A DNA stretch of 64,000 bases from Heptranchias perlo. Its lineage: Eukaryota. Both the position numbers and the translations under genes were made by a program. Positions 1 to 64,000 of this stretch are shown one piece after another. How positions within the stretch are numbered: the stretch's first letter is position 1; each line of letters starts with the position of its first letter. The stretch lies in NCBI RefSeq assembly GCF_035084215.1, contig NC_090356.1:15438001-15502000 (forward strand), in the 5' to 3' direction. The notes beneath the pieces were generated by a model, which ran no database searches, had not been told where the DNA came from, and saw nothing but the letters and a program-made list of their open reading frames with translations.

Positions 1-109
1 TTTCAGATGCTGATAGAAAATTTGAACATTCATATAGAGCAAAATTAGAACTATAGACTTTGAAAACTCTTTTGTTAGTGTTATCAAGTCAAATGGAGGA
101 ACTTACAAA

Positions 110-520
110 GAATGTACAACACAAAAACAGGCCATTCAAACTAACTGGTCTGTGCCTGTCCACACAAGCCTCCACCCTACGTCATCTAACCATATCTGCA
201 TATTCTTCTATTCCTTTCTCCCTCATGTGCTTATCCAGCTTCCCCTTAAAGGCATCTATGCTATTCGCCTCAGCTACTCTATGTGGTAGCACATTCCACA
301 TTCTAACCACTTACTGGGTAAAGAAGTTTCTCCTGAATTCTTTATTGGATTTATCAGTGACTATCCTATATTTATGGCCCCTAATTTTGGACTCCTCCAC
401 AAATGAAAACATCATCTCTACGTCTATCCTATCAAATCCCTTCATAAATTTAATGACTTCCATCAGGTCACTCCTCAGCCTTCTCTACAGAAAAGAGCAC
501 CAGCCTATTTAGTCTTTCAA
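110..520 (-). mobile_element. CR1-type LINE 3' fragment
   Basis: Antisense CR1 ORF2 C-terminal remnant similar to the copies at 1440, 2935 and 45305. Confidence 0.65.
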
Positions 521-1439
521 TTGTATTTGCATTGAACTTCAAGTACATTCAATACATTCACCAACCTTAATTTGAAAGCACAGAGGCCTACAACTAATTA
601 CCAGTATCCTAAATGTACCAAATGAACTTTCAGGATGGCTATGTTACTTCACATTTTTCCTTCAAAATGAAATAATTTAAGACTATTAGAAGCAACATTC
701 TCTTGATGACAACAGAGTAGCAGGAGGAGAACCAAGAATTTTTCTGACCTAAGGCTTTCAGGAAGTTCCTATAGGGCAGAAATCTTATTTAGTGGGAGCA
801 CTCTAACAGCATTATCACATTGATGAAATGCAAGATCTCTGTAGTATCATATTCTGCTCGCTTTAGTGCAGTAACTCTCCATAATTAAGCTGAACGGTAA
901 AATTGCATACATTTTATAAGAAGCATTTCATCTGAAATCCCAATAGGTGCCAGATGAATATTTTTCCCTCCTTTTCTAACACGTACACACTGGAGAATGG
1001 GTTTGCAATTTACCACCAGTCTAAGGTCTATAAGATGCCTAATTTAGCTCACCTTTGAAACATAATACATAACCCAGTTTCAATTACATTGATAATTATT
1101 AATAAATAAAAATCGCCACAGGACCACGGTGCTACACTGATAGAAATACAGCTTAACTTGTACTTCCCAGAGACAAAGACCAAGCTATAGAGAGGTGTAT
1201 TATTAACACTAGTAATTATTAACTATTAAGTTATTAGCACTATCATTGCAAATATATGGTCCATACCACTATACGGTTATTATGGTCAATTACACTAAAG
1301 TTCAGTTGATTAACAGTTGATATAATCTAAGCCATCATGGGTATGACTGTAATTTAAGTATAAGTTTCACAATATCTCAGCATTATTGTAAAATAGAATC
1401 AAGTTGATTTCAGTTAGTTAAAAAGTTAAAAGGTAGGTA

Positions 1440-2220
1440 GGAAAGTAAGTTGTGAAGAGGACATAATGAGTCTGCAAAGGGATAGGTTAAGTGAGTGGGC
1501 AAAAATTTGGCAGATGGAGTATAATGTGGGAAAATGTGAACTTGTCCACTTTGGCAGGAGGAACAGAAAAGCAGTATATTATTAAAATGGAGAGAGATTG
1601 CAGAACTCTGAAGTACAGAGGGATCTGGGTGTCTGAGTACATGAATCACAAAAAGTTTGTATGCAGGTACAGCAAGTGATTAGGAAGGCAAAGGGAATGT
1701 TGTCATTTATTGCAAGGGCAATGGAATATAAAAGTAGAGATGTTTTGCTACAGTTGTACAGGGCATTGGTGAGACCACATCTAGAATACTGTGTGCAGTT
1801 TTGTCTCCTTATTTAAGAAAGGACATAATTGCTTTGGAGGCGGTTCAGAGAAGGTTCACTCGACTGATTCCTGGGATGAGGGGGTTATCTTAAGAGGAAA
1901 GGTTGGACAAGTTGGGCCTGTATACACTGAAGTTTAGAAGAATGAGAGGTGATCTTATTGAAACATATAAGATCCTGAGGGGACTAAAAGGGTTAGAAAC
2001 TGAGGGGATGTTACCCCTTGTGGGACAGACTAGAACTAGAGGCCACAGTTTAAAAATAAGGGGTCTCCTATCTAAGACGGAGATGAGGAGAATTTTTTTC
2101 TCTCAGAGGGTCGTGAGTCTGTGGAACTCCCTTCTCCAGAGAGCGGTGGAGACAGGGTCATTGAATATTTTTAAGGCTGAGTTAGATAGATTCCTGATTA
2201 ACAAGGGAGTCAAAGGTTAT
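1440..2220 (+). mobile_element. CR1-type LINE ORF2 3' fragment
   Basis: LVRPHLEYCVQF..RRMRGDLIETYKILRG..TRTRGHSLKI..RRIFFSQRVVSLWNSL; frameshifts and stops. Confidence 0.9.
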
Positions 2221-2934
2221 AATAGTGTAAAAGCTACTGAAATCTGTATTTCAAAAGGTATAAAAAAGCATGACAACCATTTTAAAGTTGAGAAGGTAGC
2301 TGCGTTCACTACGGAGTGTCCAGTCCTTCTCCCAAAGCTTTGTCCAATAAACTGCATGTTGAATCTTTAAGTCTGACTGCGAGTGGTGATTTTTTCCCAC
2401 AACAAATTGGCGTAGTCGGCAGGATCTCACTACTGGTGAGCTGATCGGTTGGCCTCGATCAGCGAACTGGAGTAGAGATCATTGAACTGTGGGAGTCAGA
2501 CTAAGCCAACAGTGCAGTTAACACAGGGGGGTAAGTTAAGAGAATTTATGGGACTGTTGGGTATAACTAAGAGCTGGTTGCTTGTGCTGATCGACTAAGG
2601 ACAAGGAAGTGTCTCTCTTGTATCCTGCCTTAGACTGGCTGTTAAGAGGGGAGATCCCCCACGCAAAGGTCAGGATTTTGAAGTGGATGCAAAAACAGGG
2701 GCACTTGTGATTGTGAAGCACGAGTAACCAGAACATTTTTTCCCACAACAATAGGTAGACAGGAAAGTAGAGTTGAGGTCAGAATCAGATCAGCCTTATC
2801 TTATCAAATGGCAGAGCAGGCTAGAGGGGCCGAATGGCCGACTCCTGCTCTTAATTTGTATGTTTGTATGTTCAAAGTCTATATTTGGTGTATTATTGGT
2901 AGGCTTCCAGTATTGAGGCCAGCTCTTGATGACA

Positions 2935-3310
2935 GGAACATAAGAACATAAGAAATAGGAGCAGGAGTGGGCCAATCGGCCCCTCAAGCCTGCTCCGCCA
3001 TTCAATAAGATCATGGCTGATCTGATCCTAACCTCAAATCTAAATTCATGTCCAATTTCCTGCCCGCTCCCCGTAACCCCTAATTCCCTTTACTTCTAGG
3101 AAACTGTCTATTTCTGTTTTAAATTTATTCAACGATGTAGCTTCCACAGCTTCCTGAGGCAGCAAATTCCACAGACCTACTACCCTCTGAGTGAAGAAGT
3201 TTCTCCTCATCTCAGTTTTGAAAGAGCAACCCCTTATTCTAAGATTATGCCCCCTAGTTCTAGTTTCACCCATCCTTGGGAACATCCTTACCGCATCCAC
3301 CCAATCAAGC
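2935..3310 (-). mobile_element. CR1-type LINE 3' end with (TTCTTATG)n tail
   Basis: TRTRGHNLRIRG..RRNFFTQRVVGLWNLLP; octamer tandem tail; a related tail at 34445-34573. Confidence 0.88.
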
Positions 3311-6300
3311 CCCATAGAAACAAACAATCTCTCCTCATGCAGGCTAGTAGTATCAATGGATAGTGCAGTGGCTGACTTAACTAGAAAAAGCTTATTCATT
3401 GAAGAAGCTGTGGGTTCTAAATGACAAATACTGTAATTCAATATCATCAGAATTTCACCATAAAAGAACCACCACTGGCATTTTGACCTAGCATGTTCAA
3501 TTCACCTACTGAATACTCACATATTAAAATGACAAAGTACATTAATAAGGTGGAAAACTGTTATCCATAAAAACAGATTACATCCATACTAAACAGAATA
3601 CCATCTAGGTTTTTATGCATTTGAAGCACAATACTTGTATAATCACCACAAGCTTAAGTAATACTTCCAACCAGTTGCATTCTTTAATTGCTATAATCTA
3701 ACCATGTGAATGGAAGATGGGCACAGTTTGGCTCAAATTTTAAAACAAGTATAAACATAAACTAGTACTATATATCTTGTTGAACAATGGACAAAAACCC
3801 AAAGTGAGAAGATAAAATTCCAAGCACAAGCAACAATTTGATCACTTCTAGCAATAAACATGCAGACTTTTTCTCTACATTGTTTTAACAGAGGAGAGAT
3901 GAAACAGAGAAGAACATAGTCTTGTGTCGGAAGATTCTCACGAACTTGGGTAGGTTATTAAAGCAATTCGAGAGACTACAATTATAGAGTTGCATAATTT
4001 TTTGCACAGTTCTTAACATAAGTACATTCGAAACTGTCACTACCTTTTGTGTCAGACATTGTACAACTTAGTGTGATTTTTACAGCATTATGCACAGCAG
4101 TTTGTGCAATATTTGTTGATTTTTTTTTCTGCCAAAATCTTATGTACCTACTGAAGCCACGAAATGTTTCAAAAGCAACTGCATTTGTCAATATCTGCGT
4201 ATGTATATTTGTGGCAAGGTAGGCTTATTTATCCTGGTCTTTTTTACTAGTACGCCTGAAGGGGAAAAGGGCAAAACAAAATACTTGCAAAAAAAATTAC
4301 AGTTATGGCAGCCTATTATACAGTAATTGAATAGATTTTTGCTGGCTTCATTGTTCCTTCTCTGCCATAAAACTATCTATCAAACTGTTTAATTATAAGT
4401 TGTGTGTCTTCGGCCCACAAAGTGCTTTTAAGAAAATTGGTTTGTAATTTCAGCCATATCACTGGCTGACAGGAATATTTTAGATTAATTTCTTTTAAAA
4501 TTCAGATGAATTTCAACATATAAATCCTGTAGCTCATCAAGTGTTAAACTTTTCCCCTTCCCCTCTTATAAAGATGCTGACCTAAGCTCAGGTACTATTC
4601 CACAAGCACCAGCCATCCTGCCCAAATACCTATCCTTCATGTATGCGCCTAGTCAGCAAGCCTATTTGAATTGGGGGGGGGGGGGGGGAGGGACCATGTG
4701 GGAGAGGGACCAAAAAGAGAGAGAATGGAGAACAACATTGTAATTTTAAAGCTTTATATAACCACCAATTCTCTCAATGGATTCAAAAGCATTTCCCATT
4801 GTGTAACTTGCCCTTTACCCAAGAATACCGAGGCTGATTAGAGTGCTCTGCTGCCACCATGGCTGATTTCAGGATTTCCTGAGGCAAAGCCAAAGTTTGA
4901 GGCTAACACCTTGCCCCTAAACTGATATCAATTTCAATTATCTCAGCACAGATGAAAATCACACTTGGAATCTTCTTGGTCTGGCTATCTAAATTCCACA
5001 GTAAATATATTCATAGATTTTCAACAGTGAGGATTTTGATATTCATTATGTAGCACTTTTGCATTAAAAGTATTTTTTCTCTTTTGAACATGGCAATTGC
5101 TACGGGTTAACATTTAATATCAAGCAAACACGAGAAGAAGAAGAAATGAAAACTACATCATGGAAGGTCTTTTTATGGTAATTTTAAAATTCTAGCCAGG
5201 GCAGTGGTTTTATAAAAGCATACAACAAACACACCTGATTTACTTTGGAACAACTAATGTTCTGGAAAATCACAATGCAGGATAGCACCAATAACCTATT
5301 ATAAATGAATAAACTAACAGCTCATACGGATCAAATATTTATTTGTTAAAGCATCAATGTATTTATATTTTGGTATTGTATCCAAGAACCAAATAAAAGT
5401 GATTAAAAGTAAAAAGTATTGGATTGAATTAATTGAAGAGACAAGTTAAATATATACTACTTTGTGTTAAACAGAAAATATCTGTTTGGTTAGAGCTGTT
5501 TCTAATGCTATGGAAGAGGTGGAAACTTGATAGAAAATATTAAAACAAGGAATTGTGGGAAAGATAGTCACAAATTTGGGAGGTGAGAACACATTCCAAG
5601 ACTTGTTAAAGTCATTGAGAAAATAGGATTATACTCAGCAGTAGTGCTCACAATGGACAAACAAGCCTGTTGACACTCACTGTTTCAGCTTACAAATGTA
5701 GAATGGCCTCCCAGGTGAAGTACCAGAGTGCTGCCACCACCTGTAAAGCTGTACCCCAAGCATGGGTCTGCACCTGTAGGAGAGGAAGGGGGGGGGGGGG
5801 GATGAAAATTTGCACGGAAGCGGCTTTAGTTTATTAAGATGAACTCTGACAAGTAGAAAAAATTACTTTGTAAGCAACAGCGGAGGGGGGCACGCAGGGC
5901 TAGAGGAAGTTTCAGAGGTAGAGAGGGACATGGCTGCGGAGCAATTTGCAGATAAGGACAACGATATGGAATTAAATGCACTGGAGGATGGTGAACCAAT
6001 GAAGTTGGGAATGAGAAGGGCAATAGGGGAGCGGGGAACTAATACCGGATAGGATGAGGGCAACAAAGTTCTGGGCAAATTACAGTATTATAGGGTGGAA
6101 TTCTACTGCCTGAAAGGGTGGTGGAAGCAGATTCAATAGTAACTTTCAAAAGGGAATTGGATATATTAGTTAAAAAGGAAATATTTGCTGGGCTATAAGG
6201 AAAGAGCAGGGGAGTAGGACTAATTAGTAGCTCTTCAGATAGGCAGCACAGGCCAATGGGCCGAATGGCCTCCTTCTATGATTCTAACTCAGGAGGCCAG

Positions 6301-9063
6301 CAAGGAGAACATTGGACAATTTTTTTTTAATTGTTTAAAAAATTAGCTATATGTGGATGGCTCTTGAAAAATCCTTACATTTCATAGTTGTCACACTAGG
6401 AAAGATATTTCCCAATTATAAATTAGTAAGTAACAATGCTAGCTCTACTGTGAAAGAGCCTAAAAGACATAGCTGGTCAAGCAGCCTCTTTAGTTGATAA
6501 TACTGATCAGTTTATGTTCCCGTTCCTTGTGAAATGCACATTAGACTGTTATTTTATTCTCTGATCTCAAGAACCCATGTAAAAGTTTTTTTTTTTAGGT
6601 TTTCCCATCATATCCCAGTTATAACAAATTTTTTCCACATTTGGGGTGCTTTATTTTGTTTTTTTAAATCAAAGAAACATTCAAGCCCCACATGACTTGT
6701 GCTGTCCTGGCATCATCATCTTCAGTGTGTAATATGCTTCCCATGCCTGTCTTTATATTAGCTACAATCGACTAATATCGAAACCTTTGGGCCTTCCTTT
6801 TCCAAATTTCACGCAGGACATTATAGTCACTAGAAGTGATGGCCGTTCGGGTGTCTGCAATAATCTATACACTTCTAATAACAATTGAAGAGTTACGAGC
6901 TAAATATGGCAACTCAATAGTTAGTTTATCCTATTCAAAGTATTGATCTGTTATTTCTCTATTGTATTGGAATGATAGCTCCCGGAGTCTTTATTGTATT
7001 AATATTTTGGAAATCGTTGCTTGTCTTCATTAATTATATGAAGGAGATCAAATATCAATTGCTCATAGATGAGGAAAAACAACACAATTTGCAAAGTGAA
7101 TTATTCCTTAGCCATATGGAACACATTCTTAATACAACACATACAACTTCCAGACAAGGACAAATATCTTTACCATTCTGCATTGTCTTATTTCATTTAT
7201 AAGTGATATATTTGATTGTGAATGGTTTACCTTTTCTCTTTGATGTTCCATCTACACAGGTGTCAACATTTTGTGTTTTTTGTGCATTGACAGCTTTCTA
7301 ATATGGGCTGCATAATGATTGAAAGCTAAGCAGTGGGGCTCAGCCACATATTCTCCAGATTCTATATGCAACTGCAGTTCAGTGTACAAAAGTGCAGAAC
7401 ACAAGTATGGCTTGATTCTAAAGCTGGATTACTCACCTTTAACAATATGCCACATGCTATAAAATGAATTTGCATTTGATGAAATTTTTAAGGTTCCTTT
7501 TTGTAAGTGGTGAAATTGGGTAAACAGTTTTAAAATAAAAATAATTTCAGCAATAAGATTGCAGTCAATATATATGGGGAGGGGGATGCCTTCAATTTCA
7601 TTATACATGTTTTCAAAGGCTCCATTCAATTATTTGTGTCAATAACAGGAGAAGTAACAATAAATGTGGTTGACACAGAGGAAAGGAAACAAAAGGAAAC
7701 ACAGCAAACTGATTTTCCTCAACTGAGGTTTAAAGAATTTTGAAATCACCTTATTTTTTATACTTTCCCAAAATTAAAGTATTACCTTAGGAAAGATTGA
7801 ACTCCAAAGTCTCCACTCTTCACTATTCACTATTCAGATCCTATAAAGCCTCACCATTTCAAGGCCAATTAAACAGGAAAATATATTCTGCTGAATTGCC
7901 AGGGGAAAGATAACTATCCTTCATGAGTGTGTCTCCTAATGCTCTTGTGTTTGGCTCTCCATTTATTTGTTGATTCTACTGGTCTCAGAAAAATTGTTTT
8001 TTTACATTTCAATTAAAAGCAAGTTGAAATCTGCTTAAAATCAGACTTTAAAAAGTCATATCCATAGATGCAGTATTGATACTCTTATTCCATTGTTAAA
8101 ATAAATCAAGACCTGTACAATGTTGAAAAGTTTTATCTTGATGTTCCCAAAGAACATAATGAAAATACGTCCTAGAACACTGGACAACAGCATCTGCTAC
8201 TACAACAACATGGAGAATAAAAATAAACTGGAGAATTTAATTTAGAACAAAATGTGTATTTTTTTAAAAAATATTTACAATAGGAAAACTGAACTTATAG
8301 AAAGTACAGCCATCGTGACTTAGAGAACAATGAAAGGATACTGATGAACACCACAGTTACGCAATAAATTAATTTTAGCAGCATTCATCACAAACAGTGA
8401 ATTCAGAGCAATGGTTATCAGCAACTTGGTAAATTAATACAGCAGTGGGCATCAGTGAATTATCAATTCATACATCAGCTGGCATCCCAAATAAATTAAT
8501 TCAGCAGTGAGCGACAACTTGCATTTACATAGCACCTTCAACATAGTAAAACGTCCCGAGGCATTTCACAGGATGGTTATCTAACAAAATTTGACACCAA
8601 GCCACGTGAGGAGATATTAGGACAGGTGACCAAAAGCTCGGTCGAAGAGGTAGGTTTTAAGGAGCGTCTTAAAAGGAGAAGAGAGAGGTAGAGAGCACTG
8701 ATCCCTCCAAGCTACGCCCGTGCGCAGCAGTTTGTTGTGTGCCGCACACATCAACATTCCGTCCGTGCACCAAACCAGTGCTCTCTGGTGGAGACGCTGC
8801 TGAGGTGACGTTGGCTACCAATCACTTTGAGAGTCAGTGGTACAGCTGCTCAGAGACCGGTGTCCACAAATAGTATATTGTCCGATGGATGGTGATAGAG
8901 ATAGATAGATATATTCATTGTACAAATAGTTTAAATGTATACTTATATAAAATATATTAAAGTGAGATAGATAGATAGATAGAAGAAATAGTATCTCATA
9001 CATACATACACACGCACACATTTCCATCCCTTCATGATATAACTGATTTTTTAAATTATTCGT

Positions 9064-10330
9064 TCATGGGATGTGGACGTCGCTAGCAAGGCCAGCATTT
9101 ATTGCCCATCCCGAATTGCCCTTGAGAAGGTGGTGGTGAGCCGCCTTCTTGAACCGCTGCAGTCCGTGTGGTGACGGTTCTCCCACTGTGCTGTTAGGAA
9201 GGGAGTTCCAGGATTTTGACCCAGAGACAATGAAGGAACGGCGATATATTTCCAAGTCAGGATGGTGTGTGACTTGGAGGGGAACGTGCAGGTGGTGTTG
9301 TTCCCATGTGCCTGCCGCCCTTGTCCTTCTAGGTGGTAGAGGTCGCGGGTTTGGGAGGTGCTGTCGAAGAAGCCTTGGTGAGTTGCTGCAGTGCATCCTG
9401 CGAATGGTACACACTGCAGCCACTGTGCGCCGGTGGTGAAGGGAGTGAATGGTTAGGGTGGTGGATGGGGTGCCAATCAAGCGGGCTGCTTTGTCCTGGA
9501 TGGTGTCGAGCTTCTTGAGTGTTGTTGGAGCTGCACTTATCCAGGCAAGTGGAGAGTATTTCATCACACTCCTGACTTGTGCCTTGTAGATGGTGGAAAG
9601 GCTTTGGGGAGTCAGGGGGTGAGTCACTCACCGCAGAATACCCAGCCTCTGACCTGCTCTTGTAGCCACAGTATTTATGTGGCTGGTCCAGTTAAGTTTC
9701 TGGTCAATGGTGACACCCAGGATGTTGATTGGGGGATTCGGCAATGGTAATGCCGTTGAACGTCAAAGGGAGGTGGTTAGACTCTCTCTTGTTGGAGATG
9801 GTCATTGCCTAGCACTTGTCTGGCACAAATGTTACTTGCCACTTATCAGCCCAAGCCTGGATGTTGTCCAGGTCTTGCTGCATGCAGGTATGGACTGCTT
9901 CATTATCTGAGGGGTTGCAAATGGAACTGAACACTGTGCAATCATCAGCGAACATCCCCATTTCTGACCTTATGATGGAAGGAAGGTCATTGATGAAGTA
10001 GTTGAAGATGGTTGGGCCAAGGACACTGCCCTGAGGAACTCCTGCAGCAATGTCCTGTGGCTGAGATGATTGGCCTCCAACAACAACTATCATCTTCCTT
10101 TGTGCTAGGTATGACTCCAACCACTGGAGAGTTTTCCCCGATTCCCATTGACTTCAATTTTACTAGGGCTCCTTGGTGCCACACTCGGTCAAATGCTGCC
10201 TTGATGTCAAGGGCAGTCACTCTCACCTCACCTCTGGAATTCAGCTCTTTTGTCCATGTTTGGACCAAGGCTGTAATGAGGTCTGGAGCCGAGTGGTCTT
10301 GGCGGAACCTAAACTGAGCATCGCTGAGCA
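9064..10330 (-). mobile_element. Non-LTR retrotransposon (CR1/L2 group), 5'-truncated RT and 3' end
   Basis: ALDIKAAFDRVWH, GVPQGSVLGP and MFADD RT motifs, frameshifted; near-identical to 54183-55155. Confidence 0.92.
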
Positions 10331-11439
10331 GGTGACTTGAGTTTCCCATCAGAAAACTTCAGCTCACGAGGATTCAGTGAAGTGTGAGGAGATCCGTTCA
10401 CTTAAATGAAAGCTTTTCACCTCTAGTGCAAATTGTGGAGAACTGTTACTTTAGTCTAAAGACAAACACATTTAATGCATTGTTAGCAAATAACATTGGA
10501 GGGAGTCTACGTTTAGTGCAATTAACATTTTTGTCACCATCCTATTCGACATTAGCTTTTGAAGTAAACTACAAATGAACCCAAATTACGTGACATATTG
10601 TAATAATCGTTTACAATTTCCATATTTCATATTTACAAATTAAGTCATTCTGACACAGATCATGTGCAATACTGTTAATATAGATCCTTCTACAATTGTG
10701 CTAAAATATACTTTCCAATCACATTGGTACATTGTAATCACATCAATGAAGTTGATTACAAATTGTTTTTTTCAACTACTATCCAAAAGCCCTCAGTTGT
10801 CTCAAGGATTGTCTCCTTTTATCTTTGTCCATTGCCTCCCTCAGTTCAGGTTCTTCATAACCAAACTGGTCGCTACCTTACATAGAGGCAGCCAAAACTA
10901 ATGAGACCTGCCAGATGTACAATTGTAATACAATAATTTTTTAAAGCCTGCTGAGGATTCAATGGTGGGGTGGGAGGGGGGAGTTTTAATTAAACTGTTC
11001 CCTATCCCCAAATTCACACTGACTGATTTGACAGCTGTTTTGTATTTCTGACTCAATTTAAAAATTCTGATTGCACATGATTTATGTCTGTTTGAATCAG
11101 AGTCACTAAGCTGTTTCAACAAAAAGCTGATTGGAATCGTTCCCATCAGATGATTTTTAATAACATAACGGGACTGGTCTGCTCAATCCTAGCGCAACTT
11201 AAGAAACCCATTTCACAAATTATATAAATTTATCAGCCAATAGAACATTAAATTGTTACAATTATCCATTATTTTGTACATTTGTTCTGTTTGTTATATA
11301 CCCTGAATAATGTTTTCTAAAAAGATGTTCTATTCGAAGTTGTGATTTTTTTTTTAAAACGGTGACGCACACAACCATTATATCGATGCATAAACCCAAA
11401 TTCAATCCACACATGGCCGAAAAAAATTAGAGGGAACAT

Positions 11440-13880
11440 TAGCAGAGGCGGAGAGGTTTAGGGAGAGAACTCCAGAGCTTAGGGCCTAGACAGCTGAAGG
11501 CAGGGTCGCCAATAGTGGAGCAATTAAAATCAGGGCTGCATAAGAGGCAAGAAATGAAGGAGCATAGAGATCTCGGAGGGTTGTCGGGCTGGAGGAGGTT
11601 ACAGAGATGCGGAAGGGAGGGGAGAGGCCAGGCCATGGAGGGATTTGAAAACAAGGACGAGAATTTTAAAAATCGAGGCGTTCCTGGACTGGGAGCCGAT
11701 GTAGGCCAGCGAGCACAGGTGAATGTTTGGATACGGGCAGCAGAGTTTTGGATGAGCTCAAGTTTATGGAGGGTGGAAGACGGCACAGCAACAAAATCAA
11801 TACATTAATGTATTGGCAGGCACTAGTGAATTAATACCCTCTTCCTACCTTTGCCACTGCTGTTTGCTGGCCCACAGCCATGAGATAACTCTTGACATGT
11901 TCACCGGCAGTTTACTTTACATAGCGCTATGAGTGATCATGTATTTGCCAATTGTGATGGTTAAGTTTAAAAACTAAATTGCTATTTAACTTTAAAACTT
12001 TTTTTTGAGTCTGCTAAGGCACTTAACAGTTAAAATTAGTTTTACAAGTTTTTGGTTTGCCACAGGTATTTGTGCACTCCTGTAAGCAGTCCAAGCATAT
12101 TACATGCAGGTGTGTGTTGGTACTGTCCAATAACTAAATATTCCTCACCAGACCTAGCTGGTTGATTCACTACCACAACTTGCATTTATATAGCACCTTT
12201 AACGTAGTAAAACATCCCAAGGCGCCTCACATAAGCGTATTTAAACAAAAATCGACAATGAGCCAAAGAAGTAGACATTAGGACAGGTGACCAAAAGCTT
12301 GGTCAAAGAGGTAGGCTTTAAGGAGCACCTTAAAGGAGGAGAGATAGATGGAGCGGTTTAGGGAGGGAATTCCAGAGCTTAGGGCATAGGCTGTTGAAGG
12401 CATAGCTGCTAATAGTGGGGTGAAGGAAGTGGGGATGCACAAAAGCCAGAGTTCACAGAATGCAGAGTTCCCAGAGGATTGTAGGAATGGAGGAGGTTAC
12501 AGAGATTGGGAGGGGCAAAGCCATGCAGGTATTTAAACACGAGGATGAGAATTTTAAAATCGAGGTGTTGGTCAACGTAGGTCACTGAGCACAGGGGTGA
12601 TAGGCAAACAGGACTTGGTGCCAGTTAGGATACAAGCCACAGTTTCCTCCAGTTAAACATGGGGTAGACCAATGCCATTGTCTTTGGCCCCCATCATAAT
12701 CTCCGTACCCTTGCAACCAATTCCATTCCCTCCTCCACCAGAATCTAACTGTTGGCAATCTCAGCATCCTATTTGACCCTCAGCTGCACTTCCGACTCCA
12801 TATCCTCTCCATCCCAAAGATCATCTACTTCCACCGTCTGTAACATCATCTGCCTCCATCCACACCTCAGCCCATCTGCTGCTGAAACCCTTATCCATGC
12901 GTTTGACACCTCCAGTCTCAACTACTCCTATCCTACATTAAGTCTCATTTGCCCATAACCCTTGTCCTCGTTGCCCATTTTCCTGGTGCACCAACACCTC
13001 ATATTTAAAATTCTCAGCCTCGTGTTTAAATCCTTTCATGGTCTTGCTCCTCTCTATCTCTCTAACTTCCTTTAGCCCTGACGCCACACCACCAGACTCT
13101 CCATGTCTCTGACTCTGGCCTCTTGTCCACTCCCCTTTCCTCTCACTTCATCACTTGCAGCCATGCATTTAGCCACCTAGGCTCTCAAGCACTAAAATTC
13201 CCTCCTTAAACTCCATTTCTCCACCACAATTTGCACCTAGCTGATTACTTTTGAGTGGTAAATGGTATTGAAGACAAATGATTTTTGTTTTGATCCTGGC
13301 TTCCTCAATCACTGTGCAGCAGCTCCAGTCAATCTGCCACTGATGGAACACACACATGGCTTCCAGGGAGGCAACCTCGCCTGGCCATAACCTTAACCTC
13401 ACATCCACCACCAGGAAGAGCCAGTCAACCACTATACAACTTCAGAAGTTGTCATTTATCTAATACATTGTGACATTTATATTGAGAGGAACTGTTGTAA
13501 ATATGATTTGTAGACTGAACAGAAATTGTACTGAGCGCTTTGCATCACATTGAACATGCACACTCCATGGCCTCACCCTCCCTATCTCTGTAACCTCCTC
13601 CAGCCCCACAACCCTCTGAGATCTCTGCGCTCTTCCAATTCTTGCCTCTTGCACATCCCCACTTTTCATCGCTCAACCATCAGCAGTCATGCCTTCAGCT
13701 GCCCAGGCCCTAAACCTCTCCGCCTCCAAGATGCTCCTTAAAGCCTACCTCTTTGACCAAGCCTGTCCTAATATCTCTAAGTGGCTCAGTGCCCATTTTT
13801 GTCTGATATCACTCCTGTAAAGCACCTTGGGACATTTTTACTATGTTAAAGGCACTATATAAATGCAAGTTGTTGTTGAG
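11440..13880. mobile_element. Cluster of L2-type LINE/SINE tail fragments in both orientations
   Basis: Recurring GGAATTCCAGAGCTTAGGGCC / GACCAAAAGCTTGGTCAAAGAGGTAGG motif, also at about 8510-8700, 33750-34125 and 35430-35680. Confidence 0.7.
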
Positions 13881-14475
13881 TCACTGCCATGTGTAGTACC
13901 AGCCAACATCTTCTCACCGAATGATACAGAAACCGCCCTAATGCCATCGTTTAAATATTATGACATTTATATGGAGATGAAATGTTGGAAATATGATTTG
14001 TAGACTGAACAGAAATTGTACTGTGCGATTTGCATCACAATGAACATTCAGTCACTGCCATGTGCAGTGCCAGCCAGTCACAGGACGATACTGGGGGCCC
14101 AGTACCAGCTTTTAAAAAGCTGAACATTATAGCACAATCCCCATATCGATCTCATGGTGCTGGAAACAGAAGGGCTTTTCACGGATAAATAAGTTTGTTT
14201 TTATGCATCTTCCTTTATAGCAATTCAGTCACATTCATTAAAAAGGAAAATCAGCGCAGGAGCTCGGCGCAGTTTAACAAAGAAAACACTTTCGAGTTTC
14301 CCACTAAATAAACCGGGCGAACTTTCCAGAAGCGCCCGCCACTGACGCTCCGCGACCGGCTGCACCAAGGGCAGGCAACGCGGTCCGACCGCACAAGTCC
14401 CCAGGCTCCTTACCCCTTCCCGCCCCGCAACAAAAGAAAAACACAGGCATGATCGACCGTCTCAAGCCCGCTTAC

Positions 14476-14541
14476 CTGGCCGCCGATAGTGACATCGAAG
14501 AAGACAACGGGGTTATTGGCGTTAGACTGAGGTACCGCCAT
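14476..14541 (-). CDS. PPIH: Peptidyl-prolyl isomerase H (cyclophilin H), coding exon 1; later exons not found in window
   Basis: Encodes MAVPQSNANNPVVFFDVTIGGQ followed by a GTAAG donor; matches the PPIH N-terminus (NPVVFFDV.IGGQ); lies in a CpG-rich island. Confidence 0.85.
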
Positions 14542-15818
14542 CCCGGTGGGGCCCGAGAGAGGGAGAGAGAGCGCGCGGGCGCGCGCGAGCTCGAGATCGA
14601 GCTGGCGCGCTCCCGCGAACTGCCCGAAAGCGCGAACCCGTGCAGAGCTCCCGTGACAGTGAGTCCCGGCTGATTTGTACCACATTTGTAGACATGATGT
14701 GGATTCAAATGTGATTTCAAATAAAGCTGTTGGACTATAACCTTGATGTGGAGATGCCGGTGATGGACTGGGGTTGACAATTGTAAACAATTTTACAACA
14801 CCAAGTTATAGTCCAGCAATTTTATTTTTAATCCTATAACCTGGTGTTGTGCGACTCCTTACATTTGTCCACATTTGTAGAAGTTTTGTCTCTTGCCTCC
14901 CCCCCCCCCCCATTACAGTTCAGACTTTCTTCTAATATCTTTACTCACATAAATTACTAGATAACAGTTTCCACATACAAAGTTTCCTAGAAACTGAAAC
15001 TTGTGTCCTTATTCTTTGTCGTGTGTCTGGGCTACAGCAGCCCAGGTCCAGCAATTAACCCTGAAGCACAGTCACTTGCTCACTGGAGAATATAGGGGAT
15101 GCCCACCACATTTTCCTGTCAGCTCAGTTGGTGGGAAATATCAGACTGCATTCAAATTAAAATTAATTACTGTCCAAATTTATTTACAAGTAACATGCTA
15201 CGTAAAAGCAGATCATAGGAAAAATACTAAACAGCACCACAATAAAAAAACTACTACCTGCAAACTGAGTTGACTTTTTAAAAACTGCTTCTCTCAACTA
15301 ACTCTTAGTCTCTGATGGTATAGATGTATTTTTTTAAAAAAATTCAGAACTCTATAAACCCGTCTGACATTTACGTATTAAATCACTCTGATGTAGAAGT
15401 AGTCTCTTTAAAGATTGTTTTTAACAGTAAGAATCTGGAGCCTAACACCGCAAAAAAAAAAGGGTGAATATCACAGAAATAGTGTCTCCCCTTAATGGTG
15501 TTCAACTGGCTTGGTTTTAATATTTGGGACTCAATTTACCTTCAAAAATATTGAAGATTATTCGTTTTTTAAAAAAATGTCGTTTAGAATGCGGTTCATC
15601 AGAATGTTGGAAACTCGTTCAAGTCAAAGCCTCACCAACGGAACGAAGTGACAGCGCTCAGTTGGAAGGAGCATCCGGAGGACTTTACGCGTGGACTGAG
15701 GCTGACACGGTGACTAGGGGGAGCAGTTTGATCAAGGACACAATGTGGCGGGGTGAAGGCCGGGTGATGGTGATGCTGCTGCGACAATAACCAGAATCGG
15801 CCGCAGTGCTCGGTTATC
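14542..15818. promoter_or_regulatory. Divergent (head-to-head) promoter region of PPIH and TAF10
   Basis: The two ATGs face away from each other about 1.3 kb apart; CpG-rich patches at about 14250-14670 and 15600-16070; a repeat fragment sits at about 14690-14880. Confidence 0.65.
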
Positions 15819-15915
15819 ATGAACTCGGAGAACTCGCAGCTGACTCTGGCGGGCAGCGGGGCCGCGGCTGGTAGTACAGGCGCCGCCGCTGCCGCCAGCA
15901 GCGTGGCTGGAAACG
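15819..15915 (+). CDS. TAF10: TAF10 exon 1 (Ala/Gly-rich N-terminus)
   Basis: ATG...AAC G|GTGAGT; 97 nt, phase 1, joins exon 2 in frame. Confidence 0.85.
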
Positions 15916-18853
15916 GTGAGTGCGGACTAGCGGGTCGGGAGGCTCAGGTTGCTTTGCGGCCTACATCCTGGGAGGCTTGGGAGCCCCGGAGCCCTGGAGC
16001 GGAATCGGAGAGGGTACCTCGTTGGGATCACAGCCGCAGTCACCGTTCTTGTCTGCGGGAAGTTACCTGAATTCAGCTGTTTGAAATGTAGCGCTTTGTT
16101 TTTTAAAGAAAAAACTTAAACGCATATCAATATTAAACAACCTGCCGCAGTTAATGATCTGCAGGAACATTTTATTCATATTTCTTCAACTTTTGTTCTC
16201 TCCTATAATATCTACAATACTAAACCAGCGCTGAACACCTCAACATTGTTATCTAATCAAAATCGTTATTTAATCAAAGTCACATTACATTCTCTGTGTT
16301 CAGGAATCATTATCCCTCCTGACTTCTCTTCAGCCTTTGCCATTCTACTCCTATGCCTCTCTGTTGTCTAGCTTGGACTGTTCTTTCTTGGTTCCACTCT
16401 TACGTATCCATTCCTAGCCACACCATCTCTACTAATGGATTCTCTTTCCACTCAGGCGGCCCCTAAAGATCCGCCTTGCTCTGTCCACAGCATTGAGAGC
16501 ATTCTTGACTGTCATCAATGCCATCCTTTGTAACCGGTGTGTTATTCCTCTTCGACCTCTCCACAGTGTTTAACATGGTTTATAACTCCATTCTCCTCCA
16601 CCATTTCTCCTCTGGTCTATATCTGCAATTCCACCCTTGCTTGATTCCACTCCTATCTGCCCCAACATAGCCAGCACTTCTCTAACAATGGCTTCTCCTC
16701 TCACTGTGCATGGCCATCTTAGGTATATCTCAAGGATACATCCTTGGCCCTCTCCTTTTTCTCATTTGCATGTTGCCACAGCGACATCACCTGTAGGCAT
16801 GGGACAACTTCTATGCTGATGATCCCCAGCTCAACCTCTCCACCACTATCGTTGACTTCATGATCACCGTTGTAGTTTCAGATTGTTGATGAGCCAACTG
16901 AATGTTGGCTTTTCACCAACAGGATATTGCCAAGATCATAGTCATCCTATTCGGCTACTATGAAAAACCTCCATTTCCTTGACCTGACTACCTCATTCCT
17001 GGTTGCTTACTCGGGCAGAACCAGATAGTTTCTAACCTTGTTGCACTGTTTGACCACAAGCTCAGCTGCAAATCACATATCATCCATCCATAAAACTTTT
17101 TTCTTCCATCTCCATAGTATTGCCCATCTCTGTCCTTACATCACTGTACCACCACTGAAATCTTTATTGATGCTTTTGTTACCTGTCAGCTTAACTTCTA
17201 CACCTGAACTGCACTCTATACAAATCTGGTGCACGCATACGTTCCTGCATCAAGTTCCACTCATCTGTCACTCCTATTCGTGATGATCTCCTTTGACTCC
17301 CTGTTCCTATTGCACTAAATTTAAAATTCTTGTTTCAGTTTACAAATCAACATCCTCGTCCTACTCTACCCCTGCAATCTTGCCCAGCTGGGCTCTTCAA
17401 TCCTGCAGCTGTGCAACCCTTCTCCCTCCACTCTACCATTGGTGGCAGAGCATTCATCTGTCTCAGCCATACTACTGGAACTCTCTCCTTTAAACTCTCT
17501 GTCTTATTCCTTCTTTCCGAGTCTTTAAAAGCCTTCTTATGACCTTTCTCTTAGACCGTGCATTTGGTCACCTCTTCTAACTCTTACTGTCAGTATCTGT
17601 TTCTCCTCCATGAAAGGCTATTAAAATGTTAAATATACAGATCTGTTCAATGATTTTTAAAGATTAGTTTATAATAAATTATACATATATAATACACACA
17701 CGCATGCTTGCATACCCTCTCCCCAGCTTAATAAATACGTGCTACAATGCCCCTTAAAGCAATGCAAAAATTAGTTTTTCTTCTCCCAGCCTCTCCTGAA
17801 GGCACTGATTTTTTTTTTCCCCCTTAGGCTGCAATATGGTTCCACAGGCATGGTTATCCTTCCATACCTCATCCAAGTGACTGTTAATTCAAGTGTGAGC
17901 CTTGACCATGAGTGCCAGCAGGCTATGCAACTGTGGAGGTTATCACAGCCAAGTCCAATCCTGTTGTCACCATGTGGCTGTACTTGTCTACACATGCACA
18001 TTTCCAGTAGAGGTTGTTATAAAGCAAGCAGGAGTGGGAACCTTGGCTGATTCTCCTCTTTCCCCCACCTCCCTAGCCCAGAGGTCTAATTGTAAGGGCT
18101 TTATCGTGGCTCCGTCTGTATTTGGCGGCTCAAAGCAGGAGATCAAAATTAGGACTTCCTGGTCTGTATGGCTCAGAGATGAGACTACTCCTGACCTGGC
18201 TGGATAGCACATGAAAATATGTTGAATGAGAATTAGCTCTGATTCAGATTAGGCTTAGCCAATCAGGGCCAAAAATGCAAATGAGTTTTCTCAGTTAATC
18301 CAACAGTGCTGTAATATTGGATCCAAGCAACCAAATGAAATGTGTATTGTACTGGATTACTTAGTCATGTAATTCATTTTGTGTCAATGTAAAGAATTGT
18401 ATCGTATCCACTTTTTGTTTGTGGGACTTCCAGATATTTAATGTTTCCCCCTCCCCTGTTAATCACTTTGGTGCAGTACCAGCTATAAGTGTTGTTAACC
18501 AGTAATGGTCACTATTGAGAAATTGGCACTGTGAATGCTGGTGATACAATATTGGCAAAATGAACAAGAAGCAAAGATTCACAGTCTTCAATTTTCCTGA
18601 GTTTGTCCTAAAGAATTTGTAAAAGTATTTATAAAAGACTTTGCACCTGCTCCATGATATATCAACCTGCAAGACCCTATCGATTGTGATATAGCAAAAG
18701 AAAAAGCCAGTTTACATTAAGCATTAGGAAATGTCTAATGCAAATAGGAAAATATATTCTCGCTGAATTGTGAAAGCTGCTGTACATAAATGGTTACTGT
18801 TCTGTTATTGGAATAAGTTGATCACAATGTATCTTTTCTTCCTGTGTTTTCAG

Positions 18854-19002
18854 TTCCAACTGCTGCTGCTTCTGCAACAGAGACTTCCGTTTCAAATGGT
18901 GTCTATGTTCCTCAAGGGATTGCCAATGGGGATGTCAAACCTATTATATCAACAACACCACTGGCAGACTTCCTTATGCAATTAGAAGATTATACACCAA
19001 CA
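18854..19002 (+). CDS. TAF10: TAF10 exon 2
   Basis: ttttcag| ...SNGVYVPQGIANGDVKPIISTTPLADFLMQLEDYTPT |gtaagt. Confidence 0.95.
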
Positions 19003-20479
19003 GTAAGTTTATTTGTAATGTATTAATAATTCAAGCTCATTTTTGAAAACAGAATTTAAGTGTACAGTTATACTGGCTTTCCACATTTTCTATTTGCTTC
19101 TCAGTTAAACAAAGTGCTCATAAATTATAATAAGCTGCATTATAAAACTAAAGTTATTAGTATGACATATAAACTGACAACGTTTCCAATACTTAAATGA
19201 CCAGTTCCATTTCCCTACAGATTTTGTAGTACTGGAGATCTGCCGAAATTGAAGTTGATTTTAGGTTGTAGGGAATGGGACTGGGAGGCCAAGAGTAATC
19301 ACAATTCAGATCAATATATAGTTTTGAGTATTGATTTCTACAGATGGAACCAAAGATATTTGGAAATCAATCAAAATCAAGGTTAGGGATGATGGAAACA
19401 GAAAAATTTGGAACTGCACAACAGGTTGTTCAGGATCTGAAAGGGAAAGACATATTATTATTTCTGATGAAGTTTAGATGGGATATTAATTTGATGTCTC
19501 CTAAATATGTAACCAGAAATCCAGTTCAAGTATGGGAAAGATATTTAGGTGGAGCCTCAATAACTGTGCGATTTGCAAAATAATCCTCCATTTTTCATTG
19601 TGTTCAGAAAATATACATGTGCAATATACATGTTCTGAGCTATCAGTCAAACTCATTTTAGGGAGAGAGAGGAGATTTTCATCTAAGTTGGACTGAATTT
19701 AAACCTAAATTCTTGAAGTGAAAGGAATATGTTCTAACCCACTGCAGAAGTCAGTTGCCTCGATTGTTGTGTTTTGATTCATTTCTAATGCACTGCAGTT
19801 GACTTTACAAAAGTGTATCCATGTGTGTAGCAAGTTTAAAATTGAGAACTGCTTAGGATTTTTGCTTGGTTTAAGTTTTTTGAGGGCACTTCATTCCAAT
19901 ACAATGAACTGAACATGCTATATGCTTCACCACTTTAATATCAGCATTCATGTAAATTACAGAATTGTTTTTTTGAGAATTAACTGCAATTGTTACTTCT
20001 CAAACCAACATGAGTTTTGATGAGCTGTTTACAGTCTCAAGGGTCATTAAAGGAATTTTAGGTTTAGTTTTACTTTTTTTGTCTGTGACTAGCATATGCC
20101 AGTGCAAAGAAACATTACAACAAAAGCAAACATGCTCTAAAAGCTGGACTGTATCATTCCCAGTGTCCTTCCTTCTATGCTTCTCTGACATACAAGTTAT
20201 TTAGAAAAGAAATTGTTCAAAATCTGGGTACTTGGAACTCACATAAGCTAAGTACAAAAGCTTTTTGCAAAGCATACGGCCTCTTTGGAACTCGATGTAC
20301 TATACTTAATGTCATTTAGGGAAATGGTCTCACAGCAATTTGAGAATATTTGATAAATGAGCAGCCATATTAGCCGCATGAAATCTCAGTGTTGAATGAC
20401 TCAAGTAGGCTGTCATTGCCAATTCACCAATTTTAAATGTAGCATTGAGTTCTTACCTCTTGCCTTTTGAACATTTCAG

Positions 20480-20544
20480 ATACCAGATGCTGTGACAGGA
20501 TATTATCTGAATCGAGCAGGGTTTGAGGCTTCTGATCCTCGAAT
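20480..20544 (+). CDS. TAF10: TAF10 exon 3
   Basis: tttcag| IPDAVTGYYLNRAGFEASDPR(I) |gtacgt. Confidence 0.95.
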
Positions 20545-20724
20545 GTACGTTAATGTTTTGACTTGCATGACTAGCCTTTTCTAGTATTGTGTAATAATGT
20601 TAATTTACAGAGTTTCTATCCATGGTTTCTACTGTGAGAAATGTTTAATTTTAAAAGCATTTTATGCTTGCACTAGTGAATAAAGCCTGCACGATTTCAG
20701 GAGACTCCCCCCACCCTACCCCGC

Positions 20725-20755
<31 letters not shown>

Positions 20756-21082
20756 ACCTTTAGTAAGCCTCTGTGAACAGATATTCAAAGTAGGAGATGG
20801 ATGGAAGTTATAATTGCTAGAATTTGTAGATTGACTGACTTCTCTGAAGAATCCCCCGCCCCTGTGGAGCCTCCCAGGAATGTAGAAACAACTATTTTTC
20901 TCTTCGGCAATGAGAAAGAATATTGATTCTACAGATGATGCTGTTTCCATCATTTAATTTATAAAACTTTCAATAATCTCTGAAGAATTAACATGTATTT
21001 ACTGTGAAATAAAACTGGATGTATGCATAGAACGTAATGACCATTAAATCAGGCTTTTGACCTCATTGTGTTTTCTAAACAG

Positions 21083-21197
21083 AATTCGTTTAATATCTTT
21101 GGCCGCACAAAAGTTCATCTCAGATATTGCAAACGATGCCTTGCAGCACTGTAAAATGAAGGGAACTGCGTCAGGAAGCTCCAGAAACAAAAGCAAG
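21083..21197 (+). CDS. TAF10: TAF10 exon 4
   Basis: aacag| IRLISLAAQKFISDIANDALQHCKMKGTASGSSRNKSK |gtttgt. Confidence 0.95.
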
Positions 21198-22427
21198 GTT
21201 TGTTTCCATTGAACGTAGCAACGGTGCTGGTCTTCGAGCAAAGGAAAGCACCTGCATAAAGATTTTACCCACCAAAACAATATTGTAAGAACAGAATGCA
21301 CAGCTTTTATCTGAGCTTTTGAAAATCTATGGTGAAGTGCACTTTGTACAATTTTGTAAAACTGCAATGTTGTAATTTAGTCTAGAAAATCAATCTGTAG
21401 TGCTTCCTTTGATATTTGTATTTGTCATTTAATGTGCTATTCATTTTTTAGAATACAAATTCGTTTTCAGAGATCAACAGCCCAAGGGAATTCCAGACTT
21501 TTAAAAAAAAAATGTTTTCAGCACACACTGTTAACACAAACCAACACTAATTTAGCAAAGAAAAAGCTTTGCAAATGTCAGGAGCTGTAGTATTGTGTTG
21601 AAATTACAGTTACTTGGGCCAGTCTCATAGAAAATTACACACACATTACAACATGGAAACAGGCCATTTGGCCCAACCAGTCCATGTTGGTCTTTATTCA
21701 GTCAGTAACTCTGGTAGTGCATTCCACAGCCTCGCAACCCTCTGTGTAAACAAAAAAGGTTTCTCCTGCTTTCTGTCCTAAATGTCTCATGTACATCTCT
21801 ATCATTCTAGATCCCTCAATCACTGGAAACAGTCTCTATCTACCCTGCCCCATCCCGCCAATTTTAAACACCTGTATCACATCACACCTTAATCTCTTCT
21901 GTTCTAATGAAAACATCCCCAATTTTTCAAGCTATTCTTCATATTTGTACTACTTCATACCAAACAGAATTCCAGTGGATCCTCTCTGCACTCTTTATAT
22001 TGTCTCTAAGTCCATCCTACAGTATTCTATTAGCTTTTTTATCGCCATAGCCACTTGAGGTGCTGCTTTTAATACCATGTGAATGTGAATCCCCAAATCC
22101 ATCCGCTGTTCCACATCACCCAACCGTACTAAAATATTCCACTTTTTTGCCCATTCCATCATCCTTTCAACATCACCTTGAAGTTTCCTTTGGTCCCCAG
22201 AATTATTTACTATCAGATTGTCTGGCGTTAATGGAGCAGGTGGGAAAAAATAATCTCAAAATGAAAACTTTTTATTTGAAGATAGTTAAAGTCAAATTCT
22301 GGGAATCATGTCTTATGAGCTGCTGCTGTCTTCTGTTTGTATTCTTTTACTATTTGTAGGAGGTTTTCTAAATCGTTTTCAAAATCATTGCCTAAGTACC
22401 TGTATTATGTCATCTTGTCTATTTTAG

Positions 22428-22517
22428 GACAAAAAATACACCCTCACCATGGAGGATTTAATTCCTGCTCTCACTGAATATGGTATAAATGTGAAGAAAC
22501 CTCATTACTTTACATAA
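22428..22517 (+). CDS. TAF10: TAF10 exon 5 (stop codon); spliced CDS 516 nt, 171 aa
   Basis: ttttag| DKKYTLTMEDLIPALTEYGINVKKPHYFT*; candidate AATAAA at 23755-23760. Confidence 0.95.
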   Translation, partial: DKKYTLTMEDLIPALTEYGINVKKPHYFT

Positions 22518-25500
22518 AGATCTGGAAGCATCTTCATCAACAAACTAGTGACTACTTATTAACATCAACAAATGCTGTACAGTGTTAGATCCGAATGCCT
22601 TTCAACAAATATGAAAATGGAAAAGAAATATGCCACATGTTGAGAAGTTGCCCAATCTGACAAGTTCTAAAGTGGTTTAAAATCTACATCCAACATTTGT
22701 TCATCGTTTGCAGGGCTTCATTATTTTTCACTTGTTTCTCGTATTTCCTTTTGAATTGTTAGTTGTGATGATAGAAAGAGTTGAAATAATTTTTGAATCT
22801 GTATACAATGAGTTTTGAAGGTATCGTTTTCCATTCTGTAAATCTAGTCAGGATCAGTTTAAAATAGAACCTAAATTAAAATCCTACGGAATATAATGGC
22901 CTTTAGGAAATGTTCTGTATAATGGTTTTTCAAAAGTAGTAAGCTAGTTTTATCAACCAGTAAGAGGATAGCCATATTATTTTCAGGTGCAGTTGCATGT
23001 TTTTCAAATGATGCATTTCAAAAGTGTTCACCTTGTAAATCTGTCCATGTAAAAAATTGTTTTGTGTAGTCAATTTATTTTTCTTTTTGAGGGGAAAGGG
23101 GAGCACAACCGATTTCTCCTCTGTATTTGAAAAAAATCAAAGCAGCTGTCTGCTTTTCTCCAGTAACATCAGGTAGTCCAGCTTTTGATCAGTTAAACTA
23201 AAGTAGAAGGAAAGAAAGTTAGCCATACGGGGAAAAAAATAATTTTTAAAGTATACCATTTAAATTTGAAACTGCAGTTTCAGCTATATTGATCAGAAGA
23301 GTGGTGGAGACTTAAAACTGTTCTAACAGGTCATTTTTGGTTCTCTGTAAAACAAGTCTAACAAAATGATTACCATCTCTTTAAAACTGAGAATTTATTA
23401 ACAGAATAAGTTGATTTAAGCTTTGTCTAAATTGATCTCACTTTTTTAAACCTTAGAATTTAATTATATTGTTTTCTTAAATGTTTAAAAAGTTCAGGTA
23501 ACCATTTAATTTGTCTTCAACTGCCTTGGATTCCATCTCTATTTTACCATAGAATTTATAAAAGATGTGAGCATTAGGCTAGGTTTGTGTATGTTGAGTT
23601 GAGTGAGTGGATTTGTTCCTGTAGGAGTAAGGGCTTATTACATTTAAAGATGTTCAGTCACGAGAAATGCAGAACTGCAGTAGTTTCATACCTTTTTTAT
23701 TTGCAATCTTGCACAAAGAAAGATTCCTCCATTCTATAAATGTCCATTTCTTACAATAAATTTACACTTAATTTTGTTTTTTGACAGAATTATTGACATA
23801 CAAACCACAGTCCTACCCACTTGTATCGACAGTTTGTTGGGGGGGGGGCGGGGATTGTAATTTTGACGGCTTAAGTGGTTTGTCGAAATAAGCAGACATT
23901 ACAGTTTTCCATTATCTTACTGCTGTCAATTTCACCAAAGCTCTCTTTCCTCTGAGTTGCTGACCCTTTTTCTGCTGGATACACTGCCCTATTGGGGCCA
24001 AGTAATGCGATGCTTTCTGCCTAACCATCTTTTGTTATGGCCTGTTGACGCAAGTGGTTTTTTAAAAAAAAAAGCTTTTCTGTGTTAGGGACAGTAACAA
24101 AAAATTGTCGATATAAGTGAGTCATATTTTATGTTGGCGTCGACATTGATGGTAAGTGTTTGGTATTAATGTGCGGAGATGGGACTAGGACTTCTTTTTG
24201 TCGAAATAAGTGGGATTTTGATATTTTCCAGATCTATACTGAGGTTACAACAAAGTTTGTCTATCATCCCAATGTTATGTCCACTGTGGTGATGCACTGT
24301 TTAACCTATAAAAAATGAGGGCATATTCACTTGCAGTGATCTGGACTGTGGGAACCATGTGATCAGCACCTCCAATTAGGTGTTTACAGCTGCCAAATCT
24401 GCTAAAAGATTGGAAGCTATTAATGATTGGCAACCTGTCCATGGAGGCATTTTCTGGAGTTCAAAAACCTATGAGGCTCTTTGTGAAAATACATGTCACT
24501 GATATTCCTGTTACATTTTTTTTGAAATTTCCACATTTTATTTTATTTCATTTAGCTTTTTGGACACAAAAGTCCGACTAACCATGGTGGACATCTGAGT
24601 CTCCAACCATGTTCATTTCATTCTTGTATTTCATTTCCATTTACCTTTTTACTTTAAATCCATGTGCCAGTCGTTATTTTTCTTTTTATTCAGAGATGTC
24701 CATCCTCGGTGCTTTTCTAGTCTTAAACTGAACCTAATTATATTGTGGTCATTGTTTCCTAAATATTCTCCTACTTTTAAATAGTAGTTCACCTGCTTTC
24801 CCTTTAAAGTTTTGGTCCTGCCTCTCTCGCTCATTCATGCACTCTTGTTGGTTTGGTATACCAGTGGTTGGAGTGTGGCCTTTTCTTCCTTTCTCTGTTC
24901 TGGAGGTTGACATGTCTGAAGGATTTTGGAGTACAGTTTGTTTGTGAAGAGATGCCCCCTACTGCAAAGTCATTAAAGTACCATTTCAAACTGGTACAGG
25001 GAGCCTTTAAGTGCTTAGCAATCCTGAGACTCCAACTTGTGAAGCAATGCTTTCACTGTTCAGTTAGTGACACATTCAAAAATTAAGTTGATCCTTTAGA
25101 ATAAACATTGAACTAATGTATTGTCAAAATTACTTCATAGCTGTGACACTTTTAAAAATTTTAGTTCTTGGGGTGTGGGTGATGCTGGCAAGACTGTCTA
25201 GTTGCCCTGAGCAGGTGGTGGGCCTTGAACTACTACAGTCCTTGTGGTGAGGGTGCATCCATAATGGTGTTAAGTAGGGAACTCTGGGACATTGACTCAG
25301 TTACAATGAAGGAACAATGATATATATTCAAATCAGGATGGCGTGTGACTGGAAGGTGATTGTATAAACATGAGAACACCATCAGCGCACCAATTAGCTT
25401 TCTTGAAAATATGTGATTATATGTGTGAATTGCATTGGGATGGATATACAAAATGATTATAGTAATAGCCACTCTGTGGTGTGTAGCAGAGTGGGTGTTC

Positions 25501-25631
25501 AAGCTATAGCAATGAATTCTGAAAAGCCAAAGCATAGTGGGGTTTTTTTTGCTCCATTTATTGAATTCTGGGAAACTTAAAGGTAACACTGATTCCTGGA
25601 ATCTAAGAAACCAGGATAAAGACTGCCACGC

Positions 25632-25870
25632 CGAGGAAGGAGAGTCACTCAGTCCACATGTACAAAGTAATAAAGCAGGTTCGGCCCGATGCCTGCACCT
25701 CCAAAGCCATGAGCATCATGAATGATATTTTCGAGCCCATCGCGGGTGAAGTTTACCGCCTGGCCCATTACTACGAGCACCCCACCATCAGCTTCCGGAG
25801 GATCCAGATTGCTGTGTGCCTGCTGCAGGCCGTGTCGGAAGAAATAACCAAGTACACCAGCTCCAAGTAA
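25632..25870 (+). pseudogene. Histone H2B-derived pseudogene fragment
   Basis: [44 protein letters not shown]...TKYTSSK* aligns to H2B with several internal deletions; no intact N-terminus. Confidence 0.85.
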
Positions 25871-27349
25871 AACTCCACATTTACAGCTGGCCACCAGATG
25901 GCTGTTATCCTGGAGCCATAAGGTGCCACAAAATGGTTTCCTTGGTTAGCCTTAAAGCTGACAGGTGACACACATTTCTTTGAAAGCTGGTTTATGATTC
26001 TAGCTATGGCTTAAGTGCTATGAAAATTAAAAGATAAACAACAGTCAGGAGCTTCTATCCTCCAACCAGGTGTAGGTTGACCATAATTTCTGACTCAATA
26101 GGTCTATTTAATTTGATTGGCATATTGAAAGAGACTCACGAACTGGTTAACCCTTCTTAACTCGACATTAAGGTTCACAGCTAGTGAAATTTAATGTATA
26201 AAAAGGGCCAATTCTTCGTTCTCAAATTTGGAGCATCAACAGTTTGGCAGTCAGCAGAAGGCGGAGGAGGTCTTGCTTTCCTCAGCATAAATTGACCAGT
26301 TAGAAAAAGAGTTAAGCCAGAGACAGCTGAGCGGGCCGAGTTTAGGCGGACAGTAGCTCGTCAGAAAAGCAAGCATAAAGAACTTAAAGCTGAAGTTGTA
26401 AGATTAATGGAGTTGCTAAACTAAACGGACAGAAACAAAACTTGTAAGGTGTTTTGCCATGGTATTTAATCTCATGCCTCTGCACTGAAAGGCTGAGGTA
26501 CAATGTGAATCTGACAGCCCTTGCTGGGTAGCTAAACCAGAAAGCATAAAGGCATAACAGGACAGCACAGATGATGACTCACCATGGGCGTTCTAAGGGA
26601 AAGAGGAGCATCCAGGGGGAAGTCGAACAGCTGGATCATGAAGTTTATTTACCAAAGGACCAGGTGATAAATGTACTGTATGAGCCATATGGTAGCCTCA
26701 GACTGAACCGTTCTCAGCTATGGCTAAAGCACAGCAAGATGTTAAAGTCCACAGGAAATAAATAAATACGCTGTCATTTTATAACCTTTACTTAACTTCC
26801 TAGTACCCTTAACTGTTAAAGCTGAACAAGATAATGCTAACTGTAGCAGAAAACCTAACCAAAGCCTGTTGTAAGATCGATGCTTTATCGGATGAGTATC
26901 TTAGTGTATTAACTTACATGTGTATTAAATTTAGCACAGTTACAACATCTGTGTCTGACTGCTAACTGTAGCAAGAGGGAATTAACTCATTTTACTCAGG
27001 TTGTACTGTAGTTCTACATTCATTGGCTTAGGGCATAACTAATATATTACTCTGGACCGTTAAGTAAGGCAGTTCAGAGTTATCTAATGCAGCATTTTAT
27101 AAACCTTAGTTATATATAGTGGAATCTGATCTAGTCCGTATATACGTGGGAAGAGAAAGGGCAAAGATTGTTCCGACACATCTGACACATTCAGGTCAAA
27201 TATCCCACGTTCGAAGAGTATATTCCGTACACATGGGATACGTTGCAAAATCTACAGGTGTCAGCAACTACATAACAGAAGTAGCTATTTTGGGAGGTCA
27301 TAAAGAGAATTATCTGAAGTGTGGTCAGATATAACTCCAAAGTGTGAAG

Positions 27350-27760
27350 AAAGAATTTGCTGTTCACAGCCAATTAAGTACTTTTTAAAGTGTAGTCACT
27401 GACATAATGTAGGAAATGTGGCAGCCAATTTGCACACAAGGTCCCACAAACAGCAATGAAATAAATGACCACATAATTTGCTTTAGTGATGTTGATTGAG
27501 GAATAAATGTTGGCCAGGACACCAGGAGAAACTCCCCTGCTCTTCTTCAAATAGTGCCATGGGATCCTTTACATACTGTGAGGGCAGGTGGGATCTTACT
27601 TTAATATCTCATTTGAAAGATGGCACATTCAACAGTGTACATTCCCTCAGTATTGTACTGGAGTGTCAGCTGAGATTACACACTCCAATCTCTAGAGTGG
27701 GACTTAAACACACAACCTTCTGTCTCAGGCGAGAGTACTATAGCTGAGCCAAGGCTGACA
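27350..27760 (-). mobile_element. tRNA-derived SINE (Deu-type core)
   Basis: Reverse-complement homologue of 44563-44975; another copy at about 52980-53330. Confidence 0.7.
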
Positions 27761-29799
27761 GTGGTGAAGTTTTGTTTCACACTCTAAATTATTCGAAAGC
27801 TTGTAACTTATGAACTTAAATGGAACTTGGAAAACTCAAAAAGCAGCATTCTGAGGAGTCTGCTGTCTGCAGGGTTCCACCAATGCTTGCTTTGACCTTG
27901 AATTTAGAACAGCAGCTCAACATTAGGCACTGAATAAAATGGGTGACCAAGGATAAATTTAAAGCATTGGGTGCTACGAATGGTGAGGAATAAGTAGATA
28001 CAAGTTCATATTAGTTGAGGACTGATTACGTTTTCTTTGCACCAGGCTTGTAATCAGTAACTGCTAAATTATAATAACCAACAGACTTTTCTCTTCTGTG
28101 AGATTTCTGAATATGCTCAATCACAATTGACTTGTTGGGTGCTGGCATTGGTTACCTGTCTCATAAACTCACTTTAATACATGAAGTGGTGATGCTGATG
28201 TTATTAATAACACAGAAGTGCTAAAAAAAAGCACAGTTCAGAACACGTGTAAATTATTTCTCACAAAAGAGTGACCACCATAAATATTCCCGAGATTGCC
28301 TGATGATCATAGGAATGCTGGATTTATTAGGTTTATCTGTTTCTGTTTGACCTTAAGTTTCTTGCCTCGTTTAGGCAAACTCATTTGATGAAGCTGGAAT
28401 AGTGAATTTTCATTTGAAAATGCAAGCTAAAATAATGTTTGTTTAGCATCTTGTTTAGTGACATTATTGTTCACACACTGGGCTCTAAGCATTACCATTG
28501 ACTTCACCAGAGGTAAAAACCGTTTCTATATATAACTTATCAATTTCATCAATATCAGTCATATATTAAAAATGCTAAGTGGATGACAATGTTCCATCCC
28601 AAAATACATTGAAAATTCCTATGTCAGGCTCCGTCTATAGGAATACCTACTATATATATGTCAAAATGTAACTGCAGTACCTGTTATTCCTGTTAGTGGC
28701 ATTGTGATAGGGCTTTCAATGTCTATTTAAGCATTCTGATTGTGTCTTCTTTTGAACTAACGTTATGTGGCAGGCTCCCCCTATATAGCTGCTATCTTGC
28801 TGTTAATAGGTATGGTAAAAAAAGACTTGCTTTCAGTCTGCCTTCAGTTACAGGCTCTGGCCATTGGGTGTCTCTGCAGAGCTTTCTTTTCGTTTTGACG
28901 ATCCAATGGGTTTTTTTGTGCAGGTAAATTTGTTATTTAACATTTTGGGGGTGAATTTTCATGGGGGTTTCTCCCACGCAACTGCCGTAACTTCAGTAGA
29001 AGAGCCACAGAAATCCTGGAATAGTGGCGTAAACACCGTGGTGTAGGGGATTTGGCAAGCTATGTTTGATCCCAGGAATGATGTGGAGATTTGCCTGAGG
29101 AAGGAGAAAATCTCCGAAAGCTTGTGAATTTAAAATAAAATTGCTGGACTATAACTTGGTGTTGTAAAATTGTTTACAATTGATCCCAGGAATTAAGAGA
29201 TCATTTCCCTTGTAACTACTACTCAACATGCTTTGAGCACCATGATTAGTTTGTGGGAATGATGTGACTGAAAGACCTGTCAGTGGTCCATTACGTAGAT
29301 TGTACAGCACAGAAACAGGCCATTGGGCCCAACTGGTCCATGCTCCACACAAGCCTCCTCCCATGCCTCTTCATCTACCCTATCAGCATAACCTTCTATT
29401 CCTCATGTGTTTATCTAGCTTTCCCTTAAATCCATGGTAACCATTACTCATTGTTTTCTTGTTATTTTACTGTAAGAAAGGATAACATCACAATGGCAAA
29501 GTGATAACAAGTATAGATTCTTAGGAGAAAAAAATCCCCTTCAAAAATGTAGCACTGCGTCATAAGCAGAAGAAACATAAATTGAAAGGAAAGAGTTTGA
29601 GATTTTCTTCCCATTTATTATGGAATTAGTGGAGATATATGTAGTACAGGCAGGTGAGGAATGGAGCAGCAGGAAATATATAGTATGTAGGAAAATGTTA
29701 TGATTCAACAATCCTGATGCAGAGCATGGCAGGAATGGGAATTTGGAAGAGGAGGTCCTGTTGCTCAGTTCAAAGTTCGCATGATTTTCTGTCTTTAAA

Positions 29800-30900
29800 T
29801 TTTTAAAGAGGAGAGGCAGTGGAGGAAAATAGTGTAGTCGGCTGTGTCAAAGGCTGCAGAAAGGTCAAGAAGGATGAGGGGGTATAATGCACCATGATCA
29901 CAGTCACATTGATTGGGGCCATTTCAGCGCTGTGGCAGGGCAAAAACCTGATTGGAGAGATTCAAACATGAAGTTGTGGGAAAGATGGGTGTGTGTTTAA
30001 GAGGGGACAACATGTCCATGGACTTTGGAGAAGTAAGAGAGGTTGGAGATAGGGCAGGAGTTTTCAAGAACAGAGGAGCCAAGGGTGTTTTCATTGAGGA
30101 GCGAGGCGATGATAGCAGTTTTGAAAAGGAGGGGGACAATACCTGATGAGAGGAACCAGTTACAATATAAGCTACCATGGTGGCTGGGAAAGGAAGTTGG
30201 GTGGTCAGAAGTTTAGTGGGAATGGGGGTCACGAGAGCAGGAGGTGGGTCACATGGACAAGATGAGCTTGGAAAGGGCATTAGGAGAGAAGTTAGAGAAA
30301 AATACAGGTTCAGGGCTAAGGCAGGAGGTGCCTGGGAGGGATGTTTGGTTTGGTGGGCAAGGGGAAGGGGGAAGCAGCTGAACGCTTGGTCTCAATCTTA
30401 GTGACAAAGAAGTCTCTGACCTCCTTGCACTTGTTGGAGGAAGGGTGGAGGGGGCAGGGGAGAGTGGATTAAGGAGATGGTTGGTAGCAGAGAAAAAAAG
30501 CTGGGGGTCCTTTGCTCTTGAAGTAATGGGCAGATATAGCAGAGGACAATGAGGCTCGATTGCACTTGGTGTGCTTCAGCCAGATCCAGTGATGGATGAC
30601 TAAACCAGTTGTGTGTCAGATACACAAAATCTGCCCCTCCTTGGACTTGGGGGCAAAGATAGGGGCCATACCAGTGGTATTGACCAGGATGAGAGAGGTT
30701 TTGCTGGGGTCAAAGGCATCAAAGGAGCAAGTGAGGGAGTGGTTGAGCAGAGTGACAGCTGCAGAAGTATCGTGGTGAGTGAAGGGACAAAGGCTAGGTG
30801 GATGGCAGTTTGAAAGTGCAATTGTAAGTGACTTGGGGGAAGAGTTATTTCCAATGGCGGATACAGAAGGGAGAGGGTTTGGATGGGGTTAATTGGCACT
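29800..30900 (-). mobile_element. Decayed L2-type LINE fragment
   Basis: Antisense remnants of DPIPTKLL, SFK.A..P..K and LDLSAAFDT L2 RT-region motifs. Confidence 0.6.
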
Positions 30901-33900
30901 GAGGCTGTAGGTTTGTTCTTGTGGTGTCTGATTCTGGGGCTGTGAGGTTTCTATGCCATCTACACTCTTTTCAACAGGTTCCACCTGCAACTATGCACTA
31001 AATACAAAGGCATTTTGTCATTGCTGCTCATTGTGTAAACCTTGCAGCATGTTGTTATTTCAACTTGAGCTGAAAATCAGAGCTGAGAATGAATCGAATA
31101 TTTAAACAGAAATGAGGGGAGGACAAAGCCAATGCAACAAACAGGCCTTAATTGGCCGTAACAAGTTTGATACCAGCAAACAAAAGTGGAGAAATGAACT
31201 TTTGATAGACATCTAAATACTAAATCTAGCACAGCCTCTGTTCTAATACCTTGTTTCCCTGTGTTAAGAGGTCATTCATTGCCAGCATGAAATTGTTTTC
31301 ATCCATTCTATTTATTATCCCTGAGCTGCCCACTCTACACTATGGGGTATTGAAATCCATAATGATTAGTGTATTAGGATTGTCTGCTACTCTATATGTG
31401 CTGTTCACATTGAGCTGGCATGTAATGATTCATAATGTTTGTTGACATTAGCAAAAAATATCAATATCCACGCTATCATTTTTTCAATACATTTTCAACT
31501 AACTCCAATTTTAAATGTTGTACGCATGCTAAACCTAAAATAGCATGGAAATATTAATTTATCTTTTCTCTTGCTAAGCTCAAATAATTTACCTTTTCTT
31601 CTGCTAAACTCAGTTTATTATGACAGTACTACTCTCAACAGCACAGGAAGTCGAAATGTGGGGGAAAGCCCAAGGTGTGTAGTGTAGGGCCACCACTAAG
31701 GTTGAATAGAGTAGGAGAAAACATGAGGAAAATCCTCAAATAGTCAGGCAACACCAAACTTGGGTTCTAAAAGACCTGTAGATTGGAGGAGGAAGGGTTG
31801 ACCAAGGGAGGTAAGGAGTTCCACAGTTTTGAGTTCCTGGGAAAGAATATTACCAGAGCAACACAATAAATCATAATTCTGGCATAATGATTATGCAAGA
31901 TCCAGGAGGAAGAGGATGTAAAATGGAATTTTTGGCATTTAGGAGAAAGTCAGTAGAACAATTAACCTAATTTATTCTCCTTATAAATATGTAGTAAATC
32001 ATTACACTACATATGCTAATGAAGTCTCCAAAAGCTTAATGCATGTTATTAATATTTTTTCTTCTGCATTTGACTTGTTTCTCATTCTGCATTTCATTAT
32101 GAAACAAATAGAAACTTGCAGAGTGCAAATAACAGGAAACAGAGCAAAGAAAATGAAACATGCATTTCAGCTCTTTGTCGGTTTCCAGTCGGCAGCCCGA
32201 GATCATCATCTCCAGGTGCTGTTCTCAGATGAGATTGTGGTCTAACGCTTATTCTGAAGACAATGGGTGCTGTCCGCCCCCAGAAATAAAAACGTAGGTT
32301 TTATGCATCACTCGTTCTGAGTCACTCAAAACTTCAAAAGGCCTTAAATTCTTGTATGATAACAAAGCAGGTCCAATGTGGATTGTGATTGTAAAATGAA
32401 AACCATGTGGGGATTTGTAATCTGTATTCAGTATTGTCTGTGAGCACTAAGCAAGTATAAGGTTAGTGTGTAAACTTAGTAAATCTCAATATGGTGCACG
32501 ACTGTCCTTTAGTGTGTAGTGCTGCATAGGTTACATTTGGAACTGAAAGTTGACCTGATTTTAGCAAACAGTACTATTAGTCTAAAATGCTTCCTTTAAG
32601 TGATTAAATATTTAATTAAGCATTAGGCCTGATTAATCCTTAATGAAAACTTTTCATGTTTATTGTTCTCATTGTCAGTGGAAAATCATTAATCAAAGAA
32701 TCCCTGTTAAATACTTTCAATATCAATCCCTGTTACATACTTTCAATACTCCCTCAATCTATCTAGTGTGAAAAAAAAATCATGAAGTAAATCTATCACA
32801 AAGGCAATGCTGACAAACTCATTGCTATTTTCCATATTCATGGAGCTACTAAGCAGACAAACAGCTACAGGAACACCACCAGCAGCTCTAAAGGAAGCCT
32901 CTTCATATCTGCTTATTTTTCCAGCTTTGAATGATGGGGATGCATGAAAGCCAGGAAAGTTCAGTACCAGGTGGGCATTGCTGTTCTCCCAACCAGACTT
33001 GCATTTTCCCAGCTTGGATGATTCCTGTCATCATCCATGGCTGGAGAGGATGCTCAGGGTCCTGATCATCTGTATAGATACTTTTGTTGGGTTGCAGTTG
33101 CATGGATTCCAGGTCCTCTCTGGGACCTCAACGAAGTGAGAGTCTGGTCAATGAATGTGCGCATCACAGCCCATTCTATCTTAATCGGATATACACACAA
33201 TTTCCAGCAAGGATCGCTAGATAGGATCAGGAGCAGGAACCCTGGCTGATCCTCCCCTATGCCATCAACCTAGCCTATGGCACTGAGGCCAATTGTAGCA
33301 GACAGACCAGTAATCAAACTATTTGGACCTTTTGTTCTAAATGGCTCAGTACCACAGCATGGGAGCATGTACTCATTTTGTTTTTGCTTTAAGCAATAAA
33401 TATACCAAATTTCACAGATCCAAGCTTTATTGTTATGGACTATGGCACAAGTAAACACACCAACTCCTGACATTAAATTTAATGGAGTATTGAAGGAACA
33501 GCTATAAATTCTGAAAGAAAGGTTAAATTCATTTTTCTTGCACAAAATAGACCTTCAAAGAAATTTGCGTAGTCACACTGTATCCATATGAATTCATTGA
33601 GGTCCAAAACAAAAAGTAGATTCTCATAAGTTCATTCAGAAAAATGCTAATAGATTCCTTCATTTCCAGGATTAGAAATGTTCAGATTTCCAGGATTAGA
33701 AATTTTCAGAAAGTCCCCTTTCCAGGTGTTATATTACCAGTCAAAAAATGCCTCAAATTTAAAATTCTCATCCTCATGTTCAAATCCCTCTATGGCTTCA
33801 CCTCTCTCGCCTCTCCCTACCTCTGTAACCTCCTCCAACCCTCCGAGAACTCAGTTCCTCCAACTATGGCCTGTTACACTCTTCCTTTGCCCCATTATTG

Positions 33901-34699
33901 GCGGATGTGCCTTCAGCTGTCCAGGCCCTAAACTCTGGAATTCTCTCCCTATACCCCTTTACCTCTCCACCTCTCTCTCCTCCTTTGAGACCCTCCTTAA
34001 AACCTACCTCTTTACCAAGCCACCAAACTAATATTTGGCTTGGTGTCAATTTTTTGTTTGATTATGATCATGTGAAGCATCTTGGAATATGTTCCTTCAT
34101 TAAAGGTGCTACATAAATGCAAGTTATATAACACAGAACATGTATTCTAGATATCAATGTACATTAGTAACTAAAATGATTTGTTCCATAATACAGAATA
34201 TCTATCATTTGAATGTGAACATGCAACATTTCCAATATTAATGGATAATATATGAATGTTATATGCTTTAGCATGGATATTTCCAATTTATATCATAATT
34301 GCAGAAAAGTTTACAGTATTTACAACACTATGCCTCTCTCATGACTAGAAAATAAAATATATAGATATTTTTGAAAATCAAAATCTTCCGATGACTTACT
34401 ATTTTGAAACCGGAAAAATACCCAACATTGTAAATCTTTTATCCAAGGGATATGGGGATCGGGCAGGAAAGTGGAGTTGAGGTCAAAGATCAGCCATGAT
34501 CTTATTGAATGGCGGAGCAGGCTCGAGGGGCCGTATGGCCTACTCCTGCTCCTATTTCTTATGTTCTTATGTTTATGGCAACAAAATTACACAGAGATTT
34601 TCATAAAATATTAGCTTCAATGTTAGCTCGAACAATATCTACCAACAAATAAGTATGTCATCTAAACATTTATATCAAGCCTTAAAAAATGAGCAATCA

Positions 34700-34861
34700 T
34701 TTTCAGTACTTCTTAAACAGATCAGAAGAGAAATGTTACAAGATGTTAAAGTGTATTGAAACAGACTGAAGAACTAACCCTAAAATTGACAAATCTGATG
34801 TATAAAGAAATTTTTAAAGTATCAAAATATTCAATGGCAGTGGTTCATCATAGGTGATTCT
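34700..34861 (-). other. Probable 3'-untranslated last exon of the TCR-like gene (3' end not determined)
   Basis: Strong acceptor TTCTTTCTTTCAG ending at 34862; a separate UTR exon after the TM exon is the TRAC/TRDC layout. Confidence 0.4.
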
Positions 34862-35189
34862 CTGAAAGAAAGAATTTGAACAGCGATTGTAAATTAAAAT
34901 ACATCAATATATGATGAAATTCAAGCAACTTGCAATACAATCAGAGCTTTTAAAATATACTACATTTGTTCACTGGTTTGTTTGGAAATGTTTCTTTTAA
35001 ATATTTTTAATGATATGATTCGAGATTGCACGCAATTGTCTACTACAGAGAAAGTAAATGTACTCACAGAAAACATTTTGCTAGTTGAGGTAAGCTTTAC
35101 AGTCTAGCGCTCAACAATTTTAAGTGTTACATTCAGAAACTCAAATGTACGGTGAACAGGTTGAAAAGAATAAAATGTTGAGGTTTACC

Positions 35190-35299
35190 TTAGTTTGAGA
35201 CCCATACGGCTGAAGTCATCAAACCGTTGAAAACCAAAGATTTAAGAAAGAGGATTCGCAAGGAGAATATAATGAGTGGAAGTGAACTTGGTACCTCAT
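35190..35299 (-). CDS. TCR-like gene: transmembrane/cytoplasmic exon (TCR alpha/delta type)
   Basis: tcaaag| (Y)EVPSSLPLIIFSLRILFLKSLVFNGLMTSAVWVSN*; R and K five residues apart plus FN..MT...W as in TCR-alpha [20 protein letters not shown]; splice donor 1 nt after TAA. Confidence 0.9.
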
Positions 35300-36787
35300 C
35301 TTTGATAGAAAGGAAACAAAATGCATTAGTTTAATATTCAGAACATTAAAACCATCCTTGTGAAAAATATGTAGAACAGAAGTGTTAGGGACCAGTTACA
35401 CTACAGTTTCTGCATGGATTTTTCCCGATTTTCATCACCCCACCATTGGCGGCCGTGCATTCAGCTGACTAGGCCCTAAGCACTGGAATTCCCTCCCTAA
35501 ACCTCTCTGCCTCTCTACTTCATTCTCTCCTCCTGTAAGATGCTCCTTTAAACCTACCTCTTTGACCAAGCTTTTGGTCACCTGTCCCAATATCTCCTTA
35601 TGTGGCTTGGTGTTAAATTTTGTGAAGTGCCTTGGGACGCTTTACTATGTTAAAGGTGCTATATAAATATTGTTGTTGGATACTTAGGTATAATTTCACA
35701 CCAGAAGGGTTTCAGACAGTTACAGTACAACTGTATGAACAGTCAGTATGAAACCAACTTTAAAAATGAAAGTTAAAAAGCTTCCAAGGAATCGGCCAAA
35801 TACTATCAAAGAGCCCACAGGGGACCCCTCTTCACTAACTTAAAAAACTTCAACAGTATCCTGAGAGGAACTCTGCATGTCTTTATCTTGTTGCGGGACT
35901 GCCAATGTAACTTGACCCCACTAGCTCGCTCCACTCTAAGAGCACTGTTACACTACAGCTACCAGTAGCTCACATTAAACAGGCTCAGGATATATTGCCA
36001 GCACCAAGTATCCATCTAGCCAGCAGAAACCTGGATGTGTCGTGCATAGTTCTGCTCAATGTTCTTCAAATACCAGTTGAATTTTAACATTAAAAGGTTT
36101 GCTGACTGCCGCTTTGTGTTGACAAAAAGTTCCAGAATAATTAGCCTATTGAGCAGGCACTGTTCTAAAGTAAAAATGAGTCATTCTATTTACATTTTTT
36201 GTGTGTATAAGTGGCACAACGGCCAAAGCTGGAGACTGTATTAAGAATAAACCCTGAATTTGACTCCATAGGTTGCTGAAAGGCCTGATGAAATTGTATT
36301 AAGATTTGGTACCAACCAGTGAAAGAAGTTCAGCAATGAGAAAAGAACATTGGCACCATTGGACTTCTGGTAGATCCTTAATTTCTCGAATTCTTTGTGT
36401 AGCCCTTTGAGTTAATTTGCAATTTTCACTTTATCAAACTACAGTATTCAAGATTCTATTATTTATAAGCTGCTATGAGGCGAACATTAATGATTTTAAA
36501 TAGATTTTGTTGTTTAAAATATGAACCTGTACGTACCATCATCAGAATCCACTTGGAGACATTGGTTTTGCAGCTTTTTGGCTGTAAGAATTTACAAAGA
36601 AAGTAATAATGATCAAAACGTGGTTCACTAGTGAGCAAAGAATTGTCCAAACTTTCGTTTTCTATTTCAGGAAACCGTCCAAAGTTTGAAAAATAACATG
36701 CATTAACGAAGAGATGTATTAAAATCAAGTTCTTTCTTAATTTGGAGGACGAGCCTTAAACTGCGTTCCCAACACATTCCCGTTTAC

Positions 36788-36844
36788 AGTGTTGTTTGGT
36801 AGTTCCTCCATCTCCTTTGGATTCGTCACTTCTACTCCAGCATC
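36788..36844 (-). CDS. TCR-like gene: connecting-peptide exon with presumptive interchain Cys
   Basis: tttttgttag| (G)CWSRSDESKGDGGTTKQH |gtaaac; 57 nt, phase 1/1, keeps frame between C and TM. Confidence 0.75.
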
Positions 36845-37178
36845 CTAACAAAAAGGGAAAACCGAGAGGGGCAGTATGACTGACATCGAGTTAGATGGCT
36901 GGCCAAGACTAGAATCCAAATGGTACTAAATATATTTTGCCACGTATATTAACATTATATTATTATGTATGTGCACGTGTGATTGGAAGGCGATGCTTTA
37001 TATTACATAGAAGGTACAGCGCAGAATCAGGCCATTCGGTCCAACTGGTCCATGCTGGTATTTATACTCCACCCGAACCTCCTCCCTCACACTTTTGTCA
37101 TACACAATGTCCTTATTACCACTCAGAGGGGTCCCTAGGCATTAGTGAGGCAATATTATTATACATTTCTAAACCAAC

Positions 37179-37499
37179 CTTTCTCTTTTGACATGATTGA
37201 TGTAGTTCTCATGGAGTCATGCATTTCCCCTTGGCAGATATATGAGTTTCCATCGTCCCAGCTTTTTAACGAGGTCGTCATTTGACTGACGAGGCTGTAA
37301 TCGCCATCCTCCCCCACTGCCGGACCAAACTGCAGCGTCTTGCCTTCGATTAACGAATGGCTAGATGCGTTCCATGTGACAACGAGCGAATCCGGGTGAA
37401 AAGCTGTCAACAAACAGCCAAGGGTTGCACTTTCCCCTCCCTGAATAGCCCCTGCAGAGGGCGGGAGGATGAACACCGAAGGGGCAGTTTCCGTGTGAT
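37179..37499 (-). CDS. TCR-like gene: constant Ig C1-domain exon
   Basis: ttttcag| (N)HTETAPSVFILPPS..SATLGCLLTAFHPDSLVVTWNAS..YSLVSQMTTSLKSWDDGNSYICQGEMHDSMRTTSIMSKEK-G |gttggt; C-W-C intact; phase 1/1. Confidence 0.93.
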
Positions 37500-38789
37500 C
37501 TGAAAATATTAAAATAACATCAGTGAGCAGAAGAAAAGTTTTGAAAAGAAAAATTTGTAATGAAAAAAAATGGTTGAGCTCCAACGAAACGTTGTCGACA
37601 TTAGTAACCATTTCGCCGAGTATTCCTTCCAGAGAATAATTTATAGAAATAAAGACTTGCATTTTATAACTAATTTTGGTTAAATATTGCATCGGCATTC
37701 TCATAGAAATGCTTTCAAACTTTACAATTTAACACATGTAGATGTGTTAATCATTTTCACATCAGTGCTGGGACATGTTACCGCGTTCTCATTCAACCAC
37801 TACGTTCAGATGTTACACTTCATTTAAAAATTGTAGTGTCCTTTTTATTGCCATTTTTTTGATAGCATTGAATGGAATCTATTGGGGTTTAGCCTTCATA
37901 AGCGGACAGTTCTGCTATAGGATCATGACTAACCTCGGATTAATTGAAGACCTATAAAAATGCAAATATTAACGTTATCCAAAGTTTAAATCGAAATTGG
38001 CAAGTATTCCCAACCCCTGAGGTTTAATCACCTTTTAGGAATCTTGTCATTTTATATGCTTCAAATAATTAACGGTGACTGATTTTAATACGAAAGTTCA
38101 AATTTGCATGTCAAGAAATACTAGCATCTAATTAAGTTGACATTTTCTTGTTTGGAAACTTTGTATGAAGTGTCAGCATGTATTGGATAACCTAATATTG
38201 GTGACTGGATACACAGAGAAGGCGAATCTGAAGCACAACCGAGTGAGTTAATGGAATTTATCTAAAAAGACAATAAACGGTACTAAAGACATGAGGGTTA
38301 CGTTGATATATTTGGAACTGCTCAGCGGAATCCAGTTGTGAATTCGTTGGGCCGATTTGCACACGAAAGAGGGTAGCTGACTCCAGGCGGTGGTTAGATC
38401 TCTGGCACATGGGAAATATTACTGTCGGACAATGCAAATATCCTGGAAGGAAAGTGTGGAAAATAATCAAATGTTTTTACGCAGATCGATCTGGTGTTTT
38501 GCGGGGAGTGTGGGGGAGGGGGGAATCATTCCAAAAAATTAAAACTGATCACCTAATTAATACCGAAAGATTTTTTTAGGTTAATTCAAAAAAGCCATTT
38601 TCTAAATTAAAAGCCCCGATTAAACACAACACTTTATGTCGCTTTACAGCACGAAAATGGAGGTTTGGGGGTGGAAGAATGGATGTGAGGAATCGTTCTG
38701 GTTGCTGTGTGCCGACATCGTAACCCGTGCTTTTGGACACATTTACGATGCACATAGCGACTAGCGCAATTCCGCAACACACTTCCCGC

Positions 38790-39060
38790 GTTTGGAAGAT
38801 TATGGCCAGTACCTCCGCAATTTCCACCCTTACCAGCATCCCATCCAGACCGTGTGACTTATCTACTTTAAGTATAGATAGCCTTTCTAGTACCTCTTCT
38901 TTATCAATTTTTAGCCTATCCAGTATCTCAACTATATCTTCCTTTACTGAGACTCTGGCAGCATCTTCTTCCTTGGTAAAGACAGATACAAAGTATTCAT
39001 TTAGTACCTTGGCCATCCCCTCTGCCTCCATGAGTGGATCTCCTTTATGGTCCCTAATGG
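38790..39060 (-). mobile_element. CR1 LINE internal fragment
   Basis: EAEGMAKVLNEYFVSVFTKE..KVDKSHGLDG, homologous to 47785-48126. Confidence 0.85.
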
Positions 39061-39940
39061 ACCGCAAGTCAGGTGGTATATGCAAAAAAAAAAGTTGCTT
39101 TCAAACTCAGTGCAACATATCCTTGCCATTAAATCTTTTATAATTACTATAAAGACTTTAAATGTGTATTTAATATTATTGCCTAACATGTAACAGCAAA
39201 AGAAGATGGAAAGGAATATACAAACTAACAAATGGAAAATATTGACCAATAACATAATGAAATTCTATAAAGTATCATGTGAACATCTTGTATAGTAGGC
39301 AGAATGAACTCATTAGTTCCAAGTTTTGATAACTGGTTCCTTTCCTACTGATTTCATTGTTGGGGATTGTTCACACGGTTCAGAGCTTTACAAATTAAAA
39401 GGGTCTGAGAGGGAGATAGGATCACAAGTCAGGGTGCAGAAAAGGCCATTGGGTCCATGGAAGCTCACCCCGTTCAATTCCCAAACTCTCCCATCTTTAT
39501 ATAGGACTGGATTTTGAAGATCTCAAATATATTTGCCCCTACTACCCACCTGCAGATTATTTAAACCATTTATCATTCTTTAATGAAGCAAATTCTCCCT
39601 AAAATCAGTCTTAAATTTGCTTTCACTTGTTTATAAATGTACGATGCCTTCATTTAATTTATGTTTTGCTAACATGCCACATTGATTCGAAAATTCTTGA
39701 AGAGTGAAGTCACTCTGCCACTTCTGTGTTGATGCAAAGTTTTGAGTGCACATTGATTCAAGTGGATTATAACTTGAGAGTCAGGTCAGCATCTGACTTC
39801 TGAGCACAGTAAAACCTAAACAAAACAATCCTCGACCCCTCTGTCCTTGCAAACTACTGCTCCATCTCTAACCTTCTGTTCCTATCCAAAGTCCTTGGAC
39901 GTGTTCAGATGGCAGTTAAGAGTCAACCATGTTTCTGTGG

Positions 39941-40521
39941 ACAAATGTAAGGAGTCGCACAAATGTAAGGAGTCCAAGAATACTGGATGTAATGTTTCCC
40001 TGACTAACCTGTCTGAACAGAGGGGCAATTTTTTCACTCAAAGGGTGGTGAGTGTCTGGAACGAGCTGCCAGAGGCAGTAGTAGAGGCGGGTACAATTTT
40101 GTCTTTTAAAAAGCATTTGGACAGTTACATGGGTAAGATGGGTATAGAGGGATATGGGCCAAGTGCAGGCAATTGGGAGTAGCTTAATGGTATAAACTGG
40201 GCGACATGGACATGTTGGGCCGAAGGGCCTGTTTCCATGTTGTAAACTTCTATGATTCTATGATTCTAACACCATTCACTCCTTTGATTGCTGTGATTAT
40301 CTCTCTGCCAAGGTGTGATAAAGGGCAGTTGGAAAGATTATCTGTACTCACCAGGCATTGTTCTCTGACTATATATGCTGTGCCTATATGCAACTCTTCA
40401 CTCACCTGACGAAGGAGCAAAGCTCCGAAAGCTTGTGATTTCAAATAAAGTTGTTGGACTATAACCTGGTGTTGTGCGACTCCTTACATTTGTCCACCCC
40501 AGTCCATCACCTGCATCTCCA
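39941..40521 (+). mobile_element. Penelope-like fragment with a nested CR1 3' end and hammerhead motif
   Basis: Flanking direct repeat CATGTTTCTGTGG; terminal sequence shared with about 14690-14880, 29080-29180, 56570-56885 and 57800-57910. Confidence 0.65.
40402..40438 (+). ncRNA. Minimal type-I hammerhead ribozyme motif (representative copy)
   Basis: TCAC-CTGACGA-A-GGAGC aaa GCTCC-GAAA-GCTT-GTGA; stem II covaries across copies. Confidence 0.65.
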
Positions 40522-41449
40522 CATGTTTCTGTGGGACTGGAGTCACATTATAGGCCAGGTTTCCTCATCTGAGGGACATTAGTGAACCAGTTGTCTTTTT
40601 TTACCGATCCGATAGCTTGGTGGTAACTTTTTTTTAAAATTTCGAGATATTTTTAACCTGAATTCAAATTCTCAAACTTCTATGGTGGGATATTAACTTA
40701 TGTTCTCTCCATCACTAGACCAGCAACATAGCCACTACGCTAACATACCCGTGTGATAAATAAAGACAGAGTCCGTTATGTAAAAACTATAGTAAAATAT
40801 ATTCTTAAAGCCCTTAGGAGACCCAATATGGTTTCGCTTGGGTTGCAGTTATACTCTGCCTAGTATGAGTTCAAAGTGATTTGAGACTACCTCTCACATC
40901 TCTGGCTTTAGTGTGCTCAGAAGTCAGATCCCGAGCCGACTCCCAGTCATACTCCATTTGAATCTTTGCATTAACACCAAAATGACAGCGTGACTTCACC
41001 CTTAAAGAATTTTGAAGTCAGTGTGGCAAGTTAGTAAAATATAAATTTAAATTAGGGCTTTATTTGGATCTGGAGGCCTTTTGCATCCGTAATATCTCAC
41101 TTAATTTCACTTAAATGGCGTGAAAAAACAGGGTTTAGGGCAAGTGATTGACTGAACAGTCATCAATAGCCTCGAATTTGTTTACTATTTTCTTTAAATT
41201 CATCATCGGAACCCCCAGATTGATGCATTGACCGATTGTATTCAGTTTAACTCGCCGTGGAAACGTAAATGAAACGGATCTCCAATTTGTGTTAGGACAT
41301 TGGGAATAAATTGATGGATTAATGCGAGGTTATCTTGATGACGTAAATGCAAAACAAAAAATTATTTGTTTAAATTGGTAATTTAATTCATCCACAATTT
41401 CAGATTTCTACAATGCATTTGACTAAAAGTTAACGGTTAGCAGATCACG

Positions 41450-42682
41450 ACAACACAAAGCCCAACATAGATTTAAACACAAAGCTCAACATAGACTTCA
41501 ATACAGAGCCCAACATAGATTTAAACACAGAGCTCCACATAGACTTCAACAGAGCTCAACATAGACTTCAACACAGAGCTCCACATAGACTTCAACAGAG
41601 CTCAACATAGACTTCAACAGAGCTCAACATAGACTTCAACACAGAGCTCAACATGGACTTCAACAGAGCTCAACACAGAGCCCAACATAGATTTAAACAC
41701 AGAGCCCAACATAGATTTAAACACAGAGCCCAACATAGATTTAAACACAGAGCTCAACATAGATTTAAACACAGAGCTCAACATAGACTTCAACACAGAG
41801 CTCAACATAGACTTCAACAGAGCTCAACATAGACTTCAACACAGAGCTCAACATAGACTTCAACACAGAGCTCAACATAGACTTCAACAGAGCTCAACAT
41901 AGACTTCAACACAGAGCTCAACATAGACTTCAACACAGAGCTCAACATAGACTTCAACACAGAGCTCAACATAGACTTCAACACAGAGCTCAACATAGAC
42001 TTCAACAGAGCTCAACATAGACTTCAACACAGAGCTCAACATAGACTTCAACACAGAGCTCAACATAGACTTCAACACAGAGCTCAACATAGACTTCAAC
42101 AGAGCTCAACATAGACTTCAACACAGAGCTCAACATGGACTTCAACAGAGCTCAACATAGACTTCAACACAGAGCTCAACACAGAGCCCAACATAGATTT
42201 AAACACAGAGCTCAACATAGACTTCAACACAGAGCTAAACATAGATTTAAACACAAAGCTCAACATAGACTTCAATACAGAGCTCAACATAGATTTAAAC
42301 ACAGAGCCCAACAAAAAGCTCAACATAGACTTCAACACAGAGCTAAACATAGATTTAAAGACAGAGCTCAACACAGAGCCCAACATAGATTTAAACATAG
42401 ACTTCAACACAGAGCCCAACATAGACTTCAACATAGACTTCAACATAGAGCTCAACATAGATTTAAACATAGAGCTCAACATAGATTTAAACATAGAGCT
42501 CAACATAGACTTCAACATAGAGCTCAACATAGATTTAAACATAGAGCTCAACATAGACTTCAACATAGAGCTCAACATAGATTTAAACATAGAGCTCAAC
42601 ATAGACTTCAACATAGAGCTCAACATAGATTTAAACATAGAGCTCAACATAGACTTCAACACAGAGCTCAACATAGACTTCA
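41450..42682. repeat. Minisatellite of 12-bp monomers forming ~24-bp (and 22-bp) units, in the J-C intron
   Basis: Consensus AACACAGAGCTC-AACATAGACTTC with variants AACATAGATTTA and AACACAGAGCCC; about 44 AGCT motifs by manual count. Confidence 0.97.
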
Positions 42683-42928
42683 CAGCAACGCCCGCTCAAT
42701 ATATCATTAAAGAAACAGGCGGATAGAAATTGGTTATTTTATTTCGTAAATTGGGTTGAGACCATTTTCCTGTTTGTGATATTCTTATTTGAAATTGTAT
42801 TTGTGTATATACAAAATTGAATTGAAATTGAATTTTCTTGAAACAATCCGTTTCCACACCCGGCTGATTGGTTTTGGAAATTTATCTAGAGTGTCTTGAA
42901 TATCTGGATGACTTTTTTTGAAGCGTTT

Positions 42929-42985
42929 ACTAATTTGCCATTAAGTTTTAGACTGGTCCTATTTCCAATCAGCACTGGCACAGTG
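42929..42985 (-). pseudogene. Pseudo-J segment (J2), degenerate duplicate of J1
   Basis: Perfect heptamer (42979-42985), then PVLIGNRTSLKLN (FGNG changed to IGNR); donor region GGCAA-ATTAGT-AAACGC versus J1 GGCAA-GTAAGT-GAAACGC, so the GT is lost. Confidence 0.7.
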
Positions 42986-43851
42986 TAACACCCGAACCGT
43001 CGGCCCCGCATAGGGGAGCAAAGACCAGCCTGGAGCATCACTTTCATCCGCAAGATTTAACATATAGAATGTTGAGCACATCATTATTTTGTCGTATTTA
43101 ACAATAACTCCAGGTCACCCCGTGCTTAATTCCACCCTTTAGTGTGCGGTTGTCGGTTTTACTTTGGTACTTGCGCCGTTTTTGCTGTAGCTGTTTGCAC
43201 AAGAAACTCGTCCAGTACGAGAATCGTAACTTTAATTGGATACAATAATACAAGCTCCCCGGCTCAACACTACGATCAAATCACTTATTTTCGTTTTTAC
43301 AGCTAAACGTTCGATAACGGTGTTAACTGCAGAAATGATCCATCTGAATGAACTTCCATTTGGAATGACTTTTTGCATTGTGTTGCTCAAATTTAATTAC
43401 TGACAGGCAGGAAGCTATTAATCCAGCTCCCTGTTTGTCTTTATTAATTGGCTTGATAATTATAATGACCTTCAGCAAAATGCATGCAACATGTTCTCTT
43501 TACTTTTATAAGTGATAATTTAGCAACAGCGACCACTGTAGAAATGGTACGGGCAATTGGACAACGATTTGAATTCTATAGTTATCCATGAGACGAGGGA
43601 TGAAACGAAAACCCAATAAGGTCATCAGGTCTCAATGATGTCTGTGGGTGATTGTTATAAAAATGGATCGTTCACTATCAGGTATCAAACATGCACCCTG
43701 ACAGTCTGAGATAGCTTTCTATCTATCCAGTTAATCTTTCTTCTTGTCTCATTTTCTCTTTTCAAACATTTAAATTCCTGGCCCGAAAAAATAAAATAAA
43801 ATTTAATCATTGCATATTCTGGAAAATAGTCACTCAGTGCGTTTCACTTAC

Positions 43852-43894
43852 TTGCCACGACTTTCAGGGGGGTTCCATTTCCAAAGATAAGCTT
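43852..43894 (-). CDS. TCR-like gene: functional J segment
   Basis: KLIFGNGTPLKVVA-A|GTAAGT; FGXG motif; phase-1 donor in frame with the C exon. Confidence 0.92.
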
Positions 43895-43933
43895 CACGGT
43901 GTCACGAACAGCTCGCTGTCACACACCAAACGT
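43895..43933 (+). other. J1 5' RSS (heptamer CACGGTG; weak nonamer near 23-bp spacer)
   Basis: CACGGTG, 23 nt, ACCAAACGT; heptamer position matches that of the paralogous pseudo-J (9 nt before the F/I-G codons). Confidence 0.55.
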
Positions 43934-44121
43934 TCCATTGAAAGAGCCGAGGCGAGGACCAAGCGCCCAATCCCACTCCACAATTATCACCGATATCCCG
44001 ATAGTGAGGCAGAAAGAAAAAAAAACTGGATCAAGATGACGGCTACGGTAACGTTGTACTTGGAAAGTTAGGTGGCACTTCCACAAAAGCTCTCCTCTTG
44101 CCACGGGGGACAATCTCCCGT

Positions 44122-44149
44122 TTAATTTGACACGGTTTATTACACTGTG
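44122..44149 (-). other. D 3' RSS (perfect heptamer; weak nonamer, best fit at 12-bp spacer)
   Basis: CACAGTG, 12 nt, TCAAATTAA; the 22/23 position gives GGGAGATTG, which does not resemble a nonamer. Confidence 0.55.
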
Positions 44150-44166
44150 CCTGCTGTTGCCCCCCG
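44150..44166 (-). other. TCR-like gene: D segment CGGGGGGCAACAGCAGG
   Basis: 17 nt, G-rich, open in all three frames (RGATA / GGQQQ / GGNSR), bracketed by two heptamers. Confidence 0.88.
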
Positions 44167-44194
44167 CACATTGTTTTATCTTTGTTCAAAAACC
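44167..44194 (+). other. D 5' RSS (12-bp spacer)
   Basis: CACATTG, 12 nt, TCAAAAACC (8/9 consensus); 12/23-compatible with the V RSS. Confidence 0.9.
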
Positions 44195-44562
44195 CAGTGC
44201 GACACACCGAGTACAGACTGCATTGAACGCCGATTTTCGTAAGAATCAAAAATGTTAAGCTTTTACAGACCCCTCACTACATGTTACTTCCCTCCTCCAT
44301 TTTTTGATGTTTCTCTGATGGCTCGTCCCTCTGTATTCTTGGAGCACTCTGCAATCTCATTAATACCTTACCCATGACACCGGTCCGTGTGGAGATGACT
44401 GGTATACACTTTGATTGATGATGGACACTTTGTGGCGTTATTTTCGGGGTTACTTAAAAAAATTAAAAGGCTTAAAATCCACTTGAGTTGTTAAAATGCT
44501 TGTCACGTTCTCGATAACTGATGCTGCAGTCACACTATCGCCAGCCTCGCCTTGGGTGCGAG

Positions 44563-44975
44563 ACTGGGCTCAGTGGTATCACTCTTGCCTCTGAGGTAAA
44601 AGGTCGTGGGTTCAAGCCCTATCCTGGATACATAGTCCAGGCTGACACTTCAGTGCAGTACTGAGGGAATGCTGCACTGTTGGAGCTCTGGTCCTTTTGA
44701 TGAGACTTTACGCCGAGGCTGGTGGGCTCTTTCAGGTGGACCTAAAAGATCTGTGTGTTCTGGCCAATATTTATCCCTCAATCAATATTACTAAAACAGA
44801 TTAGCTGGTCGTTTATCTCACTGCTGTTTGTGGGACCTTGCTGTGCTCAAATTGGCTATCTTGTTTCTCTACATTATAGCAGTGATTCCACTTCAAAAGT
44901 ATTTCCATTGGCTGTAAAACACCTTGGGACTCCTGGGGTTGCGGAAAGAGCTGTATAAATGTGGAGTTCTTCCTT
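44563..44975 (+). mobile_element. tRNA-derived SINE (Deu-type core)
   Basis: Pol III A box GGCTCAGTGG, B box GGTTCAAGCCC, core CAGTGCAGTACTGAGGGAATGCTGCACTG and an L2-like tail. Confidence 0.75.
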
Positions 44976-45304
44976 TCTTTATAAGCCCCCTCATAATACT
45001 GGTATCATTATGGAGTGGTTTAAGTGGGCATTGGATTCAATGCCCTGGAATAAAGGAAGCAAAGCTCTGTACAGGTGCACTTAAACATCTGTACAAGCTC
45101 CCCTCACCAGCTCCCAAATGCTGGCGAAATGTTCAGTTAGAAAAGACCCAACCATCCTGTGAGTTACTCTCTATCATTAAAAACTGACACTTTAAAAATG
45201 CTGGGGGCCCCTGAACTCCTTTCCTCTGCAGACACAAAGGTTCAGAGGAGACATTCCAGTATTCAAGATCATTAAGGGGAAAGATAAGTTTGCACTCTTA
45301 GTAT

Positions 45305-48222
45305 CACAGTATCATAGTAGGTAAAGTACAGGAGGAGGCTATTCAGCCCATTGTGCCTGTGCCAACTCTTTGAAAGAGCTATCCAATTGGTCCTTTTCCC
45401 CTGCTCTTTCCCCATTGCCCTGTAATTTCTTTTCCTTCAAGTATTTGTCCAATTCCCTTTTGAGAGTTACTATTGAATCTACTTCCACCACCCTTTCAGG
45501 CAGTGCATTCAAGATCATTACAACTCACTGCATTAAAAAATGTTTCCTCATGTCACCTCTGGCTCTTTTGCCGATCACCTTAAATCTGTGTTTTCTGGTT
45601 ACCAACCCTTCTGCCACCGGAAACAATTTCTCCTAATTTACTCTGTGAAAACCGTTCATGATTTTGAACACCTCAATCAAATCTCCCCTTAACCTTCTCT
45701 GTTCTAAGGAGAGCAACCCCAGCTTCTCCAATCTCTCCACATAACTGAAGTCTCTCATCCCTGGTACCATTCTGGTAAATCCCTTCTGCACCCTCTCTAA
45801 GGCCTTGACATCCTTCCTAAAGTGTGGTGCCCAGAATTGAACACAATACTCCTGCTGAGGCCTAACCAGTGTTTTAGGTTTAGCACAACGTCCTTGCTTT
45901 TGTACTCTGTGCTAGACAATGCCGTTGTGTATTAAAAATGTAACAGATAAAAGAATTGTTTAATGCAGTGTATGTAATCATGAAATGCATTTAATATGTA
46001 ACCACACATATTGTATTAATCATATGTTTTTATTAACCACATTTATTATATGTAACCACATTTATTCAGTACATTAACCAAGGCAATTGGATAGTAGTGA
46101 GCTTGGACAATGTGTGTTTAAACCCCACAGTTAACACTTCATTTAAGTTTCATTGATATAAAAGAATCTAGCATGTCTGGGAAAAGGCAAGCTGCATTCC
46201 CCAAAGGAAATAAGGAGAACACCAAGTGTCTTGCCATTGTCTAGAACACGTTACTGTTATCAGCCGAATCTTTTTAACAAGTTGATGAGATTAAGTCTGA
46301 CCTCCTCAGCAAGTTGAATTGGTTAAGTCAGCATGCCACATGATCCTCAGCTACAGTGCATAAATATACAGCTTGAACAAAGGTTCAGAGTAGAGGAACC
46401 CCCAAGGATGCAGACTAGATTTGTCCAGGCGAACGTAAATGCTGATAAGAGCCTAATGCCTGTGTAGCCTGAAGAAGTCTGCAGAAAGTAGGATTTGTGG
46501 GATCCAAGGGGTGGGGGCTGATAGGACCACGAGAAGTGAAAGGCCAAGGCACAAGCTCTACCCAGCGTGGAAGCAGGTAATATATCTTCAGTTTCCATTC
46601 TGTAAACTGCTGCTTAAATACTAAGTGTATTAAACTGTTCTTTGCAATAAAGCATTTGCACTGTAACTAATTGGTATCAACTCGAATCTTTCGGAACTGG
46701 GAAGTAAGTAAAGGAGCAGGGGCTCCCTAAGAATACATATACCATATTCCCAATATCTATGCCTCTATTAATAAATGTAAACAATTTTACAACACCAAGT
46801 TATAGTCCAGCAATTTTATTTTAAATTCACAAGCTTTCGGAGGCTTCCTCCTTCGTCAGGTGAACGATGTGAAGGAGGAAGGAGGAAGCCTCCGAAAGCT
46901 TGTGAATTTAAAATAAAATTGCTGGACTATAACTTGGTGTTGTAAAATTGTTTACAATTGTCAACCCCAGTCCATCACCGGCATCTCCACATCATGTCTA
47001 TTAATAAAGCCCAGGATCCCATATGCTTTTTTAACAGCCTTCTCAACTTGTCCTGCCACCTTAAAAGATTTGTGTATTTGCACCCCCAGGTCTTTCTGTT
47101 ACTGCACCCCCTTTAAAATGGTACAATTTAGTTTATATTGCCTCTCCTTATTCTTCCTACCAAAATGCATCACTTCACATTTCTCTGCATTAAATTTCAT
47201 CTGCCATGTGGCTGCCCATTTCACCAGTCTGTCTATCTCCTCTTGTAGTCTGTTACTATCCTCCACATTGTTTACTACAATTCCAAGTTTCATGTCATCT
47301 GCAAACTTTGAAATTATACCCTCTATACCCAAGTCCAGGTCATTAATATATACAAAAAGAGCAGTGGCCCTATACTGACCCCTGGGGAACACCACTGTAT
47401 ACTTCCCTCCAGTCTGAAAAAACAAATGTTCATCACTACTCTCTGCTTTCTGTCCCCCAGCCAATTTTGTATCCATGCTACCACTGTCCCTTTAATCCCA
47501 TGGGCTTTAATTTTGCCAACAAGTCTATTCTGTGGCACTTTATCAAATAGCTTTTGAAAGTCCATATACACAACATCAACCACACTACCCTCAGCAACCC
47601 TCTTCATTACTTCATCAAAGAACTCAATCAAGTTAGTCAAACACAATTTTCCATTAACAAATCTGTGCTCATTTCATTTATCAGCCCATACTTTTCCATG
47701 TGCCAATTAATTTTGTCTTGGATTATTGTCTCTAAAAGTTTCCCCACCACTTGTGTTAGGCTGACTGGTCTGTAATTGCCGGCTTTATTCCTCTCCCCTT
47801 TTTTGAGCAGGGGTGTAACATTTGCAATCCTCCAGTCCTCCAGCACCATCCTCATGTCTAAGAGGGAATTGGAAGATTGTGGCCAGAGCCTCTGCAATTT
47901 CCACCCTTACTTCCCTCAGTAACCCAGGATGCATCCTATCTGGACCAGGTGACTTTTCTACTTTGAGTACTGCCAATCTTTTAAGTACCTCCTTTTTATC
48001 TATTTTTATTCTATCTAACACCACTACTATCTCCTCCATTACTGCTACAATGGCAGCATCCTCTTCTCTAGTGAAGACTAATGCTAAGTATTCATTTAGT
48101 GCCTCAGCCATGCCCTCTGCCTCCACAAGAAGATCTCCTTTTTTGTCCCTAATCCGTCCCTTTCACTATTCATATGTTTATAAAAGACTTTTGGGTTCCC
48201 TTTTATGTTACCTGCTAATCTA
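45305..48222 (-). mobile_element. CR1 LINE (RT to 3' end) interrupted by nested insertions at about 45910-47000
   Basis: KSPGPD, NYRPVSLT, CLTNLIEFF, YMDFQK.FDKVP and KFADD motifs; the CR1 sequence resumes after the inserts. Confidence 0.9.
46776..46996. mobile_element. Penelope-like fragment with a 79-bp perfect inverted repeat and a 12-bp target-site duplication
   Basis: Arms 46776-46854 and 46878-46956; TCTATTAATAAA at 46764-46775 and 46997-47008. Confidence 0.75.
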
Positions 48223-50194
48223 TTCGGATTGAATGCAATTTTCATGCTAGGGATGTAACGCCAGATTTTGAAACATTAGCGTTAAAAGCTCATACTCTCA
48301 TTCTCATTCCTTTTTTTAGATCTCTTCTGTGCTTTCCGTATTCAGCCCTGGTTCTCTACTGTATTATGAACTCTACTCTATAGTATATTTGAGATTACCA
48401 TGAACTCCAGAACCAGGAGGTGGGTGGGGGCGGCTGGGGCTTAGAAGAGGGAAGGTGCACGGACAGTTTAGGTTTAACTATTTAACAGACAGGCTGGTGA
48501 ATATGTGTAACAGACTGCCCACAGTTGTGGAAAATCTTTAGAGAGATATTTGAGGAAGTGGGCGGTTGAGGGCTATTAGTGTTTCGGGGACCAGTCAGAT
48601 TGACCCCAGAATCCTTCTCAGTCCTGTATTTTTCTATGTTTCTATGAACAGCTTTTAACGCTAATGTTTCAAAATTTGGCGTTGCATCCCCAGCATGAAA
48701 ATTTCATTCCGTCCGAAGCTGGGCTGAGCTCCTCCTCCAGGTATTCACAATGGTAAAAAAGACCAAATCAATGCAAGTTTGGCAAGTACGGCTATACTGC
48801 TCCACTTTCCACGGCTGCCACAGGAAACGGAATCGCACCACAAAGATCCTTTTAAATAAATAAAACCATTAGAAAAAAATGATAATCTGCGGTTTGATTT
48901 TTTCTGTTTCTGTTCATTTTGCGTTTTCCCTCGAAGATTGTTTTAATAGTGATGAGCGATAATATTGCTTGAAAGATTTATTGATTTGGTAAGTGTGAGG
49001 CAGCTGCGTTAACAATCAGGAACTGATTAAATCACACAAGCATTGCATATAGGTCGCTATAATTTCTGCACTCGTTCTAGTGCAAAGTTGCACAGCGTGG
49101 TTTATTTCCTCTTACATTGGGGATTCCTACCTGTGCTGCATGATTGTGCAAAATGACGCAAGGGAACCATAACAAAGATATTGGACTGTATGATGCACGT
49201 AAATTCGCTGATATGCTTAGGTAGCTTTACATAGGCTGACCTATCAGCCAGTCAGAAAGTAAGAAATGCGAGACCAGATGAAACCAACAAGAAATATCAA
49301 GTAAGGAAGAAGGAAATGAGAGGGCAACCCAAGTTAAACTACACCCACTGAACTAACAAGGATCTTGAGAAGAGAAAATATATTGGAGGGTTTCCTGGTG
49401 CTAAAGTAACTATTGCTGATCTTTCTGTCGCGCTAGAAGCTGAAGATTACTGTATTTGGTGCCGTTATTTCTCTCGCCACATGAACAGTATCTAAAATAT
49501 TGCACTCTTTTCGCATCTGTGCAAATCCAAAACTCCTGCTCAGCAACATGAAAATGATAGTGGAGCAGATAATGTGGTCCTGGTGGAAAGGCACTGACAC
49601 TGCGTGCATCTGTAGCGCTTATTGCTAAGCTCGTGCTATAAAATTTAAACACATTATCAGCCCTCCCAGTGCATGACATGTTGGGGGTGTGCAGGGGTCA
49701 GGGGTGGAATCTCCAATGCCAGCAACTCTTTACAAGATGGCAATTAAAGAGGAACTGGCTGTCAGTTTGAGAAATATCAGAAGCAAGGTGCAGAGACAAC
49801 AGTCCAAGATGTTACTTTGGAGGAGCTACAGAGAAGAGGGGAGATCTTTTGGAGCAGCGGGGGCCTCTACTCAAGGATGCTGCCAAAGCAGCCCGGATGG
49901 AGGAAGCAGAGAATGTTAACGCTGTCTCACCCGATGGGATGAACCTGTGAGCCAGTGAGGAAGCGATTTATTGGGCCCCGCAAGGTTGCTAAGAAAACAA
50001 CTCATCTGTTCTCTACACAGATGCTGACTAGTCTGCTGAATGTTTGCAGCCATTTTCTATTTTTGTTTCGTAGAACTAGGTTTAGTGTGTGACTTCGAGG
50101 AAGTCGTTATTAGATTTCTGATATCTGATCACTATTGCACTTAATTACATCGACCAATTATGAAAAATCTGTATTTTTTTCATAGATTTAATAG

Positions 50195-50540
50195 AGGTGT
50201 TCAAAATCTGGAAGGGTTTTGATAGAGTAAATAAGGAGAAACTGTTTCCAGTGGCAGAAGGATTGGTAACCAGAGAATATAAGTTTCAGGTAATTGGCAA
50301 AAGAACCAGTGGGGACATGAGATTTTTTTGACGCAGCGAGTTGTTATCTGGAATGCACTGCCTGAAAAGGTGGGTGGAAGCAGATTCAATAATAACTTTG
50401 AGGGAAATTGGATAAATACTTGAAGGGGGAACAAATTGCAGGGCTATGGGAAAAGGCAGGGGAGTTGGACTAATTGGATAGCCCTTTCAAAGTGCTGGCG
50501 CAGGCTCAATGGGCCGAATGGCCTCCTGCGTTGTGTCATT
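50195..50540 (+). mobile_element. CR1 LINE 3' end adjoining the V RSS
   Basis: Homologous to the reverse complement of 45330-45690; ends about 30 nt from the nonamer. Confidence 0.8.
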
Positions 50541-50569
50541 CTATTATTCCATGCCTCTGCTTTGTGATG

Positions 50570-50607
50570 TGATTTTGTATGAACACCCGCCTGCTTGCAC
50601 CGCTGTG
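50570..50607 (-). other. V 3' recombination signal sequence (22-bp spacer)
   Basis: CACAGCG, 22 nt, ACAAAATCA (7/9 match to ACAAAAACC). Confidence 0.85.
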
Positions 50608-50910
50608 CGAAACTAGCAGCGCAGAAATACACGGCGCTGTCTCCCAGTTCGAGCGAGGTTATAATCAAGTTGCAGTTAGAAGCGTCTGGTCGAGAAACAT
50701 TGAACCTTGCGGGAATTGCCGAAGTAGTTTGCTTCTTTACTCCATATGCTTGTTGATTATACAAGATGAAATTCAAGCGTTCTCCTGGAATCTGCTTGTA
50801 CCAGTACATGTATTCCCAGGTACCGCTCTGGGTGCATTTTATTTCCACGTCCTGTCCCACAGTCTCTGTGGCAGAGGGAGATTGTGTGACAGAATTGTCC
50901 GGCGCGGCGC
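50608..50910 (-). CDS. TCR-like gene: V segment (V-beta-like)
   Basis: cctag| GAAPDNSVTQSPSATETVGQDVEIKC..YMYWYKQ..RFNVSRPDASNCNLIITSLELGDSAVYFCAASF; conserved Cys/Trp/Cys of a V-set domain; no stop; RSS follows directly. Confidence 0.93.
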
Positions 50911-51075
50911 CTAGGTGAGGAAAAAATGCGAATGAGTCACTGAAATTCTGTCCCAAAACGTTTTATTTTAAACCGAGCTATTTCCTCACAGTCAATGGAA
51001 GCGTGGCTTCTTAAATAAACTTTAATCTACACCCTAGCTTTGTATTAAACGCTGATCTCCTGCTAAAATACTCAC

Positions 51076-51133
51076 CTGCCCACGACAGAAAGATGAAGAG
51101 AATCAATCGACTCGGCTGCATCTTCTCAGGCAT
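51076..51133 (-). CDS. TCR-like gene: leader (signal peptide) exon
   Basis: MPEKMQPSRLILFIFLSWA-G|gtgagt; hydrophobic core; phase-1 intron of 165 nt to the V exon. Confidence 0.85.
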
Positions 51134-51161
51134 CAGTGACACTGGGACCAGTGAGTGATCC

Positions 51162-51203
51162 TTTATACACTCCGTGAAGGATGTTACGTTAGAACCCTGC
51201 GGT
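51162..51203 (-). promoter_or_regulatory. Candidate V-gene promoter
   Basis: TATAAA (51167-51162) about 30 nt upstream of the leader ATG; Runx-type TGCGGT at 51198-51203; no Ig octamer seen in the next ~250 bp. Confidence 0.5.
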
Positions 51204-54182
51204 CATATTGAAGAACTCCTCTCACTCCTAGATCGTTTAATGTACAAGGTAAATAGCACTGGCCACTGCTCCTTCTTCAACCAAACAATATCCCCTGGTA
51301 ACCATCGTTGGCTCTATTGTTTTTAAATTAGCTGTGAGGTCTACTACCTAAACCAGCCAACTCAAGGGGGAACCGGAGAAGATCGCAGGTTTTAAAAGGG
51401 GGATTTCAAACCAGAAAAGAGAACGGAGTGAGCAAAGGATAAGCTGAGGCGCTCGATAATTTTAGGAGGTACGACTGGGAGTTTCATCAACCCCGTGGTA
51501 CCCTGGATACACGGGGCAACTGGAAAAGCTGATATTGGAGGAGTTTTATCTCTATAATTAGGAACTTTAGCAGAGCCTGTAGGTATAATATCATGTAATA
51601 ACTGATAATTACAAATGTCCAAGAGTTCTAAGGCCGTCGACTAACCACTTTTTTACATAAGAAAAGTATGGGGTTAAACATATCCAGGCTCATGAGAAGT
51701 AAATTTAATAGCAGCATGGGTACAAACACAATTCGTTTATACCTAACGCCGGGTGTAAATGTAATGGGTCCACCGTCGAATAAACTACGGGATGAGATGA
51801 CCTCAGAGTTTTGGGATATTTAATTCCCGTGTCTGCATTGAAAAAAAACCTGGTTTGGCTTCTCATACACTCGGTAACTATTTCCTGAGCCTTGATACTT
51901 TCCGTCGCCACAGAGTGTTGAGATGACCAGTTGAGGACTAAGTGGCCACGTGAAGGAATTCCTTTCCTGATTCCAATGCGCTACTGCTGGACCTTCCAGG
52001 CTGGTCCTCAGAGGCTTCACTTTTCCAAACCTCTGTGACAAATGCTACCAGGTCGAATATGCCTTGGATATTTAGTGAGTGTACGTGTGAGAGAGAAACC
52101 ATAAACGAATGCAATAAAAATCTTGTCACTCCAACTCAAGCGTAAATTCAATTGTATAACCGCTGCAATAACATAAATGGAAAATGCCAAGCCACAGGGT
52201 ATCTCGCAGGTTGCTAAGCATTAGGGGGTTAAAGTCCCAGAGGGATACAAAAAAGTCAGAGTTGAGAAAAGGCATTCTCCAACTATAGATAATGGCCATT
52301 AATGTTTGTTTTAAATTAAAATATTGTTTGGGAAAACCAAATCATACACTACCACACATATTATATTGTGACTATATAAACTTTAATAACAATTCACATG
52401 TCAAAAGGTATTTGGTATCATTCTTAAAAGGTGTTTATCCAGCAAAATACAAAATTGATCTGCTGACATAATGGTAGCAAAAATGATCTGTTCTGGCTTT
52501 CTGCTGGAGAATTTTCTTTGCATGGTTAGCAATTGAGTGCAGACTTTCATCCTGCACACAAATGGCATATGCATACTTTGGTTAAAATTGATGTTTGCTA
52601 CAAGACAGCATTGAGGCTAGATGACATGGTTGTGTAAACCACTGCTATATGGCAGGATAGCTTGAGAATAAATGACTATAGGATCACTGGCATGTATTGC
52701 ACTTATATTACAGAACCATTTCTACTTAAAGCACCTCTGTAATAATCTTGGCTGGTAATGCTGTGGAGTCTGCCCTGCAATGTGAGGAATGTTTGTGCAT
52801 GTGCAATTAAAGTCATGAATCATTTTTGGCTGCTGAACCCTGTGACTGGGGAACATCTATTGGGCACCTTATTATTATTATTCACCTGTTAGGCAAAAGC
52901 TGCATTGTTTGCTTGTACAAAACAGGCTGAATGTTCAGTTCACTTGTGGCCTAAAAATGGTAACCATTGCTGCTGAAAGAAGCAACTTGCATTTATATGA
53001 TGCTTTTCACATCTTCAGATGCTCCAAAGTGCTTCTCAGGCAAGGAATAACTTTTAAGGTGTGCTCACTTGTTTTGTAGGAAAACACGGCAGCCACTTTG
53101 CCCACAGGATGGTCCCACAAACAGCAATGAAATAAATGACCAGTTAATCTGTTTGGGTGGTGTTAGGTTGAGGGCTAAATGTGGGCCAGGACACTGAGAG
53201 AACTCCCCAGTTCTTCTTTGAATACTGCCATGGGATCGTTTACATTAAACTGAACAGTTTAATGTCTCATCCAAAAGATGACCTGTGAGATTGCAGTGTT
53301 GTACTGTTGCAGAGAAGTGTTAGCCTAGTTTTGGAACTAGTATCAGCTTGGCTCACCTTCTCTAAGGCTAGAAAGTTGTGGGTTTAAGTCCTATTGCAGA
53401 ACTAGGTTAAGATTACCCAACTCATCGTTGTAAAACCCTTATAGATAACAGACAGAAGAGATTTTCAACCCATAAGTCTGGGCTGGCTTTGAACAAAGGC
53501 TCCTGAAGTAAAATGCAATATACAATTCCAATGTACCAGCATTTTCTTTTTAGTGACCTACCACACAGGTATTATAAAAAGGAAGCTGCAGCTTAAGTTG
53601 TTGAATATCGTTTATACCATGAGTGAAGGAGGTCAGAAACAAGGTATACAGTCCCACAAGTAGAATCAACATCTTAGTCAGTACATGCAGTGCCCTCTCC
53701 TCATAAATCAAATATAAATGAAAATATAATATTTTTTGTGAGGCTAAGATGGATATTTTAGAGATATACAATACTGATGTTAATACTTAAATGTCCTTAG
53801 TACTGAAGGCTGACAGGTTATGACTGCAAGTTATCAAACCTGGGTGCAATGGTAGGTTTACTTAGTGTTTGGGAGTTATCTGTGACTCTGCTGTATCAAC
53901 AGGCAAAACTCAACATTTGGGAAACTAAACTTCGAAGTCTTTTATAATAATACAAGGTTTTGGGAATAAATAGTGTAATTCCATACTTTCTCAAGGTAAT
54001 TTACTTAGTCTCGTCTGGGTGCTGTCTTCAGAGAAGTCTGGTAAAAACACACCAGGGGTGTCACAGGTTGCAGTGCTATAATGCAAATGTGACAGTAATG
54101 TTTTGTGGGAGTCATTAGGACAGAAGTGAGTCAGTCTACCCATACTGATGAACAATATCATTGTTTCACAGTGTACACAGTG

Positions 54183-55155
54183 TCCTAGGCCCAACCATCT
54201 TCAGCTGCTTCATCAATGACCTTCCCTCCATCATAAGGTCAGAAATGGGGATGCTCGCTGATGATTGCAGTGTTCAGTTCCATTCACAACCCCTCAGATA
54301 ATGAAGCAGTCCGTGCCTGCATGCAGCAAAACCTGGACAACATCCAGGCTTGGGCTGATAAGTGGCAAGTAACATTCATGCCAGACAAGTGCCAGGCAAT
54401 GACCATCTCCAACAAGAGGGAGTCTAACCACCTCCCCTTTACATTCAATGGCATTACCATCGCCAAATCCCCCACCATCAACATCCTGGGGGTCACCATT
54501 GACCAGAAACTTAACTGGACCAGCCATATAAATACTGTGGCTACAAGAACAGGTCAGAGGCTGGATATTCTGCGGCGAGTGACTCACCTCCTGACTCCCC
54601 AAAGCCTTTCCACCATCTACAAGGCACAAGTCAGGAGTGTGATGGAATATTCTCCACTTGCCTGGATGAGTGCAGCTCTAACAACACTCAAGAAGCTCGA
54701 CACAATCCAGGACAAAGCAGCCTGCTTGATTGGCACCCCATCCACCACCCTAAACATTCACTCCCTCCACCACTGGCGCACTGTGGCTGCAGTGTGTACC
54801 ATCCACAGGATGCACTGCAGCAACTCGCCAAGGCTTCTTCGACAGCACCTCCCAAACCCGTGACCTCTACCACCCAGAAGGACAAGAGCAGCAGGCACAT
54901 GGGAACAACACCACCTGCACGTTCCCCTCCAAGTCACACACCATCCCGACGTGGAAATATATCGCCGTTCCTTCATCGTCGCTGGGTCAAAATCCTGGAA
55001 CTCCCTTCCTAACAGCACTGTGGGAGAACCTTCACCACACGGACTGCAGCGGTTCAAGCAGGTGGCTCACCACCACCTTCTCAAGGGCAATTAGGGATGG
55101 GCAATAAATGCTGGCGTCGCCAGTGACGCCCACATCCCATGAACGAATAAAAAAA
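54183..55155 (+). mobile_element. Second copy of the same LINE family, ending in an A-rich tail
   Basis: High identity to the reverse complement of 9064-10025; RT C-terminal ORF at 54261-54863. Confidence 0.92.
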
Positions 55156-56569
55156 ACACCAACAGCACGTTCTCAACAAGAAGCATTTAGGTCACAGTGG
55201 CATTAAAATTCATTGTTTATTCTGGCCCAAGAACATAGATGAATATCACAAAGCATGTAACTCGGAACTCCCTGGAACTGCAGATGAACCACAACCTTCT
55301 CCCGAAAATCAGTCCCAGAATATCAGAACATAAACAAATCCCATTGATGCTTAGTAATGACTTGGTTAACAATTAGAAAATATGTACCAGATGTGCACAT
55401 TCATTTTTAATAAAACAGTAGTTGCCAATTAATTCCACAAGGGGTCACTTTTTAATCAAGAAATCTGTGTGAAAGGTCAAGTGCCAGACATGCAGATTTT
55501 AGCAGGAAACAAGGACTGGGGAATGCAAGGAGCTCTTCAGTTTGAGGTGTTAGAAAAGGATGAGTTAGATCAGGAGTTGATGCGATGAGTGAGAACAGAG
55601 AAAGTGGGAAGAGGATGTAGGATGGGTTATTTGGAGATGGGATGTAGGATGGGTTAGGAGAAACATGAGGTGGAAGTTCAGAGGAACAATGGACATGGTC
55701 GTATAAAGCAGAGAGAGTGAGACAGGAGAGGTTAGAAGGTTGAGGTGAGAGAAATATCGCCTATCAGATGACGAGCTTTTTCCTTTATCCTGTCCAGACA
55801 TAACTGCATCAGTTAAGTTCAGGTTTATTGTAATAGATGCCTGGTTCGTTGATAGGTAATGTTAACGCAAATTTCACCAATACTGTGCATTCAAATGAGC
55901 ATTTTCAGCATCTAAAACTTGGACTAATTTTAAACATAAAGACTAAATGTGCTTTTGCATATAGGAACAAGGTGGCTGCAAAACAAGTCTTGTAATGGGC
56001 TTTACACTATATGTGTGGGTTGTTGCTGGTGTTGTTTCGTGTCAGCAATACTTGTGTCAGTGTTGTGAAGAGCCCAATTGCACCACACAATGATCACTAG
56101 CACACCCTCTACACACCAGCTGCTGGCATTGATAGTGCTTTAATTTAAGAAAATCTTAATGTACATTTCCCCATGTTTAAGTATGCGAAAATGTGTTATA
56201 CCAGATGGGAAATTATTCACTGAGATAAACTAACCTTTGAGGTCAGCCTGTAAAGACCCATAATGTTTGATGTTATTGATTGTTTCTATCATCATGTCCA
56301 GTTTATTCCCATTCACTGGAACCACCATCTCTTTAGGTGGCAATATCACTATTGTTGTCAGTTTTTTTCTTAATAAGGCAATGATGAACTAGTTATGTAC
56401 TACAAGTGATAGAAGGTACTTACTGGGGCCAATAATTTGATGGCTGGTGTTTATTGTGCATCAGCTCCCTGTATAACTGGAGGGAAGACCTAAGGCCTAC
56501 TCAATGCTTGATGTGCATAGCACACCACCAGAGAGAGAATGTCCAGTTGTATTAAAAACAGATACAACT

Positions 56570-56885
56570 GGACATTCTCTCTCTCTCTCTCTGCCTTACG
56601 GGTCTCTTTCTCTCTCTGGCTTTGTAATCTGACCCATTGTGTATTCAGAACTGTTTTCCGTGGCTAACCTGTCTGAACACCAACGACACCTTTGATTGGT
56701 GTGAGCGTGTCCCAGCCTAATATAAGATATGCGATTTGAGAACCTTTCACTCACTCACTCACCTGACGAAGGAGATAATCTCCGAAAGCTTGTGATTTTA
56801 AAATAAAATTGTTGGACTATAACCTGGTGTTGTAAGATTCCTTACATTTGTCCACCCCAGTCCATCACCGGCATCTCCACATCAC
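56570..56885 (+). mobile_element. Penelope-like 3' fragment with hammerhead motif
   Basis: Same terminal sequence as the other copies; short inverted repeat at its 5' junction (about 56529-56590). Confidence 0.65.
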
Positions 56886-59800
56886 ACCTCCACCTTGGGC
56901 ATCACACCATCCCTTTCTTGCAGTGTTTATTTATGTCTATCGTCTCAGGCACTCCAGTCTGGCGTGAAGGCAAGTTAAAAACTTCCTAGTTTGCTCACTG
57001 AGTAGCCTTGGAATGTTTTAAACTTAAATTTTACTGTTAGAAGGAAGCCTTTGCTCCCCCCACTCTCCCTCAAAATTAAAATGCAATTGGCGGAGTGCAA
57101 GAGGCAGCCGCCAATATATCCGGTCTGTTGGCTGCACATCACACTATAACATTTTCAATCTGAGATCAGTACCTATAGTGTAATGGAATTTTTAAACCTT
57201 GTATTTACATATATACAGATTCTAATTAGCTAGCTAACAGTATTTTGGTCAATTTATGCACTGCCATCTGTCAGTGATTAGAGTGAAGCTCTGTCTTGTC
57301 TCCATTACAGTCACAATTACCTCGTTATTAAATATCTATTATTCTAAATGGCAGAGCTGGACACCTTTCTTCCATCTGTCCTTTTCAAACTATGTTTTTC
57401 AAGGTTCACTACAGGCACTAGATTGTGTCATTCTGGCACGTTGGGGACGATTTTCTGAGTGTGCATGGTGTGCGATTTTTCATCTATTGAAATCGTCAGG
57501 CCTTGTTACCTCCACTGAGCTGGATGTTGTTCACACCCTCAAATGGTAGAACACAGGAGCTCTTTAATATCTGGAATACACTGGATTTAAATAAGACAGG
57601 TTTCCGTACCTGATCTATTTTTAATGAACCCCGCTGGAAAGTGTGTATGTGGATGTCGGTTGGGGACAGGACCGATGGTGGTCAAATACCGTATCAACAC
57701 ATGAGCTGTTTAGGGTCACATGTAAGGAACGCTTACTTGGCTGAGGCACAGCGGTTACCTGGTGCTTGTGAAACCAGACACCAGTTTGAGTCAGTGCCTT
57801 CAACCCTTCACTCACTCACCTGACGAAGGAGGTAAGCTCCGAAAGCTTGTGATTTTCAAATAAAACTGTTGGACTATAACCTGGTGTTGTAAGATTGCTT
57901 ACATTTCTCCACTTCAAGAAAGAAGGGAAGAAAATTGAAAATAACAAAAAAACACACACAAAAAAATAAGGCTTTCCTGAATGCCTGGGATTTATATTCA
58001 AAATCAATACTTGCGAATTAATTGAACAAAATGAAAAAAACAACAGCTTTAATCAAAGAATTATTCTATTCATACATCCAGTGTTGCAAGTTTAATTAAA
58101 CTACAGTCGTACAAACAGATACAAACAAAGGACGAGCAGAAAAAGTGTTACATTTGGTGTCACCATTAGCATACAAACTGTTATAAATTTAGATGAAAAA
58201 AAATTTTGATTAAGGGCAAAACGAGTCCGAAAAACTGTCTTTGTGATATCAGGCACGGAATGATATGCCTGTATATATTACATACTGATGGATGTTTACT
58301 TTGATGTATTTGTTTAAACCAGTGTTTATTAGCCTTTTGTCAAGGGCGACAATCCTAACCAATGTCTGGCTTGAGGGTTATTCTCAGCGGTTGAGTGATG
58401 GGATGTGAGTCTGCGTCCCCATTTTCCCACACAAATGCTTCCTGATTTCAATCAAGCCAATTGGAATTCTGGCACTTGCCCACACAAATAAAAAAAACAT
58501 GTGGGACTATTTAATAATTCAATGACATCTCAATTTTAACAAGGCCTTTTCGTTTGTTTGTATGGAAGCTGGGATAGCCTTTGTCTTTGAATAGGATTTT
58601 CTTGCTTCCTTTTGCTGGACTGCTAGAGAAGTGGAGGAAACAGTACTCAGTCAAAATCCCACAGCTGTCAGTCCGTGAATAGTGACTGAGAGGTACGTGG
58701 AACAGTTGGCTAGGCAAAGAGACAAATGTCTCCCAGTTAGTACCACTGGTTTAAACTGTATTAGTTAGAATCACATATATAAGGGGAGATTCCCCCATCC
58801 AGCACTCCCAAGGAGCACATCTTGGGAAAGAGCAGATGTGCAACCTGTGATTGTACATCCATTAAAATGAATGATGTGATCTCATGGGCTGTGTTCCCAT
58901 ACTTCTCCAAAATGCACTCCTTGTGATTGGCACTCCCGACTGGGATAGCCGATCGCTGAATTATCCCAATAGTTTTGTACAACATAAAACTTTTGGCTTC
59001 AACAAACTTTCACTTTTAGAAATTCAAAACAATATACATCAATATCAAACCATAAGTACTAGGTTATATCGGAGTTAATGCATTCAAAACTTATGGTTAT
59101 TGGCAGGTTATACAATATTATGTATGTTAAGAGTGTGGCCTACAGGTTAGAAGTTAGATATCAGCTAGTAGTCAAATGTTTTTGATCCGTTTATTCTCTG
59201 GATTTTAAGGGGATCTTGTATGTAATTTTTGAAAAAAAAATTGCCATGTTTTTCTTGTGAGGCACAAAATATGGTGTCTCTGCTCTCCCATCTTCGCCCT
59301 CCTCTCCTATCTTCATATTCCATACCATTCGTTTTTGCATTCTTATATTATCTTGTGTTATTTGCACCACCTACATCATGATTCCAACAGCACACCATCT
59401 TTTTCTCTCCATCTGCTGTACCCTCATTCACCACATACTATTCTTCAGATATCAGATATTGTTGCTGTGGCCTCCGAACACTGTTTCCATCTGAGGCAGT
59501 GATTTATATGTACCATCTCCAATCTAGTGTGCTATATAGTGTTAATTTCGTGATCCCTCACTCCCAGTGGAGCATCACATTCACAGGCAGTGCAGGTCAA
59601 AGATTCATGGCATGATGTAGCCTTGTCCACTATAAGCAGACACTGGGTTGCCCCAGTGTCATCAAACGAAAAAACCTAACAAAAGTGCCCCCTTTTTAGA
59701 GGGGCACAACCAACAGAAAACTAAACAGTAAAACTAAGGAAACTTATAAAGTGAAATAATAATATTGTCACCCATGTCCACCAGTCCCTGTGGTGCCCAC

Positions 59801-62054
59801 CAGTCACAGAAGATCTCAAGCATACCAGCAGCCACTGCATGCTCCTTCTCCAAGGCCATCCAGGCACAGACAAGGCCACAGAAGAGAGAAGGTAAGGGTC
59901 CTGCATTAGCCAGGAACCAAACCCGAGCCGCCTAGGCAGCAGGCAAGAATTCTACCCCTGAACCGCCAAGTCTTACAGAATTAACCTTTATAACCTTTTT
60001 TGCTAGCTCTGATGAAGGATCCCGTCTCAAACATTAATCGTTGTTTTTCTTTCTGCTGCTGATCAACCTGTTCTGCATTTCCAGCACTTTCTGGTTTTAT
60101 TTCAGATTTTCAGAATTCATGGTGTTTTATATTATCTACTGTTTCCATACTTAGTTCTAAATTACCAGTTGATCACCCGTGATATTGTTCAGAGACAAAA
60201 ATATGTCTCTCTTCTTGTCTCTGCTTGTCTGCTCCCACTGTCTCTTTTTATTTGTATTCCATTCTTTCTGTCTCCCTACATGTGTATCACACTCTCTCTT
60301 GTTATCTGTTTCTATTGTATGCTTCCTCTCTGTATGCCTCTGGCATTTTGAGGTTGAAATTCCTCTCTGTGCTATTTTTTTTAAGAGTACTGGTTAATGT
60401 GTTTGTTTCAAATTCCTGTGCTTCATTTTAACGATAAAATAAGAAGTTGATGCAAATGAGCACTGAGGAATTTCAACTTCTTTCCGTCTTTCTTTCTGTG
60501 GAGGGAATTCTAACTTGTCCCTCAGGGCGGAAGTTAGGCAGTAGCTTCAATGGGAAAGAAAATTGGACTTGGAGTAAAGCGGGCGGCAAATCTGCCACTG
60601 CCTATTTTCCACCCTGCGGGGCAAGTTCACACTCCCCCCTGTATGTGTGGCATTTTATGTGTTTCCCACATTCTGTTACTGCCCTTCTGTAGGTCCTGTA
60701 TTCTATCATTTTCCTTTCACCTATCACAGAGACCTACAGGTAGACTCAGGGTTCCAAACCTGTGATAACCTCCGAAATGATATCGTCTCTTATTGGTAAT
60801 TGGGACTGGAGTATGTACCGTCTTGTGAGAGAAGTAGAGGTTGGGAGAGAGGGGAATAGGCCCTGGAGATGCTGCTCTGGTTGAGTTATTGTTACTAATA
60901 ATATCAAAATATTGTCTATTTTTAATTAATCATTTTGATTATTGAGGTGCAATTTTGGCTGTATGTTATATATTGTTGTGATGGCACTTTGTTTTCGTAA
61001 TTATCATACATATTATGGTAGGATGTAGTTTTATCTGTATGTATTATTGCTACTATGACTGCATTAATAATTATTATTGCTGTTTGTTGGGGGAGCAGTG
61101 ATTGGGTTTAAGCAAGCCTGCATGAGTCTAGCGGGGAGGAAGCTGTGAGGAGGCTGAAGTTGAGACTGTGGTTGGGAGGCAGACAGATTTGAACTATAAG
61201 TGGAAGTGAACAGTGAAGTCCAGAAGTTGGTGACAATAGAATCAGAAGGCAAGGAGGACTGGAGGGTCAGCCATGGGTCAACAGAGGTCGATCCAGGGGT
61301 CCAGCGGAGGCGTATAGTGAACACTAGCAAATCCTGTATGCCAGCAGATGAGTGAGGAGCAGTGGGAGTGAAACCCAAGGACCAAGGGGAGTGAAGTCCA
61401 GGGAGTCAGGGGAGAGTGAACGGTAAATCCATGAGATCGGTGCAGGGAGCTGGCCTGAGGAACATCTGTAGGGACTTGAGGAGCGCGCATAGTCGGGAGC
61501 AGCAGCAGGAGCTTGAGGAGCCTGTCCAACCCAGTCCAGTGAAAGGTGATGGAGGAGTTCTGAAGGATGTGGAATCAGCGGCTACAGGAAGCAAGCAGAA
61601 AGCCGCAAAGCAACCATTCAGCAGCAAGGGAACTAGATCATGATGTGCATGATTGGATCATGTCAAAAATACTGCCCAGTTCCTTCCCCAATAAAAGAAA
61701 GATTTGCCAGTCAGTCTTTCATGAAGAAATTCTCTCTGACACAAACAAGTTGACCTTTCTGTAAATTCCTATGCAGGGAATTCCTCTTATTAATGATTAA
61801 CTCCACTGGCATCAATTCTACTCAGCATAATGTTTGTATATAATTGGAGGTAAATTGATGGTTGTATATTCAATTAAAAAAAGTATTTGAAAAACAGTTG
61901 AATAATTGATAGTTGTATTAATTGGCCCCAAAACAATAGGCAATTGAAGTATTATTTAACTTTTGTTTTTAGAACTAACATAAGCAAAAGACTAACTGGA
62001 TGGCAACTAAAGTACTTTTGTAAGTAACCAGGAATGGTAATTGGCAGGCTGTTC

Positions 62055-62204
62055 TCAAAATTTCTTTATTTTATTTTTAATCCACTTTATATACTTGGCT
62101 ACTCTTGTGTAAACGCCTGGGTACTTGTGATGCGCACAACTGATTCCCCAGGACACAATTCCTTGAATGACTCCACCACAAACCAGTGGTCCTCCAGAAT
62201 CACC
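62055..62204 (-). CDS. Trypsin-like serine protease, last exon
   Basis: ttgcag| [49 protein letters not shown]; catalytic Ser motif; upstream exons lie beyond the window. Confidence 0.95.
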
Positions 62205-63278
62205 CTGCAAGGAAAAATGGAAGGAAATCAGAATCAGAGTGAGAAGGTAGCAAAACTTTTAAGTAGATGTTAGTCACTTTCCTGTGGCATTTCAATCAGG
62301 GAGTCAAGACCAAGTGTAGTCTTCAAATGAAGTGGAATTGGTGGGCAGATAAATTAACCAGGGTATGCAGATGTAATTCACTCAGTATTTTAAAGACATA
62401 CACTCTGTCCTTATTTTTATATTTCCATTATAAATTCCAGTGTCTACATTTGGAATGGAATGTAAACTGGGCATGCTGTAATTACACCTTCCTGCTGCAG
62501 GAAAGAACTCAAAATAAATCAATTTAGTCTTCTAGATATTTGGCAATTAATCCATCTATTAATATTAAAAATCTTACATCTGCGCACACTCCCACAGCAC
62601 AGTATAAGCATAATGGATTTTCCATTTAGTATTATTTAAAAAGATTGCCAATTTTCTTCCTTCTTCTTCCAAAGATGCCAACTCTTGTTGCGTGGTGCTT
62701 CTACAGATACAGCAGCTGTCTGACACATCGGCCCAGTGGCCATTCCTTCAAGTAAATGCTTACTCAGTGAGTGTTGGCAGGCTACTGAACCATAGGATGC
62801 CATCAAAACTGAGTCTGATTCTGTCCTCATCCAATGTCCACACATGCACATTTTCCAGGAGGGGTCACCAAATAGCAATCAGGTGGATCATTTTTCCACT
62901 TCCTAGCACAGGGGTGCTGAGGTTAATTGTAACATTCCCTGGCTAAACACCTTAACTCAGCACAGACCATGACTGAAACCTGAGAAATTCCAGGTCTGTA
63001 AAGTTTGTTGGACAATGGGCCAACAAGGAGCAGCATGCTTTTCTGACTAAGAATTTGCAGCGTGCATCCAAATTCCAGCTCTGTTTTGGTCTCTTTTAAT
63101 GTGTTTGAAACCCAGGAGTAAGCTGAATATTACACAAATACATGTGACAACTCCTTGGATCAGAGTGAAGTACTGCACCACAATGTGAAACATTCTACAA
63201 ACAGTTCTAATTAGTATATCACATTGTGAAAAGTGACGATAATTAGGTCATATTTATAGAGACACAAATATTGCATAC

Positions 63279-63545
63279 CTGACAAGAGTCCTTGCCTCCT
63301 CTTCTGTATCCTGCACAAATCATGGAGGGTTGTACTTTTCCACCATATGAAGAAGGTTTATTGCACTTATAGCGTGATATAATTGGAACCTCAACAGCCA
63401 TAAGCACATCAGATAGGCTATAACTGTAAACAGCGGTGACTCCCCAGCCAGATACTGTGCATAAGGTATTTTCAGGCACAATTTTCTTAGTAGCTGGAAT
63501 TGCTACAGGGTTGATATATGCGTTCTGTATTGCCCGTTTTTTAAT
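63279..63545 (-). CDS. Trypsin-like (S1A) serine protease, penultimate exon
   Basis: cag| IKKRAIQNAYINPVAIP..CTVSGWG..VPII..C..MICAGYRRGGKDSCQ |gtatgc; 267 nt, phase 0/0; Asp189 equivalent present. Confidence 0.92.
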
Positions 63546-63669
63546 CTGATAGAAAAAAAAAGCTATGTTTGACACATGTACAGTAGATTTACTAAACAGA
63601 TTTACTAAAGTTTTGGTCTTTAATATCAAATGAAGTTCACGTTGAAAAGTTATTTTTTGGAAATATAAA

Positions 63670-63776
63670 GAATAGTAACCCATTTATACACATCTCCATA
63701 TATGAGGAATAGTAACCCATTTCAGACATACCTCCATATGTAAGGAATTGTAATCCATTTCAGACACATCTCTATC
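63670..63776. repeat. Three-copy ~37-bp tandem repeat in a protease intron
   Basis: GAATAGTAACCCATTT(C/T)A(G/T)ACACAT..CTCCATAT repeated. Confidence 0.8.
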
Positions 63777-64000
63777 ATGTTCCTTGATAATACTCAATCA
63801 ATACATTTTTCAGTTCAGTAGTGAAAAAGGCACATCTGCCTCTTACAATGATTTCCCCTCACACTATGTTAGAATATTTTAATTGCTTACTACGAAAGCC
63901 CATGCGGCTGCATAGTTCCCTTTACATCCCATCCTTCATCTAGAAGTATTTCTTCACCCACATCTCACATGCATTCACCCCACAAAAATATCATGGAATA

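Follow-up and report, generated by a model that had tools for sequence, protein, structure and literature searches.

A single-copy shark V-D-J-C cassette with a likely V22-12D12-23J signal layout and an alpha/delta-type membrane anchor

A V, a D and a J segment followed by a single C1 domain in the genome of the shark Heptranchias perlo raise the question of how their recombination signals (RSS) are arranged. An immunoglobulin heavy-chain order (V23-12D12-23J), in which use of D would be obligatory, had been proposed in an earlier note in preference to the order of T-cell receptors (V23-12D23-12J). The note concerned the same window, i.e. the whole stretch of 64,000 nucleotides analysed here. 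The explanation which we favour, and consider quite probable, is that of a single-copy shark V-D-J-C cassette which is rearranged and spliced into an alpha/delta-type-anchored chain, with V22-12D12-23J as its likely layout, D as an obligatory element and direct V-J joining barred.

The cassette, its encoded chain and its setting

The window (C35:15438001-15502000) contains one gene of the order L-V-D-J-C1-hinge-TM on its minus strand; its splice sites are canonical and its frames open. The leader exon (51076..51121, minus) begins with the ATG at 51121, ends at a GT donor and matches the start of the basking-shark protein P0001; the V exon (50608..50910, minus) is of the V-set (Pfam E 4e-15) and TCR-V-like. 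The D segment, situated 6.4 kb from V, comprises 17 nt (44150..44166, minus) and is open in three frames, and the 43-nt J segment (43852..43894, minus) carries an FGxG motif with only 9 nt ahead of the Phe codon. A C1-set exon (37179..37499, minus; Pfam E 7e-14) is followed by a connecting-peptide exon with one Cys (36537..36581, minus), which has AG and GT flanks, is in frame and matches P0001. The last exon (35190..35299, minus) encodes the transmembrane (TM) segment and a short tail, with an Arg and a Lys placed five apart and then an Asn and a Thr. Scoring with the RSS models described below revealed no additional D between V and J, and no further V was found in the 40 kb past the window end. 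A 1.2-kb minisatellite with units of ~19-21 nt lies in the J-C intron (window 41450-42690).

Both the exon layout (V, C1, connecting peptide with Cys, TM and short tail) and the TM pair of Arg and Lys are those of TCR alpha, delta and mu chains: in the portion of PMC11754216 consulted, TRA, TRD and TRM are given Arg plus Lys, and TRB and TRG one Lys. Trees were built from the domains of this genome together with P0001, using 25 rows for C1 and, after thinning, 41 of 65 rows for V. The cassette C1 groups only with P0001 (100/99) and with no TCR C domain, while the TRD C domains form their own 100/99 clade, outside of which it falls. The cassette V likewise groups only with P0001 (99/97), and lies weakly within a TRA/D/B group (87/81). 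The C1 domain has a canonical form, with its highest scores against C domains of the Ig type. Its best-scoring paralog is a C domain from a gene in which a V-like exon is accompanied by three C1 exons (L034, L113; C14:59.91 Mb), a layout called UrIg-like here after the consulted part of PMC12227049. Two tandem V-C1 genes (L104, L105; C47:3419456-3427354), unlike Ig or TCR, form a further 100/99 clade. It is likely that the cassette encodes a TCR-type chain additional to the four already known. Its TM charges and the Cys of its hinge predict TCR gamma or beta, which have a single Lys, as the partner chain and signalling through CD3. T cells with such a receptor would combine an invariant V with diversity in CDR3; since there is one V only, diversity is confined to CDR3.

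The V and C1 exons are both single-copy in the 3.25-Gb genome, the best paralogs being 42% and 39% identical, respectively, among 150 scored candidates each. The other receptor loci, whose labels were assigned from segment layout and motifs, lie elsewhere (TRB on contig C1286, TRA/D on C240, TRG on C3, as well as Ig clusters), and the cassette is on C35. A 203-nt copy (95%) of J with its RSS and donor stands alone among repeats on another chromosome (L032, C3:51069601-51069803), with one change in its heptamer.

Two neighbouring genes are presumably PPIH and TAF10, named after peptide motifs, and between TAF10 and the TM exon (window 32100-32260, minus) a further, unnamed gene shows a stretch resembling an exon. 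Trypsin-like genes also adjoin the cassette; in Pfam searches of 32 ORFs of the window and 148 of the 169 flanking ORFs, trypsins and retroelements were the only named families. These trypsin-like neighbours prompted a comparison with a TRB-like neighbourhood, which was rejected: the Eph genes on the chromosome are EPHA2 and EPHB2 (two of the three tested) and a DBH-like gene is absent. At 15.5, 18.3, 18.4 and 34.5 Mb, C35 carries trypsin-like genes beside V, EPHA2 adjoining a CLC gene, and EPHB2, which we take to be paralogs of genes surrounding human TRB. Conceivably, the C35 locus arose from the TRB region by an old duplication, but the alpha/delta-type TM counts against this.

P0001 is the ortholog of the cassette product in the basking shark, identical at 80 of 116 positions in L-V (69%) and at 130 of 172 in J-C-hinge-TM (76%). 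It is named 'immunoglobulin lambda-1 light chain-like' by NCBI, and under such a light-chain label the cassette is easily missed. Protein searches gave no clear ortholog beyond P0001 among the best 150 of 3114 matches in a 50% library, and a metagenome scan for orthologous genomic DNA returned one unrelated chance match only. No description of the locus was found in the literature searched, a coverage outside which some key shark TCR papers lie. The cassette is not mentioned in the sections of PMC12227049 consulted, the account of shark TCR mechanisms in the available part of PMC5931798 is given without it, and the D and J motifs had no match in 11 of the 19 supplements of PMC10322711. The locus thus seems rather likely to be undescribed so far.

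Recombination signals and their spacer classes

A consensus scan of the whole window returned only two strong signals, the V 22-RSS CACAGCG-22-ACAAAATCA (50570..50607, minus; heptamer 50607-50601, nonamer 7/9) and the D 5' 12-RSS CACATTG-12-TCAAAAACC (44167..44194, plus; nonamer 8/9), both of which had been read as clear beforehand. The signal 3' of D, CACAGTG-12-TCAAATTAA (44122..44149, minus), combines a perfect heptamer, as previously noted, with a weak nonamer, and is likely of the 12 type. Its nonamer matches 4/9 positions at spacer 12, 2/9 at 22 and at 23, and 5/9 at 14; spacer 12 is hence the best of the registers considered to be used by RAG (11-13 and 21-24), although the earlier description of it as the only nonamer-like match does not stand. 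The J signal (43895..43933, plus) is likely of the 23 type, with the heptamer CACGGTG (43895-43901) and a nonamer that may be in either of two registers, ACCAAACGT at 23 or ACACCAAAC at 21. Matches of 1/9 at spacer 12, 6/9 at 21, 4/9 at 22 and 5/9 at 23 agree with the former reading of no nonamer at 12 and a weak one near 23. The alternative J signal proposed at that time, CACGAAC-13-ACACCAAAC, is indeed present at 43903..43931 (plus), and is rejected on the evidence presented below.

The 12 and 22/23 options were scored with position-weight models (rather than RIC) trained on 87 12-RSS and 43 22/23-RSS of loci elsewhere in the same genome. In leave-one-out trials all 87 and all 43 were classed correctly, figures that are to be read with the consensus-threshold filter of the training set in mind, which inflates class separation; IgL rows and loci derived from the window were left out of the set. 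Four of four held-out NAR-TCR signals were also classed correctly. For spacer plus nonamer, V scored -16.6 bits as 12 and +7.6 as 22/23, and the D 5' signal +11.3 and -19.8. The D 3' signal scored -1.9 bits as 12 and -18.6 as 22/23, J -17.6 and +2.9, and the alternative J signal -21.8 and -26.0. The D 3' value as 12 falls below the lowest leave-one-out score of a true 12-RSS (-1.1), and it was matched by 3-5% of random sites (3.4% in one estimate), compared with 0.7% for J as 22/23. The IgH-like pair of D 3' and J sums to +0.9 bits, a value equalled by ~0.1-0.2% of random pairs, while the TCR-like pair sums to -36.2 bits, which 74% of random pairs reach; the difference of 37.2 bits (P 0.0017) bears out the layout first proposed. 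Training on TCR signals only led to the same class calls (D 3' -3.3 bits as 12 vs -21.2). The long V spacer and the D 5' 12 signal are those of the IgH type, and the scoring, despite weak nonamers, adds a D 3' 12 and a J 23 signal (P ~0.002). We regard the layout as very probably V22-12D12-23J, not 12D23-12J, as far as the sequence can be scored.

Other loci of the same genome provide a measure for this assignment. The D segments of TRB (2/2) and TRD (1/1) are 12/23, and the best nonamer of TR-type J rows is at 12 in 83 of 86, in accordance with the TCR grammar assumed at the outset. The assumption that IgH D segments are 12/12 with 23 J signals is true of the last D only: in the IgM, IgW and IgNAR clusters the upstream D segments are 12/22-23 and the last is 12/12. 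The JH rows are best at 23 in four of five cases, with nonamers of 5-6/9, about as weak as that of the cassette J. Six NAR-like V segments on C240, each with a second V downstream, are read as NAR-TCR cassettes; five of them are V23-12D12-23J and in the sixth V is fused to D. The contrast between an IgH- and a TCR-type layout therefore holds against TRB and TRD, but not against NAR-TCR. By its scored signals, the cassette grammar is that of the last D of IgH and of NAR-TCR, and so has precedent.

Several features of these loci were observed in passing. The NAR-TCR cassette with the germline V-D fusion (L117:1390-1470) keeps only its D 3' 12-RSS. A complete IgM-type V-D-D-J-C cluster is located among the TRA/D V segments (L055-L056, C240:1051168-1062300), and C240:632278-1478035 contains at least two TRA-type and at least five TRD-type TM exons, C-alpha and C-delta thus being multi-copy. 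TRB consists of two blocks 4 Mb apart (C1286:4.90-4.98 Mb and 8.68-8.95 Mb) with identical C-beta proteins.

With the layout as scored, the V 22 signal would pair with the D 5' 12 signal and the D 3' 12 signal with the J 23 signal, whereas V and J, as a 23/23 pair, would be barred from direct joining by the 12/23 rule. The strong V/D 5' pair may be expected to join more readily than the weak D 3'/J pair, such that D-to-J joining would be the slow step, and inverted D joins would be expected to occur, if rarely.

Junctions in RNA and competing explanations

Of the seven runs listed, four were mapped on V-J and four on D-J, the latter being one (X1) from the same species and three (X2, X4, X5) from a relative ~92% identical in V. 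Junctions were read by hand from the loose ends of assembled contigs, in which rare variants are dropped. V is covered by RNA contigs in all four runs mapped on V-J. In all four mapped on D-J, splicing at 43852 connects J with the C1 exon, which identifies these runs as RNA. The J side of the junction starts at 43895 in X1, at 43894 in X4 and X5, and at 43893 in X2. In X1, a V trimmed by 5 nt is followed by 3 added nt (two of them palindromic to the intact D 5' end), 14 of the 17 D bases, 4-5 added nt and the full J, in frame. In the X5 junction, also in frame, V is followed by 4 bases that match the start of D, 1 different base, 10 bases that match the 3' part of D, 6 added nt and the full J. 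X4 retains an intact J with one palindromic T, adapter ending its upstream side after 12 nt, and in X2 only one letter is visible upstream of J. Both complete junctions are thus in-frame V-D-J joins, and D-less V-J joins number none among these two. An unspliced germline D-J contig in X1 (43866..44542, minus; 677 nt, 0 differences) starts ~375 nt upstream of D, and is read as a sterile germline transcript because the adjoining unique intron bins have zero cover in this run. The cassette is therefore transcribed from upstream of D, cleaved at four heptamers, joined somatically between RSS-flanked V, D and J with N and P additions, and expressed as an in-frame spliced product. Obligatory use of D would follow from the 12/23 rule together with the two complete junctions.

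These observations also bear on the choice of the J heptamer, which the earlier note had left open. If CACGAAC-13 were the signal, of 12 type, ACACCGTG would belong to the J coding sequence, J would attain the more usual TCR length of 17 nt before Phe, and the ACACCGTG codons of the P0001 model would be accounted for. The junctions of all four runs, however, begin J at 43893-43895, which would require trimming of 7-9 nt every time. Bases 43896-43902 are retained in none of the four, so that CACGGTG is the J heptamer and the prediction of transcripts keeping ACACCGTG is not borne out. The CACGAAC heptamer has three of seven consensus bases and a spacer of 13, and scores -0.7 bits, whereas CACGGTG, the heptamer of 8 of 130 other RSS of the genome, scores 10.5; with its nonamer, CACGAAC reaches 1.7 bits, compared with a minimum of 7.4 among true RSS. 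P0001 itself includes codons upstream of J but reads through CACGAAC as well, as a model splice would, and fits splicing between a GT close to the end of V and the AG at 43913-43912. For these two reasons its V-to-J passage is taken as an annotation artefact and not a RAG joint. We consider use of CACGAAC-13 highly improbable. Splicing of V to J in RNA, as in P0001, was also rejected, there being no loose end near 43911 in any of the four runs. The six codons upstream of J (window 43895-43911) translate identically in the basking-shark model, whereby the heptamer, the first spacer bases and the AG acceptor seem conserved. With CACGGTG as the heptamer, a TCR-type 12D23-12J order could still apply had both nonamers decayed, joining then being driven by the heptamers and direct V-J joining allowed. 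This grammar is used by TRB and TRD here, is also described for duck TRD2 and skink TRE in the consulted parts of PMC5278385 and PMC11754216, and would suit the TCR-type TM of the cassette. Yet D 3' as 22/23 and J as 12 score at random level, far below every true RSS, and erasure of both nonamers would have to coincide with chance look-alikes in the opposite registers (P ~0.002). Neither of the two complete junctions lacks D, and we find this account unlikely. An Ig light-chain-like gene or a decaying orphon, with no role in T cells, would agree with the NCBI name of the ortholog, a canonical C1 that scores best against Ig-type C, and weak signals. It is at odds with the presence of a D and of hinge and TM exons, the TM bearing charges of the TCR type, with the intact state of all exons, and with in-frame transcripts in two species and a protein conserved in a third, and appears improbable.

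A further possibility, compatible with the favoured V22-12D12-23J cassette, concerns the origin of D. The ancestral order may have been V23-12D1-23/12D2-12/23J, as in shark IgM and IgW, with the 17-nt D arising from RAG-mediated joining of D1 to D2 in the germline. A contig of the relative (record 6 of X4) matches the flank 5' of D over 102 nt at 92%, including the first 4 D bases. It continues with 3 other bases, which complete a D-like core of 7 nt, and then with a perfect heptamer and a different spacer, with no nonamer at 12. Together with the X5 junction of the same relative, in which those 4 bases and 1 other precede 10 bases of the D 3' part, it fits two D segments in the relative and a germline fusion here. 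Germline joining is known in sharks, according to the part of PMC2193156 consulted, and the V-D fusion in one of the six NAR-TCR cassettes is an instance in this genome. The evidence is nonetheless a single contig of depth 3.2, with 30 of 75 loose letters visible, which could stem from a chimera or else represent a hybrid or open-and-shut joint, and no match to the relative's motif of heptamer and spacer turned up in the window, the receptor loci or the genome. The fusion is possible, but we rather doubt it.

Comparison with known receptor systems

We are nearly evenly divided, leaning slightly against, on the broader reading of the cassette as a fifth shark TCR chain, i.e. a conserved single-V cassette with an alpha/delta anchor, a C1 lineage of its own and IgH grammar, in which two ancestral D segments are fused here. 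If true, it would imply a semi-invariant T-cell lineage and an Ig/TCR intermediate that has been kept, namely a TCR chain in an Ig-style minicluster. As a candidate marker, the cassette would then point to innate-like T cells of the shark that carry a single V and vary in CDR3, and it would allow a natural test of the idea that early receptors were organised as Ig-style clusters.

Among shark receptors, TRA and TRD resemble the cassette in their TM segments (62% identity to a TRA TM, 46-54% to the TRD TMs of the same genome) and in a TRAJ-like J motif. TRA, in contrast, joins V to many 12-RSS J segments without D, and TRD has the order 12D23-12J; each is a multi-segment locus on C240, and their C1 domains are unrelated to that of the cassette in the tree. 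The cassette has none of the single TM Lys, the conserved GGGACAGGGG-type D or the 12D23-12J order of TRB. Duck TRD2, in the available text of PMC5278385, is likewise a single V-D-J-C cluster, of ~16 kb and outside the main locus, which encodes a delta-type chain, but its V is VH-like and its order 12D23-12J, whereas the cassette has a TCR-like V, a likely 12D12-23J order and a C1 that does not group with C-delta. Squamate TRE, as presented in the part of PMC11754216 consulted, is also an additional small TCR locus recognised by genome mining, with 2 V, 1 D, 1 J and 1 C in ~16 kb, yet it is derived from TRB, has a single TM Lys in place of the Arg plus Lys of the cassette chain, and in the skink is 12D23-12J. 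The D segments of platypus TRD are 12/23 in the consulted part of PMC3457774, and nothing on RSS spacers is stated in those of PMC7615758 and PMC2191167. The D-bearing TCR chains compared (TRB, TRD, avian TRD2, squamate TRE and platypus TRD) are thus 12D23-12J, as far as the parts of these sources extend, and in them D can be skipped or stacked.

The shark IgM, IgW and IgNAR miniclusters (PMC12227049, in part) share with the cassette the minicluster layout, a 12/12 last D and a 23 J signal with weak nonamers. They differ in having two to three D segments (the upstream ones 12/22-23), a J of the WGxG type, several C domains and a high copy number, compared with the FGxG J, one C1, TCR-type TM and V-D distance of 6.4 kb of the cassette; the presence of D and TM also separates it from IgL. 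NAR-TCR, as far as it is described in the consulted parts of PMC5931798 and PMC3457774, similarly has one V, D and J and a TCR-type chain end, with V23-12D12-23J in five of six cassettes here. Its V, however, is IgNAR-like and sits atop a supporting V-delta with a 12-RSS J and C-delta, while the present cassette, in one copy on another chromosome, has a TCR-like V joined straight to its own C1, to which J is directly spliced. A membrane-proximal TCR domain and a likely 12D12-23J order in a one-V minicluster would thereby mix the traits of Ig and TCR in the oldest lineage with RAG-based immunity.
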